From contig OZ024756.1 in NCBI GenBank assembly GCA_964016885.1, positions 31,062,001 through 31,126,000 on the forward strand: a DNA stretch of 64,000 bases. Direction: 5' to 3'. Under the pieces are notes generated by a model that worked only from the letters and a program-made list of their open reading frames with translations, was not told the DNA's origin and did not search any database. Of this stretch, positions 1-64,000 are shown piece by piece; position 1 is the stretch's first letter; every line of letters begins with the position of its first letter. Position numbers and translations under genes: made by a program. Origin of the DNA: Eledone cirrhosa. Lineage: Eukaryota.

Positions 1-289
1 TACATATATATATACACACATACACACCTATATATACACACACACATACATCTGTGTTACACTACATTGCAATCCTTCTAATCTCTACAATTCTCTTAAT
101 ATTTCTATACCAATTTTGATACATTTGCCAAAATGGGAATTTGCAAAGTGTATTATGAGAATATAGCGATATAATTTAATAGGATTCAGCTGCATATTTC
201 ACATATCAATATTGGCTTCTTTCTTCATTCTTTCAATCGTATATTTTTCGTTTGTAGAGGGATTTTTTTTTTTTTTTTTTTTGTCTATT

Positions 290-628
290 TTTTTATTTAT
301 TGGTATGTTGGATTATTAGTTTGTCAGTTTTTGTTTGTTGTTGTTGGAGGGTTTAGTTGTTGTTTGGAGGGTTGGGTTTTGTTTTTGGTTTGTTGGTGCT
401 GTTATTAATATCTGCATTTTTATCATGCCTTTGAATTTTTTTTTTTTTTTTTCTTGGTTTATTGGTATGTTGTATTATTAGTTTGTCAGTTTTTGTTTAT
501 TGTTCGTGGTTTTATTGTTGTTGTTGTTGTTGGAGGGTTTTGTTGTTGTTGTTTGGAGGGTTGGGTTTTGTTTTTGTTTCTGGTTTGTTGGTGTTGTTAT
601 TAATATCTCTATTTTTGTCATGCCTTTG
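290..628. repeat. Imperfect tandem duplication (~170-190 bp unit) of GT-rich sequence
   Basis: ttattggtatgttg..attattagtttgtcagtttttgttt...ttattaatatct..tcatgcctttg occurs at ~297-433 and ~459-628. Confidence 0.8.
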
Positions 629-2056
629 CTTTTGGCACACTGAGATCTGTATATTATGAAGAGTTTAAAGAGTGAAAGGTGAATTGTGAGCTATAGGAAA
701 TGTTATCAAGCAACGCATTAGAGAGATGATTCTGAGTAGTGTAAACAAAAATAAAAAGACGAAAATAAAAGAAAAACAATACTAAGAAATGAAGCAGTCT
801 GTAAGTCTTTATATGCTTATTCTACATGAGAGATACAACAATCAAATCACCGTAAAATCACACATCCCTTTGACACCAAATTTGAAACCGCCTCTAGTTT
901 TAAGTTGTTTATTCTAAACTTTTCATGTCCAAAATAGCTGAACCGCCCCTGGTACTAACTATCATACGAAACTGTCAAAATATCGAAATTCATCTAAATC
1001 TAAAAAACCTTAGCTGTTTATTTGTTTATGTGTGTGAGAATGTTTAGTAAGTTGTGTTCCAAACACCAGCTTAATATTGAAAATGTTAGTAATATCACTA
1101 AGTAACTGCAAATCCTTGGTTGCTCTGTGCTGTAGAAATTTTACGAAGCACATTAGAGAAGTGCGAATGTTGTAAAAACCCATTTAGAAACAAGATAACC
1201 TCTAGCCCTTTATATATCTTTGTTTAACATGCTAGATACATCTACATTAAATTACACAACATACTGCCTGTAACTCTTTTGATACCATGCAGTCTAAAAA
1301 CCGCCCCTCATTCTATAATGTAAAACTCTTAAAAATAAAATATTATCGACATTTAAAAATAAACCGTCGGAGCGTCAAATGAAGATCTTAGTAAATTTAG
1401 TAAATTTGGAATGGGGAAAATAAATGTGAAAAAAGTAGCCTGCAGCCCTTAGAGAGATTCAATTCTCAGTAACGGCTACTGACCACTTTTTTCCGTCTAT
1501 AAAGGTACTTTAAATGATTTTCTATTCTAGTATTTATAGCAAGCAGCTGTGTGCGCAGTTATTTTTTGCGTTCAAGATTTTCTACATTTACTAAAAGGTT
1601 TATTTATATTTATCTAAAAAGAAAACTTTCCTCGTATTTTTCTGTAAAAATCTATATTAGTATATAGTACAGACTCCAGCTTAGTAGTGAAAAAATATGT
1701 TACATTACTGAATCCCTGTCTTTTCTTTATTAGTGTGAGATATCGCAATGTTATCAAGCACATAGGAATGAGACAAAAGATATCTCTCTACATGGTTGTT
1801 CACTATGCTAGATATAGCATTTAAATCTCCCTCAAATCTCACAGTCTCGTTCAATAAAGTAAAGAAACCGAGGATATAATACATCTGAACATTTTGAATA
1901 GATAATGTTGTTTGATCGCAGTTCTGCTTTTGATCTTGGATGATCTAAAGCTTAACAAGAAAAATAACAAAGTATATATGTATTCATGCATATCTGTGTA
2001 TATATGTATGTAAATATGTATGTATATATGTATACATATATGTATGTAACCGTGTA

Positions 2057-2103
<47 letters not shown>

Positions 2104-2144
2104 CAAAATATAAAACAATCAAATCTTAGTTTAATACATTTATT

Positions 2145-2191
2145 TGCTGACAATTGTTTCTTCCAGACAAATGTCTGGATTCATCGGAGCA
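2145..2191 (-). ncRNA. Type I hammerhead ribozyme motif, variant core CCGAUGA (family A1)
   Basis: Minus strand reads tgct CCGATGA atccagacatttgtctggaa GAAA caattg TC agca, then AATAAA. Stem I tgct/agca, stem II tccagaca/tgtctgga, palindromic stem III caattg, GUC site. (TA)n follows ~48 nt later. Confidence 0.7.
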
Positions 2192-2792
2192 TAGAGAATG
2201 TTTAAACAGGCAATTAAAATCCTAGTCTTCAGAACATTTATATAGATACATAACTATTGTCAGTGTCATTTAAAAGGATGTTATGCTACAGAAAACACAG
2301 TATAAGGAGCAATGGTGAAAAGTGAAATATTGAGCATATTATATATAAATATATTGTTTAAGGTAATACATGTGCAAAAGATACAATCAAAAAAAGATGT
2401 AAGATAAGATAGATAAAAGACATCATAGCATTGAAGAGCAGGTAATGTTAATGGTATATAATGCAAAAGTTAATAAAATTAATAAAGGCATGCATGAGGT
2501 AAGAGTTATATAATACATGAATCAAGCATATTTCATATAGAATGTTAAAGCATGTTAAAAGTGTTAGAAATGTGTAAAAAATGTTAAATGGCATGCAATG
2601 TGGTAGAGTAATATGTGGTCATAAAATGGATAGATGTTGAGTAAAGTATAATGCAAAACACGTAATTAAATTAAATATGTTATTGTCATTCAAGAATTTT
2701 TATGTATATATATACATATATATATATATTTCCCAAGGCTCTGATACAATCAACACCATAAACACAGAGCTGGCATATCTAAGAACTGACTA

Positions 2793-2848
2793 ACTGCCTG
2801 ATGAGGTCATAGCCACTCAATGGCTATCATTGAAATATATATAGCAGT
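2793..2848 (+). ncRNA. Type I hammerhead ribozyme motif (family A2)
   Basis: actgc CTGATGA ggtcatagccactcaatggctatcatt GAAA tatata TA gcagt, then aataaa. Stem I actgc/gcagt, stem II atagcc/ggctat, palindromic stem III. Homologous to 7259-7313. Confidence 0.85.
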
Positions 2849-2911
2849 AAATAAAGGATTATGAGTTCATGCAATTGACTTATGTTTCGTCACGATATAT
2901 ATATATATATA

Positions 2912-3021
2912 ATTATTGTCGCCTTTTTGCTTACATTAATTTCTCTATTTTCATTTATATATATATATATATATAAATGAAAATAGAGAAATTAATTTAA
3001 GCAAAGAGCCGCAAATAATTC
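2912..3021. repeat. Inverted repeat centred on a (TA)n tract
   Basis: ttgcttacattaatttctctattttcattta-(TA)n-taaatgaaaatagagaaattaatttaagcaa. The right arm continues as a dispersed repeat also found from 14592. Confidence 0.8.
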
Positions 3022-3064
3022 AGACATATAAGTGACTATAACATCAAGATGAAAAATATTTAAC

Positions 3065-3183
<119 letters not shown>

Positions 3184-3411
3184 TGTGTGTTAGTGTAACA
3201 TATTCGCTTAAAGTGCTTGTATTTTATGTAATACCTTGCCATACGGTACTCATATATGCATGATACATTTGCTTGTTCCATTCCTTTATATATGACTAAC
3301 GCATGTACTATCTCTCTAATTTAATTATTAGACTATTCTCTTGTATTATCTGTATTATCTGACGCATGTATTCCACCCTATGCTTTTAATTTTAATTTTA
3401 ATCTTACCCTA

Positions 3412-3475
3412 AGTTTGGAAGAAACAATTGTCAGCGATTAAATGTTTTAAACAGAACTTTGATACTTGTGTATTC

Positions 3476-3478
<3 letters not shown>
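3412..3478 (+). mobile_element. 5'-truncated family A1 copy (3' half of HHR plus downstream segment) ending in (TA)n
   Basis: tttggaa GAAA caattg TC agcgattaaatgttttaaac matches the reverse complement of 2101-2165. Confidence 0.65.
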
Positions 3479-3558
<80 letters not shown>

Positions 3559-3561
<3 letters not shown>

Positions 3562-3976
3562 GCTGGTGAGTTTTATTGTAGTACAATAAAGCAATGCAGA
3601 TATCGGATAAGAAGCACTCTACAGTTTGTAGGACTGGAGTATACATAATATATAAGAACAAAAGATGGTTAAAAGAGTTCCATGTATTTTATTATGCGCA
3701 TTTCAAAAACAAATATCATCATGCAATAATATTTGTGTTTTCATCAGATAAAACAGGAAGACATGATATGAAGGTTAAAAAACACTTGTGGATAGTGCAG
3801 TTTTAAATCAACATATATGTTGATTTAAAACTGCACTATCCACAAGTGTTTTTTAACCTTCATATCATGTCTTCCTGTTTTATCTGATGAAAACACAAAT
3901 ATTATTGCATGATGATATTTGTTTTTGAAATGCGCATAATAAAATACATGGAACTCTTTTAACCATCTTTTGTTCT

Positions 3977-3986
<10 letters not shown>
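3559..3986 (-). mobile_element. HHR-bearing fold-back element (family A3): 171-bp-arm palindrome 3645-3986 plus ~85 bp tail, (TA)n on both sides
   Basis: Palindrome centred on acatatatgt (3811-3820), no mismatch seen by eye. Tail 3559-3644 on one side only. Confidence 0.85.
3878..3944 (+). ncRNA. Type I hammerhead ribozyme motif (mirror copy on minus strand 3687-3753)
   Basis: ttttat CTGATGA aaacacaaatattattgcatgatgatatttgttttt GAAA tgcgca TA ataaaa. Stem I ttttat/ataaaa, long stem II, palindromic stem III tgcgca. Confidence 0.85.
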
Positions 3987-4024
<38 letters not shown>

Positions 4025-4124
4025 TGTTTATGAAGGGATGATTCTAGAGCTCTGAGTATCTTCGTCAAGCTTTTTAGCCAACTTTAGTAGGTGTGTGTGT
4101 CTGTGTGTGTATCTGTGTATTTGC

Positions 4125-4223
<99 letters not shown>

Positions 4224-4320
4224 GCAATCATCTTATGTATGAAACTGAAACTCAGTGTTCAGAAATAACACAAATGCTATGATTTTCATTTGAGTCTGTT
4301 TTTCCTTTCAGTATTTTATT

Positions 4321-4408
4321 ACTTTCATCCTTACTGGGTCGATAAAATGAAGTACCAGTAATGTACTGGGTAATTACTGGCCTTGTGCCAAAAGTAGAAA
4401 CAATTATT
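4321..4408 (+). mobile_element. SINE family 1, 3' fragment
   Basis: ctttcatccttactgggtcgataaaatgaagtaccagtaat...ggccttgtgccaaaagtagaaacaattatt. Confidence 0.8.
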
Positions 4409-4723
4409 TTATTATTATTTCTTTTTTTTTTTTTGTATCTCCCATCAAAAACTTCCAAAGAATTAATGATATTTCACACAAGAAAATCCATAAAAGAAGA
4501 CTTTGACTTACCGACAACACTAGAGTTGAAATAAGTCGTTAAATTGATACTCCATGTCATAAAAGTTACGACAACGTCGTTAAGCATTTACGCATATTTT
4601 CCAAAATGTGTTTTCCAATATTTCCCATCAAGCACCACCGTAAATAACACATATCTATCGATATAACTATTAATAGATCAATCCATTTTGTAGCTTAATG
4701 TGTTTATATCGATGCCCGTCTCC

Positions 4724-4821
<98 letters not shown>

Positions 4822-4882
4822 TTATATATTTACATATATATATATTTATATATTTACATATAGATATATTTTTATATATATA

Positions 4883-4964
<82 letters not shown>

Positions 4965-4985
4965 CATATAGATATATTTATATAC

Positions 4986-5033
<48 letters not shown>

Positions 5034-5060
5034 ATATATGTATATATATATATATGTATA

Positions 5061-5132
<72 letters not shown>

Positions 5133-5992
5133 AATATATATATATATATGTGTAGATATATAGATATATAGAGAGTGTATATATATAGATATATATATGT
5201 ATAGATATAGATAGATATATAGAGAGAGAGGTGGGGAGACAAGTAAATTGGAAAATACGGTATGTGTGCGATTGTGTCTATATGTGGGTGTATGGGTTTC
5301 TTGATGCCTGTATATGTTTTGTGTATGTGTGTGTGAGTGTGTATGTCTGTGCGTGCGTGCGTGTGTGTGTATGTGTGTGTGTGTGTGAGATAGAATGATA
5401 ATCATTTATTATTTATACATTTTTATGTTCAGATCTAGTGATATTATAATAGTAGTAGTGTATATACGGATTAGTAGTGTGTGTACGGATATATTTTCAG
5501 TATTATTTTAATTTACATTACATTTTGTGGAGTATAATTTCGTTAGTACCAGGTATCCAACGCGTAAATCACTGCTTTTCTGTATTTAAGCTTCTCTGAG
5601 TTACATAAGTAGAAATTGTTTCCGTAAAACGAACCAAACCAAACATAGCATGGTATTTGAATTCAAAATTCTCATTTAATTAGTTATCTTTAACCGATAC
5701 TTACATATTTTGCCGATATACGTCGACAAAAGCTACACACTCATATGTCTGTATATATATATAAAAATCTCAAAGAAAATGATGACTGTACGCAATTTTA
5801 AAGTAATTTGTCCCCAATGTAGTGAAGTTCCCAGTTTGTAAAAGAGAATCTATTGCGTTTATATATACTTTAAGATTGGAAGATATTTGAGGATCGGTAA
5901 CGAGAAACTGTGAGTAGTGACTCAAGAAGAGTAACTTAGCAACCTCTCTCCCTATCCCTTTCTTTCTGTATCCTTCTGTATCTTTATATATA

Positions 5993-6081
5993 TAACAGAT
6001 GAAAGTTTAAGCAAAGAATCGCTGCTTTCACCCTTAATGGGATCTTCGGCTTTTACTCTTCATTTTTATTATTATTACTAT
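5993..6081. mobile_element. (TA)n-embedded dispersed repeat family D (internally deleted copy)
   Basis: aacagatgaaagtttaagcaaagaatcgctgctttcacccttaa...cttcatttttattattattacta is shared with 17636-17760, 20152-20215 and 29281-29440. Confidence 0.7.
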
Positions 6082-6082
6082 G

Positions 6083-6235
<153 letters not shown>

Positions 6236-6452
6236 ATGTATATATATATTATATAATATATATATAATATATATATTATATATATATATGAATATATATA
6301 TATTATGTATATAATATATATGTATATTATATATATATAGTATATATATATATGTATATATATATTTATATATATATATATGTGCATATATATACATACA
6401 TACATACATACATACATACATACATACATACATACATACATACATACATACA

Positions 6453-6486
<34 letters not shown>

Positions 6487-6636
6487 GATACATATATATG
6501 TAATATTGCTTGTAACTCACGTTAACACCATTATGTTATTGCTTGTTTCATATCCTGAGGTGCATCCTTTTTTCAGTAATACTCAGACGATAATTCAACA
6601 TCAGATCTCTCAGCAATTCTCATGTTGTATCCCCGT

Positions 6637-6670
6637 CTAATGATATCCTCGGGATATGAAACTGTTAGGA
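6637..6670 (+). ncRNA. Degenerate HHR-like motif (CUAAUGA core, probably inactive)
   Basis: CTAATGA tatcc tcg ggatat GAAA ctgttag. Good stem II, but the core and cleavage triplet deviate. Lies between microsatellites. Confidence 0.35.
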
Positions 6671-6777
6671 GAGCACAACAATATAAGATTAATTATTATC
6701 AACATACTAACACACAAGATATTTGCCTCCGTCTACATAGATAAATCTCTTTTTCCGAATACATTATATATATATAA

Positions 6778-7496
<719 letters not shown>

Positions 7497-7499
<3 letters not shown>

Positions 7500-7878
7500 A
7501 AAGTTCTATTTAAAATTGTTGGGATACAACAAGTAAATATTTTATAACTGATATAAAGCACTCGACAAGTTTTTGGAGTAGATATACGATATTAATAAAT
7601 GGAAACTATATTTATAAAACCATATTTATTTCATTATACATATTTCAGGGATACCAAATTAAAATATGGTATGCCTTCATCAGACAAAATACAATATATA
7701 AACAGTTTTATAAATAATTTTGACGTACCCTATTAAATGCAACCATTATTATAAACTGTTTATATATTGTATTTTGTCTGATGAAGGCATACCATATTTT
7801 AATTTGGTATCCCTGAAATATGTATAATGAAATAAATATGGTTTTATAAAAATATAGTTTCCATTTATTAAAATCGTA

Positions 7879-7880
<2 letters not shown>
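7497..7880 (-). mobile_element. HHR-bearing fold-back element (family B): arms ~7583-7712/7750-7880 plus ~86 bp tail 7497-7582
   Basis: Inverted arms around a 37-bp spacer, (TA)n on both sides. Homologous to 47846-48304. Confidence 0.85.
7770..7834 (+). ncRNA. Type I hammerhead ribozyme motif (mirror copy on minus strand 7627-7691)
   Basis: tattttgt CTGATGA aggcataccatattttaatttggtatccct GAAA tatgta TA atgaaata. Confidence 0.85.
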
Positions 7881-7909
<29 letters not shown>

Positions 7910-7912
7910 ATA

Positions 7913-7986
<74 letters not shown>

Positions 7987-8069
7987 TGTGTGTCTGTAGA
8001 GATATATATACATTTACACATAAATATATATATATATGCATATATATACACTTGTGTGTGTGTGAATGC

Positions 8070-8125
<56 letters not shown>

Positions 8126-9228
8126 CAAAAAATATTATTTACAAGGCCAAAATCCGAAGTAGGTTGGAGCATACATATACGGATATACATATACATATAC
8201 GCATATAAATATACATATACATACACCCATCATCATTTCCTATCATTAGATCGTGTTTCGCTACTATTTCCGGCGCGCCTAACAGCTCGTTTTTACGTAT
8301 ATTTTCGTCATAGTGTTTATTCGTTTTACATAATATCTTTCATTCCAAGTATAAACCATACTTTCTTGTGAAACCACAGAATTCAATATATTTAAAATGG
8401 AATACATATGACATTATCGTGTAGAAATGTTTGTTAACCTAATTATTTTTTCACCTGAGTTTTAAAGTATATTTTATTATTTTCTTAATATATTTTTAAA
8501 TATATTTTTTAATAACTCTTAATTAAAGGCAACTGATCACGAAGCAATAATGTCGTTCTATTCACAACATGTTTCTTCTGTCAGTTATTTTCATGTTCAT
8601 TTTGTTTGAATTTTAATTTGCTTGTTAATATCATGTCTGAAATTGATTGCTTTTTTGTTAATCATGGAATATAATCAAGCGGTGAGCGAACAGGAACAGA
8701 GAAGTGTAATTTTGGTTTAGTGTAATAGAAGACGTTGGGTGTTTTAAGCTACATAATTAAATCAAACTATCATATTATTTCAGTTCACTTCATCTTACAG
8801 AGCAAAAGAAAACAAATATAGAGTTCTATGCACCTAATTGTGTTTCAACAGAAAAAATATAATTGAAAAACTATACATATAACTGGAGAAAAAATACGAT
8901 CTAATATAACAAAAACCATAATAACAGAAATTAATTTTACAATGTTAGTAGAAAAAAATTTACGACACCCTGGGTTGATTCCAAAAATAAACAAATTAAC
9001 ACTAGAAGTGGTTTGTTAATACACATGAGGCAATAATGGAAATAAATGCTAAAATATAAACAAGATAGTTAAAATGGCGGAGTTTGTTTTTAGCTATAAC
9101 CAGTCGTTGGTTGTGTAGTCATTGTTATTGCAATGGACAAAGACACTTAAACACAAATCACTGAATACAATCCAACTAAAATTAATGAATGTGATCTCTA
9201 CCATGTGTATATATATATATATATATGG

Positions 9229-9308
<80 letters not shown>

Positions 9309-9595
9309 CTGTGTCTGTGTCTGTATGTTTATTATGTATATATATATATTTATATATATATATATATGTGTGTATTTATATATATAATATATGTATATTA
9401 TATTATATTATATTATATTATATTATATATATATATATACATGTATATATATACATATATATATATGTGTGTGTATGTTATATGTATGTATTTTTAGTAT
9501 TTTTAATATATTAATGTTAATAACTATAAAAATGTTTATTATAGTTGTTGTTTTGGTTATTAATCACTAGTAGCAGTAGTAGTAGTAGTAGTAGC

Positions 9596-9666
<71 letters not shown>

Positions 9667-10016
9667 GAGGAGGAGGACAACAAAACCAGTTCTATATTTG
9701 AAACAAGGTCAATGAAGAGGATAACTGTACAAAGACCGGTTGCAAAAAATTTTGGATTATTTTCCATCAAGTGAGAAAGGAATCAACATAGCGTTAAAAA
9801 GACAAATTATAATGACGAAAATTAATGAAAGAATTACAAAAAAATAGTAATCAACAATTGAATTAATTAATGATTTCCAGATCACTTCATTTCTGTGTTG
9901 TGATTGGACAATATTAAGAAATTCACAAATTTGAAACGGTATATTACGTAATCTGGTTACCATTAAGCAAATCTTTAGCAAATTCATCATTTATATTTTT
10001 AATGTTTTATTCTCTT

Positions 10017-10238
10017 AGGTTGGTGGGTTGGCAGTATCGGTATTGGGACGGACGCTATGCTTTGCAACGTAGAGTTACACCCCTTTATGACCTGACTTCA
10101 AATCCTGCCCAGGTTAACATTGCCTTGCATCCATATGGGGTCGAAAAAATAAAGTACCAGTCACACACTGGGGTCGATTTAATCGACTTTCCGCTCCCCA
10201 AAAATTATTGGTCTTGTGCCTATGTAAGAAACCAATAT
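10017..10238 (+). mobile_element. SINE family 1 (tRNA-derived), diverged full-length copy
   Basis: ggtgggttggcagtatcggta (A-box-like), ttcaaatcc (B-box-like), gccttgcatcc..ggggtcga..aaataaagtaccag, tail ggtcttgtgcc..agaaac. Confidence 0.8.
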
Positions 10239-10685
10239 TTTATTCTCTTGTTTGGGGTTTTATTTTATTTTCGAGGTATATTTATTTAAACTGTATAGAT
10301 AAATATATTTCTAATATTTTTGTTTTTCTATAATCCGCGACATTTTAATGCGCAAGTCAAGACACGGAGTTCTAGGGGCTACATACAGTGGCCGTATTTT
10401 TCGTTGCGGTGAGAGGAATACCACACGGGTTTCTAACAATCAAACACCATCATTTCATAGATGCCCATATCTTGCCTGATGGCTCAGTAGCCGTGGTTAG
10501 TAGAGCTTCGTAGTTGCTCACATGTTGCCTGATTGCTTTTTTTCAATAGATAGGTCTTCGTAGTTTCCGATGTTACCTTTTTCTTCATTTACTGTCGTCT
10601 ACTGAGGCTAGGTCTTTATCGGTGTCGTCATATTTTTCTGTCTCTTTCCGTCAATTTCGTCTATTTGCGTCAGTTACCCTCTAGT

Positions 10686-10800
10686 ACTATCTATATATAT
10701 GTCTGTGTATGAATGTATTATGTTTTATCAGTAATACTCTGTATTACCATCTATATACATGCCTGTGTATGAATGTATGAGTGTTTCATCAGTAATACTA
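10686..10800. repeat. Tandem duplication of a ~60 bp unit
   Basis: atctatata.at(g/a)..tgtgtatgaatgtat...gttt.atcagtaatact occurs twice. Confidence 0.75.
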
Positions 10801-10845
10801 ACAAAGTGTGGTTCATGATAGGGCTATATATGCTATGTTTATGTA

Positions 10846-10952
10846 TAATTGTTTCTACTTTTGGCACAAGGCCAGTAATTACCCAGTGCATTACTGGTAC
10901 TTATTTTATAGACCCCGTAAGGATGAAATGCAAAGTTAACTTCGGCGGGATT
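10846..10952 (-). mobile_element. SINE family 1, 3' half
   Basis: ataattgtttctacttttggcacaaggcc...gaccccgtaaggatgaaatgcaaagttaacttcggcgggat. Confidence 0.85.
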
Positions 10953-11134
10953 ATATATGATAAACATAAGGGAGTGTTGCCATGAAGGTTTTAAGCTGTG
11001 ATCATGTCATATATATCTAGGTAGCGGCTGAGAATACCAGAAACCACATTCTAGATTCTTATTCTTCATTGGAGACTTTTATTCAATTGGTACTGAAACG
11101 AGAATATCCAATCGTCTCACCCTCTGCCCCCTCC

Positions 11135-11168
<34 letters not shown>

Positions 11169-11219
11169 CAATCTCTCTTTCTTTCTCTCTCTCTCTATAT
11201 ATATATGTGTGTGCGTGTG

Positions 11220-11259
<40 letters not shown>

Positions 11260-11318
11260 TATCATATATATATATATATACATATATATCATATATATAT
11301 ATACATATATATATATTT

Positions 11319-11414
<96 letters not shown>

Positions 11415-11416
11415 TT

Positions 11417-11510
<94 letters not shown>

Positions 11511-11910
11511 ATACAATCATTAGGAAATGATTGATGATATGTTTGCGAGCATATTCAGTATATTTTGTATATTGTCTGAAGTCTTACTTTAGCTAATGTC
11601 GTCATGAGTGTAGTTGGTTTACACACGGTGTTTGTTCAATGGATATACTTCGTCTCCGTTTCACCATATTTACACTTACTTATTAATGTCCATATCTGCG
11701 TTACTAAATCTTTTGCGTCTGTGAAAAATAAAAAAATATATATACATGTATTTATACATAATTTACCTATATATTTATATGTGTATGTATATTTGTATGT
11801 TTTCATGTATGTAGTTGTAGTTATATATATATAAGCTTTAACTATATATATATATATGTATATATATATATTTAAATATATATATAAATGTATATATGTA
11901 TATATGTATA

Positions 11911-12003
<93 letters not shown>

Positions 12004-12032
12004 AAATGTGGAGAGGAAGCACATGAGTTAGG

Positions 12033-12064
<32 letters not shown>

Positions 12065-12178
12065 ACAGGGAGAAAGAGACGATTATTAGGAAGAAAAATA
12101 TTCTTTCTCTCGTTTTTCTGGTTAGAAAATGATTAAAACGAAATGTTTTACTTTGTGTGAAGTGTTAAGATATTAGTT

Positions 12179-12260
<82 letters not shown>

Positions 12261-12768
12261 TTCAAGAGTAACCAATCATAAAGAGAGCGGTGGAGATAGG
12301 AGAGGAGATAGGAGAGGAGAAGAAAGATTGGTGAATTAGTTAGAAGCCAAAGCGTAAAGGCATGTGCTCAATGTGAAATATGCATTGGAAGTTACTTCCC
12401 CTGAAACCACCCTCTAAATAGTAAGGTAAATATGTCCATTGGCGGCCATCTTGTTACCCATAGGCAGATCTCACACAATGCAGCCTCGACAGAAGAATAC
12501 TGCTTGACTATGGCAGACAATAGATATACCCAGGACACCATAGCAAACAGCACGGACACTCTATCTCAAAATTATTTTTGAAAAACATTTAGAAATGCGC
12601 AACCGGTAAAAACTTAAAAACTTAAAACCACAACTGAATACTAACCCATACAATCACTAATACTCTTTTATTCCTAATTAAACCATTTTTCAACTGTGAA
12701 CAATTTGTCAGCATTTTCTATTCCGTTTACCAATATATAATAACTTGTGTGTTACACCTCTATTCTTT

Positions 12769-13008
<240 letters not shown>

Positions 13009-13024
13009 TTCCTCTTTAGAATTT

Positions 13025-13465
13025 GTTGTGTGGTGGTTATTGTGTGGAGGTTGTTGCGTGTTGGTTGTTGTGTGGTTGTTGCTGTGTTGAGGTTGCTGTG
13101 TGTTGGTTGTTGTGTGGAGCTTATTGTGTGTTGGCTGTTGTGTGGAGGTTGTTGTGTGGTGGTTGTTGTGTGGAGGTTGTTGTGTGGTGGTTGCTGTGTT
13201 GAGGTTGTTGTGTGTTGGTTGTTGTGTGGAGCTTATTGTGTGTTGGCTGTTGTGTGGAGGTTGTTGTGTGGAGGTTGTTGTGTGGTGGTTGTTGTGTGGT
13301 GGTTGCTGTGTTGAGGTTGCTGTGTTGAGGTTGCTGTGTGTTGGTTTTTGTGCGTTGTTTATTCTGTATTGCCTGATGTGTGTTGGCTGTTGTGTTGTGG
13401 TTGTTGTGTTGTGGTTGTGTGTTGTTTGTTATGTGGAGATTATTGTGTGGAGGTTGTTGTGTGGT
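13025..13465. repeat. GT-rich low-complexity minisatellite (gttgttgtgtggag)n
   Basis: Reiterated gttgttgtgtgg(a/t)g units. Confidence 0.9.
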
Positions 13466-14211
13466 TCTCTGTTGATTTTGATTTTAATTGTGGTTTCTTT
13501 TCAAGTAACATTTCAATAACAATAAAGATTAACCACGTCATAAACACAAATCTCTTAAAACTCCTATCTTTCCTCTTTAGAATTTTTTTTTTTTGTTTTC
13601 CATTGAAAGGAAAAAAATTAATTAAAGACGGTGGCTTGTCTATCGATTACGAGACGATGAATTATTTGTTGTTGTTTTTTACGTTGCTATATTTTGAAGT
13701 TGTTGTTTATGTTGTTGTATATACGGATGTTGTGCCCCAAGTCAGTTCTGTTTGAGCAAACATATGATTAAAGCAATGTTCTATTAGTCACTGCTCTCTA
13801 TCTAGGATCACATTATCTAATGTGTCTAATTGTTTTCTGAGACGGTAAGATATAATCTTAAAAATATATTTAGAATGTGAAGCAAGTATGGAAAAGAAAT
13901 CCACCACACCACCTCTAATGTTGGCTCAATTCATTTAAATTGTTTCTGCTGTTGTTGTTGTTTGAGGGGATTCGGAATTTTAAAAAAGCAAAGGAGATAA
14001 TTCTAAAAATATGAACATAATACAAGTCTTGACAAACAGTAGCAATGCAGTAATGAGATGATTATGTCTGGTATCCAGCTGATGAGAACCAAGGTCATGT
14101 TTCGTCTTTATTCAATCTCATTAGAGATGCATATTGAACCATAGTTATATTGACTCGGTAATGGTCTAGCTAAGTAGCTAAGATATAGTAAAAGTGAGAG
14201 AAGGAGTATTC

Positions 14212-14272
<61 letters not shown>

Positions 14273-14526
14273 TTATACACATATATATGCAGTATATATA
14301 TATTACATATATGGAGCCTTAACTTCTAATGACATCTTGACATACGGCTCTTACAATCACACCATCTTACAAGATGGTCAAAATCGAGACTTGAAACCGT
14401 AGATAGCGCTTTTTTTCCTTCTACGGACATAGATAAATAATATATCAGTTCTCATACCTGACTGACCACTGTTTGCCTTTTTTCCTCACAAACACATACA
14501 CATATATATATACACATATATATACT

Positions 14527-14595
<69 letters not shown>

Positions 14596-16267
14596 ATAGA
14601 GAAATTAATGTAAGCAAGATCCCAACAGTAATTCAGACATATAAGTGACTATTACGTCAAGATGAAAAATATTTAACGTAAGATATGGGCAAATAATTTA
14701 ATCCCAATTCAAAACAAGTCAAGACCAGAAATTTTATCCACACATTTTGTGTAATCCGGGGAAAAAACCAATATAATCTTAACACAAAATAAAATTAAGA
14801 GTAAATACTTATCCGTCAATTTGGAAAAATCTACAAATGCACTAGTGAAATAGTCTTAAAAAGACTCTTTGACAAAACTGTTCAGTGGGGTTAGTCACGG
14901 TTGGAATCGTTCCTCAGTAGTGCTCAACAACGTTAACTAAGATTTAAATATGCCAAAGAGGAATTTAAAAGTAGGCTAGTCTAACCTCGTGTGGAATTGA
15001 ATTAATAAACACACATGGAGATATATATATATATGATTGACTCAACTGTTTCTTCAAACACTGTAGACGATGATATTTGCTATCGTATCAAATTGGACAT
15101 CTGAACGTCTAAGGTTAGTTTATTTACATTATATAGAATATTCATGGATGCCTAATAGATTTAATCTCATGAGAGAACATTTTGAAAGAAAATATTAAAT
15201 ATTCATGCCTGGAAAACTTCTGTACCTTCAGAAAATGTTATATCGTTTTAATTATTCATTTTATATTGTTGATGCAGTTGTTTGGCTCGAGAGCTTTTCT
15301 GAACTAACTGATCTATTGTCAAAGAGATACAGGCTGTAAAAGTTCCATGTCATTATTTAATCTTTCGGAATAGTATACTTCGTACATCATTATCCAACGT
15401 ATCACTTTTTTTAGAAACACGGTGGGGGTGTGATGCAACCCAGGATTTGATGATCCATGGTAAGATTCGTATAGCCGATTAAGTCACAAAATCAATTAGA
15501 ATTAAATGCACATGTGTTTACTTGTGCAATGATGCATGATGAAATTTATATTTAAAATAATTGTCTCTTACTCTATTACACAATTATATTTAGTGTTCAA
15601 CTCCGTTAAGCACAGCATGTTATAAACATATGAATTTTTTTCAAAATATGTTTCTATTTCTATTTTATGATTAACGTTTCTTTATGAATCTTTGGGGAAC
15701 ACCTTTTCAAATAAATAAACACTGCACTTTTTTGATTCAGAGTCTCATCTTGAGAGGTTCCAAGGTTCCAAGGATTGCTGGAATTTCGATAGCTAAACCA
15801 TAACATTCAGTTTCGTTTCCATCACTGAATTTATTTAATTACAACTTGATATTTCACTGAAACTAGATTTTGACTGTCTATTGTATTATTCTTCAGAATG
15901 TTCATTCATATTATTCATGTGACTTAGAGCCATCTTAATGATTATAGCGTAATTAGCAATTCATAAGCTTGTTTCCGTAGATATAATTGACAGCAGATAA
16001 TATAATGTTCTGAAACGAGATATATATATATTCATCTATTCCCTGAAGGATTTCGAAAGTTTTCATTCTAAGAAAACATCTACTAAACTTCTTAAAATAT
16101 AATGTGGATTACAGTCGTTGTTCAGCCTTATTCATAATTTATAACAGAATAAAAAAAAAATCCCGATGGTGTTGACGTTCCATCCGTGACCATCCCGTAT
16201 TTTATTCAGACATTCAATATCCATTGTGTCCTTCAGATTAAAAGTATTAACTATTACTGTAGTTATC

Positions 16268-16448
16268 TGCGGTGGATTGCCAGTATCCGTAGAGGGTCGG
16301 AGTCATTGAATTACGCCCCTTTACAGTCGGAGTTCAAATCCCGCCGAGGTTAACCTTGCCTTTCATCCTTACAGGGTCGATAAAATAAAGTGCCAGTAAT
16401 GCAGTGGTATAATTGCTGGCCTTGTGCCAGAAGTTGAAACAATTATTA
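16268..16448 (+). mobile_element. SINE family 1, full length
   Basis: gcggtggattgccagtatccgtagagggtcgg..gagttcaaatcccgccgaggttaaccttgcctttcatcc..ggccttgtgccagaagttgaaacaattatt. Confidence 0.9.
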
Positions 16449-16786
16449 TAATTATCTGCATTTCGGGAACTATACTTTCAAACATACACTGCGTTCTGTG
16501 CATTTCCTGCTAAAACATGCATCACATATCTACCGTGCTGGCATATTTATTTTTTCTTTACACAACATTAGGTTTTTCTCTAACATTCATTCAAGCAATA
16601 CATATTTTTTGTAGCAGTAAAAGCCTTTATACATGTGTGCACATGTTTATTCTTGCACATACACGCACAGATATATATACATATACATACACACAAAACA
16701 CACATACACGTGTATGTATACAGATAGGTAGATATAGATATATATTGATATGTATATATATATATATATAGATATATACATGAATG

Positions 16787-16901
<115 letters not shown>

Positions 16902-17115
16902 ATATACACATACATACATATGTGTGAATATGTATATATACATACAGACACAGGGCAGTATTGAGAAATTAAGGAAAATATTTTCTTTCGTATTTGTTGT
17001 AAAGTTTAACGCTTGCTAAACTAGAAATAACCATATTACTGATAACACTTGGAAAACACCTATCACCGTTAAGAAACCTTCACCTAAATTAACACAACTT
17101 TACAGAATATATACA

Positions 17116-17180
17116 TACCTTAACGTACCTGAACCTACCTGAATCTACCTGAACCTACCTGAACCTACCTGAGCATACCT
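17116..17180. repeat. 10-bp tandem repeat (tacctgaacc)n
   Basis: tacctgaacctacctgaatctacctgaacctacctgaacc. Confidence 0.85.
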
Positions 17181-17301
17181 TAACACTTTAGCATTTAAAC
17201 CGGCCATATCCGGCCAGAATTCTCTCACCTCTTTCTGTTCAAACTGATATCAAGTTATTGTTCCCAAAATAAATAATATTAAAATCTCATAGGTTTGATA
17301 T

Positions 17302-17622
<321 letters not shown>

Positions 17623-17635
17623 TTAAATTTAAGCA

Positions 17636-17760
17636 AAGATTAAAGTTTAAGCAAAGAATCGCTGCTTTCACACTTAACGGTTCTTATATAACTGATATAT
17701 ATTTATCCTTATCGAGTCCTCTTTGGATTTTAGTCTTCAAATTTATTATTATTACTATAT
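17636..17760. mobile_element. Family D copy
   Basis: gattaaagtttaagcaaagaatcgctgctttcacacttaacgg...tttggattttagtcttcaaatttattattattacta. Confidence 0.7.
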
Positions 17761-17782
17761 ATATCTATATCTATATATAAAT

Positions 17783-17965
17783 GAACAAGTAAGACCCCGA
17801 CGGCAGAGCTCAAGCCGTTTCGACGGCTAATTCTGGACCAAAATAATCGGCTTGAGCTCTGCCGTCGGGGTCTTACTTGTTCCTATTACCCACTCTACTA
17901 CCCTAAGTATTGAGTACTTTGGTGCGTTATGGTCCAACTGGTTCCTTACTACATTTCCTTCGTTA
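17783..17965 (+). mobile_element. Family C fold-back copy (arms 17783-17817/17848-17882 plus tail)
   Basis: gaacaagtaagaccccgacggcagagctcaagccg / cggcttgagctctgccgtcggggtcttacttgttc, then tail to ttccttcgtta(TA)n. Confidence 0.85.
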
Positions 17966-18306
17966 TATATATATATACCAGAATATGGATACAGTTAGAA
18001 ACTGGTTATACCATTACTCAACAGTCAGTGTGTATATATCCTGTGTGTCAGATAACATGGCTAGATGGTATGCATATGCATCTGTTCATTATTGTGTGCA
18101 TCTGTTTGACAGAATGCTACGATATTTTATTTAAGATAACGAGATGCAACAGTGCAGAGCCGAGTGTTGACGAGAGAAGCATTCACAGACATAAATAGAG
18201 CCAGCACAGTTAATATTTCTTCACTTACTGGAAATAATGTACAAAGGTACGTGCTACCCGAAATTTTAATCAATCCCTACTGTTATCAGAACTTATATTT
18301 ATTTTA

Positions 18307-18362
<56 letters not shown>

Positions 18363-18445
18363 TTTATTATTTTTACTATATATACATATATATATATATA
18401 CATATATATATATACATATATATATATACATACATATATATATAT

Positions 18446-18491
<46 letters not shown>

Positions 18492-18545
18492 ACACTTATA
18501 CATATATATAATACATATATATATATTTTTTTTTTTTATATGTTT

Positions 18546-18705
<160 letters not shown>

Positions 18706-20022
18706 TTTTCTATTTTTGTTTACGAGTTCATACTGAAAGCTAAGCTAAGCCTAAGCTCCCTTAACAATTTCATGCCATGAAGAATTTTCCTAGTTTTCCT
18801 GATGCAACAAGTTTTGTTTCTGTTTCAATGGATCGGAGCTTATATAGCCGCATAGCGCGAGTAAATTGGATTTTCTCTCAATACATAAAAATTTATGTCC
18901 CTTTTGCTCACTTATACGTGGCAATATCGGAAGGAACTCTCTATGTTGGCGCATGCGACAGATAAGATATAGTTACTGTCATTACAGAAAGAAAAAAGAA
19001 ATTCTCACTGAAAAACAATAACACAATAAGGACAATATAGAAATGAGTTATTTTTATTCTTTTGTTTTCATTTCCTTTCAATAGTATATCCTTTCCATTC
19101 ACAAAATATTTCCTGTCGGAAGATATATTGGAATGGCGTCGGCGACAGTAGAAATTGAAGTTAAGCAATCAAGAAAGATATAATCTAACGAACGCTTAAT
19201 GTTCTCTATCTATCGTCTATCACACGATATTGCTAACCATCAATCCAGCCAGTTACCAAACCAGCCAGCCAGCCTATCAGCGAGCCACCACCAAATTGAT
19301 ATATAAAAGATGGAGAGTTTAAAGTTATCTTTATGGAAATACATGCGATCAACATGACAATTGGGATTGAATATATATTTACAGAGTGCACAAGTTTCTG
19401 ATGAAGTAATAAACAGCTGGGATATCAGATTCTTCTTAACGACAAATTCTTTGAAACAAATCCCAGAATGGCACTAAACTGTCCGAATTGAGAATAACTT
19501 TTCATTAAAAAGACACTCATGTAAGTTAGGGGAAGTTTCAGAAATAACTTTCTAAGAAAAGAGATCAGCAAAATATACCGATGATAATGAAGGCAAAGGA
19601 ATATTAACCCGAGCAATAGTCACTTAACCGAAGATCATGCCTTGAATATAAATGGTAAATACATTAATACATTAGTAAGATACCAGTTGGTATGACTATA
19701 AATCTATTAGAAGCACCATGAACCGCCATATTGCGTCTGTTGGGGGAAATTTAAGCTGGACATGGAGATGGGCATGTAGATAGAAGTATTTATGAGAGTG
19801 GCCTCTGCAAATGTTACTAACAAGTTTCAAGTGAACCGGCGGTTATTGGAGAAGCCACTTGCTCACACAGCTACACATATGAAGCGACCCTGAAATCACA
19901 CAACCACACCTTCTTCTATGCAGAATTACAGTAAACAAGAACCTTCCTCTCTATCATCAAGTAATTTCACTACAGCTAGAGATAATCCCCATTTATTTAT
20001 ATGTGTAAATATACATATATAT

Positions 20023-20091
<69 letters not shown>

Positions 20092-20289
20092 TAGATATAG
20101 ATATATACATGTATGTGTTTGTATGTCTGTGTGTGTGTGTGTGTGTATAAATATAGTAATAATATAAAATGTGAAGACTAAAATCCGAAGAGGGCTCGTA
20201 AGGATTATAGATATAAAAAAATATATATATATGACTGCAATGACTGAATTTTAACCATCTACTTTGTCAAGGTATGTCAAGCATCATCT

Positions 20290-20356
20290 TATTTTATCTG
20301 ATGAGGAGGTACTGTTAAAGATAGCTCAGAACCTCTGAAATATGTATAATAAAATA
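20290..20356 (+). ncRNA. Type I hammerhead ribozyme motif in a solitary element (~20232-20500) next to (TA)n
   Basis: tattttat CTGATGA ggaggtactgttaaagatagctcagaacctct GAAA tatgta TA ataaaata. 8-bp stem I, stem II ggaggt/acctct. Confidence 0.85.
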
Positions 20357-20658
20357 TACTTCATCACACGAATGTCTATATTTGTTAATATTTTGAATTA
20401 ATATTAATAACTCCGGAAAACCATCACTGTGTAGTGCTTCTAATCTATTGTAAAACTGTATTCATTGATTTGTTCATTGAACCTTGTTTAAACCTTTAAA
20501 TATATATTTATATATAATTCAGCTAGAATCGTATTTCGGCTGGTAGAAAAAGCGAAACGAAACGCAAAATCGTAGAAATGGTGGGAAGCGCTCAATAGTT
20601 AAAAAACTAGAGCTAAACAATATGTTAAAACGCCATACAAACTAAAAAAGTGGTTAAG

Positions 20659-20741
<83 letters not shown>

Positions 20742-22047
20742 GAAAGACAGAGAAAGTCAAAGAATTTGGAAACGTATAGAATATGTAGAAAATGAGTGGT
20801 ATAGGGAGATAACACCAGTTTAAGACGAGAAGGTGACGAATAAACTGAAATATCTCAAATATATATAAATATTTATATATATTTTTTAATTAGTTTCTCC
20901 GGAACTTCAGCCCATGTCCTATAATTTATAGCCGATACATGATAAATACAACTACTGAGGGGAGTTAACTCTATTGGACGTTGTTTTCATATCGGATAAA
21001 CGTATCTCATGTATTCAGAAGTTGTCGTTATTTATGTTATCGCCTCGTAAATTACTTACCTCTTTTAAAACATCTGTAATTCGATATCTCACGTTGAATA
21101 TCGTTGAAACGAGATTTTCTCGAAAGTTAAGAGAAGTTTCTATTACCTAATATACTATCTGTCATGATACAATATATTCTAACTCAGTTATATATATGTC
21201 AATACTATGTTCAATTTCTCTTGTAAACGCATTTTTGGTGTTGATATTGTTGTTGTTGGTAATGGTGGTGGTAGTGGTGGTGGTAGTGGTGGTGATGGTG
21301 ATGATGGTGGTGAGGTTGGTAGTGGCTGTGGGGAGTCTGTTTTTGTTATTGTTGTTCTTATATGTGTAATATCGGTGATAAATCCAAATAAACTTCAACA
21401 TCGTATAGAAGTTTCGTATTAAGTTCTGTTTTTAACCCCCCCCCATTCTCTATCTCCCTTGCTCTCTCTCTCTTTATCTCTTTATCTCTTTATCTCTCTT
21501 CCTCTCTCTCTCTCTCTCTCTATCTATCTCTCTCTTTCTCCTTTTGTCTCTCACTCACTCAATACAATTTTAAAATGGCTGAATGTGAGAGACTTGGTTT
21601 TGTAATATGGTGTGCATGAATAAGAAGTCATATTTGGTTGAATTATTGTGCATCTCTCTTTGAGATAATGAACGAATGTCCAGAGAGAATATATCTAGTG
21701 ACATTTATCATTTAATTCTAAAAGATCAGGAGATATATTTATATATTATACATTCTGACGATGTACAAAAGAAAATGTGGCTTTGTCTTATTCTTTTCAG
21801 ACTGTTTCAGAGAGCGAATTGTTCAAGCTATTACAGTGTCGGTTTAACGGAAATGAGCCGATCAAACCAAGAAAACAATACTTTCGTTAGTTTTTCCATT
21901 GCTGATACTATCTATCACAAATCTGTCATCGGTTTAAGTGAATCCGTATTTATTCCGGTTCTCTACGCTGCGACCCTAGCTCAAATATTACCAAAGTAAA
22001 TTTTGCCTTCCGTCATTTCGGAGTCGATAAATGAATTATCAATCCAT

Positions 22048-22440
22048 GGTTGGTAAATTGGAGGGAATCGTTAAAGAGTTGAACAGAAAGCTTTGCACTA
22101 TATGCGTTCCTGGGTTTAAATCTGGGTTTAAAGCCTTGCACTATGTGCGTTCTGGGTTTAAATATTTGCACTATATGCGTTTCTGGGTTTAAATCTAGGT
22201 TTAAAGCCTTGCACTATGTGCGTTCTGGGTTTAAATCTGGGTTTAAAGCTTTGCACTATGTGCGTTCTGGGTTTAAACCTGGGTTTAAAGCTTTGCACTA
22301 TGTGCGTTCTGGGTTTAAACCTGGGTTTAAAGCTTTGCACTATGTGCGTTCTGGGTTTAAACCTGTGTTTAAAGCTTTGCCCCATGTGCGTTCTGGATTT
22401 AAAGCTTTGTTCTATGTGCGTTCTGGGTTTAAATCCCGCC
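22048..22440 (+). repeat. ~39-bp minisatellite expanded inside a SINE family 1 head
   Basis: (aaagctttgcactatgtgcgttctgggtttaaacctgggttt)n begins after ggtaaattggagggaatcgttaaag and ends in ttaaatcccgcc. Confidence 0.85.
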
Positions 22441-22597
22441 TTCTTCTGATTCTAGAAATGAGTTGACGTCTGTAGGTGTGACCGACTAACAGATAATATC
22501 ATCGATTGAAACAGCAATTGAAAAATGTATTTCTTTGATCCAATCTAAAGATCAGCTCCTCCCTTTTCAATTACTCCCAATTATATAATAGACATTA

Positions 22598-22660
<63 letters not shown>

Positions 22661-22668
22661 GTGTGTGT

Positions 22669-22705
<37 letters not shown>

Positions 22706-22920
22706 GGCGTGTGGCTGAGTGGTTAGAGAATTGGATTCACAATCTTGAGGTTGTGAGTTCGATTCCTGGACCGGGCGATGCGTTATGTCCTTGAGCAAGA
22801 CACTTTATTTCACGTTGCTCCTTCTACCTGGAGTTGCGACCGATAGATAGTACTAGCAACTGGAAAAACCAACGGAAACATTGTTTCCTCGGTCCGATTT
22901 GACGAAAGTCGATCGATCCC
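22706..22920 (+). mobile_element. SINE family 2 (tRNA head plus CORE-like tgtccttgagcaagacactt)
   Basis: ggcgtgtggctgagtggttagag (A box), gagttcgattcc (B box), gtccttgagcaagacactttatttcacgttgctcc, shared 3' region. Confidence 0.9.
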
Positions 22921-23294
22921 CCCCCCCCCCCCAAAAAAAAAAATATATATATATTTCTTGTTTGTGCTGCACACTCATTACATTAAGAAGAGTACACTCG
23001 CAATATACTAGAAGCAACCACAATACATAAAACTGCACATATCCAATACAATACACACGTAACTCTTCTAGGCAATGGTGTGTCAGCATGTAATAAAAAT
23101 AAGGCAACAGAATCTTAACAACAACAATAACAATAATAGCAATAGAAGCATGCGTTTGATATGTTATGAAGGATATTATGAGACACATTAGGTAATATTT
23201 GTGGTATCAAATATTCTTGGCTCACTCTCTTCTAATTGATGGCAGCTGATTGCATTAGAAATATTACAGTGTGTGTCAACATTAAGATGACATT

Positions 23295-24590
23295 AAAACA
23301 TACAGACACACATACACATATATACAGACATACACACATATACAGACATACACACATATACAGACACACAAACACATATATACTCACATATACACACACA
23401 CAAAAACATATACAGGCACACATGCACATGTACACAGACAGACAGACATACACATATACAGACATGCACGCATATACAGACACATATACACACACATATA
23501 CACACACACACATATACACACACACAAAAACATATACAGGCACACATGCACACAGACATACACGCATATACAGACACACAAACACATACACACACACACA
23601 CACACACAGACATACACGCATATACAGACACACAAACACATACATACACACACACATATACACACCCACACATACACACAAAAAACATATACAGACACAC
23701 ATGCACACGTACATATGCACACATACATACACATATACAGACATACACGTATATACAGACACACAAACACATATATACTCACACAATATACACACACACA
23801 CATACAAATATACAGACATACACACACATATACAGACACACATGCAGACATACACAGGCACACATACACACGTTTAGACACATGCACACATAAACATACA
23901 CACACACATATACACGTTTAGACAGAGACACATAAACATACACAGATATTCGCATATACACAAATACACATACACATACATACACAAATACACATACGCA
24001 CACACATACACATAGACACACATACACAAACGTTTAGACACAGACACAGTGGTGGTGGCAGTAATAGTGGTGGTTGTGGTGGTGGTGGTGGTGTTAGATG
24101 TGGATGGGATGGTGGTAGTAGTGGTGGTAGTATTGGTGGTAGTAGTAGTGGTAGTAGTGGTAGTAGTGGTAGTAGTGGTGATAGTAATGGTCGTAGTAGT
24201 GGTGGTAGTAATGGTGGTAGTAGTGGTGGTAGTAATGGTGGTAGTAGTGGTGGTGTTAAATGTGGATGGGATGGTGGTAGTAGTGTTGGTAGTAGTAGTG
24301 GTAGTAGTGGTGGTAGTAACGGTGTTAGTAATGGTGGTAGTAATTGTGGTAGTAATGGTGGTAGTAACGGTGGTAGTAGTGGTGGTATTAATAGAGGTTG
24401 TAGTGGTGGTAGTAATGGTGGTAGTAATAGAGGTAGTAGTGGTGGTAGTAACGGTGATGGTAGTGGTGGTAGTAATGGTAGTAGTAGTGGTGGTAGTAAT
24501 AGAGGTAGTAGTGGTTGTAGTAATGGTAGTAGTAGTGGTGGTTGTAATAGAGGTAGTAACGGTGGTAGTAGTGGTGGTAGTAATGGCGGT
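23295..24590. repeat. Compound CA/TA microsatellite followed by (GGT/AGT)n trinucleotide low-complexity tract
   Basis: Direct inspection. Source of spurious poly-T/V/LP ORFs. Confidence 0.9.
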
Positions 24591-25109
24591 GTCAGCAATC
24601 AACTGCTGTTCTGTTTAGTATATAGTATGTGTCAACAGGAAAGTTTTATTATGGAGATCATTATTAAGGCCGATGCAATATTTCCTTTCAAAGTATTAAG
24701 ATGAAACGATAATGTTTGTTTGGTTGGTTGGTAACATTACCGAAGAAGAAAATATGATGACGATAGCAAACAGGTTATAAATGAAGCAAACATCAAAGGG
24801 AAGATGAACGATATCACAAGAAATTAGTTTACCACTATATGTTAAGGAGTTAAGGTGTTTGAAGAATTATAGCTAAGGAGTTATTGAGACAAAGTTCATG
24901 ATAAACGGGTACTGTAACCCTTTTCATCCAATATTACTAATGAAAAGCATTGGCTGTAATTTTAAAATAATTTTGAAAATAATGAAGAATTTTGGAATGG
25001 TTTAATAGTATAACTAATTTTTTTTTTTTTTTTCATTATGTTGGTGTTTGGAATATAATTTGAGTATTTTGTTACCATATTTCTAATGAAATAGATAAAT
25101 AGATCGATC

Positions 25110-25146
<37 letters not shown>

Positions 25147-25147
25147 T

Positions 25148-25221
<74 letters not shown>

Positions 25222-25225
<4 letters not shown>

Positions 25226-25550
25226 TCTTTCTTTATTTGCCACAGGGGCGTACAAAATTGGGACATTACAAGACGTGACGGGGGGGGGGTACATAAAAAT
25301 AACTTTAACATTAATAAATAATAAACTATATATAATAAAATAACAATTGAAATCCCCAATAGGGGGAAACGTTACTGAAGGGTTGTTTTACACCCTAGAT
25401 AGATAGATAGATATGTTTCTTTATTAGCCAGAGGGGCACAAAAGAAGGGGACAAATACAAAGGGGGAAGTTTACATACAATAAAAACGTGTAAAATATTA
25501 TAGATATATTTCTTTATTAGCCACAGGGGCACAAAAGAAGGGGACAAATT
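25222..25550 (-). mobile_element. Three short LINE-like 3' ends embedded in (GATA)n
   Basis: Minus strand ttgtcccc..gcccctgtggctAATAAAgaaa followed by TATC(TATC)n at ~25222, ~25411 and ~25503. Confidence 0.6.
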
Positions 25551-25605
<55 letters not shown>

Positions 25606-25694
25606 TAGATACATAGATATAGATACATAGATATAGATAGATAGGTAGGTAGGTAGAGAAATAGATAGGTAGGTAGGTATATATATATATATAT

Positions 25695-25867
25695 AACGAA
25701 GAATGTGTGGTAAGGAACCAGGTGGACCATAACGCACCAGAGTACTCGATACTTAGGGTAGTAGAGTGGGTAATAGGAAGAGAATCAGGACCCTGACGGC
25801 TTAGCTACGGCCATTTCGACAGCTAGATCGAAACGGCCGGAGCTCAGCCATCGGGGTGATGACACTC

Positions 25868-25870
<3 letters not shown>
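25695..25870 (-). mobile_element. Family C diverged fold-back copy
   Basis: aacgaagaatgtgtggtaaggaacc..gaagag..ccctgacggc..ttcga cagctaga tcgaaacggcc..cggggt..ctcttc, between (TA)n. Confidence 0.8.
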
Positions 25871-25899
<29 letters not shown>

Positions 25900-25903
<4 letters not shown>

Positions 25904-26097
25904 AAAAAGTATGACCCCGACGGCAGAGCTGAAGCCGTTTCGACGGCCATTTCTGGACTCCAGAAATAGCCGTCGAAACGGCTTGAGCTCTGTCGTCGGG
26001 GTCATACTTTTTTCCTATTTCCCACTCTACTACCCTAAATATTGAGTACTCTGGTGCGTTATGGTCCATCTGGTTCCTTACCACAATTCCTTTGTTA
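25900..26097 (+). mobile_element. Family C fold-back copy (palindrome 25900-26016 centred at tctgga-c-tccaga, plus tail)
   Basis: aggaaaaagtatgaccccgacgg..tttctggactccagaaa..gtcggggtcatacttttttccta then tttcccactctactaccc.. Confidence 0.85.
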
Positions 26098-26105
26098 TAT
26101 AAAAG

Positions 26106-26318
26106 GAACGATCGACTTTCGTCAAATCCGACCGAGGGAACAATGTTTCCGTTGGTCTTTCCAATTGCTAATACTATCTATCGGTCGCAACTCCAGGTAG
26201 AAGGAGCAACGTAAAATAAAGTGTCTTGCTCAGGGACATAACGCATCGCCTGGTCCAGGAATCGAACTCACAACCTTACGATTGCGAATCCAATTCTCTA
26301 ATCACTCAGCCACACGCC
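26106..26318 (-). mobile_element. SINE family 2, full length
   Basis: Reverse complement of the 22706-22920 sequence. Confidence 0.9.
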
Positions 26319-26327
26319 TACACTTTG

Positions 26328-26382
<55 letters not shown>

Positions 26383-27641
26383 TTTATAGATAGATACGTT
26401 GATAAATAGATAGATAGATTTGAAAGATTAGATAGACATAGTTAAAGTTCACGCGTTACATTCTTCCAGTATCCCTTGATACATTCACAAACATTGATCA
26501 GTCAAACTAAAGCTGAAGCTAAATAGTTTAGATGTTTAAATAACCGTTAGCATTATTTATATATGACATCATAGTGTGGAAGACGGAAGTTAGTTAGAAG
26601 GTTTTAGTTAATAATTCCCCAAACGTCTTGTGACTCAATCTACTACGCAGTAACAGCATTAGTAGTTATAGTTGTCATTATTGTTGTTCCTGTTGTTCTT
26701 GTTATTGTTATCGGTGTAGTACACTGACAGTATCACTGTTGATGGATGGCCATTAAAAATGTGTTCCTCTTTGCTAAGGATTCGGCGAATTTCCAATGCT
26801 AATGCAATTTGTCATGCAGATCGACAAACACAGGTATTAAATCTTCCGTTCTTTAACAGAGCCTGGATATTTATTTATAGAATCTTCTATGTTCTATGTC
26901 CTATGTTGTATGTTCTCTAAAGTGGTGTAAGAGGAATAAAGAGGGAGAAATAAAGAGAGCGAGTAAAACAATTCCTTTCTGATCTAATTCCTTCCTTCGT
27001 CTTATTCTGACATCGCTGTTGAGATAATTGGTATGATGTACGACTTACTATCATATGATTTAACTTACAAGCTGTAAAACGGAGCTGAAAGAGTTAGAGG
27101 AGGAGTGAGTAAGGAAAAGAGAGAGTGAGAGTTAGAGTGAGGGGTGGGGGAGAAAAAGAGAGAAAGCGAAAAAGAGAGGGTGAAAGAATGAAAGTGTCGA
27201 TATTTCATTGCAGTACTCTAGTGTCCATCTATTTATCTATCCATCTATGTTCCTTCCATCTAATTTATCACACATCCACCCAACCATCATGCTATTCAAA
27301 CACATGACCATCCAGCCATCCAGTCATCATGATATTCAAACACATGCCCAGCCAGCCATCCAGCCAGCCAGCCATCCAGCCATTCAGTTATCCTCTTTGC
27401 CATTCACCCATTCAAGTATTTATCCACTCATCCAACCAGCTTTCTCGCTAACTATCTATCAATCTAGTCAGATACCAACCAACTGTCCAGCCAGTCTTTC
27501 AACTATTCAACCATTGATCTTGCATTGCATTTTACTTTCCCTCCAAAAAGTCATGCTTTGACCCCTTCATTCGTCCATCCATCCAACTATCATCTAATCA
27601 TTGCAAAAGAACATCTGAGAAAACAAAACCACAGCGTTCGA

Positions 27642-27722
<81 letters not shown>

Positions 27723-28564
27723 CGTATATATATATGTATATATATATACGTATTTATATATGTATATATATATACGTATTTATATATGTATATATATATA
27801 CGTATTTATATATGTATATACATATATATGTGAAATTGTATTCGTATATATATATATATATATATATATACACGAATACCATTTCACATGTATATATATA
27901 TATAAACATATGTATATATATATAAATATATACATATATAAATACGCATGTATATATATACACGTGTATATATATACACGTGAAATGGCCGGTTGATGTC
28001 TAAATATTGACGAAAATAAAAGAAACAATTTTGTTTTCATTTTCCGGAATAGCTCACGGACGAAAGCGTATAAAAATCAATATACATAAAGGAAAAAATA
28101 AATGTACTAGACACAGTTTTATCTTTACGAGTCTATTGGATTATTAATGTTTTATTAATTTTTAATGTTTTAAAAGTTTCTTCAGGATTTTCGTTTCTTC
28201 TACTTTGTGTGCATGACCCTAAGTAACTGAGTACATTTTTCAACTTCTTTTCTAACTTGCATAACGCTCTTTAAAATCAAATATTATAATTCGATTCACA
28301 TCGGTGATGCTGTACAGAAATATTACATCGACATCATTACATTGTTTTATCGACCGAGAAAGAGATGAAAGCTAAAATTGATCTAAGTTGACCTCGGTCA
28401 GATTTGAAAACTTTACATACAGTGCCGTACCAAAACACCACACATATGTTAACCTTTGGTGAATCAAATCTGCTCCCACATCTCCATCTATTTTTATGTT
28501 CTTTCTAGCATCAAACTATTTTTCTTTTATTATAAATAGCTCCATGTTTGTAATTAAAACTTTC

Positions 28565-29045
28565 TATGTTTGTATCTAAGCTATATATTATAGGTTATAT
28601 TTTGGTTATCAGCCAAATCGTATGCATGTTGTATCTTAGCTGTATTTTATATTTTAGACATTAGCCAAATCTCATAAAGGTTGTCTCTTAGCCATATTTT
28701 ATTTTGTAGCCATCAGCTAGATCTTACGCAGGTTGTATCTTAGCCATATTTTACTTTTTAGCCATCAAATAAATCAAATGCAGGTATCTCAGTCAGTAAT
28801 ACACTGGGATAATTGCTGGTCTTGTGTCAAAAGCAGAAACAATTATTTTGTAACCACGTTTCTTATGCAATTCCATAACTCATGTGTTCCAGGTTATTAT
28901 AAAAATATTAAAGAATTTGGATGATCGTATGCGGGTTGTATCTTAGGCCTATTTTCTTTTTTTAGCCATCAGCTAGATCGTATGTAGATTGTATCTCATC
29001 TATATGTTATTTACTCGGTCATGAACCAGATCGTTTGCAGCTTGT
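28565..29045. repeat. ~55-bp diverged minisatellite (ggttgtatcttagccatatttt..tagccatcagctagatcgtatgc), interrupted by a SINE-end insert at ~28790-28924
   Basis: ttgtatct(t/a)ag unit start recurs at ~28571, 28629, 28681, 28732, 28936, 28989. Confidence 0.75.
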
Positions 29046-29105
29046 TGCTCGCAAACTTGAAAAATATCTTCATCAAAGATGTCTGCGTATATATATTTAC
29101 ATATG

Positions 29106-29245
<140 letters not shown>

Positions 29246-29280
29246 CATATATACATATATATATATATACATATATATAT

Positions 29281-29440
29281 ATAGTAATAATAATAAATTT
29301 GAAGACTAAAATCCAAAGAGGGCTCCATAAGAATAAATATATATCAAATATATAAGAACCGTAGAGCAAATATTTATTAAAATAACAGATTAAAGTTTAA
29401 GCAAAGAATTGCTGCGTTCACCCTTAACGGTATCTTCTGA
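29281..29440. mobile_element. Family D, two oppositely oriented pieces next to (TA)n
   Basis: atagtaataataataaatttgaagactaaaatccaaagagggctc.. followed by aacagattaaagtttaagcaaagaattgctgcgttcacccttaacgg. Confidence 0.7.
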
Positions 29441-29549
29441 AACTAAAAAAGTCAATCTGTGAACGCAGATGTAAATATTCCAAAAAACGTTGCAACTGGA
29501 GGGAGACAGGAAGACAATATTTTGGTTCGTGGAAACGTTCCCTGGCAAA

Positions 29550-29780
29550 GAAACGGAAAAAACGAAGATAATACGTCATTATTTGGAGCTGTGAAAAACA
29601 GTTACACGCAAAGACAAAACCACGTTTATGGTATAAAAGAAGTCGTAGACTAATGTTCGCTTAGGTGGTTCATAGAGACATTCTCAGGCAATGAACGGAA
29701 AAAACGAAGATAATACGTCATTATGTGGATTGGGAGAACAATTGCACACAAAGACAAAACCACATAAATGGTATAACAAA
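29550..29780. repeat. Direct duplication (~142 bp period)
   Basis: aacggaaaaaacgaagataatacgtcattat...caaagacaaaaccac....atggtataa occurs twice. Confidence 0.8.
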
Positions 29781-30039
29781 ATTCTAACTAGGAAACCGAA
29801 TGATTCTCGGCTTCAGAGGTAAGAATAAAGTAAATAAAATACAGAGGTAAATGAAATTAAATAAATACATACACGCATCCATATACGTACAAACACGAGC
29901 ATACGCGAAAACACTCGCCATAGGTATACAAATACAAGCACGTACATAAAAAAAAACGCACGCACATACAGAACCCACGCGACGCCTGTACCCGCACACA
30001 TACGAAAGTATACACCAAATACACATAAAAAAATATATA

Positions 30040-30078
<39 letters not shown>

Positions 30079-30081
<3 letters not shown>

Positions 30082-30238
30082 TTCTGGCTTCGATCGGGGC
30101 TAGCCACAGTTAGTAAGGTACTCAATACATTAGTAAAGTGTAAACATCATGTTTAATATAGATAGCTCTGGACTTTCCTTATGATTTCGTTTGAATGAAA
30201 CTGTTCTGGTCCCGGAGAAGGCATTTTTATATTAAACA
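30079..30238 (-). mobile_element. Family E diverged fold-back copy: tail on minus strand, degenerate HHR-like motif on plus strand at 30172-30222
   Basis: ccacagttagtaaggtactcaataca..tttaatatagat is the reverse complement of the 58302-58356 tail. ttc CTTATGA tttcgtttgaat GAAA ctgttctg GTC ccggagaaggc. Confidence 0.7.
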
Positions 30239-30297
30239 TTATATATATATGTTTATATATATATATGTTTATATATATATATGTTTATATATATATG

Positions 30298-30387
<90 letters not shown>

Positions 30388-30459
30388 GATATTCTATTTA
30401 AAGTGAACTTCCGTTTGTATTTATCTGTAGAAACCGTGTGGAAGACCTTGACAACTAAA

Positions 30460-30775
30460 CATCATAGTAATCATCACCATCATCGTCATCATCAATATCA
30501 TAGTCATCATCAATATCATCATCATCGTCATCAGCATCATCGTCATCATCAACATCGTTATCATCAACGTCGTCGTCATCATCATCGTCAAAATGGCGAT
30601 GATTGTGATGGTTACCAATAGAGTGGTGATGGCGATGATTGTGATGATCACCAGTATAGTGGTGATGGCGATGATTGTGATGGTTACCAGTATAGTGGCG
30701 ATTGCCATGATTGCGATGGTTACCAGTATAGTGGCGATTGCCATGATTGTGATGGTTACCAGTATAGTGGTGATT
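30460..30775. repeat. (CAT)n tract plus 33-bp tandem repeat (gtggtgatggcgatgattgtgatggttaccagtata)
   Basis: Direct inspection. Confidence 0.85.
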
Positions 30776-30953
30776 CTATAGGTAACAACATCGTACAATC
30801 ACAAGATTAAGCAACAGGAAATTATTTTTATAGTTAACGGCTGCTTTTCTTGGTAGGTCCCTCTCATCGTAACTAGATGTCTTTCTGATGTATGTTGAAT
30901 GTCTATATAAATATGTACAGAGACATATATATTTATATGTGTATATATATATA

Positions 30954-31000
<47 letters not shown>

Positions 31001-31001
31001 A

Positions 31002-31038
<37 letters not shown>

Positions 31039-31119
31039 GAGTCATTTTACTGTGTATTCGCAGGGTCATTAAACAGGACTTGACAGATGATTCTATGTAT
31101 ACACGCACATATACACACG

Positions 31120-31186
<67 letters not shown>

Positions 31187-31191
31187 GTACA

Positions 31192-31257
<66 letters not shown>

Positions 31258-31296
31258 AATATATATATGTGTGTATATATATGTACATATATGTAT

Positions 31297-31453
<157 letters not shown>

Positions 31454-32106
31454 CAAATATGTATAGACATATATATATATGTAAATAAACATATACATGT
31501 GTATATATATATATATATATATAAATACATGAAGTTTGCATCTATGGCGGTTCAAATAATTATTAGTTTCAATAATCTAATATAATGTTCAATACATTTA
31601 AGAATTAAAATTTTAAAGTATGACACACTGCATATCAAAATCATTATTAAATAAATATATACGTATATATGTATGTAATTCTTCGATTAACTATGTTTAT
31701 GCATGTGTATGATCTGAGATATACGTGGAGAAAGAGGAAATATTTCAAGACACTACTTACAGACCAAACTAGGAAATGTTAGTAGAACAGGAGCTGAAGT
31801 GGCTTTGAATAAACTTACTCATTATGTACGCGTTTCCAAGATTTACAAAGAGGCATTTCGTCATGGCTATTATATAAACCAATAACCCGAGTCAAGGGTC
31901 AATACACATCCATTTCACTGTATTTACGGAGTGATAGGTACTAAGATAATTAATTATTTCTAAGAGAATGTATCTGAAATCGTTTTAAGAAGGTAGGAGA
32001 AATGGCACGCCGCGAATGAGACTTTCTGCTTTCAAAACTAGATGAAAGCCTGGAGCTATGACTTGAATGTAATTCAAATTTAAACGATTAATGTCACTCA
32101 TACAAC

Positions 32107-32224
<118 letters not shown>

Positions 32225-32246
32225 GTGTGTGTGGTGTGTATCTGTT

Positions 32247-32296
<50 letters not shown>

Positions 32297-32309
32297 TATG
32301 TATGTGTAC

Positions 32310-32383
<74 letters not shown>

Positions 32384-32645
32384 ATATATATTTAAAGAAA
32401 CTGGGGAAGCAGACATAATTATTACATAAAAGAGAGAACTTCGAAAATAACTTCAAATAACTAACGAACTTCAAAGATGGCGAAAAGAAAAGCAAACATT
32501 TGATATTGTCTTTCAAGTTACCATTATACCATTATGTCTATAAGGTATATATTATGTTATATATATATGTGTGTGTGTGTATATGTGTGTATGTGTGTGT
32601 GTGTGTATATGTGTGTGTATGCGTGTGTGCAAGTGATGGTGTGTG

Positions 32646-32703
<58 letters not shown>

Positions 32704-33079
32704 TACATATATATATATATATACATATATATATAAATATATATATATATGTGTATACATATATATATATATATGTATCTATTTTTATCTATCCTCTATC
32801 TATCTATCTATCTATTTATCTATCTATGTATATATGTATGTATACATATATGTGTATATGTGTGTGAGTGTGTATATATATATATAATTGTATGTATTTA
32901 TGTATATATACATGTTTGTGTGAGTGAGTGTGTATATATATATATGTGTATATATATATATATGTTTGCCTGTTTGTGAGAATGTAAGTATGCCTGTGTA
33001 TGTGTGTGAGTCTATCTGTGGGTTTATGAGAATGTGTATATTTGTATGTGAAGTGTATGTGTATTTGAGTGTGTGCGTC

Positions 33080-33134
<55 letters not shown>

Positions 33135-33288
33135 ATGTGTGTGTGTGTGTGTGTGTGTGTATGTTGTGTCTATGTGTGTGTTTGTGAGAATGCGTGTATG
33201 TGTATGTGAAGTGTATGTTTGAGTAAGTCTGCGTATGTGTGTATATATGTATGTATATGTGTATGGACACACACACACACGCACACAC

Positions 33289-33516
<228 letters not shown>

Positions 33517-33737
33517 CTGTGTGTGTCCATGTATGTGTTGGTGAGATTGTGTGTATGTGTATGTTTGTGTATGCCTGTGCGCGTGTGTGTATACGTGTGT
33601 ATGTGTGTGTAGACACATTTTCTCTAAACATTAAAAGACAGGATTGTGATGAAAACACTTCGACTGGGAATTTAAACAATGCATGTTATATGGTTGAATG
33701 ACAAAGTGAGAAATTATACTTCAAAGGTTCTCGCCTG

Positions 33738-34886
<1,149 letters not shown>

Positions 34887-35100
34887 AACCATACGTAGAA
34901 AGACATATCAAATAACTATATTGATATGTGGAAGATAAATAATCTGATATATATGTAGACATAGAAATATAGGAATTACCTGGTAAAAAACGTTTGTTCC
35001 TGGTCAGAGTGATTCATCCTCTATTTACGTCCTTTCAATGAGTGTTTGCTTACAGTGAAAAGACAACGACATCAGCAAAGAGAACTACAACACTAAAGGT

Positions 35101-35750
35101 ATAATTGTTTCTACTTTTGGCACAAGGCCAGCAATTACCCAGTGTATTACTGGTACTTTATCTTATTGACCCCGTAAGAATGAAAGGCAAAGTTAACCTC
35201 GGAAAGGTATATCATAATGATATATTAAATATCTCACAATGTAGCATTTTGTGAATTGTTGCTTTGCCAACAGAATATGACATTATTATTTATTTTAGGT
35301 GTTATTAGCAGTATTGGTAGAGCGTCGTACAACATACTTTGCAGCATAGAGTTACGGCCATTTACGTTATGTGTTCAAATCTTACGGAGGTTAACTTTGA
35401 TAACTTTGATAGGTTTCAGCCAGGTCATGTTTAACTTAATAGTACCACCTGGCTTTGTTTATATAATTTGTCTCTTTACGTCCAGTGTTCAAATCCATCC
35501 GAGGTCAACGTTAGGTTTCAACCCCCCGGGATCGAAGAAATAAAGTCCTAGTTAACAACTGAAGAACAATGTAATTCTATTTTTCCCTTACCCAAATTGC
35601 TGTCCTTGTGGGAATGCTAAAAAGAATTAGTATTTAATTTTTATATTTCTATATAATTTTTAAATATATTACCAGTAATGCACTGGAGTCGATATAATCG
35701 GCTTTCCCCAAACATTTGTCACCTTGTGCCTAAATTAGAAACATTTATTT
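35101..35750. mobile_element. Cluster of SINE family 1 fragments in both orientations
   Basis: 35101-35203 minus 3' half. 35297-35400 plus head. 35480-35630 and 35670-35748 plus fragments. Confidence 0.75.
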
Positions 35751-36757
35751 TGAGGGTTATTGGGAACTTCTCAATCGATTTTAGATTAAGATAGCTCATT
35801 TTCGGGGCTACTAATTTATTTTCGTTCAAAAAGAAAATTCGATTTTTTTTAATTTAAGATTTCATTTCGGTAATTGATTGGTGAAAGTAAGGAAAAATAA
35901 AATTTACTTTTATACCCAGATATAATTGATCTTCGTCAGTTGCAGCGACGACTTTTTTAGTAGATGTGATCAACAAAACAACGTGCTCGTGAAATTAACA
36001 TACAAGTGTCTGAGCATCTCATAGGCACGTGTGATGGTAATGCAGGAGAATTGAAGCTAAGAAATACACTGTGAAACAACGTTGTCTCTTTTTGGACTCG
36101 AACTCACAACCTTACAATAACGTGATAGTTTCTAAATAGAAAATATGTTCCTTCACCTTAAATGTTCGCCGTGGAAATGGGGTTGATAGAATAGATAGAA
36201 TGAGGGGATGAAAAAGAAAGTGAGTAAAGTAAGAAACAGTTATAGAAAGCATACTTATACTCAGTACTGGTCTACAACTTTATATATCGACCTAGAAAGG
36301 ATGAGAAACAGTGCTGGCTTGGCTGAGAATTGAACTCAGGGCGCGGAAAGCCGGGATGAGTGTCGCCAAGTATTCTAAAAATACGTTCAAGCGGCTCTGC
36401 CAATTAACTGCCTATGCAGTTCTTTAGAATATACAAATCTGTTATACACAATGTTGAAATATATGTCAGCCAAGACCTTCTCGAGACCTTTTATAATAGG
36501 TGCCAAATATGTATAGATGTTTTTAGGAAATTTATCGAGCAAATTAAATTGGATGGTTATTGATAGCTAACACCCGGTCTAATGGCATTCGGATTTCAGA
36601 TTTACAAATTTATAAGACCGTGGCCCCAACGAAATTACCAAAATACTCAAATTAGCTTAAGTATATATTTACATACATACACACACAGGGACACTTTCTC
36701 TCTCTCTCTCTCTCTCCCTATCTATCTATCTATCTCTTTCACTCTCTCTCTCTGTCT

Positions 36758-36833
<76 letters not shown>

Positions 36834-36839
36834 ATATAA

Positions 36840-36896
<57 letters not shown>

Positions 36897-36908
36897 AACA
36901 TATATATC

Positions 36909-36942
<34 letters not shown>

Positions 36943-36945
36943 AAC

Positions 36946-36979
<34 letters not shown>

Positions 36980-36998
36980 GTATATAAACATATATATG

Positions 36999-37077
<79 letters not shown>

Positions 37078-37711
37078 CTGTGTGTGTGTGTGTGTGCGTG
37101 TTTATGTGATGTGTGGAGAGTGATATAAACAAAGATGCATACACAAATACATACATACATACATACATACATACATACATACATACATACACACATACAT
37201 ACACGTATATTCATACGTAAGTATAAAAAGAAGAGAAACGCCACACAACCAACAACCACCCCCACCACCATCGGCACAACCCTCGACTCCACCAACATAT
37301 TTAGCGTTAATGAAATAGAGTGTATATATATATATTAGCTAGTGTGAAGGAATACGTGTTAACTGTGGCAATACAATGTTTCCTTACTTCAGTATTATTA
37401 TATATATGATTTTTCGTTTGTGTGTGTGTTTTTTTATATAGATTTAACTATCCACGAAAATAGAAATATTTTGTAAAGAGCTGACGAGTTGGAATGAGAC
37501 TGAAAATAAATTTGATTTGAGATACAAAAAAAAAAATCAACATACATAATAAAATATTATGTACAGGGATTTGTGAGCTATTTTTACCTATGTATGTATG
37601 TGTGTATATATATAAAAAATATATATATAATTTATATCTACATCTCTTTCTCTCTCTCTATATATATATATGTGTGTATGTATATATACTTATTTATTTA
37701 TTTATTTATTT

Positions 37712-37770
<59 letters not shown>

Positions 37771-37773
<3 letters not shown>

Positions 37774-37943
37774 TTTTATATATAGATATATATGTACCTA
37801 AAAATACATACAAATATATACGTATAAAATTGATATCTATCTATATATATTTATATATATATATATATACATATAGATAGATATCAATTTTATACGTATA
37901 TATTTGTATGTATTTTTAGGTACATATATATCTATATATAAAA

Positions 37944-37946
<3 letters not shown>
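37771..37946. repeat. Fold-back inverted repeat (73-bp arms, TA-rich spacer) flanked by (TA)n, no HHR
   Basis: catttttatatatagatatatatgtacctaaaaatacatacaaatatatacgtataaaattgatatctatcta / matching reverse complement 37874-37946. Confidence 0.9.
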
Positions 37947-38000
<54 letters not shown>

Positions 38001-38057
38001 CATGTATATATATATATATACATATCATTATATACACATATATATATATACATATAA

Positions 38058-38122
<65 letters not shown>

Positions 38123-38649
38123 TATATTTATATACAATGTATATCTATAATTTATTCTATACATATACATAGGTACAAATATTCTTACATACACACATAT
38201 ACATACCTACATACATACATACACATACCTACATGCATACACACATACATACATACATACATACATACATACATACATACATACATACATACATACATGC
38301 ATACATACATACATACATACATACATACATACATACATACATACATACATACATACATACATACATAGGTTTATAATTTCTAGCTGTTACTATATTTGAG
38401 GAGAGCGGCAATTATATTTGTGTTACTCTGAAAGAAATTATCTCTAAACACATCTTTACGAATTATTTCGACATTTAAATGGGAAAAAAAAATCATAAAA
38501 CAAAAGATAAACGTATAAATGTAAATATAATGAATATATATATATATATATAAATATGTTATATATATTATATATATATATAATTCAGTAGCAACGAATA
38601 TAATATAAATCAAATAATCACAATAGTAAGAAGAATGTAATATTGATAA

Positions 38650-38696
<47 letters not shown>

Positions 38697-38697
38697 T

Positions 38698-38736
<39 letters not shown>

Positions 38737-38760
38737 TGCTGCTGCTGCAGCTGCTATTAA

Positions 38761-38809
<49 letters not shown>

Positions 38810-38883
38810 GCTGCTGCTGCTACTAGTAATGCTTTTACTACTACTGCTACTAGTACTGCTATTGCTACTACTACTAATGATAC

Positions 38884-39070
38884 TTGTTTCTACTTTTGGC
38901 ACAAGGCCAGCTATAATCCCAGTACATTACTGGTACTTTATTTTATCGACCTCGTAAGGATGGGAGGCAAAGTTAACCTCGGCAGGGTTTGAACCCGGAC
39001 CCTAAAAGGCCGTACCTCTATGCTGCAAAGCATGGCGTCCGATCCTCTATCGATACTGCCAATCTGCCAA
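38884..39070 (-). mobile_element. SINE family 1, full length
   Basis: ttgtttctacttttggcacaaggcc...gcatggcgtccgatcctctatcgatactgccaatctgcc. Confidence 0.9.
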
Positions 39071-39287
39071 TAATAAAAATAATAATAATGATAATTAAAA
39101 AAATTATTATTATTATTATTATTATTATTTCTGAATTCAAATTCCCCCCCCCCCCCCAAAAAAAAAGAAGTTTTGCATTTCATCCTTACGGGTTGATAAA
39201 ATAAAGTAGAAATACCAGTAGTTAACTGGAGCCGAGTTGGTGAAATATTATCATTTCTATTACTAATATTATTATTACTACTCCAAC

Positions 39288-39480
39288 AGGGCGGTGGATT
39301 GGCAGTATCGGTAGAGGGTCGGGCGCCATGCTTTCTAGCATAGTTACGTCTCTTTACGATCTGAGTTCAAATCCCGCCGAGGTTAACTTTGCCTTTCATC
39401 CTTACGGGGTCGATAAAATAAACTACTGGTATTACACTAATATAATTGCTGGCCTTGGACCAGAAGTAGAAACAATTATT
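39288..39480 (+). mobile_element. SINE family 1, full length
   Basis: gggcggtggattggcagtatcggtagagggtcgg..ctgagttcaaatcccgccgaggttaactttgcctttcatcc..agaaacaattatt. Confidence 0.9.
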
Positions 39481-39934
39481 ACTACTCCAACAACAACAAC
39501 TTTATTTATTTTCCACAAGGGAGTATTAATAATGATGATAATGATAACAATAAGATTAATAATAATTATTATTATTGTAGCAATAATGATAATGAAATGT
39601 TAGCAAAAATAATGGTTTATACAAATATAGACCTCGTAACGTAATGGAAAAAAATAAGATGGAAGGCAAAATTAATGTCCAATAAATTTGCGATAATCTA
39701 ACTTTATATATATTTGTTGACAATGCAAATAATATATCCTAAAATAAACTAAAATACCATTAAGTAAATACAATGCAGCAACCAGCTACATATAAAATAT
39801 AAAAAATTAACATGAAACTACACTTCTCACTAACTATATACGTATATATACACACATACATATATATATTCATTGATATATATATATACATATATTCATT
39901 GAAATATATATATATACACACACACATATATATG

Positions 39935-39967
<33 letters not shown>

Positions 39968-40037
39968 GTGTGCATTAATGCGTGCAGAGCAATCCAAGAA
40001 ATTAAAACGAAGATTAATGCAAAATTTTGCAAAATTC

Positions 40038-40089
<52 letters not shown>

Positions 40090-40095
40090 CTATAT

Positions 40096-40165
<70 letters not shown>

Positions 40166-40194
40166 TTATATATATTTATCTATATATATTTATA

Positions 40195-40273
40195 TTGGGT
40201 TGTAACATAAATTCCCGCCGTTATTATAAAACCTCTTAATAAAAGAACGGCTGGAATTTATGTTACAACCCAA
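40195..40273. mobile_element. 79-bp Tc1/mariner-type micro-MITE
   Basis: 28-bp TIRs ttgggttgtaacataaattcccgccgtt / aacggctggaatttatgttacaacccaa, TA on both sides. Confidence 0.75.
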
Positions 40274-40349
40274 TATAGTTACGTGTGCATGAATGCGTGC
40301 AGAGAAATCCAAGAAATTAGAACGAAGATGTAAAATATTGCAACATCCA

Positions 40350-40720
40350 TATATATATAATATAGAAATGGCTTCTACGGGACTAGAACTGTTTCATTCG
40401 GGAGAAATTATCAGGAAAGCCGACTATCAATGTTATATGGTGGTGCTTTTTCTGGTGGTAGTAGAGGGTGGTGATTGGAATGGGTGGGGGTCATTGGCTG
40501 ATGGATTTAAAGAAAGGGGATTCTTTAAATCCATGTGTGGGTGTGTGATTGTAGACACCTGGCCATTTTTACAGACCTTACCAATAAATACCCATTGTTT
40601 GCTTGAAATGAATGAAACTTATGAATTAGGAGGGCCTCTCGGTGTGTTTGTGTTTGTCTTAAAGTACTAGGTGTGAATTTACTTCTGCCTTTGTATCACT
40701 ATTTATGTTTCTCTAAATAT
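40350..40720 (-). mobile_element. Family E pLTR-like segment with degenerate HHR motif (40370-40421) ending at (TA)n
   Basis: Minus strand ggctttc CTGATAA tttctcccgaat GAAA cagttcta GTC ccgtagaagcc, homologous to 58256-58300. Segment 40479-40532 is repeated inverted at 40724-40775. Confidence 0.7.
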
Positions 40721-40776
40721 TGTTTTTAAAGAATCCCCATTGTTTAAATCCATCAACCAATGATATCCACCCATTT

Positions 40777-41077
40777 ACAGCCTATTACAACGCGGAGTTA
40801 GCTCATAGAGGCGTCTCGCAATTAATTTCTTACTCCCCTCCTAACACCAACAGCAATAGAAAAAGAAATCATGCTAATAGAAAAATGATTTGGTTCTTCC
40901 GCGCTTCTCACTCAACGTTAAGTTAAAACTAATGTAGGTAAACGATTGTTAGCTCTCTTAGATAGGCACTTTCCCATAGGACATAAATACCATTCAATCT
41001 TTAACAGACACAGGGTGAAACTCGGATACTCCTCTGCAAAGAATATGAAGGCCGACGTCACCAACAGACATCACTAA
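40777..41077 (+). pseudogene. Penelope-like element polyprotein fragment (RT thumb/linker before the GIY-YIG domain), frameshifted
   Basis: Translation AYYNAELAHRGVSQLISYSPP..RKRNHANRKMIWF, a frameshift near 40900-40925, then KTNVGKRLLALLDRHFPIGHKYHSIFNRHRVKLGYSSAKNMKA (40925-41053). Matches my recalled PLE motif IWFNPP.S.NV.TN.GK.FL.L.DKHFP..H..HKIFNR..VK.SYSC..NM; no database search run. Confidence 0.75.
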
Positions 41078-41210
41078 GAGCAGAACTCCACCAGGATGCA
41101 CTGGAGTCTATTTACTCAACTTTCCTCTTTCTCCCAAAATTGCTGATCTTGTGCTTAAATAACAAAAAAAAACATTATCATTTTCATCATCATCGTCATC
41201 ATCATCATCG

Positions 41211-41262
<52 letters not shown>

Positions 41263-41764
41263 AATTATCATCATCATCATCATCTTCGGCATCAGCATCA
41301 TCACCATAACTATCATCGTAGTTGACTGTTCATGCAGGTCACTTCTGTTCATAATTTTCACATGGAGAGAAATAGAAAATGAAATTTACTGTTTAAATTG
41401 TAGTTATATGTAAATTCAAGTGGAAATATTTTCGTTAAAATGAGAGAACTATTGTGTATCGTCTGTACATTGTGTAGAAATATTTATGATCGATTGTGGC
41501 TATCTTATTTAAATATATAATGGGTTTTTTTTATAAAATCTCATAGAAACATGTACAAAGTCATATGTATCATTAATATATTATATATTAAAGTAATGTA
41601 CTTTAAAGCAATGGAATTGTTATGCATAATTTATCTGTGTGTATATAAATATGTATCTGAATATTTTATGTGATAACAAAATTAAATGTCATAAAATTTA
41701 TATCAGTATATAATTTGATTTCATTTTGTATGTTTTCAATTATTGTTGAATATGAAATGTACCG

Positions 41765-43247
41765 AGCCGTGAATTAGCAGAGTCGGTAGAGCATCGGACT
41801 CAACACCTTCCAGCATTTTTGTCCGGTACTCTTTGCTCTGAGGCTTAAATCCCGCTAAGACCAGCTTTCATTTTAATCTTTTCATGGTCGCTAAATAAAG
41901 TACAATCCGACTGCTGACGGATTTGTAGAACTAATACAGCAAAATACCTGTAGGAATTAAAAGGTTTTATATTGTGTTTCTAACGCCAATTCCCATTGCA
42001 GTTTAAGTTTGCCTTTAATCATTGCCAAGTCGATAAATTAAATAACATTTAAGTACCTGGCTTAATTTAACCAACTGTATCTTTCCATCCATAATATCTA
42101 CCCATTTATAGGTGTTAGAGATTATTATTATTAACTTATTGAGGGCGGTGGATTGGCAGTATCGGTAGAGCGTCGGACACTCTACTTTGCAGCATAGTTT
42201 CGGCCCTTCACGTCAGGTGTTCAAATCAAATCCCGCCGAGGTTAACATTGCCTTTCATCCTTACGGAGTCGATAAAATAAAGTACCAGTAAAATAAAGCT
42301 GGGCCCGATTTAATCGGCTTCACTTCCCTTTCAAATTGCTGGCCTTGTGCCTAAATTAGAAACAATTATTTCTTACTTATTCCCCTTTTCAATTAATCTG
42401 GTATGTGATTATTTCTACAAAAACCTTCATTTCCATAGAGTTAGATTTTATTAAAAAAAAAAAACCTCCTGCTAAACGGAACACTATGTGGAGCCTGAAT
42501 GAGTTGCGTTTTTTCACCTCTATAAATAGCAGCAAAATCTTACTCAAATCCCAATCTTAACAGAATCAACGACGCATTGTATCGTGTTTTCATACATATA
42601 TGATGTCTAAAAATAAAACATAACAGTAATAGTTAGGTTTTTTCCCCCTTCATTATGTCTGGCTCTTCGACTAATCAACGGCAACAAAAATAATTAACAC
42701 TTCTCTTTGAAACGAGCAGAGCATCCATCAAACTTGCACGTTACCAATATCAACACTAATCCAATTGTAAGTCACTGGGGGAGGGGGCCTGTTTTATCCA
42801 CTTTCCTCCTCTTTACAAATTGCTGGTCTTGTGCCAAAAGTAGAAACAATTATTAATCAAATCTAATCTAGAAATGTAGAAACAACTATTAATAATATCC
42901 ACCTCCTCCTCCTCCTCCTCCTGAAACAGCAGCACGTCCCGCCTACGTTGTCTTTCTTTGTTGCAATGTTTTCTCACAAATCTTCATTCCCTCCGAGAAA
43001 TAAATTGAATCCTAATTTCGATAATGGTTTTTATAACTTTGGCCATCATTATAATTTTTTTATATTGGCAGTATCGGTAGAGGGTCGGACGCCATGCTTT
43101 GAAGTATAGAGTTGCGTCCTTTACGATCTGAGTTCAAATCCCGCCGAGGTTGACTTTGCCTTTCATCCTTACGGCGTCGATAAAATAAAGTACCAGTAAT
43201 GCACTGGGTAATTTGCTGTCCTTGTGCCTAAAGTAGAAACAATTATA
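41765..43247 (+). mobile_element. Cluster of SINE family 1 copies (41765-41900 degraded, 42142-42370, 42770-42855 fragment, 43065-43247)
   Basis: Head ggattggcagtatcggtagag, B-box gttcaaatcccgcc, central ctttcatccttacgg.gtcgataaaataaagtacc, tail gtagaaacaatta. Confidence 0.85.
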
Positions 43248-43683
43248 ATTTGTTTTATAAACAGATATTATATTGCAAAAATAAAATACTGATTTTTTTT
43301 TGCTTTTAAAATTTCCTGTATATCATTTGCCATTAATAAATTATTTTCAAAAAGTTCAAGACCTTGTGAATCTCAAAGAAGAATATCTAGACGACCTCCT
43401 TACCCGACACTAACTACATTACACATACAATATGAAATTAAAAAAAAATTATTTTACTAAAAAGACAATGAACCACGAATGATGTTAATTTAATTTCACA
43501 TTTCTTTGGAGAATAGGTCTTTAACCAATATCGTTAAATGGGTGAAACATGACCATAAATAGACTGATTGCTACTGCCGGTGCTGGTGGTGGTCGTGGTG
43601 GTGGTCATCGTTGTTTTGTGATATTTTGGTAGAGTAGCAATATTATTTTATTACTGTATAAATGAACCGGATAAAATGATGCC

Positions 43684-43728
<45 letters not shown>

Positions 43729-43757
43729 ATTGAAGATGATGATAATGATGGTGGTGG

Positions 43758-43809
<52 letters not shown>

Positions 43810-43931
43810 GGTGGGGAGGAGGAGGAGGCGGAGGTGGAAGAAGTGGCGGTGGAGCAAAAGATGAGAGTCAAACGAAAATAATCGGAAAATATGTAAAAAT
43901 GTTGAATATATATATATCTATATATATATAG

Positions 43932-44298
43932 ATAAAAGAGAAAACACAGGTAAGCATTAAGAGAAGGATTTTATCCAGGTATTTACGACCGTTTCATTGG
44001 TAAGTGCAACCTTATATTGCTATACTGCAAATAGCAGCCACTCAATTATAATTGTTGTTGCTATTTGCAGTATAACAATATAAGGTTGCACTTACCAATG
44101 AAACGGTCGTAAATACCTGGATAAAATCCTTCTCTTAATGCTTACCTGTGTTTTCTCTTTTATACTTTATACTCCAAGATTGAACGGAATTCTTACAAAC
44201 ATGTGGAGTTACCCCTAACCGTACGTTGAAACCATCCATGAAACTGGCTTTCTTAACCAAGAACTGGATCACAATAAGCAATTTTTTGTTTCTCTAAC
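43932..44298 (+). mobile_element. Fold-back element (family F): 105-bp arms 43932-44036/44059-44163 plus ~135 bp tail, contains HHR 3' half only
   Basis: Inverted arms around spacer gccactcaattataattgttgt. ccaat GAAA cggtc GTA aatacc. Tail actttaTACTCCaagat. TA repeats on both sides. Confidence 0.8.
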
Positions 44299-44869
44299 TA
44301 TATATATATAGATATATAGATATATCGGTTTGTCTGGGTATATATATAAAAGGAATTATGAGTAATATATAGATACCATATATATAATATATATATATAT
44401 ATTTTTCTCTCTCTCTCTTTCGTCTGCGACTTCACAAAACTTATGTTTACCGAATTCGTAGACCAGACCCCTTCTTCTTCTTCTTCTTCTTCTTCTTCTT
44501 CTTCTTCTTCTTCTTCTTTTTCTCCCCCCCCCCCCCGTTAGACCTGTGCGAAATTCCTTCCTTGCTCACATTTCAACCAGGTTTGATGGTCTTTTGTCTC
44601 TTGTTCACGATTTCACCGAGTTTATATTCATAGAGATCTGGGACTTGTCTATTTCTTCTCACTTTCCGTTGCTTAAACTATTTTGTTTGTTACCCTAACG
44701 TCCCCTTTATTTACGTGTCTCAACGACTTTTTTTAGCCGTTGTTCGCACCAACCTGAGGCATATGGCCCTTAAAGCGATGAAATGCCTGGGACGGTTGGA
44801 GGGTCACTGATGAAGGACTTACTTTTTCATATGCACCACCATTTGCAACGCGCAGCCATCATTATTATC

Positions 44870-44953
<84 letters not shown>

Positions 44954-45038
44954 GGAGGGAGAGAGAGAAAGAGAAAGAGACGGGTAGATAGAGAGATAGA
45001 GAGATATATAGTTAGATAGATACATAGATTGATACATC

Positions 45039-45122
<84 letters not shown>

Positions 45123-45417
45123 CGTGTTATAATAAATAACGAAATAGAATAAAAATGATATTGAAAATATTATCTGCTTGTATGACCTGTAGATACGTGT
45201 GGAAATGATTCACACACACAGACAGAGAGAGAGAGAATGAGACGAAGAAAACAAACACACACATACACTCATACACACATACACTCATACACACATACAC
45301 TCATACACACATTCATGGATATGAATATTTATGTTTCATTCCCCATATTAAGATAATGTGAATACCAGATGATTATGTCTTACGGACAATATTCATATAT
45401 ATATATGAATATGTATA

Positions 45418-45581
<164 letters not shown>

Positions 45582-45693
45582 CATATATATATGTATACAC
45601 AGATATATATACATATATATATGTATACACAGATATATATATATATATATATGTGTGGGTATGTATATATATAAATATATATATATATATATG

Positions 45694-45805
<112 letters not shown>

Positions 45806-46130
45806 GTATGTGTGTGAAAAATGCATACAAAATGGCCGCTCAATCAACCAACCGTCTGTGTCCACCTACCTATCTTTTGCTTCTGGATTACAATACATAT
45901 TTACATTGTGACTTTATATTAAGAATTTTATAATATCTCTATAAAGCAAAACATGCACAAGCATATATACGTATATATATATATATATGTAAGCTTATAT
46001 ATATACATTCATTTAGCAAAAGAGCAGTTATTACAATGGTAGAAACTAAACTTTTATGAAGATTGCGCCAAAAGCCCTGTTACAACTGCCAGGCCAACAG
46101 ACTCCGGCGTAATTGGCCAGTGGTCCTTCC

Positions 46131-46161
<31 letters not shown>

Positions 46162-46169
46162 ATATATTT

Positions 46170-46228
<59 letters not shown>

Positions 46229-46232
<4 letters not shown>

Positions 46233-46342
46233 GCTCAGCTGTCGGGGTCTTACTGGTTCCTATTACCCACTCTACTACCCCAAGTATTGAGTACTTTGGT
46301 GCGTTATGGTCCACCTGGTTCCTTACCACATTTCCTTCGTTA
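46229..46342 (+). mobile_element. Family C, 5'-truncated copy between (TA)n tracts
   Basis: gagctcagctgtcggggtcttactggttcctattacccactctactacc...catttccttcgtta. Confidence 0.85.
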
Positions 46343-46958
46343 TATATATATATATATATATATATATAATGTATACATGTATAGATATGCATTCGTTTTT
46401 TTAATAACATTCCCATACATAATAGTGTTATGAGGGTAGAGCATTCTAGAAACCAATCAACTAATTTTCTGCGGCGTGTGAAATCAACACGCAATGACTG
46501 GATATTGAAGAGTCACGTGTACACAAGACGTCATTGTCAGACTAAATAACTGCGACAAAATGTGAAAATGTGTAATATATAATACTCGGCTTTTGAATTG
46601 TCCATTAGATAGTCTTACTAATACTTTTTCTCATTGTTATATATATGCATATTGAATATTAGAGAATAATAGAATGGAGCACAGGCTCAGAAATTGACAC
46701 ACACACATTCATGTATATATATATGTGTGTGTGTGTGTGTGAGTGTGTGTGTGTGTGTGTGTGTACATGTGTGTATTTATATACATATATATGCACACAT
46801 ATTGAAGTATATATAAATGTATATATATATATAAATATATATATATATATTGTTATACTTTGGGAGGGTCATGTTGCCAAATACAGAAACGATATATATA
46901 TATATATATATATTTATATATGTGTATATATATATGTATATATATATATAATTGTATA

Positions 46959-47010
<52 letters not shown>

Positions 47011-47065
47011 TGTGTCTATATATATATATATACATATGTACTTATATTCATACATTCATATATGC

Positions 47066-47103
<38 letters not shown>

Positions 47104-47149
47104 GCATATATATATACATATGTATATTCATTAATTCATATATACACAA

Positions 47150-47189
<40 letters not shown>

Positions 47190-47661
47190 AAAGGTAAGTT
47201 CTACACGTGATTAATAGCTAAACACAGCTACACCTAAGGACATTATTTTTGCTAAAGAAACGATTCGGAGCGAATTACATAACATAATTCACAACATAAT
47301 ATCGTCTATATTGAATTTATTTCCACACGGAGACCTATGAAAGAATATTATATCTCTATGGCATAATATATTTCTATCATAACGACTCATGAAATATTAT
47401 TTTATGAGATATTCGGCTTGTTATCATTATTTGGTTGAAAATAATGAAAAAAAAAAAAAAAAAAGTTTTGTTACTGATTGGTGGAGTCTCTAGAATGGCG
47501 GTCTTATTATTTATTTTGTTGTTGCTGTTATTGTTGTAGTTGTTACAGTATCTTTGAAATTGTTGCATTTGTTATTGTTTAAAATCAAGTCTGGAAGAGA
47601 TTTTTGCTTCTTCGTTATAAAAGCCATGTCTAAAATATCATATTCAATAACACATGACATA

Positions 47662-47752
47662 CTGGTTAGTGTGTTTGTCTAACATCCATATAGAGGTGTG
47701 TTCGATTCCTCGCAGATCGTTTTGTCCTTGAGCAAGATACTTTATTTCAAGA
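47662..47752 (+). mobile_element. SINE family 2 degraded head
   Basis: tggttagtgtg..gttcgattcct..tgtccttgagcaagatactttatttca. Confidence 0.65.
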
Positions 47753-47845
47753 TAATCCAATCATTTCAGTCCTATTCTAGAAGTTTATAATCTCTATTAG
47801 CAATTGCCATAACATAAGGGTGGGAAATAAATATATATATATATA

Positions 47846-48304
47846 TACGATATTAAACAAATGGAAACTATATTTATAAAACCTTATTTATTTCATTATA
47901 TATATTTCAGGGATATCATATTAAAAATATGGTATGCCTTCCTCAGACAAAATACAATATATAAACCGTTTTATAAATAAATTTGACATACCTTAAACAG
48001 TGCAACTTCCATTTAAAAAGTTGATTTGGTACCAAATCAACTTTTTAAATGGAAGTTGCACTGTTTAAGGTATGTCAAATTTATTTATAAGACGGTTTAT
48101 ATATTGTATTTTGTCTGAGGAAGGCATACCATATTTTTAATATGATATCCCTGAAATATATATAATGAAATAAATATGGTTTTATAAATATAGTTTCCAT
48201 TTGTTTAATATCGTAAACCTACTCCAAAACCTGTTGAGTGCTTTTATATCAGTTATAAAATATTTACTCGTTGTAACCCAACAATTTTAAATAAAACTTT
48301 TGCA
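47846..48304 (+). mobile_element. HHR-bearing fold-back element (family B): 185-bp-arm palindrome 47846-48215 centred on ggtacc, plus ~88 bp tail
   Basis: No spacer, ~2 arm mismatches, (TA)n on both sides. Homologous to 7497-7880. Confidence 0.9.
48107..48172 (+). ncRNA. Type I hammerhead ribozyme motif (mirror copy on minus strand 47889-47954)
   Basis: tattttgt CTGAGGA aggcataccatatttttaatatgatatccct GAAA tatata TA atgaaata. Confidence 0.85.
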
Positions 48305-48558
48305 TATATATATATATATACATATATACATCAGGTCCGTACACAATTGAACCAAACTCCCATTCAGCACGCGTGTTTCTTAAAGGGTCATTCTTACCAC
48401 ACGATGTATCACGTTGAATCACCTCGAGAATTACGTCAAGGATACACGTGTTTATGAAATTCTCTGACACTTGTTAATTCCACACGCATTCATAATTTCT
48501 TCTTATCAAATTATAACTAGTCGTAGTAGGTGAAGCATAACGAAGAAAATGATTTTTT

Positions 48559-48591
48559 GTGATGATGATGATGGTGATGATGATGATGGTG

Positions 48592-48623
<32 letters not shown>

Positions 48624-48810
48624 GTGATGATGATGATGGTGATGTGATGACGATGATGATGGTGATGGTGATGATGGTGATGATGGTGGTGATGGTGACG
48701 TGATGATGATGGTGGTGGTGATGATGATGATGGTGGTGATGATGATGGTGATGATGATGATGATGATGATGATGATGGTGATGATGATGGTGATGATGAT
48801 GATGATGATG

Positions 48811-48871
<61 letters not shown>

Positions 48872-48897
48872 TATGATGATGATGATGATGTTTTTTT

Positions 48898-48934
<37 letters not shown>

Positions 48935-49094
48935 CGATGACGATGGTGATGGTGATGGTGGTGATGTGATGATGATGATTAGAATAATGATGATTATCAT
49001 TAGTAGTGCTAGCAGGAGCAGCAACAATAGTAGTATTATTATTAGTTATAGTAGTAGTAGCAGTAGTAGCAGCAGTAGCAACAGCAGCAGCAGC

Positions 49095-49138
<44 letters not shown>

Positions 49139-49157
49139 CAAGAGTAGTAGTAGCAAC

Positions 49158-49204
<47 letters not shown>

Positions 49205-49238
49205 CAGTAGTAGCAGCAGTAGCAACAGCAGCAGCAGC

Positions 49239-49281
<43 letters not shown>

Positions 49282-49282
49282 A
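48559..49282. repeat. (GAT/GGT)n then (AGT/AGC)n trinucleotide tracts
   Basis: Direct inspection. Confidence 0.95.
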
Positions 49283-49719
49283 TTGTTGCTGCTGTGTTAT
49301 CATTAGCTTACAAAACAAACGCAGCAATATATATCATCTTGTTACAAGTTTTATGTTTAATTTCATTGTTCGGTGTGACAGGGGAATCTATTGAAGTTAG
49401 ACATAATCAAAACAAAATATTTCAGCAAGATCTGAACGAGTGATGTTGATTATATTTTAGGTCAATGGCAAAAATACAAACATTTTTAGTTTCACTACTA
49501 ATCAGCTATTTCTATAACGTTTTGTTGTTGTGGTTTTTTTCTGAATTTACTAAAAGTTGCAACTTGGTAGAGGTGTTAGAGCGCTCGATAGAATCTTTGT
49601 GGCACTTGTCTCGGTTCGCTTCTCTTCAAGTTCGAATCCCACTGAGACCAACTTTGTATTTCATCCTTTCCTTCTTTTATAAGAAGCAGGGACGTGCTTT
49701 TTTTTCTCTCTCTCTTCTT

Positions 49720-50616
<897 letters not shown>

Positions 50617-50650
50617 AAAACACTGATTTTTTTTTCATAAGCATTAAAAA

Positions 50651-50837
50651 GATCGATCGACTTTCGTCTAATCGGATCGAGAAAACAATGTTTTCGTCGG
50701 TCTTTCCAGTTGCTAGTACTATCTATCGGTCGCAGTTCCAGGTAGATGGAGCAACGTGAAATAAAGTGTCTTGCTCAAGGACATAACGCATCGCCCGGTC
50801 CAGAAATCGAACTCACAACCTCAAGATTGTGAATCCA
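50651..50837 (-). mobile_element. SINE family 2, 5'-truncated
   Basis: gatcgatcgactttcgtc..ggagcaacgtgaaataaagtgtcttgctcaaggacataacgcatcgcccggtcc..gaactcacaacc. Confidence 0.9.
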
Positions 50838-51045
50838 GAAGCATACAGAGGATTAAAATCCAGTAGATGATATACGGAGAGATGGGGAGGGTGAGAGAGA
50901 TGGGGGCGATGACAGTGGGAGTTCGGCTTTTCTTTCATGTTTACTTAGGTTACTATTTTCTATGTTATACAAATAGTTCATTAGTCAGAATATCAGAATG
51001 TCAAATGGTAAAAGGTCGAAGATATAGTTATCTATATTAGAAAGA

Positions 51046-51235
51046 TAATTGTTTCTACTATTGGCACAAGGCCAGCAATTATCCCAGTACATTACTGGTA
51101 CTTTATTTTATCGACCCCGTAAGGATGAAAGGCAAAGTTAACCTCGGCGGGATTTGAACTCAGAACATAAAGTGGCGTAACTCAATGCTGCAGAGCATGG
51201 TGTCCGACCTTCTACCGATACTGCCAATGCCCCGC
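51046..51235 (-). mobile_element. SINE family 1, full length
   Basis: ataattgtttctac..gcatggtgtccgaccttctaccgatactgccaat. Confidence 0.9.
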
Positions 51236-51970
51236 GTGGTAAAGCTAGACTAATTTTTCATTCATCAAAGTATGACATTTCGGGAGAAATTTGCCCGAAG
51301 TTCAAACATAAAGAAGACAACATATTTGACAGAAAAACAGTGAGGCAAAGCTGAAATAGATAAAATCGTATCACATCGTTTTGACAGGACCGTGTATTTA
51401 GCTACTTCATATTACAGCATACAAACACATTTGCCTATACACTATACATATCTTAAACACAGGTTTTAGTTTCTTATTAAAGTTAATTCGAATAAACTAA
51501 GTTGGTGCCAAATTTCTAACAAGATTTTATCTGCCTTCCTAATTATTTTCTAATCTAACATCTTAGCTGGGTTTAATATCCACATTTGCGCAGGTTAATC
51601 AAAACTATCAAGACAACTTTTTCTATATATTTTATAGATTTTATAGATATTATAATCCATATTTGCATATTTTTTATTTTTATTTATTTATTTTTTTTTT
51701 TTACATACGGCTTCCAGATACTAGGTTCTAAAGCCAATAATTATAGATAAGATGTGACTTTAAGAGAAACCATGACAAGGTTTCATCGTGCTTTGCGGTT
51801 GCTTTTCTCTAATTCCTTTCCCTTGTACATTTAGCTATATTCTTATTTACCAGTTTCCATGTATTTATTGTTATTATGATTAGTTTTATTCTTATATATT
51901 TTTCGTTTCAAACTTATATTTATATTTGTTAATTTAAATTACACACACACATATATATATTTCGTTTTTT

Positions 51971-52010
<40 letters not shown>

Positions 52011-52133
52011 AACAAACACAAACACATATGCAAACAAATACAAACACATACATATGCACACATGCACACGCACACACACACATACGCATACACACACACA
52101 TATATATATATACATATATATTACACAAATATA

Positions 52134-52189
<56 letters not shown>

Positions 52190-52241
52190 GAGAGAGGGAG
52201 AAAGACAGAAAGACATGCGTATATGCATACATTTATATATG

Positions 52242-52321
<80 letters not shown>

Positions 52322-52830
52322 GTGGCAGTATCAGTAGAAGGTCGGACGCCATGCTTTGCAGCATAGAGTTACGCCCCTTTATGGTGTGAGTTCAAATCCC
52401 GCCGAGGTTCACTTTGCCTTTCATCCTGACGGGGGTCGATAAAATAAAGTACCATTAATGTACTGGGGTAATTGCTGGCCTTGTGCCAAAAGTAGAAACA
52501 ATGATTTTGTAACCACGTTTCTTATGCAATTCCATAACTCATGTGTTCCAGGTTATTATGAAAATATTAAAGAATTTGGATGAATTTAGTAAAATTGCTT
52601 AGCTTTTTTCATGATTAAGTTGATGTTTGAGCGTCAGACAATATACTTCGTGGCATACGGTTAGGGCTGCTCACCCTCTGAGTTCAAATCCCGCCGAGTT
52701 TAACATTGCCTTTCATTCTTACGTGTTGGATAAAATACGATACCCGCAATGGACTGAGGTCGATTTAATCGACTTTCTCCGAAAAAAAAAAAAAATGTTT
52801 GGCCTTATGTCTAAAGTAGAAACTATTATT
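52322..52830 (+). mobile_element. SINE family 1 (52322-52505) with ~78 bp 3' extension, followed by an older copy (~52630-52830)
   Basis: tggcagtatcagtagaaggtcggacgccatgc..agaaacaatgatt, then ttgtaaccacgtttcttatgc..gaatttggatga. Confidence 0.85.
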
Positions 52831-53794
52831 AATTTATTTATAAGTTGTACACAATTAAACGGTTAATTATGTTTTTCATTCAAGTGGATCCTATATCGTG
52901 AATAACTTCAAGGGGGATGGATAAGATGGAGGGAATCAGAATAACTTGTCGCTATTGATAATGAACACAACCAGAAGGATATGGTCCGAATTTGAAAGAG
53001 CCGAACTCCCATGGTCACCGCCTCGCTCCATCTCGGTTGCCCTCCCCAATTCTCTGTATGGTGAGTAAATGGGGTCTCACGTGGTGGCCTCCCCACAGCC
53101 CCGGCGGACAGAATAGAGAAGGCGTTCCATCGGAGGATGGCAAGGGAGATGCGTTACTTAACAAAAGCTTCTTAAATAAAATTAAAACCCTTTAAAAAGA
53201 GGCAATTTTGTATCATAAAACTAGAGGTGGTTTCAGGCGGTCGGATATCAAAAATGTTTTAAACAAAATGCTAGATATTTCAGAAATGACTTAGTAATGT
53301 TTAACGTTATCGACCATCTTATCTTTACTTCACATGAAATAAGAAAGAAAGAGGAGCATTCATATACTCATATATTAATGTATTGATATATTCAACGTTC
53401 TACTATATATCATATTCCGTTCTATAGTCTATCCTACTGGTCATTTGTATACAATCCATCTCCGGATTAGCGATATTTTCCTTTGAACGTAAGATCGATA
53501 AGGACACATATTCGTGATGTCTGTGAAGCTTTGGCAATAATCTTTATTCTCTCTGTCTTTCTGTAAAGCGCCGCCATATTTTCTTCATACGTCGTTGCTC
53601 TCTATCAAGTGGATAACTTTCTTCTCTTTCTCTCTACGACCAAATAACTCCCTTATCTTCTCTGTAATTCTACTTTCTATTGAAATATGCAGTGAATGAC
53701 ATACTAGTAGGTCTCTTAAGGAGATTACTTCTTTTTCCATATAAAGAATGGATGGACGTCTTTCTATTACTAACCTGGTCCTCTGGATAGAATA

Positions 53795-53885
<91 letters not shown>

Positions 53886-53900
53886 TTGTATATATATATA

Positions 53901-53950
<50 letters not shown>

Positions 53951-53988
53951 CGTGTGTGTATATATATATATATGTGCATATATATATA

Positions 53989-54030
<42 letters not shown>

Positions 54031-54170
54031 GACAGAAAGTGAGGAAGACAGAGAAAAAGATAAAAATTGAGATATGCGTACATATATGCGTACACATGTG
54101 TGTGCGTGCGTGTATATTTCTGTATATAATAATAAAAATAATAATGATAATAACAACAACAGCAATAATA

Positions 54171-54359
54171 ATAATTGTTTCTACTTTAGGCACAAGGCCA
54201 GCAATTCACCAGTGCATTACTGGTACTTTATTTTATCGACCCCGTAAGGATGAAAGGCAAAGTCAACCTCGGCGGGATTTGAACTCAGATCGTAATGGGA
54301 CGTAACTATGCTGGAAAGCATGGCGTCCGACCCTCTACCGATACTGCCAATCCACCGCC
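54171..54359 (-). mobile_element. SINE family 1, full length
   Basis: Reverse-complement match to the consensus. Confidence 0.9.
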
Positions 54360-54548
54360 ACTAATAATAATGAGAAGAAGAAGAAGAAGAAGAAGAAGAA
54401 GAAGAAGAAGAAGAAGAAGAAGAAGAAGAAGAAGAAGAAGAAGAAGAAGAAGAAGAAGAATGATATAACAATATAGTTAATATATATAGATGAGCTTCTT
54501 GACTTAAAGAACTCCACGCATAACTCTAACAGAAATAAATGTGTATTA

Positions 54549-54618
<70 letters not shown>

Positions 54619-54944
54619 CGTGTGTGTGCGTGTCTGTATGTGTATGTGTGGGTGTGTGGGTGTATGTATGTGTGTAAAAAGACTATTCTGCCCCATAGCA
54701 ATAATTTTGTAAGCTAATGAGAGCAGTACTACTAGTACTATTACTATCCATACAAACGGATCTGCTAACAAGTCTTCGGTAAACTCAAGTCTCTGAATAT
54801 ACTGTATAAAATACTAGTACTCAAAAGGCCATACAATGGGATCGACCGCAGCAAGGGAGGGTTGTCATGGTTTCAAAGCAAGCATCCTCATTTAGTCCTG
54901 CTACTTTTACACTGGCTCAAACTTGTACACTAAACCCTAATAGA

Positions 54945-55137
54945 ATAATTGTTTCTACTTTTGGCACAAGGCCAGCAAATAACCAGTGTATTACTGGTAC
55001 TTCATTTTATCGACCCCGTAAGGATGAAAGGCAAAGTTAATCTCGGCGTGATTTGAACTCAGAATGGCAAGGGCCGTAACTCTATGCGACAAAGCATGGC
55101 ATTCGACCTTCTAGCGATACTGCCAATCCACCGCCCT
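54945..55137 (-). mobile_element. SINE family 1, full length
   Basis: Reverse-complement match to the consensus. Confidence 0.9.
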
Positions 55138-55459
55138 AATAAAATAATCTAGTCTGAAATGTTTTGCTTATTGGTTTGTCATAGGTCTGAAACACTCGTC
55201 ATGGAAACCGATGGAGGCCCAATTCAAACACGCAATCACACATGCACACACACACACACACACACACAAATACATACACACATGCTCATACATACACACA
55301 TACACACATACACACAATCACACATGTTCATACATACACCCATACACAGATACACAGATGCACATACACGCTCACACATGCACATACATGCACATATACA
55401 CACGCACACACATACACAAATACCACTTGATGTCACTACACGCCCTGTTATTGTTTGTC

Positions 55460-55900
55460 ATCATTATCATAATCCTTCGGCGTCCTCAGCCAAAATTTAC
55501 TCAACAATTGCTCTCCACGTGGGTCTGTCGTTCATTGCCGTTGCCAAGTTCTGTATTTCAATACCAGAATCTCTGGAGGTGACACCGAGATAGGAGAGCT
55601 TGCGTCCTCTTTTATTAGTGACTGCTTGTAGTTTCAAAAACACTAATGGGCACACAGCCTCATAGGTTGCAAGATGGTAGTGGCCAGCAAATCGGGATAG
55701 GAGAGCTTGTGCGCCCCTGTTGTTATTGACTGCCTCTGGTTTCCAAAGTACTAATGGGGACACAGCCTCATAGGTGGCAAGATGGCAGTGGCCAGCAAAT
55801 CAAAATCTTACTCTCCTTTTACGTACAACGACAGATATGCGTGGTAAGCCGGCATAGATTTCTTTTAAAGTCAGATGTCGTCAGCTTATTGTTTGTACTA
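55460..55900 (-). mobile_element. RTE-clade non-LTR retrotransposon 3' fragment with an internal ~108 bp tandem duplication
   Basis: Minus-strand translation IS*RHLTLKEIYAGLPRISVVVRKRRVRF / RFAGHYHLATYEAVCPLVFLK..RGRKLSYLGVTSRDSGIEIQNLATAMNDRPTWRAIVE* has the RTE C-terminal motifs (R.RFAGH, RGR, AM.DR..WR), followed by a short 3' UTR and TGA/TAA-rich tail. Confidence 0.8.
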
Positions 55901-56486
55901 ACACCCAAGCTTAGCTTTTATAGCCTCAATACCGTTACAAGTCTTTTTGATCTATTATTCCATTTTACGTACAATCATTAATTGTTAATCATTTACAATA
56001 ACTTTAAGATAAAATTAACAACATTTATCGCATTAAGTTACTGTCATTCATAAGTATTGACGAATTTCACACTTCACTGAAATGATATTCAATATATGCA
56101 ATCGATTTTAGTATTGCATTAAAATCGATCCTTTCTCTATATAGTAGGTCTTTCGCTTATTAAGAAGTCACATTTGAACGAGTTCGCTGCTTAACGTTGT
56201 ATAATTCGCTTAGCCTTATCATTTAATGTATCTTAAAACGAGCTTAAATTCATTATTATAGACGTTTATGCTTTAATGTTCGACTATTATTTCTGCCGGA
56301 AACTGTTGCTATGACACCCGGGTTAAAGAGCTAATCGCCAGAAATATTAATAGGTTACGCCTAGTTTCTCTGAACTTCCGGTCTAGTAGTATTTCTAATA
56401 ATTACATATAGTTAGTTGTTAGATAGAATAAACTGATTTAATTTGACAAAATATACATTTACATTTCATTATTATATGTATCAAAT

Positions 56487-56960
56487 AGGGCGGTGGATTG
56501 GCAGTATCGGTAGAGAGTCGGACGCCTTGCTTTGCAACATAGAGTTACGGTCCTATATGATCTGAATTCAAATCCCGTCGAGATTAACTTTGCCTTTCAT
56601 CCTTACGGGGTCGATAAAATAAAGCACCAGTAATGTACTGTGGTCGGATTATTCCACTTTCCCCTCCCCCAAGTTGCTGTCTTTGTGCCTATACTAGAAG
56701 TCATTGTACTGGGTAAATGCTGGCCTTGTGCCAAAAGTAGAAACAATTATTATATATATGAAGCAGGGCGGTTGATTGGCAGCTTTGGTAGAGAGTCGAA
56801 CAACATGCTGTGCAGCATAGAGTTACGGACCTTTACGTTCTGAGTCCAAATCCCGCCGAGGTTAACTTTGCCTTTCATCCTTACGGGGTCGATAAAATAA
56901 AGTACCAGTAATGCATTGGGATAATTGCTGGCCTTGTGCCAAAAGTAGAAACAATTATTA
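56487..56960 (+). mobile_element. Two tandem SINE family 1 copies (56487-56750, 56766-56960)
   Basis: Two heads gggcgg(t/tt)gattggcag, central domains and tails. Confidence 0.9.
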
Positions 56961-57570
56961 CACTTATGATAACGGAAGTGGATTGGCAGAATCATTAGAG
57001 AAACAGATATCATGTTTACGGCATAGAGTTGCGATCCTTTACGTTCTACATACATACATCCATACGTATGTACCGGCATCCATGTAAACATAAAAATAAA
57101 ATCTTCAGAATATAAAATGGATGAATATATTCGGCACATAGTTATCGAAACCGCACCAAATACTAATAGTATAACATGGTAAATTTCACAGACATACCCA
57201 GCACCGATGTCAAATTAAATGGTAAAGTATATGTTGTACATTTTTCAGTGAATATAAAAGAAAATTATCTTAAATTCAAATTTGTAAAATTTTCTAAAAT
57301 TCATTTATTGTTACGCAATATTGTGGAAATTAAATAATATTTACATTTTCTTTGAAGTAAAAATAGTAAAAACAAAAAGTAAGGGGAAAATTGATTTAAT
57401 CAATTTTAAAATGTTTAAAAAAATGTTAAATGTGTGTAAAAGTAAGATGAAAATAGCCTAAATCAGATTTATATTTTTCAATTTTCTGCAAAATGAGAAA
57501 ATTAAACAAAAAATTATATCTAAATTCTATTTTCTATTGTTGAATACTTTATAGTTCATTATCATCATCA

Positions 57571-57651
<81 letters not shown>

Positions 57652-57652
57652 C

Positions 57653-57684
<32 letters not shown>

Positions 57685-57691
57685 GTATGTA

Positions 57692-57752
<61 letters not shown>

Positions 57753-57760
57753 ATATATAC

Positions 57761-57802
<42 letters not shown>

Positions 57803-57825
57803 GTATATATATATATATATATATA

Positions 57826-58177
57826 TCATCATCATCATTTCATCATCATTTTATTTTACGTCCGCTTTTTCCCTGCTTGCAAGGGTGGGACGGGAACTGA
57901 TGCTGGCTTGATTTCTACAGCTGGATGCCCTTCCTAACACCAACCTCATTTACAGTGAGTGCTGGGTGCTTTTTTGCCGTGGCACCTCCACGACCACTTT
58001 GCAGTGGAATGATAGGGACCCCAGCCCCTATCATCTCATTTCTACAGCTGAGTAAACTGGAGCAATGTGAAATAAAGTGTCTTGCTCAAGGAAACAACAC
58101 ATCACCCGGTCTGAGAATTGAACTCACAACCTTTCGATTGCAAGCCCAATGCTCTAACCACTAAGCCATGTGCCTCC
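57826..58177 (-). mobile_element. SINE with family-2 tRNA/CORE-like head, different 3' body (gttggtgttaggaagggcatccagc) and (GAT)n tail
   Basis: Head ggaggcacatggcttagtggttagagcattgg..gagttcaattctc..ttccttgagcaagacactt. Tail (CAT)n on plus strand at 57826-57849. Confidence 0.8.
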
Positions 58178-58191
58178 TATATATATATTTA

Positions 58192-58383
58192 TTTAATATA
58201 GATGAGTCTCTACAGGACTAGAACTGTTTCATTCTTTAGAAATCATCAGGAATCTCTGATGATTTCTAATGAATGAAACAGTTCTAGTCCTGTAGAATCT
58301 CATCTATATTAAAACTGTTATACTCTGCTTTGTATTGAGTACCTTACTTACTGTGGTTACCTCCGATTCAACCCGGAATAAAG
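58192..58383 (+). mobile_element. Family E fold-back element: palindrome 58192-58313 plus ~70 bp tail, with HHR-like motif on both strands
   Basis: CTGATGA tttctaatgaat GAAA cagttcta GTC ctgtagaatc at 58256-58300, mirror at 58205-58249. Tail actgttaTACTCTg. TA repeats on both sides. Confidence 0.8.
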
Positions 58384-58751
58384 TATATATATATATATAT
58401 ATATATATATTGCTACCCGAGGATGTTGAGCAGATTTAGACGGGTTTCGGGTTGCCATTTCTAACATCATTAAAAGCCTGTCGGATTGTCCTAATATATA
58501 GTGATGGATTGATGGATGTAGATTTAGTAATTGAATGACACACAATGTCGGATGCACTATACTGTTTCGACAACATGTCATGTGTAGTATGCATTCAATA
58601 GTTTCTCTACTTTCAAAGAATTTCCTTCCTGAAAATTAATTTTTTTTTCAAAATTGGCTGCCCGAAATTATTCAGCTATTTGGAATTGTTTCTCAATTCC
58701 AGACACTGTCTAACTTACATCCTATGTATATATATATATATATATATATAT

Positions 58752-58946
58752 AACGAAGGAAAAGTGGTAAGGAAGCAGATGGACCATAACGCACCAAAGT
58801 ACTCAATACTTAGGGTAGTAGAGTGGGTAATAGGAACGAGTAGTACCCCGACGGCTGAGCTCAAGCCGTTTCGACGGCTAATTCTGAGTCCAGAATTAGC
58901 TGTCGAAACGGCTTGAGCTCAGCCGTCGGGGTCCTACTCGTTCCTA
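58752..58946 (-). mobile_element. Family C fold-back copy (palindrome 58831-58946 plus tail 58752-58830)
   Basis: taggaacgagtagtaccccgacggctgagctcaagccgtttcgacggctaattctg agtc cagaattagctgtcgaaacggcttgagctcagccgtcggggtcctactcgttccta. Confidence 0.9.
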
Positions 58947-59129
58947 TATATATATATATATATATGGGCGAAACGTACGTAGGTGCTGTTTTAAATAAAC
59001 ATGTTTTAACGTCTATTCTCCGATTTCTTACTTTTCCACGTATATATATAAAACGCTTCACTCTTACTCCGTTGTTGTGAGTTTAGTATATTTAGCAGTC
59101 TCAGGTAGAACCTCATAACCAAATTTCAT

Positions 59130-59769
59130 CGCAGTTATTAATAAAACAAATTTGAAATTAATGCAACCAAGAATTCACAGCTCTAGCATCACTCCTTCAT
59201 AGTCAGCCTAACTTTTTTGCCGTTATTTCGATTATTAATACGAATAGTTGAAATTAATGTATGCAAGATTTCATAGAGCTAGCATCATTCGTTCATAGGT
59301 TGACCAAGATACTCTCATGGAATGACAAAATGAGGTTTATTCTTCAATACAGTTCCTGGAAAGAAACAATGTGGTTATTAATAAGAAGAGTTGAAATTAC
59401 CGCATGCAAGATTTCACAGCTCTAGCATCACTCTTTCGTAGTCACCCTATGAACCTTTTAGTCGTTATTGCAATTACTAATAAGAAGAGTTGAAATTAAT
59501 GCATGCAAGATTTCACAGCTCTAACATCACTCCTTCATAATCAGCCTATGAACATTTTAGTCGTTATTGCAGTTATTAATAAGAATAGTTGAAATAATTG
59601 CATGCAAGATTTCACAGCTCTAGCTTCACTCTTTCATAGTGAGATATGAACTGTTTAGTCATTATTTCAGTTATTAATAAGAAGAATTCGAATTAATGCA
59701 TGCAAGATTTCACAGCCCTAGCATCACTCCTTCATAGTCAGCCTATAAACCCTTTAGCCCGACTTTGTA
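59130..59769 (-). repeat. ~100-bp minisatellite derived from one half of the mariner MITE at 60487
   Basis: Unit gttattaataagaagagttgaaattaatgcatgcaagatttcacagctctagcatcactccttcatagtcagcctatgaac. Includes MITE interior at 59292-59375 and ends in TIR-like cagcctataaaccctttagcccgactttgta. Confidence 0.85.
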
Positions 59770-60119
59770 CAATTTATTTTATGTTTATATTTCTATGTAC
59801 ACACAACATAAAATTTATATATGAAATGTTCCAGGAAATATTTTAAATATTATTTTATGTCTCCAATATACGTTTCATAAATACAATTATATTCATGTTA
59901 ATTGTCCTAATTTGTTACATTTTCTGCTTGATTTCATTAGAAATATTTAATATTCTGGTATTGAATCTGTCATAAAAATTTTTCCTCTGATATTTAATAT
60001 AATTAATGATGTTGTTAATTAATTAAAATACACACGTATACACACACAAGCAAATGAGTATATATATATATATATGTATGTATGTGTATATATATATATA
60101 TGTATATGTATGTATATAA

Positions 60120-60252
<133 letters not shown>

Positions 60253-60272
60253 TATATATATATGTATGTATG

Positions 60273-60329
<57 letters not shown>

Positions 60330-60386
60330 TTGTATCGGTGTTCTTCCCTCTCATATATTCAATTGTATGTATATATATATATATTA

Positions 60387-60429
<43 letters not shown>

Positions 60430-60486
60430 ATGTATTTATATGTATATAAATATGTATACAGCTATATAATAGCTGTAGGTGACCTA

Positions 60487-60692
60487 CGAGTGTGGGCTTT
60501 AAAGGTGAAAAGTTCATAGGCTGATTATGTAAGACTTATGCTAGCGCTATGAAATCTTGCATCAATTATTTTCAACTCTCCTTATTACTAAATACATTGT
60601 TTCTTTCCAGAGTATATGATGGAAAATATACCTCATTTGGTCATTCCAGGATAGTATCTTGGTCAGCCTATGAAATGTTTAGCAGACCCTCG
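60487..60692. mobile_element. Tc1/mariner-type MITE
   Basis: TA|cgagtgtgggct..aaaagttcataggctga ... tcagcctatgaaatgtttagcagaccctcg|TA: imperfect TIRs and TA target duplication. Confidence 0.8.
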
Positions 60693-60991
60693 TAACATTG
60701 TTAGAGGATATGAGAAGGAGTCTTTCTGTGGCGGTGTGGAGAAGCAGCAGTGGTGGTTCCATCGACGATTCCTCCAGTTTTTCAAACAACGGAAGAGCTT
60801 GCTTGTACATTTAACGGGCAAGTGTTTCTGCATTCCCACACTCGCTTACGCCCCTAGCGTAGTTTTCATGGGGATTTAGAGTAACACAGTGTGTAACTAT
60901 GCAGCCACCTCGAACGAATTACGGGTACCACCTTTTATTTTATTTTACTGAGTGGTTATGTTCCATAGAGCCAGAGCCAATGTTAGCAGGA

Positions 60992-62122
60992 ATAATTGTT
61001 TCTACTTTTGGCACAAGGACAACAATTATCCCAGTGCATTACTGGTACTTTATTTTATCGACCCCCGTAAGGATGAAAGGCAAAGTTAACCTCGGCGGGA
61101 TTTGAACTCAGATCATAAAGGGAGGTAACTCTATGCTTCAAAGCAGGCGTCCGTCCATCTAATGTTAGCTGGAATAATTGTTTCTACTATTGGCACAAGG
61201 CCAGAAATTACCCAGTACATTACTGGTACTTTATTTTATCGACCCCGTAAGGATGAAAGGCAAAGTTAACCTCGGCGGGATTTGAACTCAGAATAGCAAG
61301 GGCCGTAACTCTATGCATCAAAGCATGGCGTCATATCTAGTAAATAGATGTTTTTAATCAATCTTGTATTTATTTAACTACGAAGCTCAAACTTATGAGG
61401 TTTATTTACAATCCAATGTTTGAAAAGAAATATTGCCGATTTATAGATATTGTAAATATGATCGAGTTGGATAGCTAAATATAGCTCGGTTATGGTGCAT
61501 AGATGGAGAATCGTAAAGTCTATTGCTTATTATTAAAATATCATTCAACTTGATAGAAGCTACTTCAAGATGCTCATAGCTACGAGTTTGATTTAGCATA
61601 ATTCAACATAATACATAATAATCTAATGTGAAACAAATTATGATACAATATAATATAATATAATATGATATAATAGAATATAAAATAATTGTTTCTATTT
61701 TTTTGGCACAAGGCCAGCAATTATCCAGTACATTACTGGTACTTTATTTTATCGACCCTGTAAGGATGAAAGGCAAAGTTGACCTCGGCGGGATTTGAAC
61801 TCAGAATGGAAAGGGACGTAATTCTATGCTTCAAAGCATGGTGTGCGACTCTCTTCCGATACTGCCAATCCACCGCCCTATAATATGATATAATGTAATA
61901 TATTATGATATTATATAATTATTTCTAATTTAGACACAAGGCCGACAATTTTGTCGATTAAATCGAGCCTAGTATATTACTAGTGCTTTATTTATCAACC
62001 CTGTAAGGTAGAACGGAAAAGTCTACCTTATCAGAGTTTGAACTCAGAATGTAAAAGGCTGTAACTTTATAACATAAAGCATGTTGTCCGACGCCCAACC
62101 GATACTGCCAATCCACCACCCT
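60992..62122 (-). mobile_element. Four co-oriented SINE family 1 copies (60992-61160, 61174-61332, 61685-61878, 61916-62121)
   Basis: Repeated reverse-complement consensus. The first two are both preceded by aatgttagc.ggaataattgtttctac, suggesting local duplication. Confidence 0.9.
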
Positions 62123-62124
62123 AG

Positions 62125-62508
62125 TATATTACAATATAATATAACATAATGTAATATAATATAATGTAATATAATGTAATATAATATAATGTAATATAAT
62201 GTAATATAATATAATATATTATAATATAATATAATATAATGTAATATAATGTAATATAATATAATATAATATAATATAATGTAATATAATGTAATATAAT
62301 GTAATATAATGTAATATAATATAATATAATATAATATAATATAATGTAATATAATGTAATATAATGTAATATAATGTAATATAATATAATATAATATAAT
62401 ATAATATAATGTAATATAATATAATGTAATATAATATAATGTAATATAATATAATATAATATAATATAATATAATATAATATAATATAATGTAATATAAT
62501 ATAATATA
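62125..62508. repeat. (AATAT/AATGT)n pentanucleotide microsatellite
   Basis: Direct inspection. Confidence 0.95.
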
Positions 62509-62531
62509 CTGTAATTAATAACATATATAAT

Positions 62532-62928
62532 ATAATTGTTTCTACTGTTGGCACAAGGCCAGCAATTACCCAGGGGATTCAGACTCAAACTCAGAAGCTC
62601 CCGCGTCTTGCGACGCATGAGGCAATCATAGTGTTCCATCGCGTTCGGTCAGCAGCCAGTTGCACAGCGTCCCGCCATTGTTTGTTTGTCGCTCGCAGGT
62701 CCCTCTCAACTGTCAGGCGCCAGTTCATTTTGGGTCGCCCTCTCCGTCTGCTTCCCTGCCTGCAGGCTCCATTTAAGTGGGTTACTGGTACTTTAATTTA
62801 TCGATACCGTAAGGATGAATGGCAAAGTTAACCTCGGCGGGATTTGAACGCAGAATAGCAAGGGCCGTAACTCTATGCGTCAAAGCATAGCCTCCGACCC
62901 TCTACCGATACTGCCAATCCACAGCCCT
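62532..62928 (-). mobile_element. SINE family 1 split by an RTE insertion
   Basis: Tail 62532-62573 and the remainder 62780-62928 join to give the consensus aattacccag..ttactggtac. Confidence 0.85.
62579..62777 (-). mobile_element. RTE-clade LINE 3' end (second RTE family)
   Basis: Minus-strand translation GSRRRGRPKMNWRLTVERDLRATNKQWRDAVQLAADRTRWNTMIASCVARRGSF* (stop 62591-62593), then tail gtttgagtctga. Confidence 0.85.
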
Positions 62929-63215
62929 CAATAACATATATAATATAATATAATATATTCTGATCGAACAAGGCGTAAGATATCATAATATAGATTAAAA
63001 TAAATTGAAATAGTATAGATATTTAATATGAGGTAAGGGAACTCAGTACAACACACAGAGTAATGATGATGAATGGTGTGGAAATATACACTAGACACGA
63101 TTACAATAGAAGAGATGAGACACAGAAACATGCGTTAAGTAATATATATACTTCACACTCATATATATATATGTGTGTTTGTGTGTATATATGTGTGCAT
63201 ATATATATATATATA

Positions 63216-63268
<53 letters not shown>

Positions 63269-63397
63269 GGAAAAAATGAAACGAAATTTCATTTCCCACT
63301 CCATACGTACATATACGTATATATGTGTGCATGTATGTATATATATATACATACTACTGTCCGTCTGTATACATATATGTATGTACGTGTACATACT

Positions 63398-63491
<94 letters not shown>

Positions 63492-63554
63492 ATGGGTTTG
63501 AAGCTGTTACTTCTTAATTAACTGAATGTAAAAAAATTCATAACTCGCTCACTG

Positions 63555-63660
<106 letters not shown>

Positions 63661-64000
63661 AAGAAAGAGAGAGACAGACAGGCAGACAGGCAGGCAGACA
63701 GACAGACAGACATAGATAGAGCGTTTAATTATTTGTTCTAGGTTTCCACGTTTTGAGTTCGAACCCCAATGAGATTCACTGACTCTTTATTCATCCTTTC
63801 AGGAATTATTTAAAAAAAAATAATGTAACAGTCCCCGTACTGGTTCAACCCTCTCCTCTTCCAGCTGTCATACCTTGGATATTTTACTAACTCCAGGGAT
63901 GAAGGGTTGAGTGTTTGCCTATGTGTGGTTGCGATTGCAGTGGCATCTAAAACTATTACCGAAATCATGACACATACTACCAAGTCATTCGCTAATGATG

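Follow-up and report, generated by a model that had tools for sequence, protein, structure and literature searches.

A frameshifted Hydra-clade Penelope-like ORF fragment and an adjoining inverted arm with a mutated hammerhead in Eledone cirrhosa, likely from one old insertion

We have identified a fragment of a Penelope-like element (PLE) of the Hydra clade in a stretch of 64,000 nt from contig OZ024756.1 of Eledone cirrhosa. This whole stretch is referred to as the window, and all coordinates are positions within the window. The locus at 40365-41074 consists of an ORF fragment that is interrupted by two frameshifts and of an adjoining inverted arm, the hammerhead of which is mutated. It is probably the left part of one old insertion, the right part of which was likely deleted. 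The identification of the ORF fragment as Hydra-clade PLE protein, which was made by sequence comparison, is firm. The derivation of the ribozyme arm and the ORF fragment from one insertion is likely, because their layout fits the published PLE arrangement where an inverted 5'-truncated copy lies at the 5' end beside (TA)n. Judged by its sequence, the copy is a dead relic that would be unable to mobilise anything. The window has a GC content of ~30% and no N, is dense in microsatellites, contains one abundant SINE-like repeat of ~200 nt, and reads as animal non-coding DNA. The features of the locus are as follows.

40350-40364, no strand: short (TA)n run where the inverted arm ends, likely the insertion target
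40365-40435, minus strand: family-E 3' end with type I hammerhead and tail-less short terminus, identified by homology to 30154-30253 and 58185-58311
40436-40724, minus strand: non-coding stretch, by its composition likely the 3' UTR/pLTR of the inverted 5'-truncated copy
40479-40529, minus strand: segment X, overlapping a 14-bp hairpin (40501-40534) and identified by its inverted-repeat match to 40725-40775
40725-40775, plus strand: segment X', the inverted copy of X and start of the sense arm, with its junction at 40724/40725 and abutting the ORF
40777-41074, plus strand: Hydra-clade PLE ORF fragment, from the RT thumb end through the linker to just before CxCx5C, identified by profile match
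41089-41160, plus strand: 3' remnant of the abundant SINE-like repeat, right boundary of the locus and outside the PLE, with matches at 10166-10230, 35678-35735, and 42793-42834

The ORF fragment extends from 40777 to 41074 and is followed by a stop codon at 41075-41077. The peptides that had been read on the plus strand in a preliminary description of this DNA are present. YYNAEL (40783-40800), RKRN (40858-40869), and RKMIWF (40879-40896) lie in one frame, while the downstream peptide from KTNVGK to KLGYS (40925-41032) lies in another frame. The ORF had been described as frameshifted, which is correct, but it is broken twice and not once (near 40897-40899 and 40917-40921), and the short third-frame piece between the two breaks (~40899-40916) had been missed. 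The second frameshift sits at a 5-nt tandem duplication (40917-40926).

The 51-residue piece encoded at 40922-41074 was used as a query against a protein database. It retrieved 895 matches at E<=0.001, the best of them at 5.6e-9, and no protein match at E<=1e-10 was obtained in the same search. All 150 of the matches listed (of 895) returned to the plus-strand bin 40500-41000 when they were compared with the window using tblastn. A profile of 699 positions was built from the full-length match P0052 (rank 52, 713 aa) and 119 relatives, which are the best 120 of 470. This profile gave two matches, at 40916-41080 (E=8e-16) and at 40777-40896 (E=0.0017), and the next-best place in the window scored E=3.2. 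The first of these matches is partly circular, while the second is non-circular because that piece had never been a database query. In a frameshift-aware alignment, 40777-41074 is collinear with profile positions 443-539 of 699 (97 positions), which span the RT thumb end to just before the CxCx5C linker. The earlier placement of the peptide between the RT core and GIY-YIG of a PLE polyprotein thus agrees with the profile and the 895 matches, and the clade is Hydra.

The relatives of the ORF fragment carry both RT core and GIY-YIG endonuclease regions. No RT active site, other RT core motif, or endonuclease was found in the window by the profile search, where nothing else scored below E=3.2, and 40777-41074 is the sole Hydra-type coding sequence in the window. 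A Pfam search with three window peptides gave a single sub-threshold match (E=0.087), and nine candidates, none of them significant, came from a word-indexed search of longer proteins with the 51-aa piece. A continuation of the ORF to the first cysteine of the linker near 41097 was considered and rejected; the spacing would be 21 codons against a minimum of 23 among 111 relatives, and the bases match the SINE too. The SINE remnant that starts at ~41089 occupies the place where the rest of the PLE would be expected.

The locus had been proposed as a candidate mobilising element. In favour of an autonomous locus that moves the window's hammerhead families is its standing as the only Hydra-type coding sequence in the window. 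However, only 97 of the 699 profile positions (443-539) are retained, the reading frame is broken twice, both the RT active site and the endonuclease are missing, and the ribozyme core is mutated (G8A). The proposal of an autonomous locus is therefore given practically no probability; unless this part of the assembly is faulty, the sequence itself excludes it.

The assignment of the ORF fragment to the Hydra clade is based on its relatives and on a published alignment. Craig et al. 2021 (PMC8557442) characterise this clade by RWK, DKT, a CxCx5C linker, and the absence of the CCHH motif, and further by hammerheads at the 3' end and insertion targets of (TA)n. Among the 69 relatives of at least 650 aa within the 120 that were aligned, RWK/R is found in 66, DK[T/S] in 68, DKG in one, [Y/F]RDD in all 69, and CxCx5C in 67. 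The block that the window matches is visible by eye in 9/9 Hydra rows and in 0/9 rows of Penelope/Poseidon, Nematis, or Neptune in the alignment of PMC8557442. The Pfam search of 12 relatives gave no RT match and only two sub-threshold GIY-YIG matches; nothing relevant was found for five more relatives, and a PDB sequence search with a full-length relative gave no match. The RT identity of the relatives thus stands on the published alignment and the motifs. P0052 in the Atlas is among clusters where HTH_animal occurs in 25-38% of members, and GIY-YIG occurs in some lower-ranked clusters. The Hydra clade is thinly sampled, with 27 families in the metadata of PMC8557442.

The inverted arm contains a hammerhead-like motif that runs on the minus strand from 40414 to 40376, with the core at 40414-40408 and predicted cleavage after 40376. 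Stem II has 3/3 pairs, stem III has 3/4 pairs, and the stem I duplex has an energy of -9.0 kcal/mol. Position 8 of the core is A and not G (G8A, at 40409). The conserved C3-G8 pair of the hammerhead core requires G at position 8. Both C3 and G8 are named as core residues that were tested by mutation (PMC11167929). A hammerhead descriptor with one mismatch gave 0-5 hits in each of 20 shuffled windows, which places the motif alone at chance level. The hammerhead at 40414 is therefore accepted on its homology to the other family-E copies. It is 83-84% identical to the intact-core copies at 58249 (minus) and 58256 (plus), where stems II and III are complete, and 76% identical to the copy at 30178 (plus). 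The family-E hammerhead that had been reported on the minus strand is thus real by homology, but its core is mutated and one of its four stem III pairs is broken.

The other searches did not recover this hammerhead. Rfam reported no hammerhead at gathering level in the window, none at E<=10 in 40250-41200, and none among the 150 matches listed of 450 for the whole window. The hammerhead fold at 40414 is not the minimum-energy fold (z -0.48), and no compensatory change was found among the four family-E copies. In the related pair at 58250-58256, the plus copy starts at the catalytic core without its own 5' stem I strand and the minus copy retains 6/7 stem I pairs, so that only the minus copy is predicted to cleave.

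The homology to family E (30154-30253 and 58185-58311; 76-84%) is confined to 40342-40435, so the earlier attribution of the whole 40350-40720 to family E does not hold. The stretch 40436-40724 has no match in the window apart from the inverted copy X', and a comparison of 40435-40724 with five other hammerhead-adjacent stretches gave no similarity above shuffles. Its GC content is 36-49% against 22-23% in the flanks. The arm comprises 310 nt upstream of the hammerhead core without an endonuclease remnant. A candidate endonuclease C-terminus on the minus arm was rejected, since its frameshift-aware profile score of 11.5 compares with a shuffle mean of 11.6, 91/200 shuffles reach that score, and 174/356 window tiles score as well. 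A plus-strand open frame of 100 codons (40368-40670) that is antisense to the hammerhead arm had no Pfam match and was treated as chance.

The ends of family E are either short (55, 61, and 62 nt) or long (128 nt). The arm at 40365-40435 meets (TA)n 55 nt past the first core base, which equals the short end of the family and fits the tail-less member of a divergent pair. The position of the arm end in (TA)n at 40350-40364 is weak evidence alone, as 20% of random sites are equally near (TA)4, and the long-tailed partner expected for this arm is absent. Taken with the neighbouring ORF fragment, we infer that family E is the 3' end of a Hydra-type PLE. The earlier tie of family E to a PLE is retained in this form, and an intact autonomous copy that ends in family E is hypothetical.

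The join between the arm and the ORF fragment is marked by an inverted repeat. The preliminary description had placed it at 40724-40775 versus 40479-40532, and it was found at 40725-40775 (X') versus 40479-40529 (X), with 45/51 identical positions and a score that 0/1000 shuffles reach. X lies 65 nt upstream of the hammerhead core in the sense of the hammerhead (minus), while X' lies in the sense of the ORF (plus) and directly adjoins it. The divergence between X and X' is 12% (6/51 positions). On the plus strand, the A+C content rises from 35% in 40436-40724 to 59% in 40725-41074 (P=3e-9), and the step persists when X and X' are left out (P=1.6e-7). The flip lies at 40725-40729 and the best change points at 40725-40732, with 40728 as the very best, and a step of this size occurs in 0/224 repeat-masked background windows. 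A step of this kind is expected if the two arms are divergent copies of a single A/C-rich strand. There is only one flip, which lies where X' begins, and none at the join between X' and the ORF. By chance, a divergent hammerhead would lie within 400 nt upstream in 4.1% of cases for any family and in 1.0% for family E (computed after the fact), which speaks for a link between the arms.

The inverted repeat is also where the other explanations have to be weighed. The ORF scrap and the family-E arm may derive from two PLE families or two insertions in one TA-rich spot that were merged by template switch or deletion, in which case family E would be a PLE end of another family than that of this ORF. 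The window holds at least four hammerhead families in 64 kb, and a hammerhead as neighbour is therefore no rarity (the 4.1% given above). The join between X' and the ORF is abrupt, with ~440 codons skipped, and the UTR exceeds that of three published Hydra consensuses. Against two sources, X' adjoins the ORF in the same sense and shares 88% identity with the hammerhead arm, and the single composition flip is at the start of X' with none at the X'-ORF join. We consider an origin from two sources unlikely.

The segment 40479-40775 could also be a MITE-like element of its own, with terminal inverted repeats of 51 nt, which inserted between the ORF scrap and a hammerhead end unrelated to it. X and X' do flank a 297-nt unit as terminal inverted repeats would, and another palindromic MITE-like sequence is found nearby (40191-40277). 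But no target-site duplication was found at four boundary settings, no second copy of 40479-40775 is present in the 64 kb, the inversion point would have to coincide with the insertion, and the composition flips at 40725, inside the supposed element. Such a separate element is very improbable.

An assembly artefact that created the fold-back is more improbable still. Assemblies are known to be troubled by complex PLE insertions (PMC8557442), but X and X' differ at 6/51 positions, above what a collapsed or mirrored read would give, and the divergence is graded among four further tail-out pairs of the window (90-99%).

Against the derivation of both parts from one insertion, no intact element that joins the ORF family and family E was found in the window. 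A search of bacterial and archaeal genome contigs, where none is expected, found neither the family-E pattern nor the Hydra protein.

Two side observations concern the left flank of the locus. A direct duplication of ~95 nt (39958-40052 and 40273-40364; 85% identical, 315 nt apart) encloses a long (TA)n and a palindrome. Its second copy (40273-40364) adjoins the hammerhead arm, and it is probably a local duplication. The palindrome at 40191-40277 is 87 nt long, lies in TA sequence, is 83% self-complementary, and is single copy in the window. It is possibly a MITE of the mariner type, which it resembles.

The preferred reading, a single old insertion of a Hydra-type PLE, can be set out in four steps. 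Following established PLE biology, an active Hydra element elsewhere would have made the RT-GIY-YIG protein, which would have nicked a (TA)n tract and started reverse transcription at the 3' end of the element's RNA. The insertion would then have been resolved into two divergent arms by target-primed reverse transcription at (TA)n, namely a 5'-truncated inverted copy that runs from 40724 to 40365 (UTR, hammerhead, and short end) and, starting at 40725, a sense copy. This second step is based on three observations, which are the inverted repeat, the flip in strand composition, and the position of the short end at (TA)n. In the third step, the sense arm would have begun as X', a 5'-truncated pLTR piece, at the 14-bp hairpin. 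This hairpin (40501-40534; -16.2 kcal/mol, z -7.0) overlaps X, and X' begins 5 nt inside it; the point of truncation may thus have been determined by the hairpin. X' is now joined to about codon 443 of the ORF, which may have come about by a template jump or by a later loss of more than 1.3 kb. In the fourth step, the endonuclease, the sense hammerhead, and the long tail would have been lost at the SINE junction. The two frameshifts, G8A, and the 12% divergence between X and X' are signs of decay, from which we conclude that this is an old copy with no capacity to encode a functional protein. More extreme truncations by the same family may account for the short family-E pairs at 30078-30240 and 58192-58384.

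The arrangement itself, an inverted 5'-truncated arm beside a PLE ORF, is already in print, and the locus represents a further family of Hydra type. An inverted 5'-truncated copy at the 5' end is common in PLEs, the tail is often at one end only, and Hydra families insert into (TA)n (PMC8557442). The locus shares with members of the Hydra clade (e.g. Hydra-1_Obim and Hydra-1_Amil) the thumb-linker block with its order, the (TA)n target, and what is probably its own 3' type I hammerhead, which is oriented like the arm. Hydra clade elements carry RT core and endonuclease motifs, whereas the copy at 40777-41074 is without all of them. This layout is also that of Penelope-13_HM from Hydra magnipapillata in the supplement of Craig et al., which has an inverted 5'-truncated copy and an antisense hammerhead at nt 102. 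Its inverted arm has 966 nt and the sense hammerhead at its 3' end is kept, whereas here the arm has ~360 nt and the sense end is missing.

The hammerhead of family E was also compared by eye with those of published Hydra families, a tally that covers Hydra families only and implies no clade specificity of style. As in family E, U precedes GAAA in 17/25 published families and stem III is ACAG/CUGU in 4/25. Loop 3 has 8 nt in family E and 1-3 nt in the listed Hydra hammerheads. The UTR arm has 310 nt upstream of the core here, whereas in three published Hydra consensuses the distance from the stop codon to the core is ~125-180 nt (by eye). The third-frame piece (~40899-40916) is closer by eye to the motif version of Hydra-1_Obim than to the common WFNPP version. 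Hydra-1_Obim is the only published octopus Hydra consensus, and its hammerhead and 3' end differ from those of family E.

Opposite-strand dual hammerheads 100-700 bp apart have been reported, and single motifs were ascribed to truncated PLEs (Cervera and de la Pena 2014, PMC4209133). Compared with the minimal hammerheads in that report, family E has a 4-bp stem III, an 8-nt loop, and U instead of C before GAAA. Animal non-LTR retrozymes are non-coding hammerhead repeats that have been traced to PLE pLTRs (bioRxiv 10.64898/2026.07.22.740005). The retrozymes described there form head-to-tail tandem arrays, whereas family E forms inverted tail-out pairs or single arms, and the present locus includes ORF sequence. 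In Octopus vulgaris, 31 recently active Penelope-like families have been reported with their consensuses kept outside the paper (PMC13282606), so this family may already be catalogued. A search of the literature in a collection with few subscription journals turned up no report of this family or of Hydra palindromes in cephalopods.

The significance of the locus is modest. It ties a dispersed hammerhead repeat to its likely parent clade, adds a Hydra family distinct from the single octopus consensus given for Hydra in the paper that defined the clade (PMC8557442), and can readily serve as a query for recovering an intact element. The short and long ends in the window also offer a direct test of whether the two-start-site model, which has been demonstrated for a Poseidon element (PMC11167929), applies to Hydra.

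The window contains 10 exact-core hammerhead motifs, against one in 20 shuffled windows combined. Four complete tail-out inverted pairs were identified at 6900-7364, 7579-7884, 47846-48215, and 58192-58313, with arms that are 97%, 90%, 99%, and 92% identical, respectively, and a half pair of the same type is at 30078-30240. These belong to three families, lie in or beside (TA)n, and each has one short and one long end. The long ends exceed the short ends by about 70-105 nt, and the tail in them looks 2-3 times longer than the 30-40 bp given in the published description. The pairs with 97-99% identity are much younger than the locus at 40365-41074. The tail-out pairs fit Hydra-type truncated insertions.

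The word YGAGTRC is found in 5/5 long tails (beyond 7364, below 7579, beyond 48215, beyond 58313, and below 30150), 15-40 nt past the end of the inverted repeat, against a background of 0.011 per 80 nt; this tally represents three families and not five independent cases, and the motif was picked after inspection. It is a possible recognition or start-site signal. A YGAGTRC-like word is also visible by eye in the tails of two published Hydra consensuses.

A broader proposal is that the tail-out hammerhead palindromes (five in 64 kb, three families) are more than truncation products and form a self-propagating class of non-autonomous elements moved by Hydra PLE proteins. The locus would then be a captured intermediate of their origin, by hairpin-guided 5'-side truncation/inversion and two reverse-transcription start sites ~70-105 nt apart that are marked by the cross-family YGAGTRC. 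This proposal is speculative and quite doubtful. As to the hammerhead system as a whole, BLAST found no similarity between family E and the other hammerhead families of the window, which have only architecture and motif style in common with it, and the ORF at 40777-41074 therefore does not link them. The PLE origin that had been suggested for the whole hammerhead system is thus supported as a Hydra-PLE origin for family E, while for the other families the support is indirect.

Single hammerhead-like motifs and other repeats were also observed. The motif at 2798 (plus) is 85% identical to the 7000/7264 family, the motif at 20298 (plus) has an exact core, and those at 2187 and 14124 (both minus) have one core change each. 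The copies of the ~200-nt SINE-like repeat are 75-90% identical (e.g. 39250-39486, 42121-42371, and 54166-54359), and a scan of the copies in the window gave no hammerhead motif. A tRNA-like segment at 58111-58168 (minus), which is at Rfam gathering level, adjoins the family-E pair.
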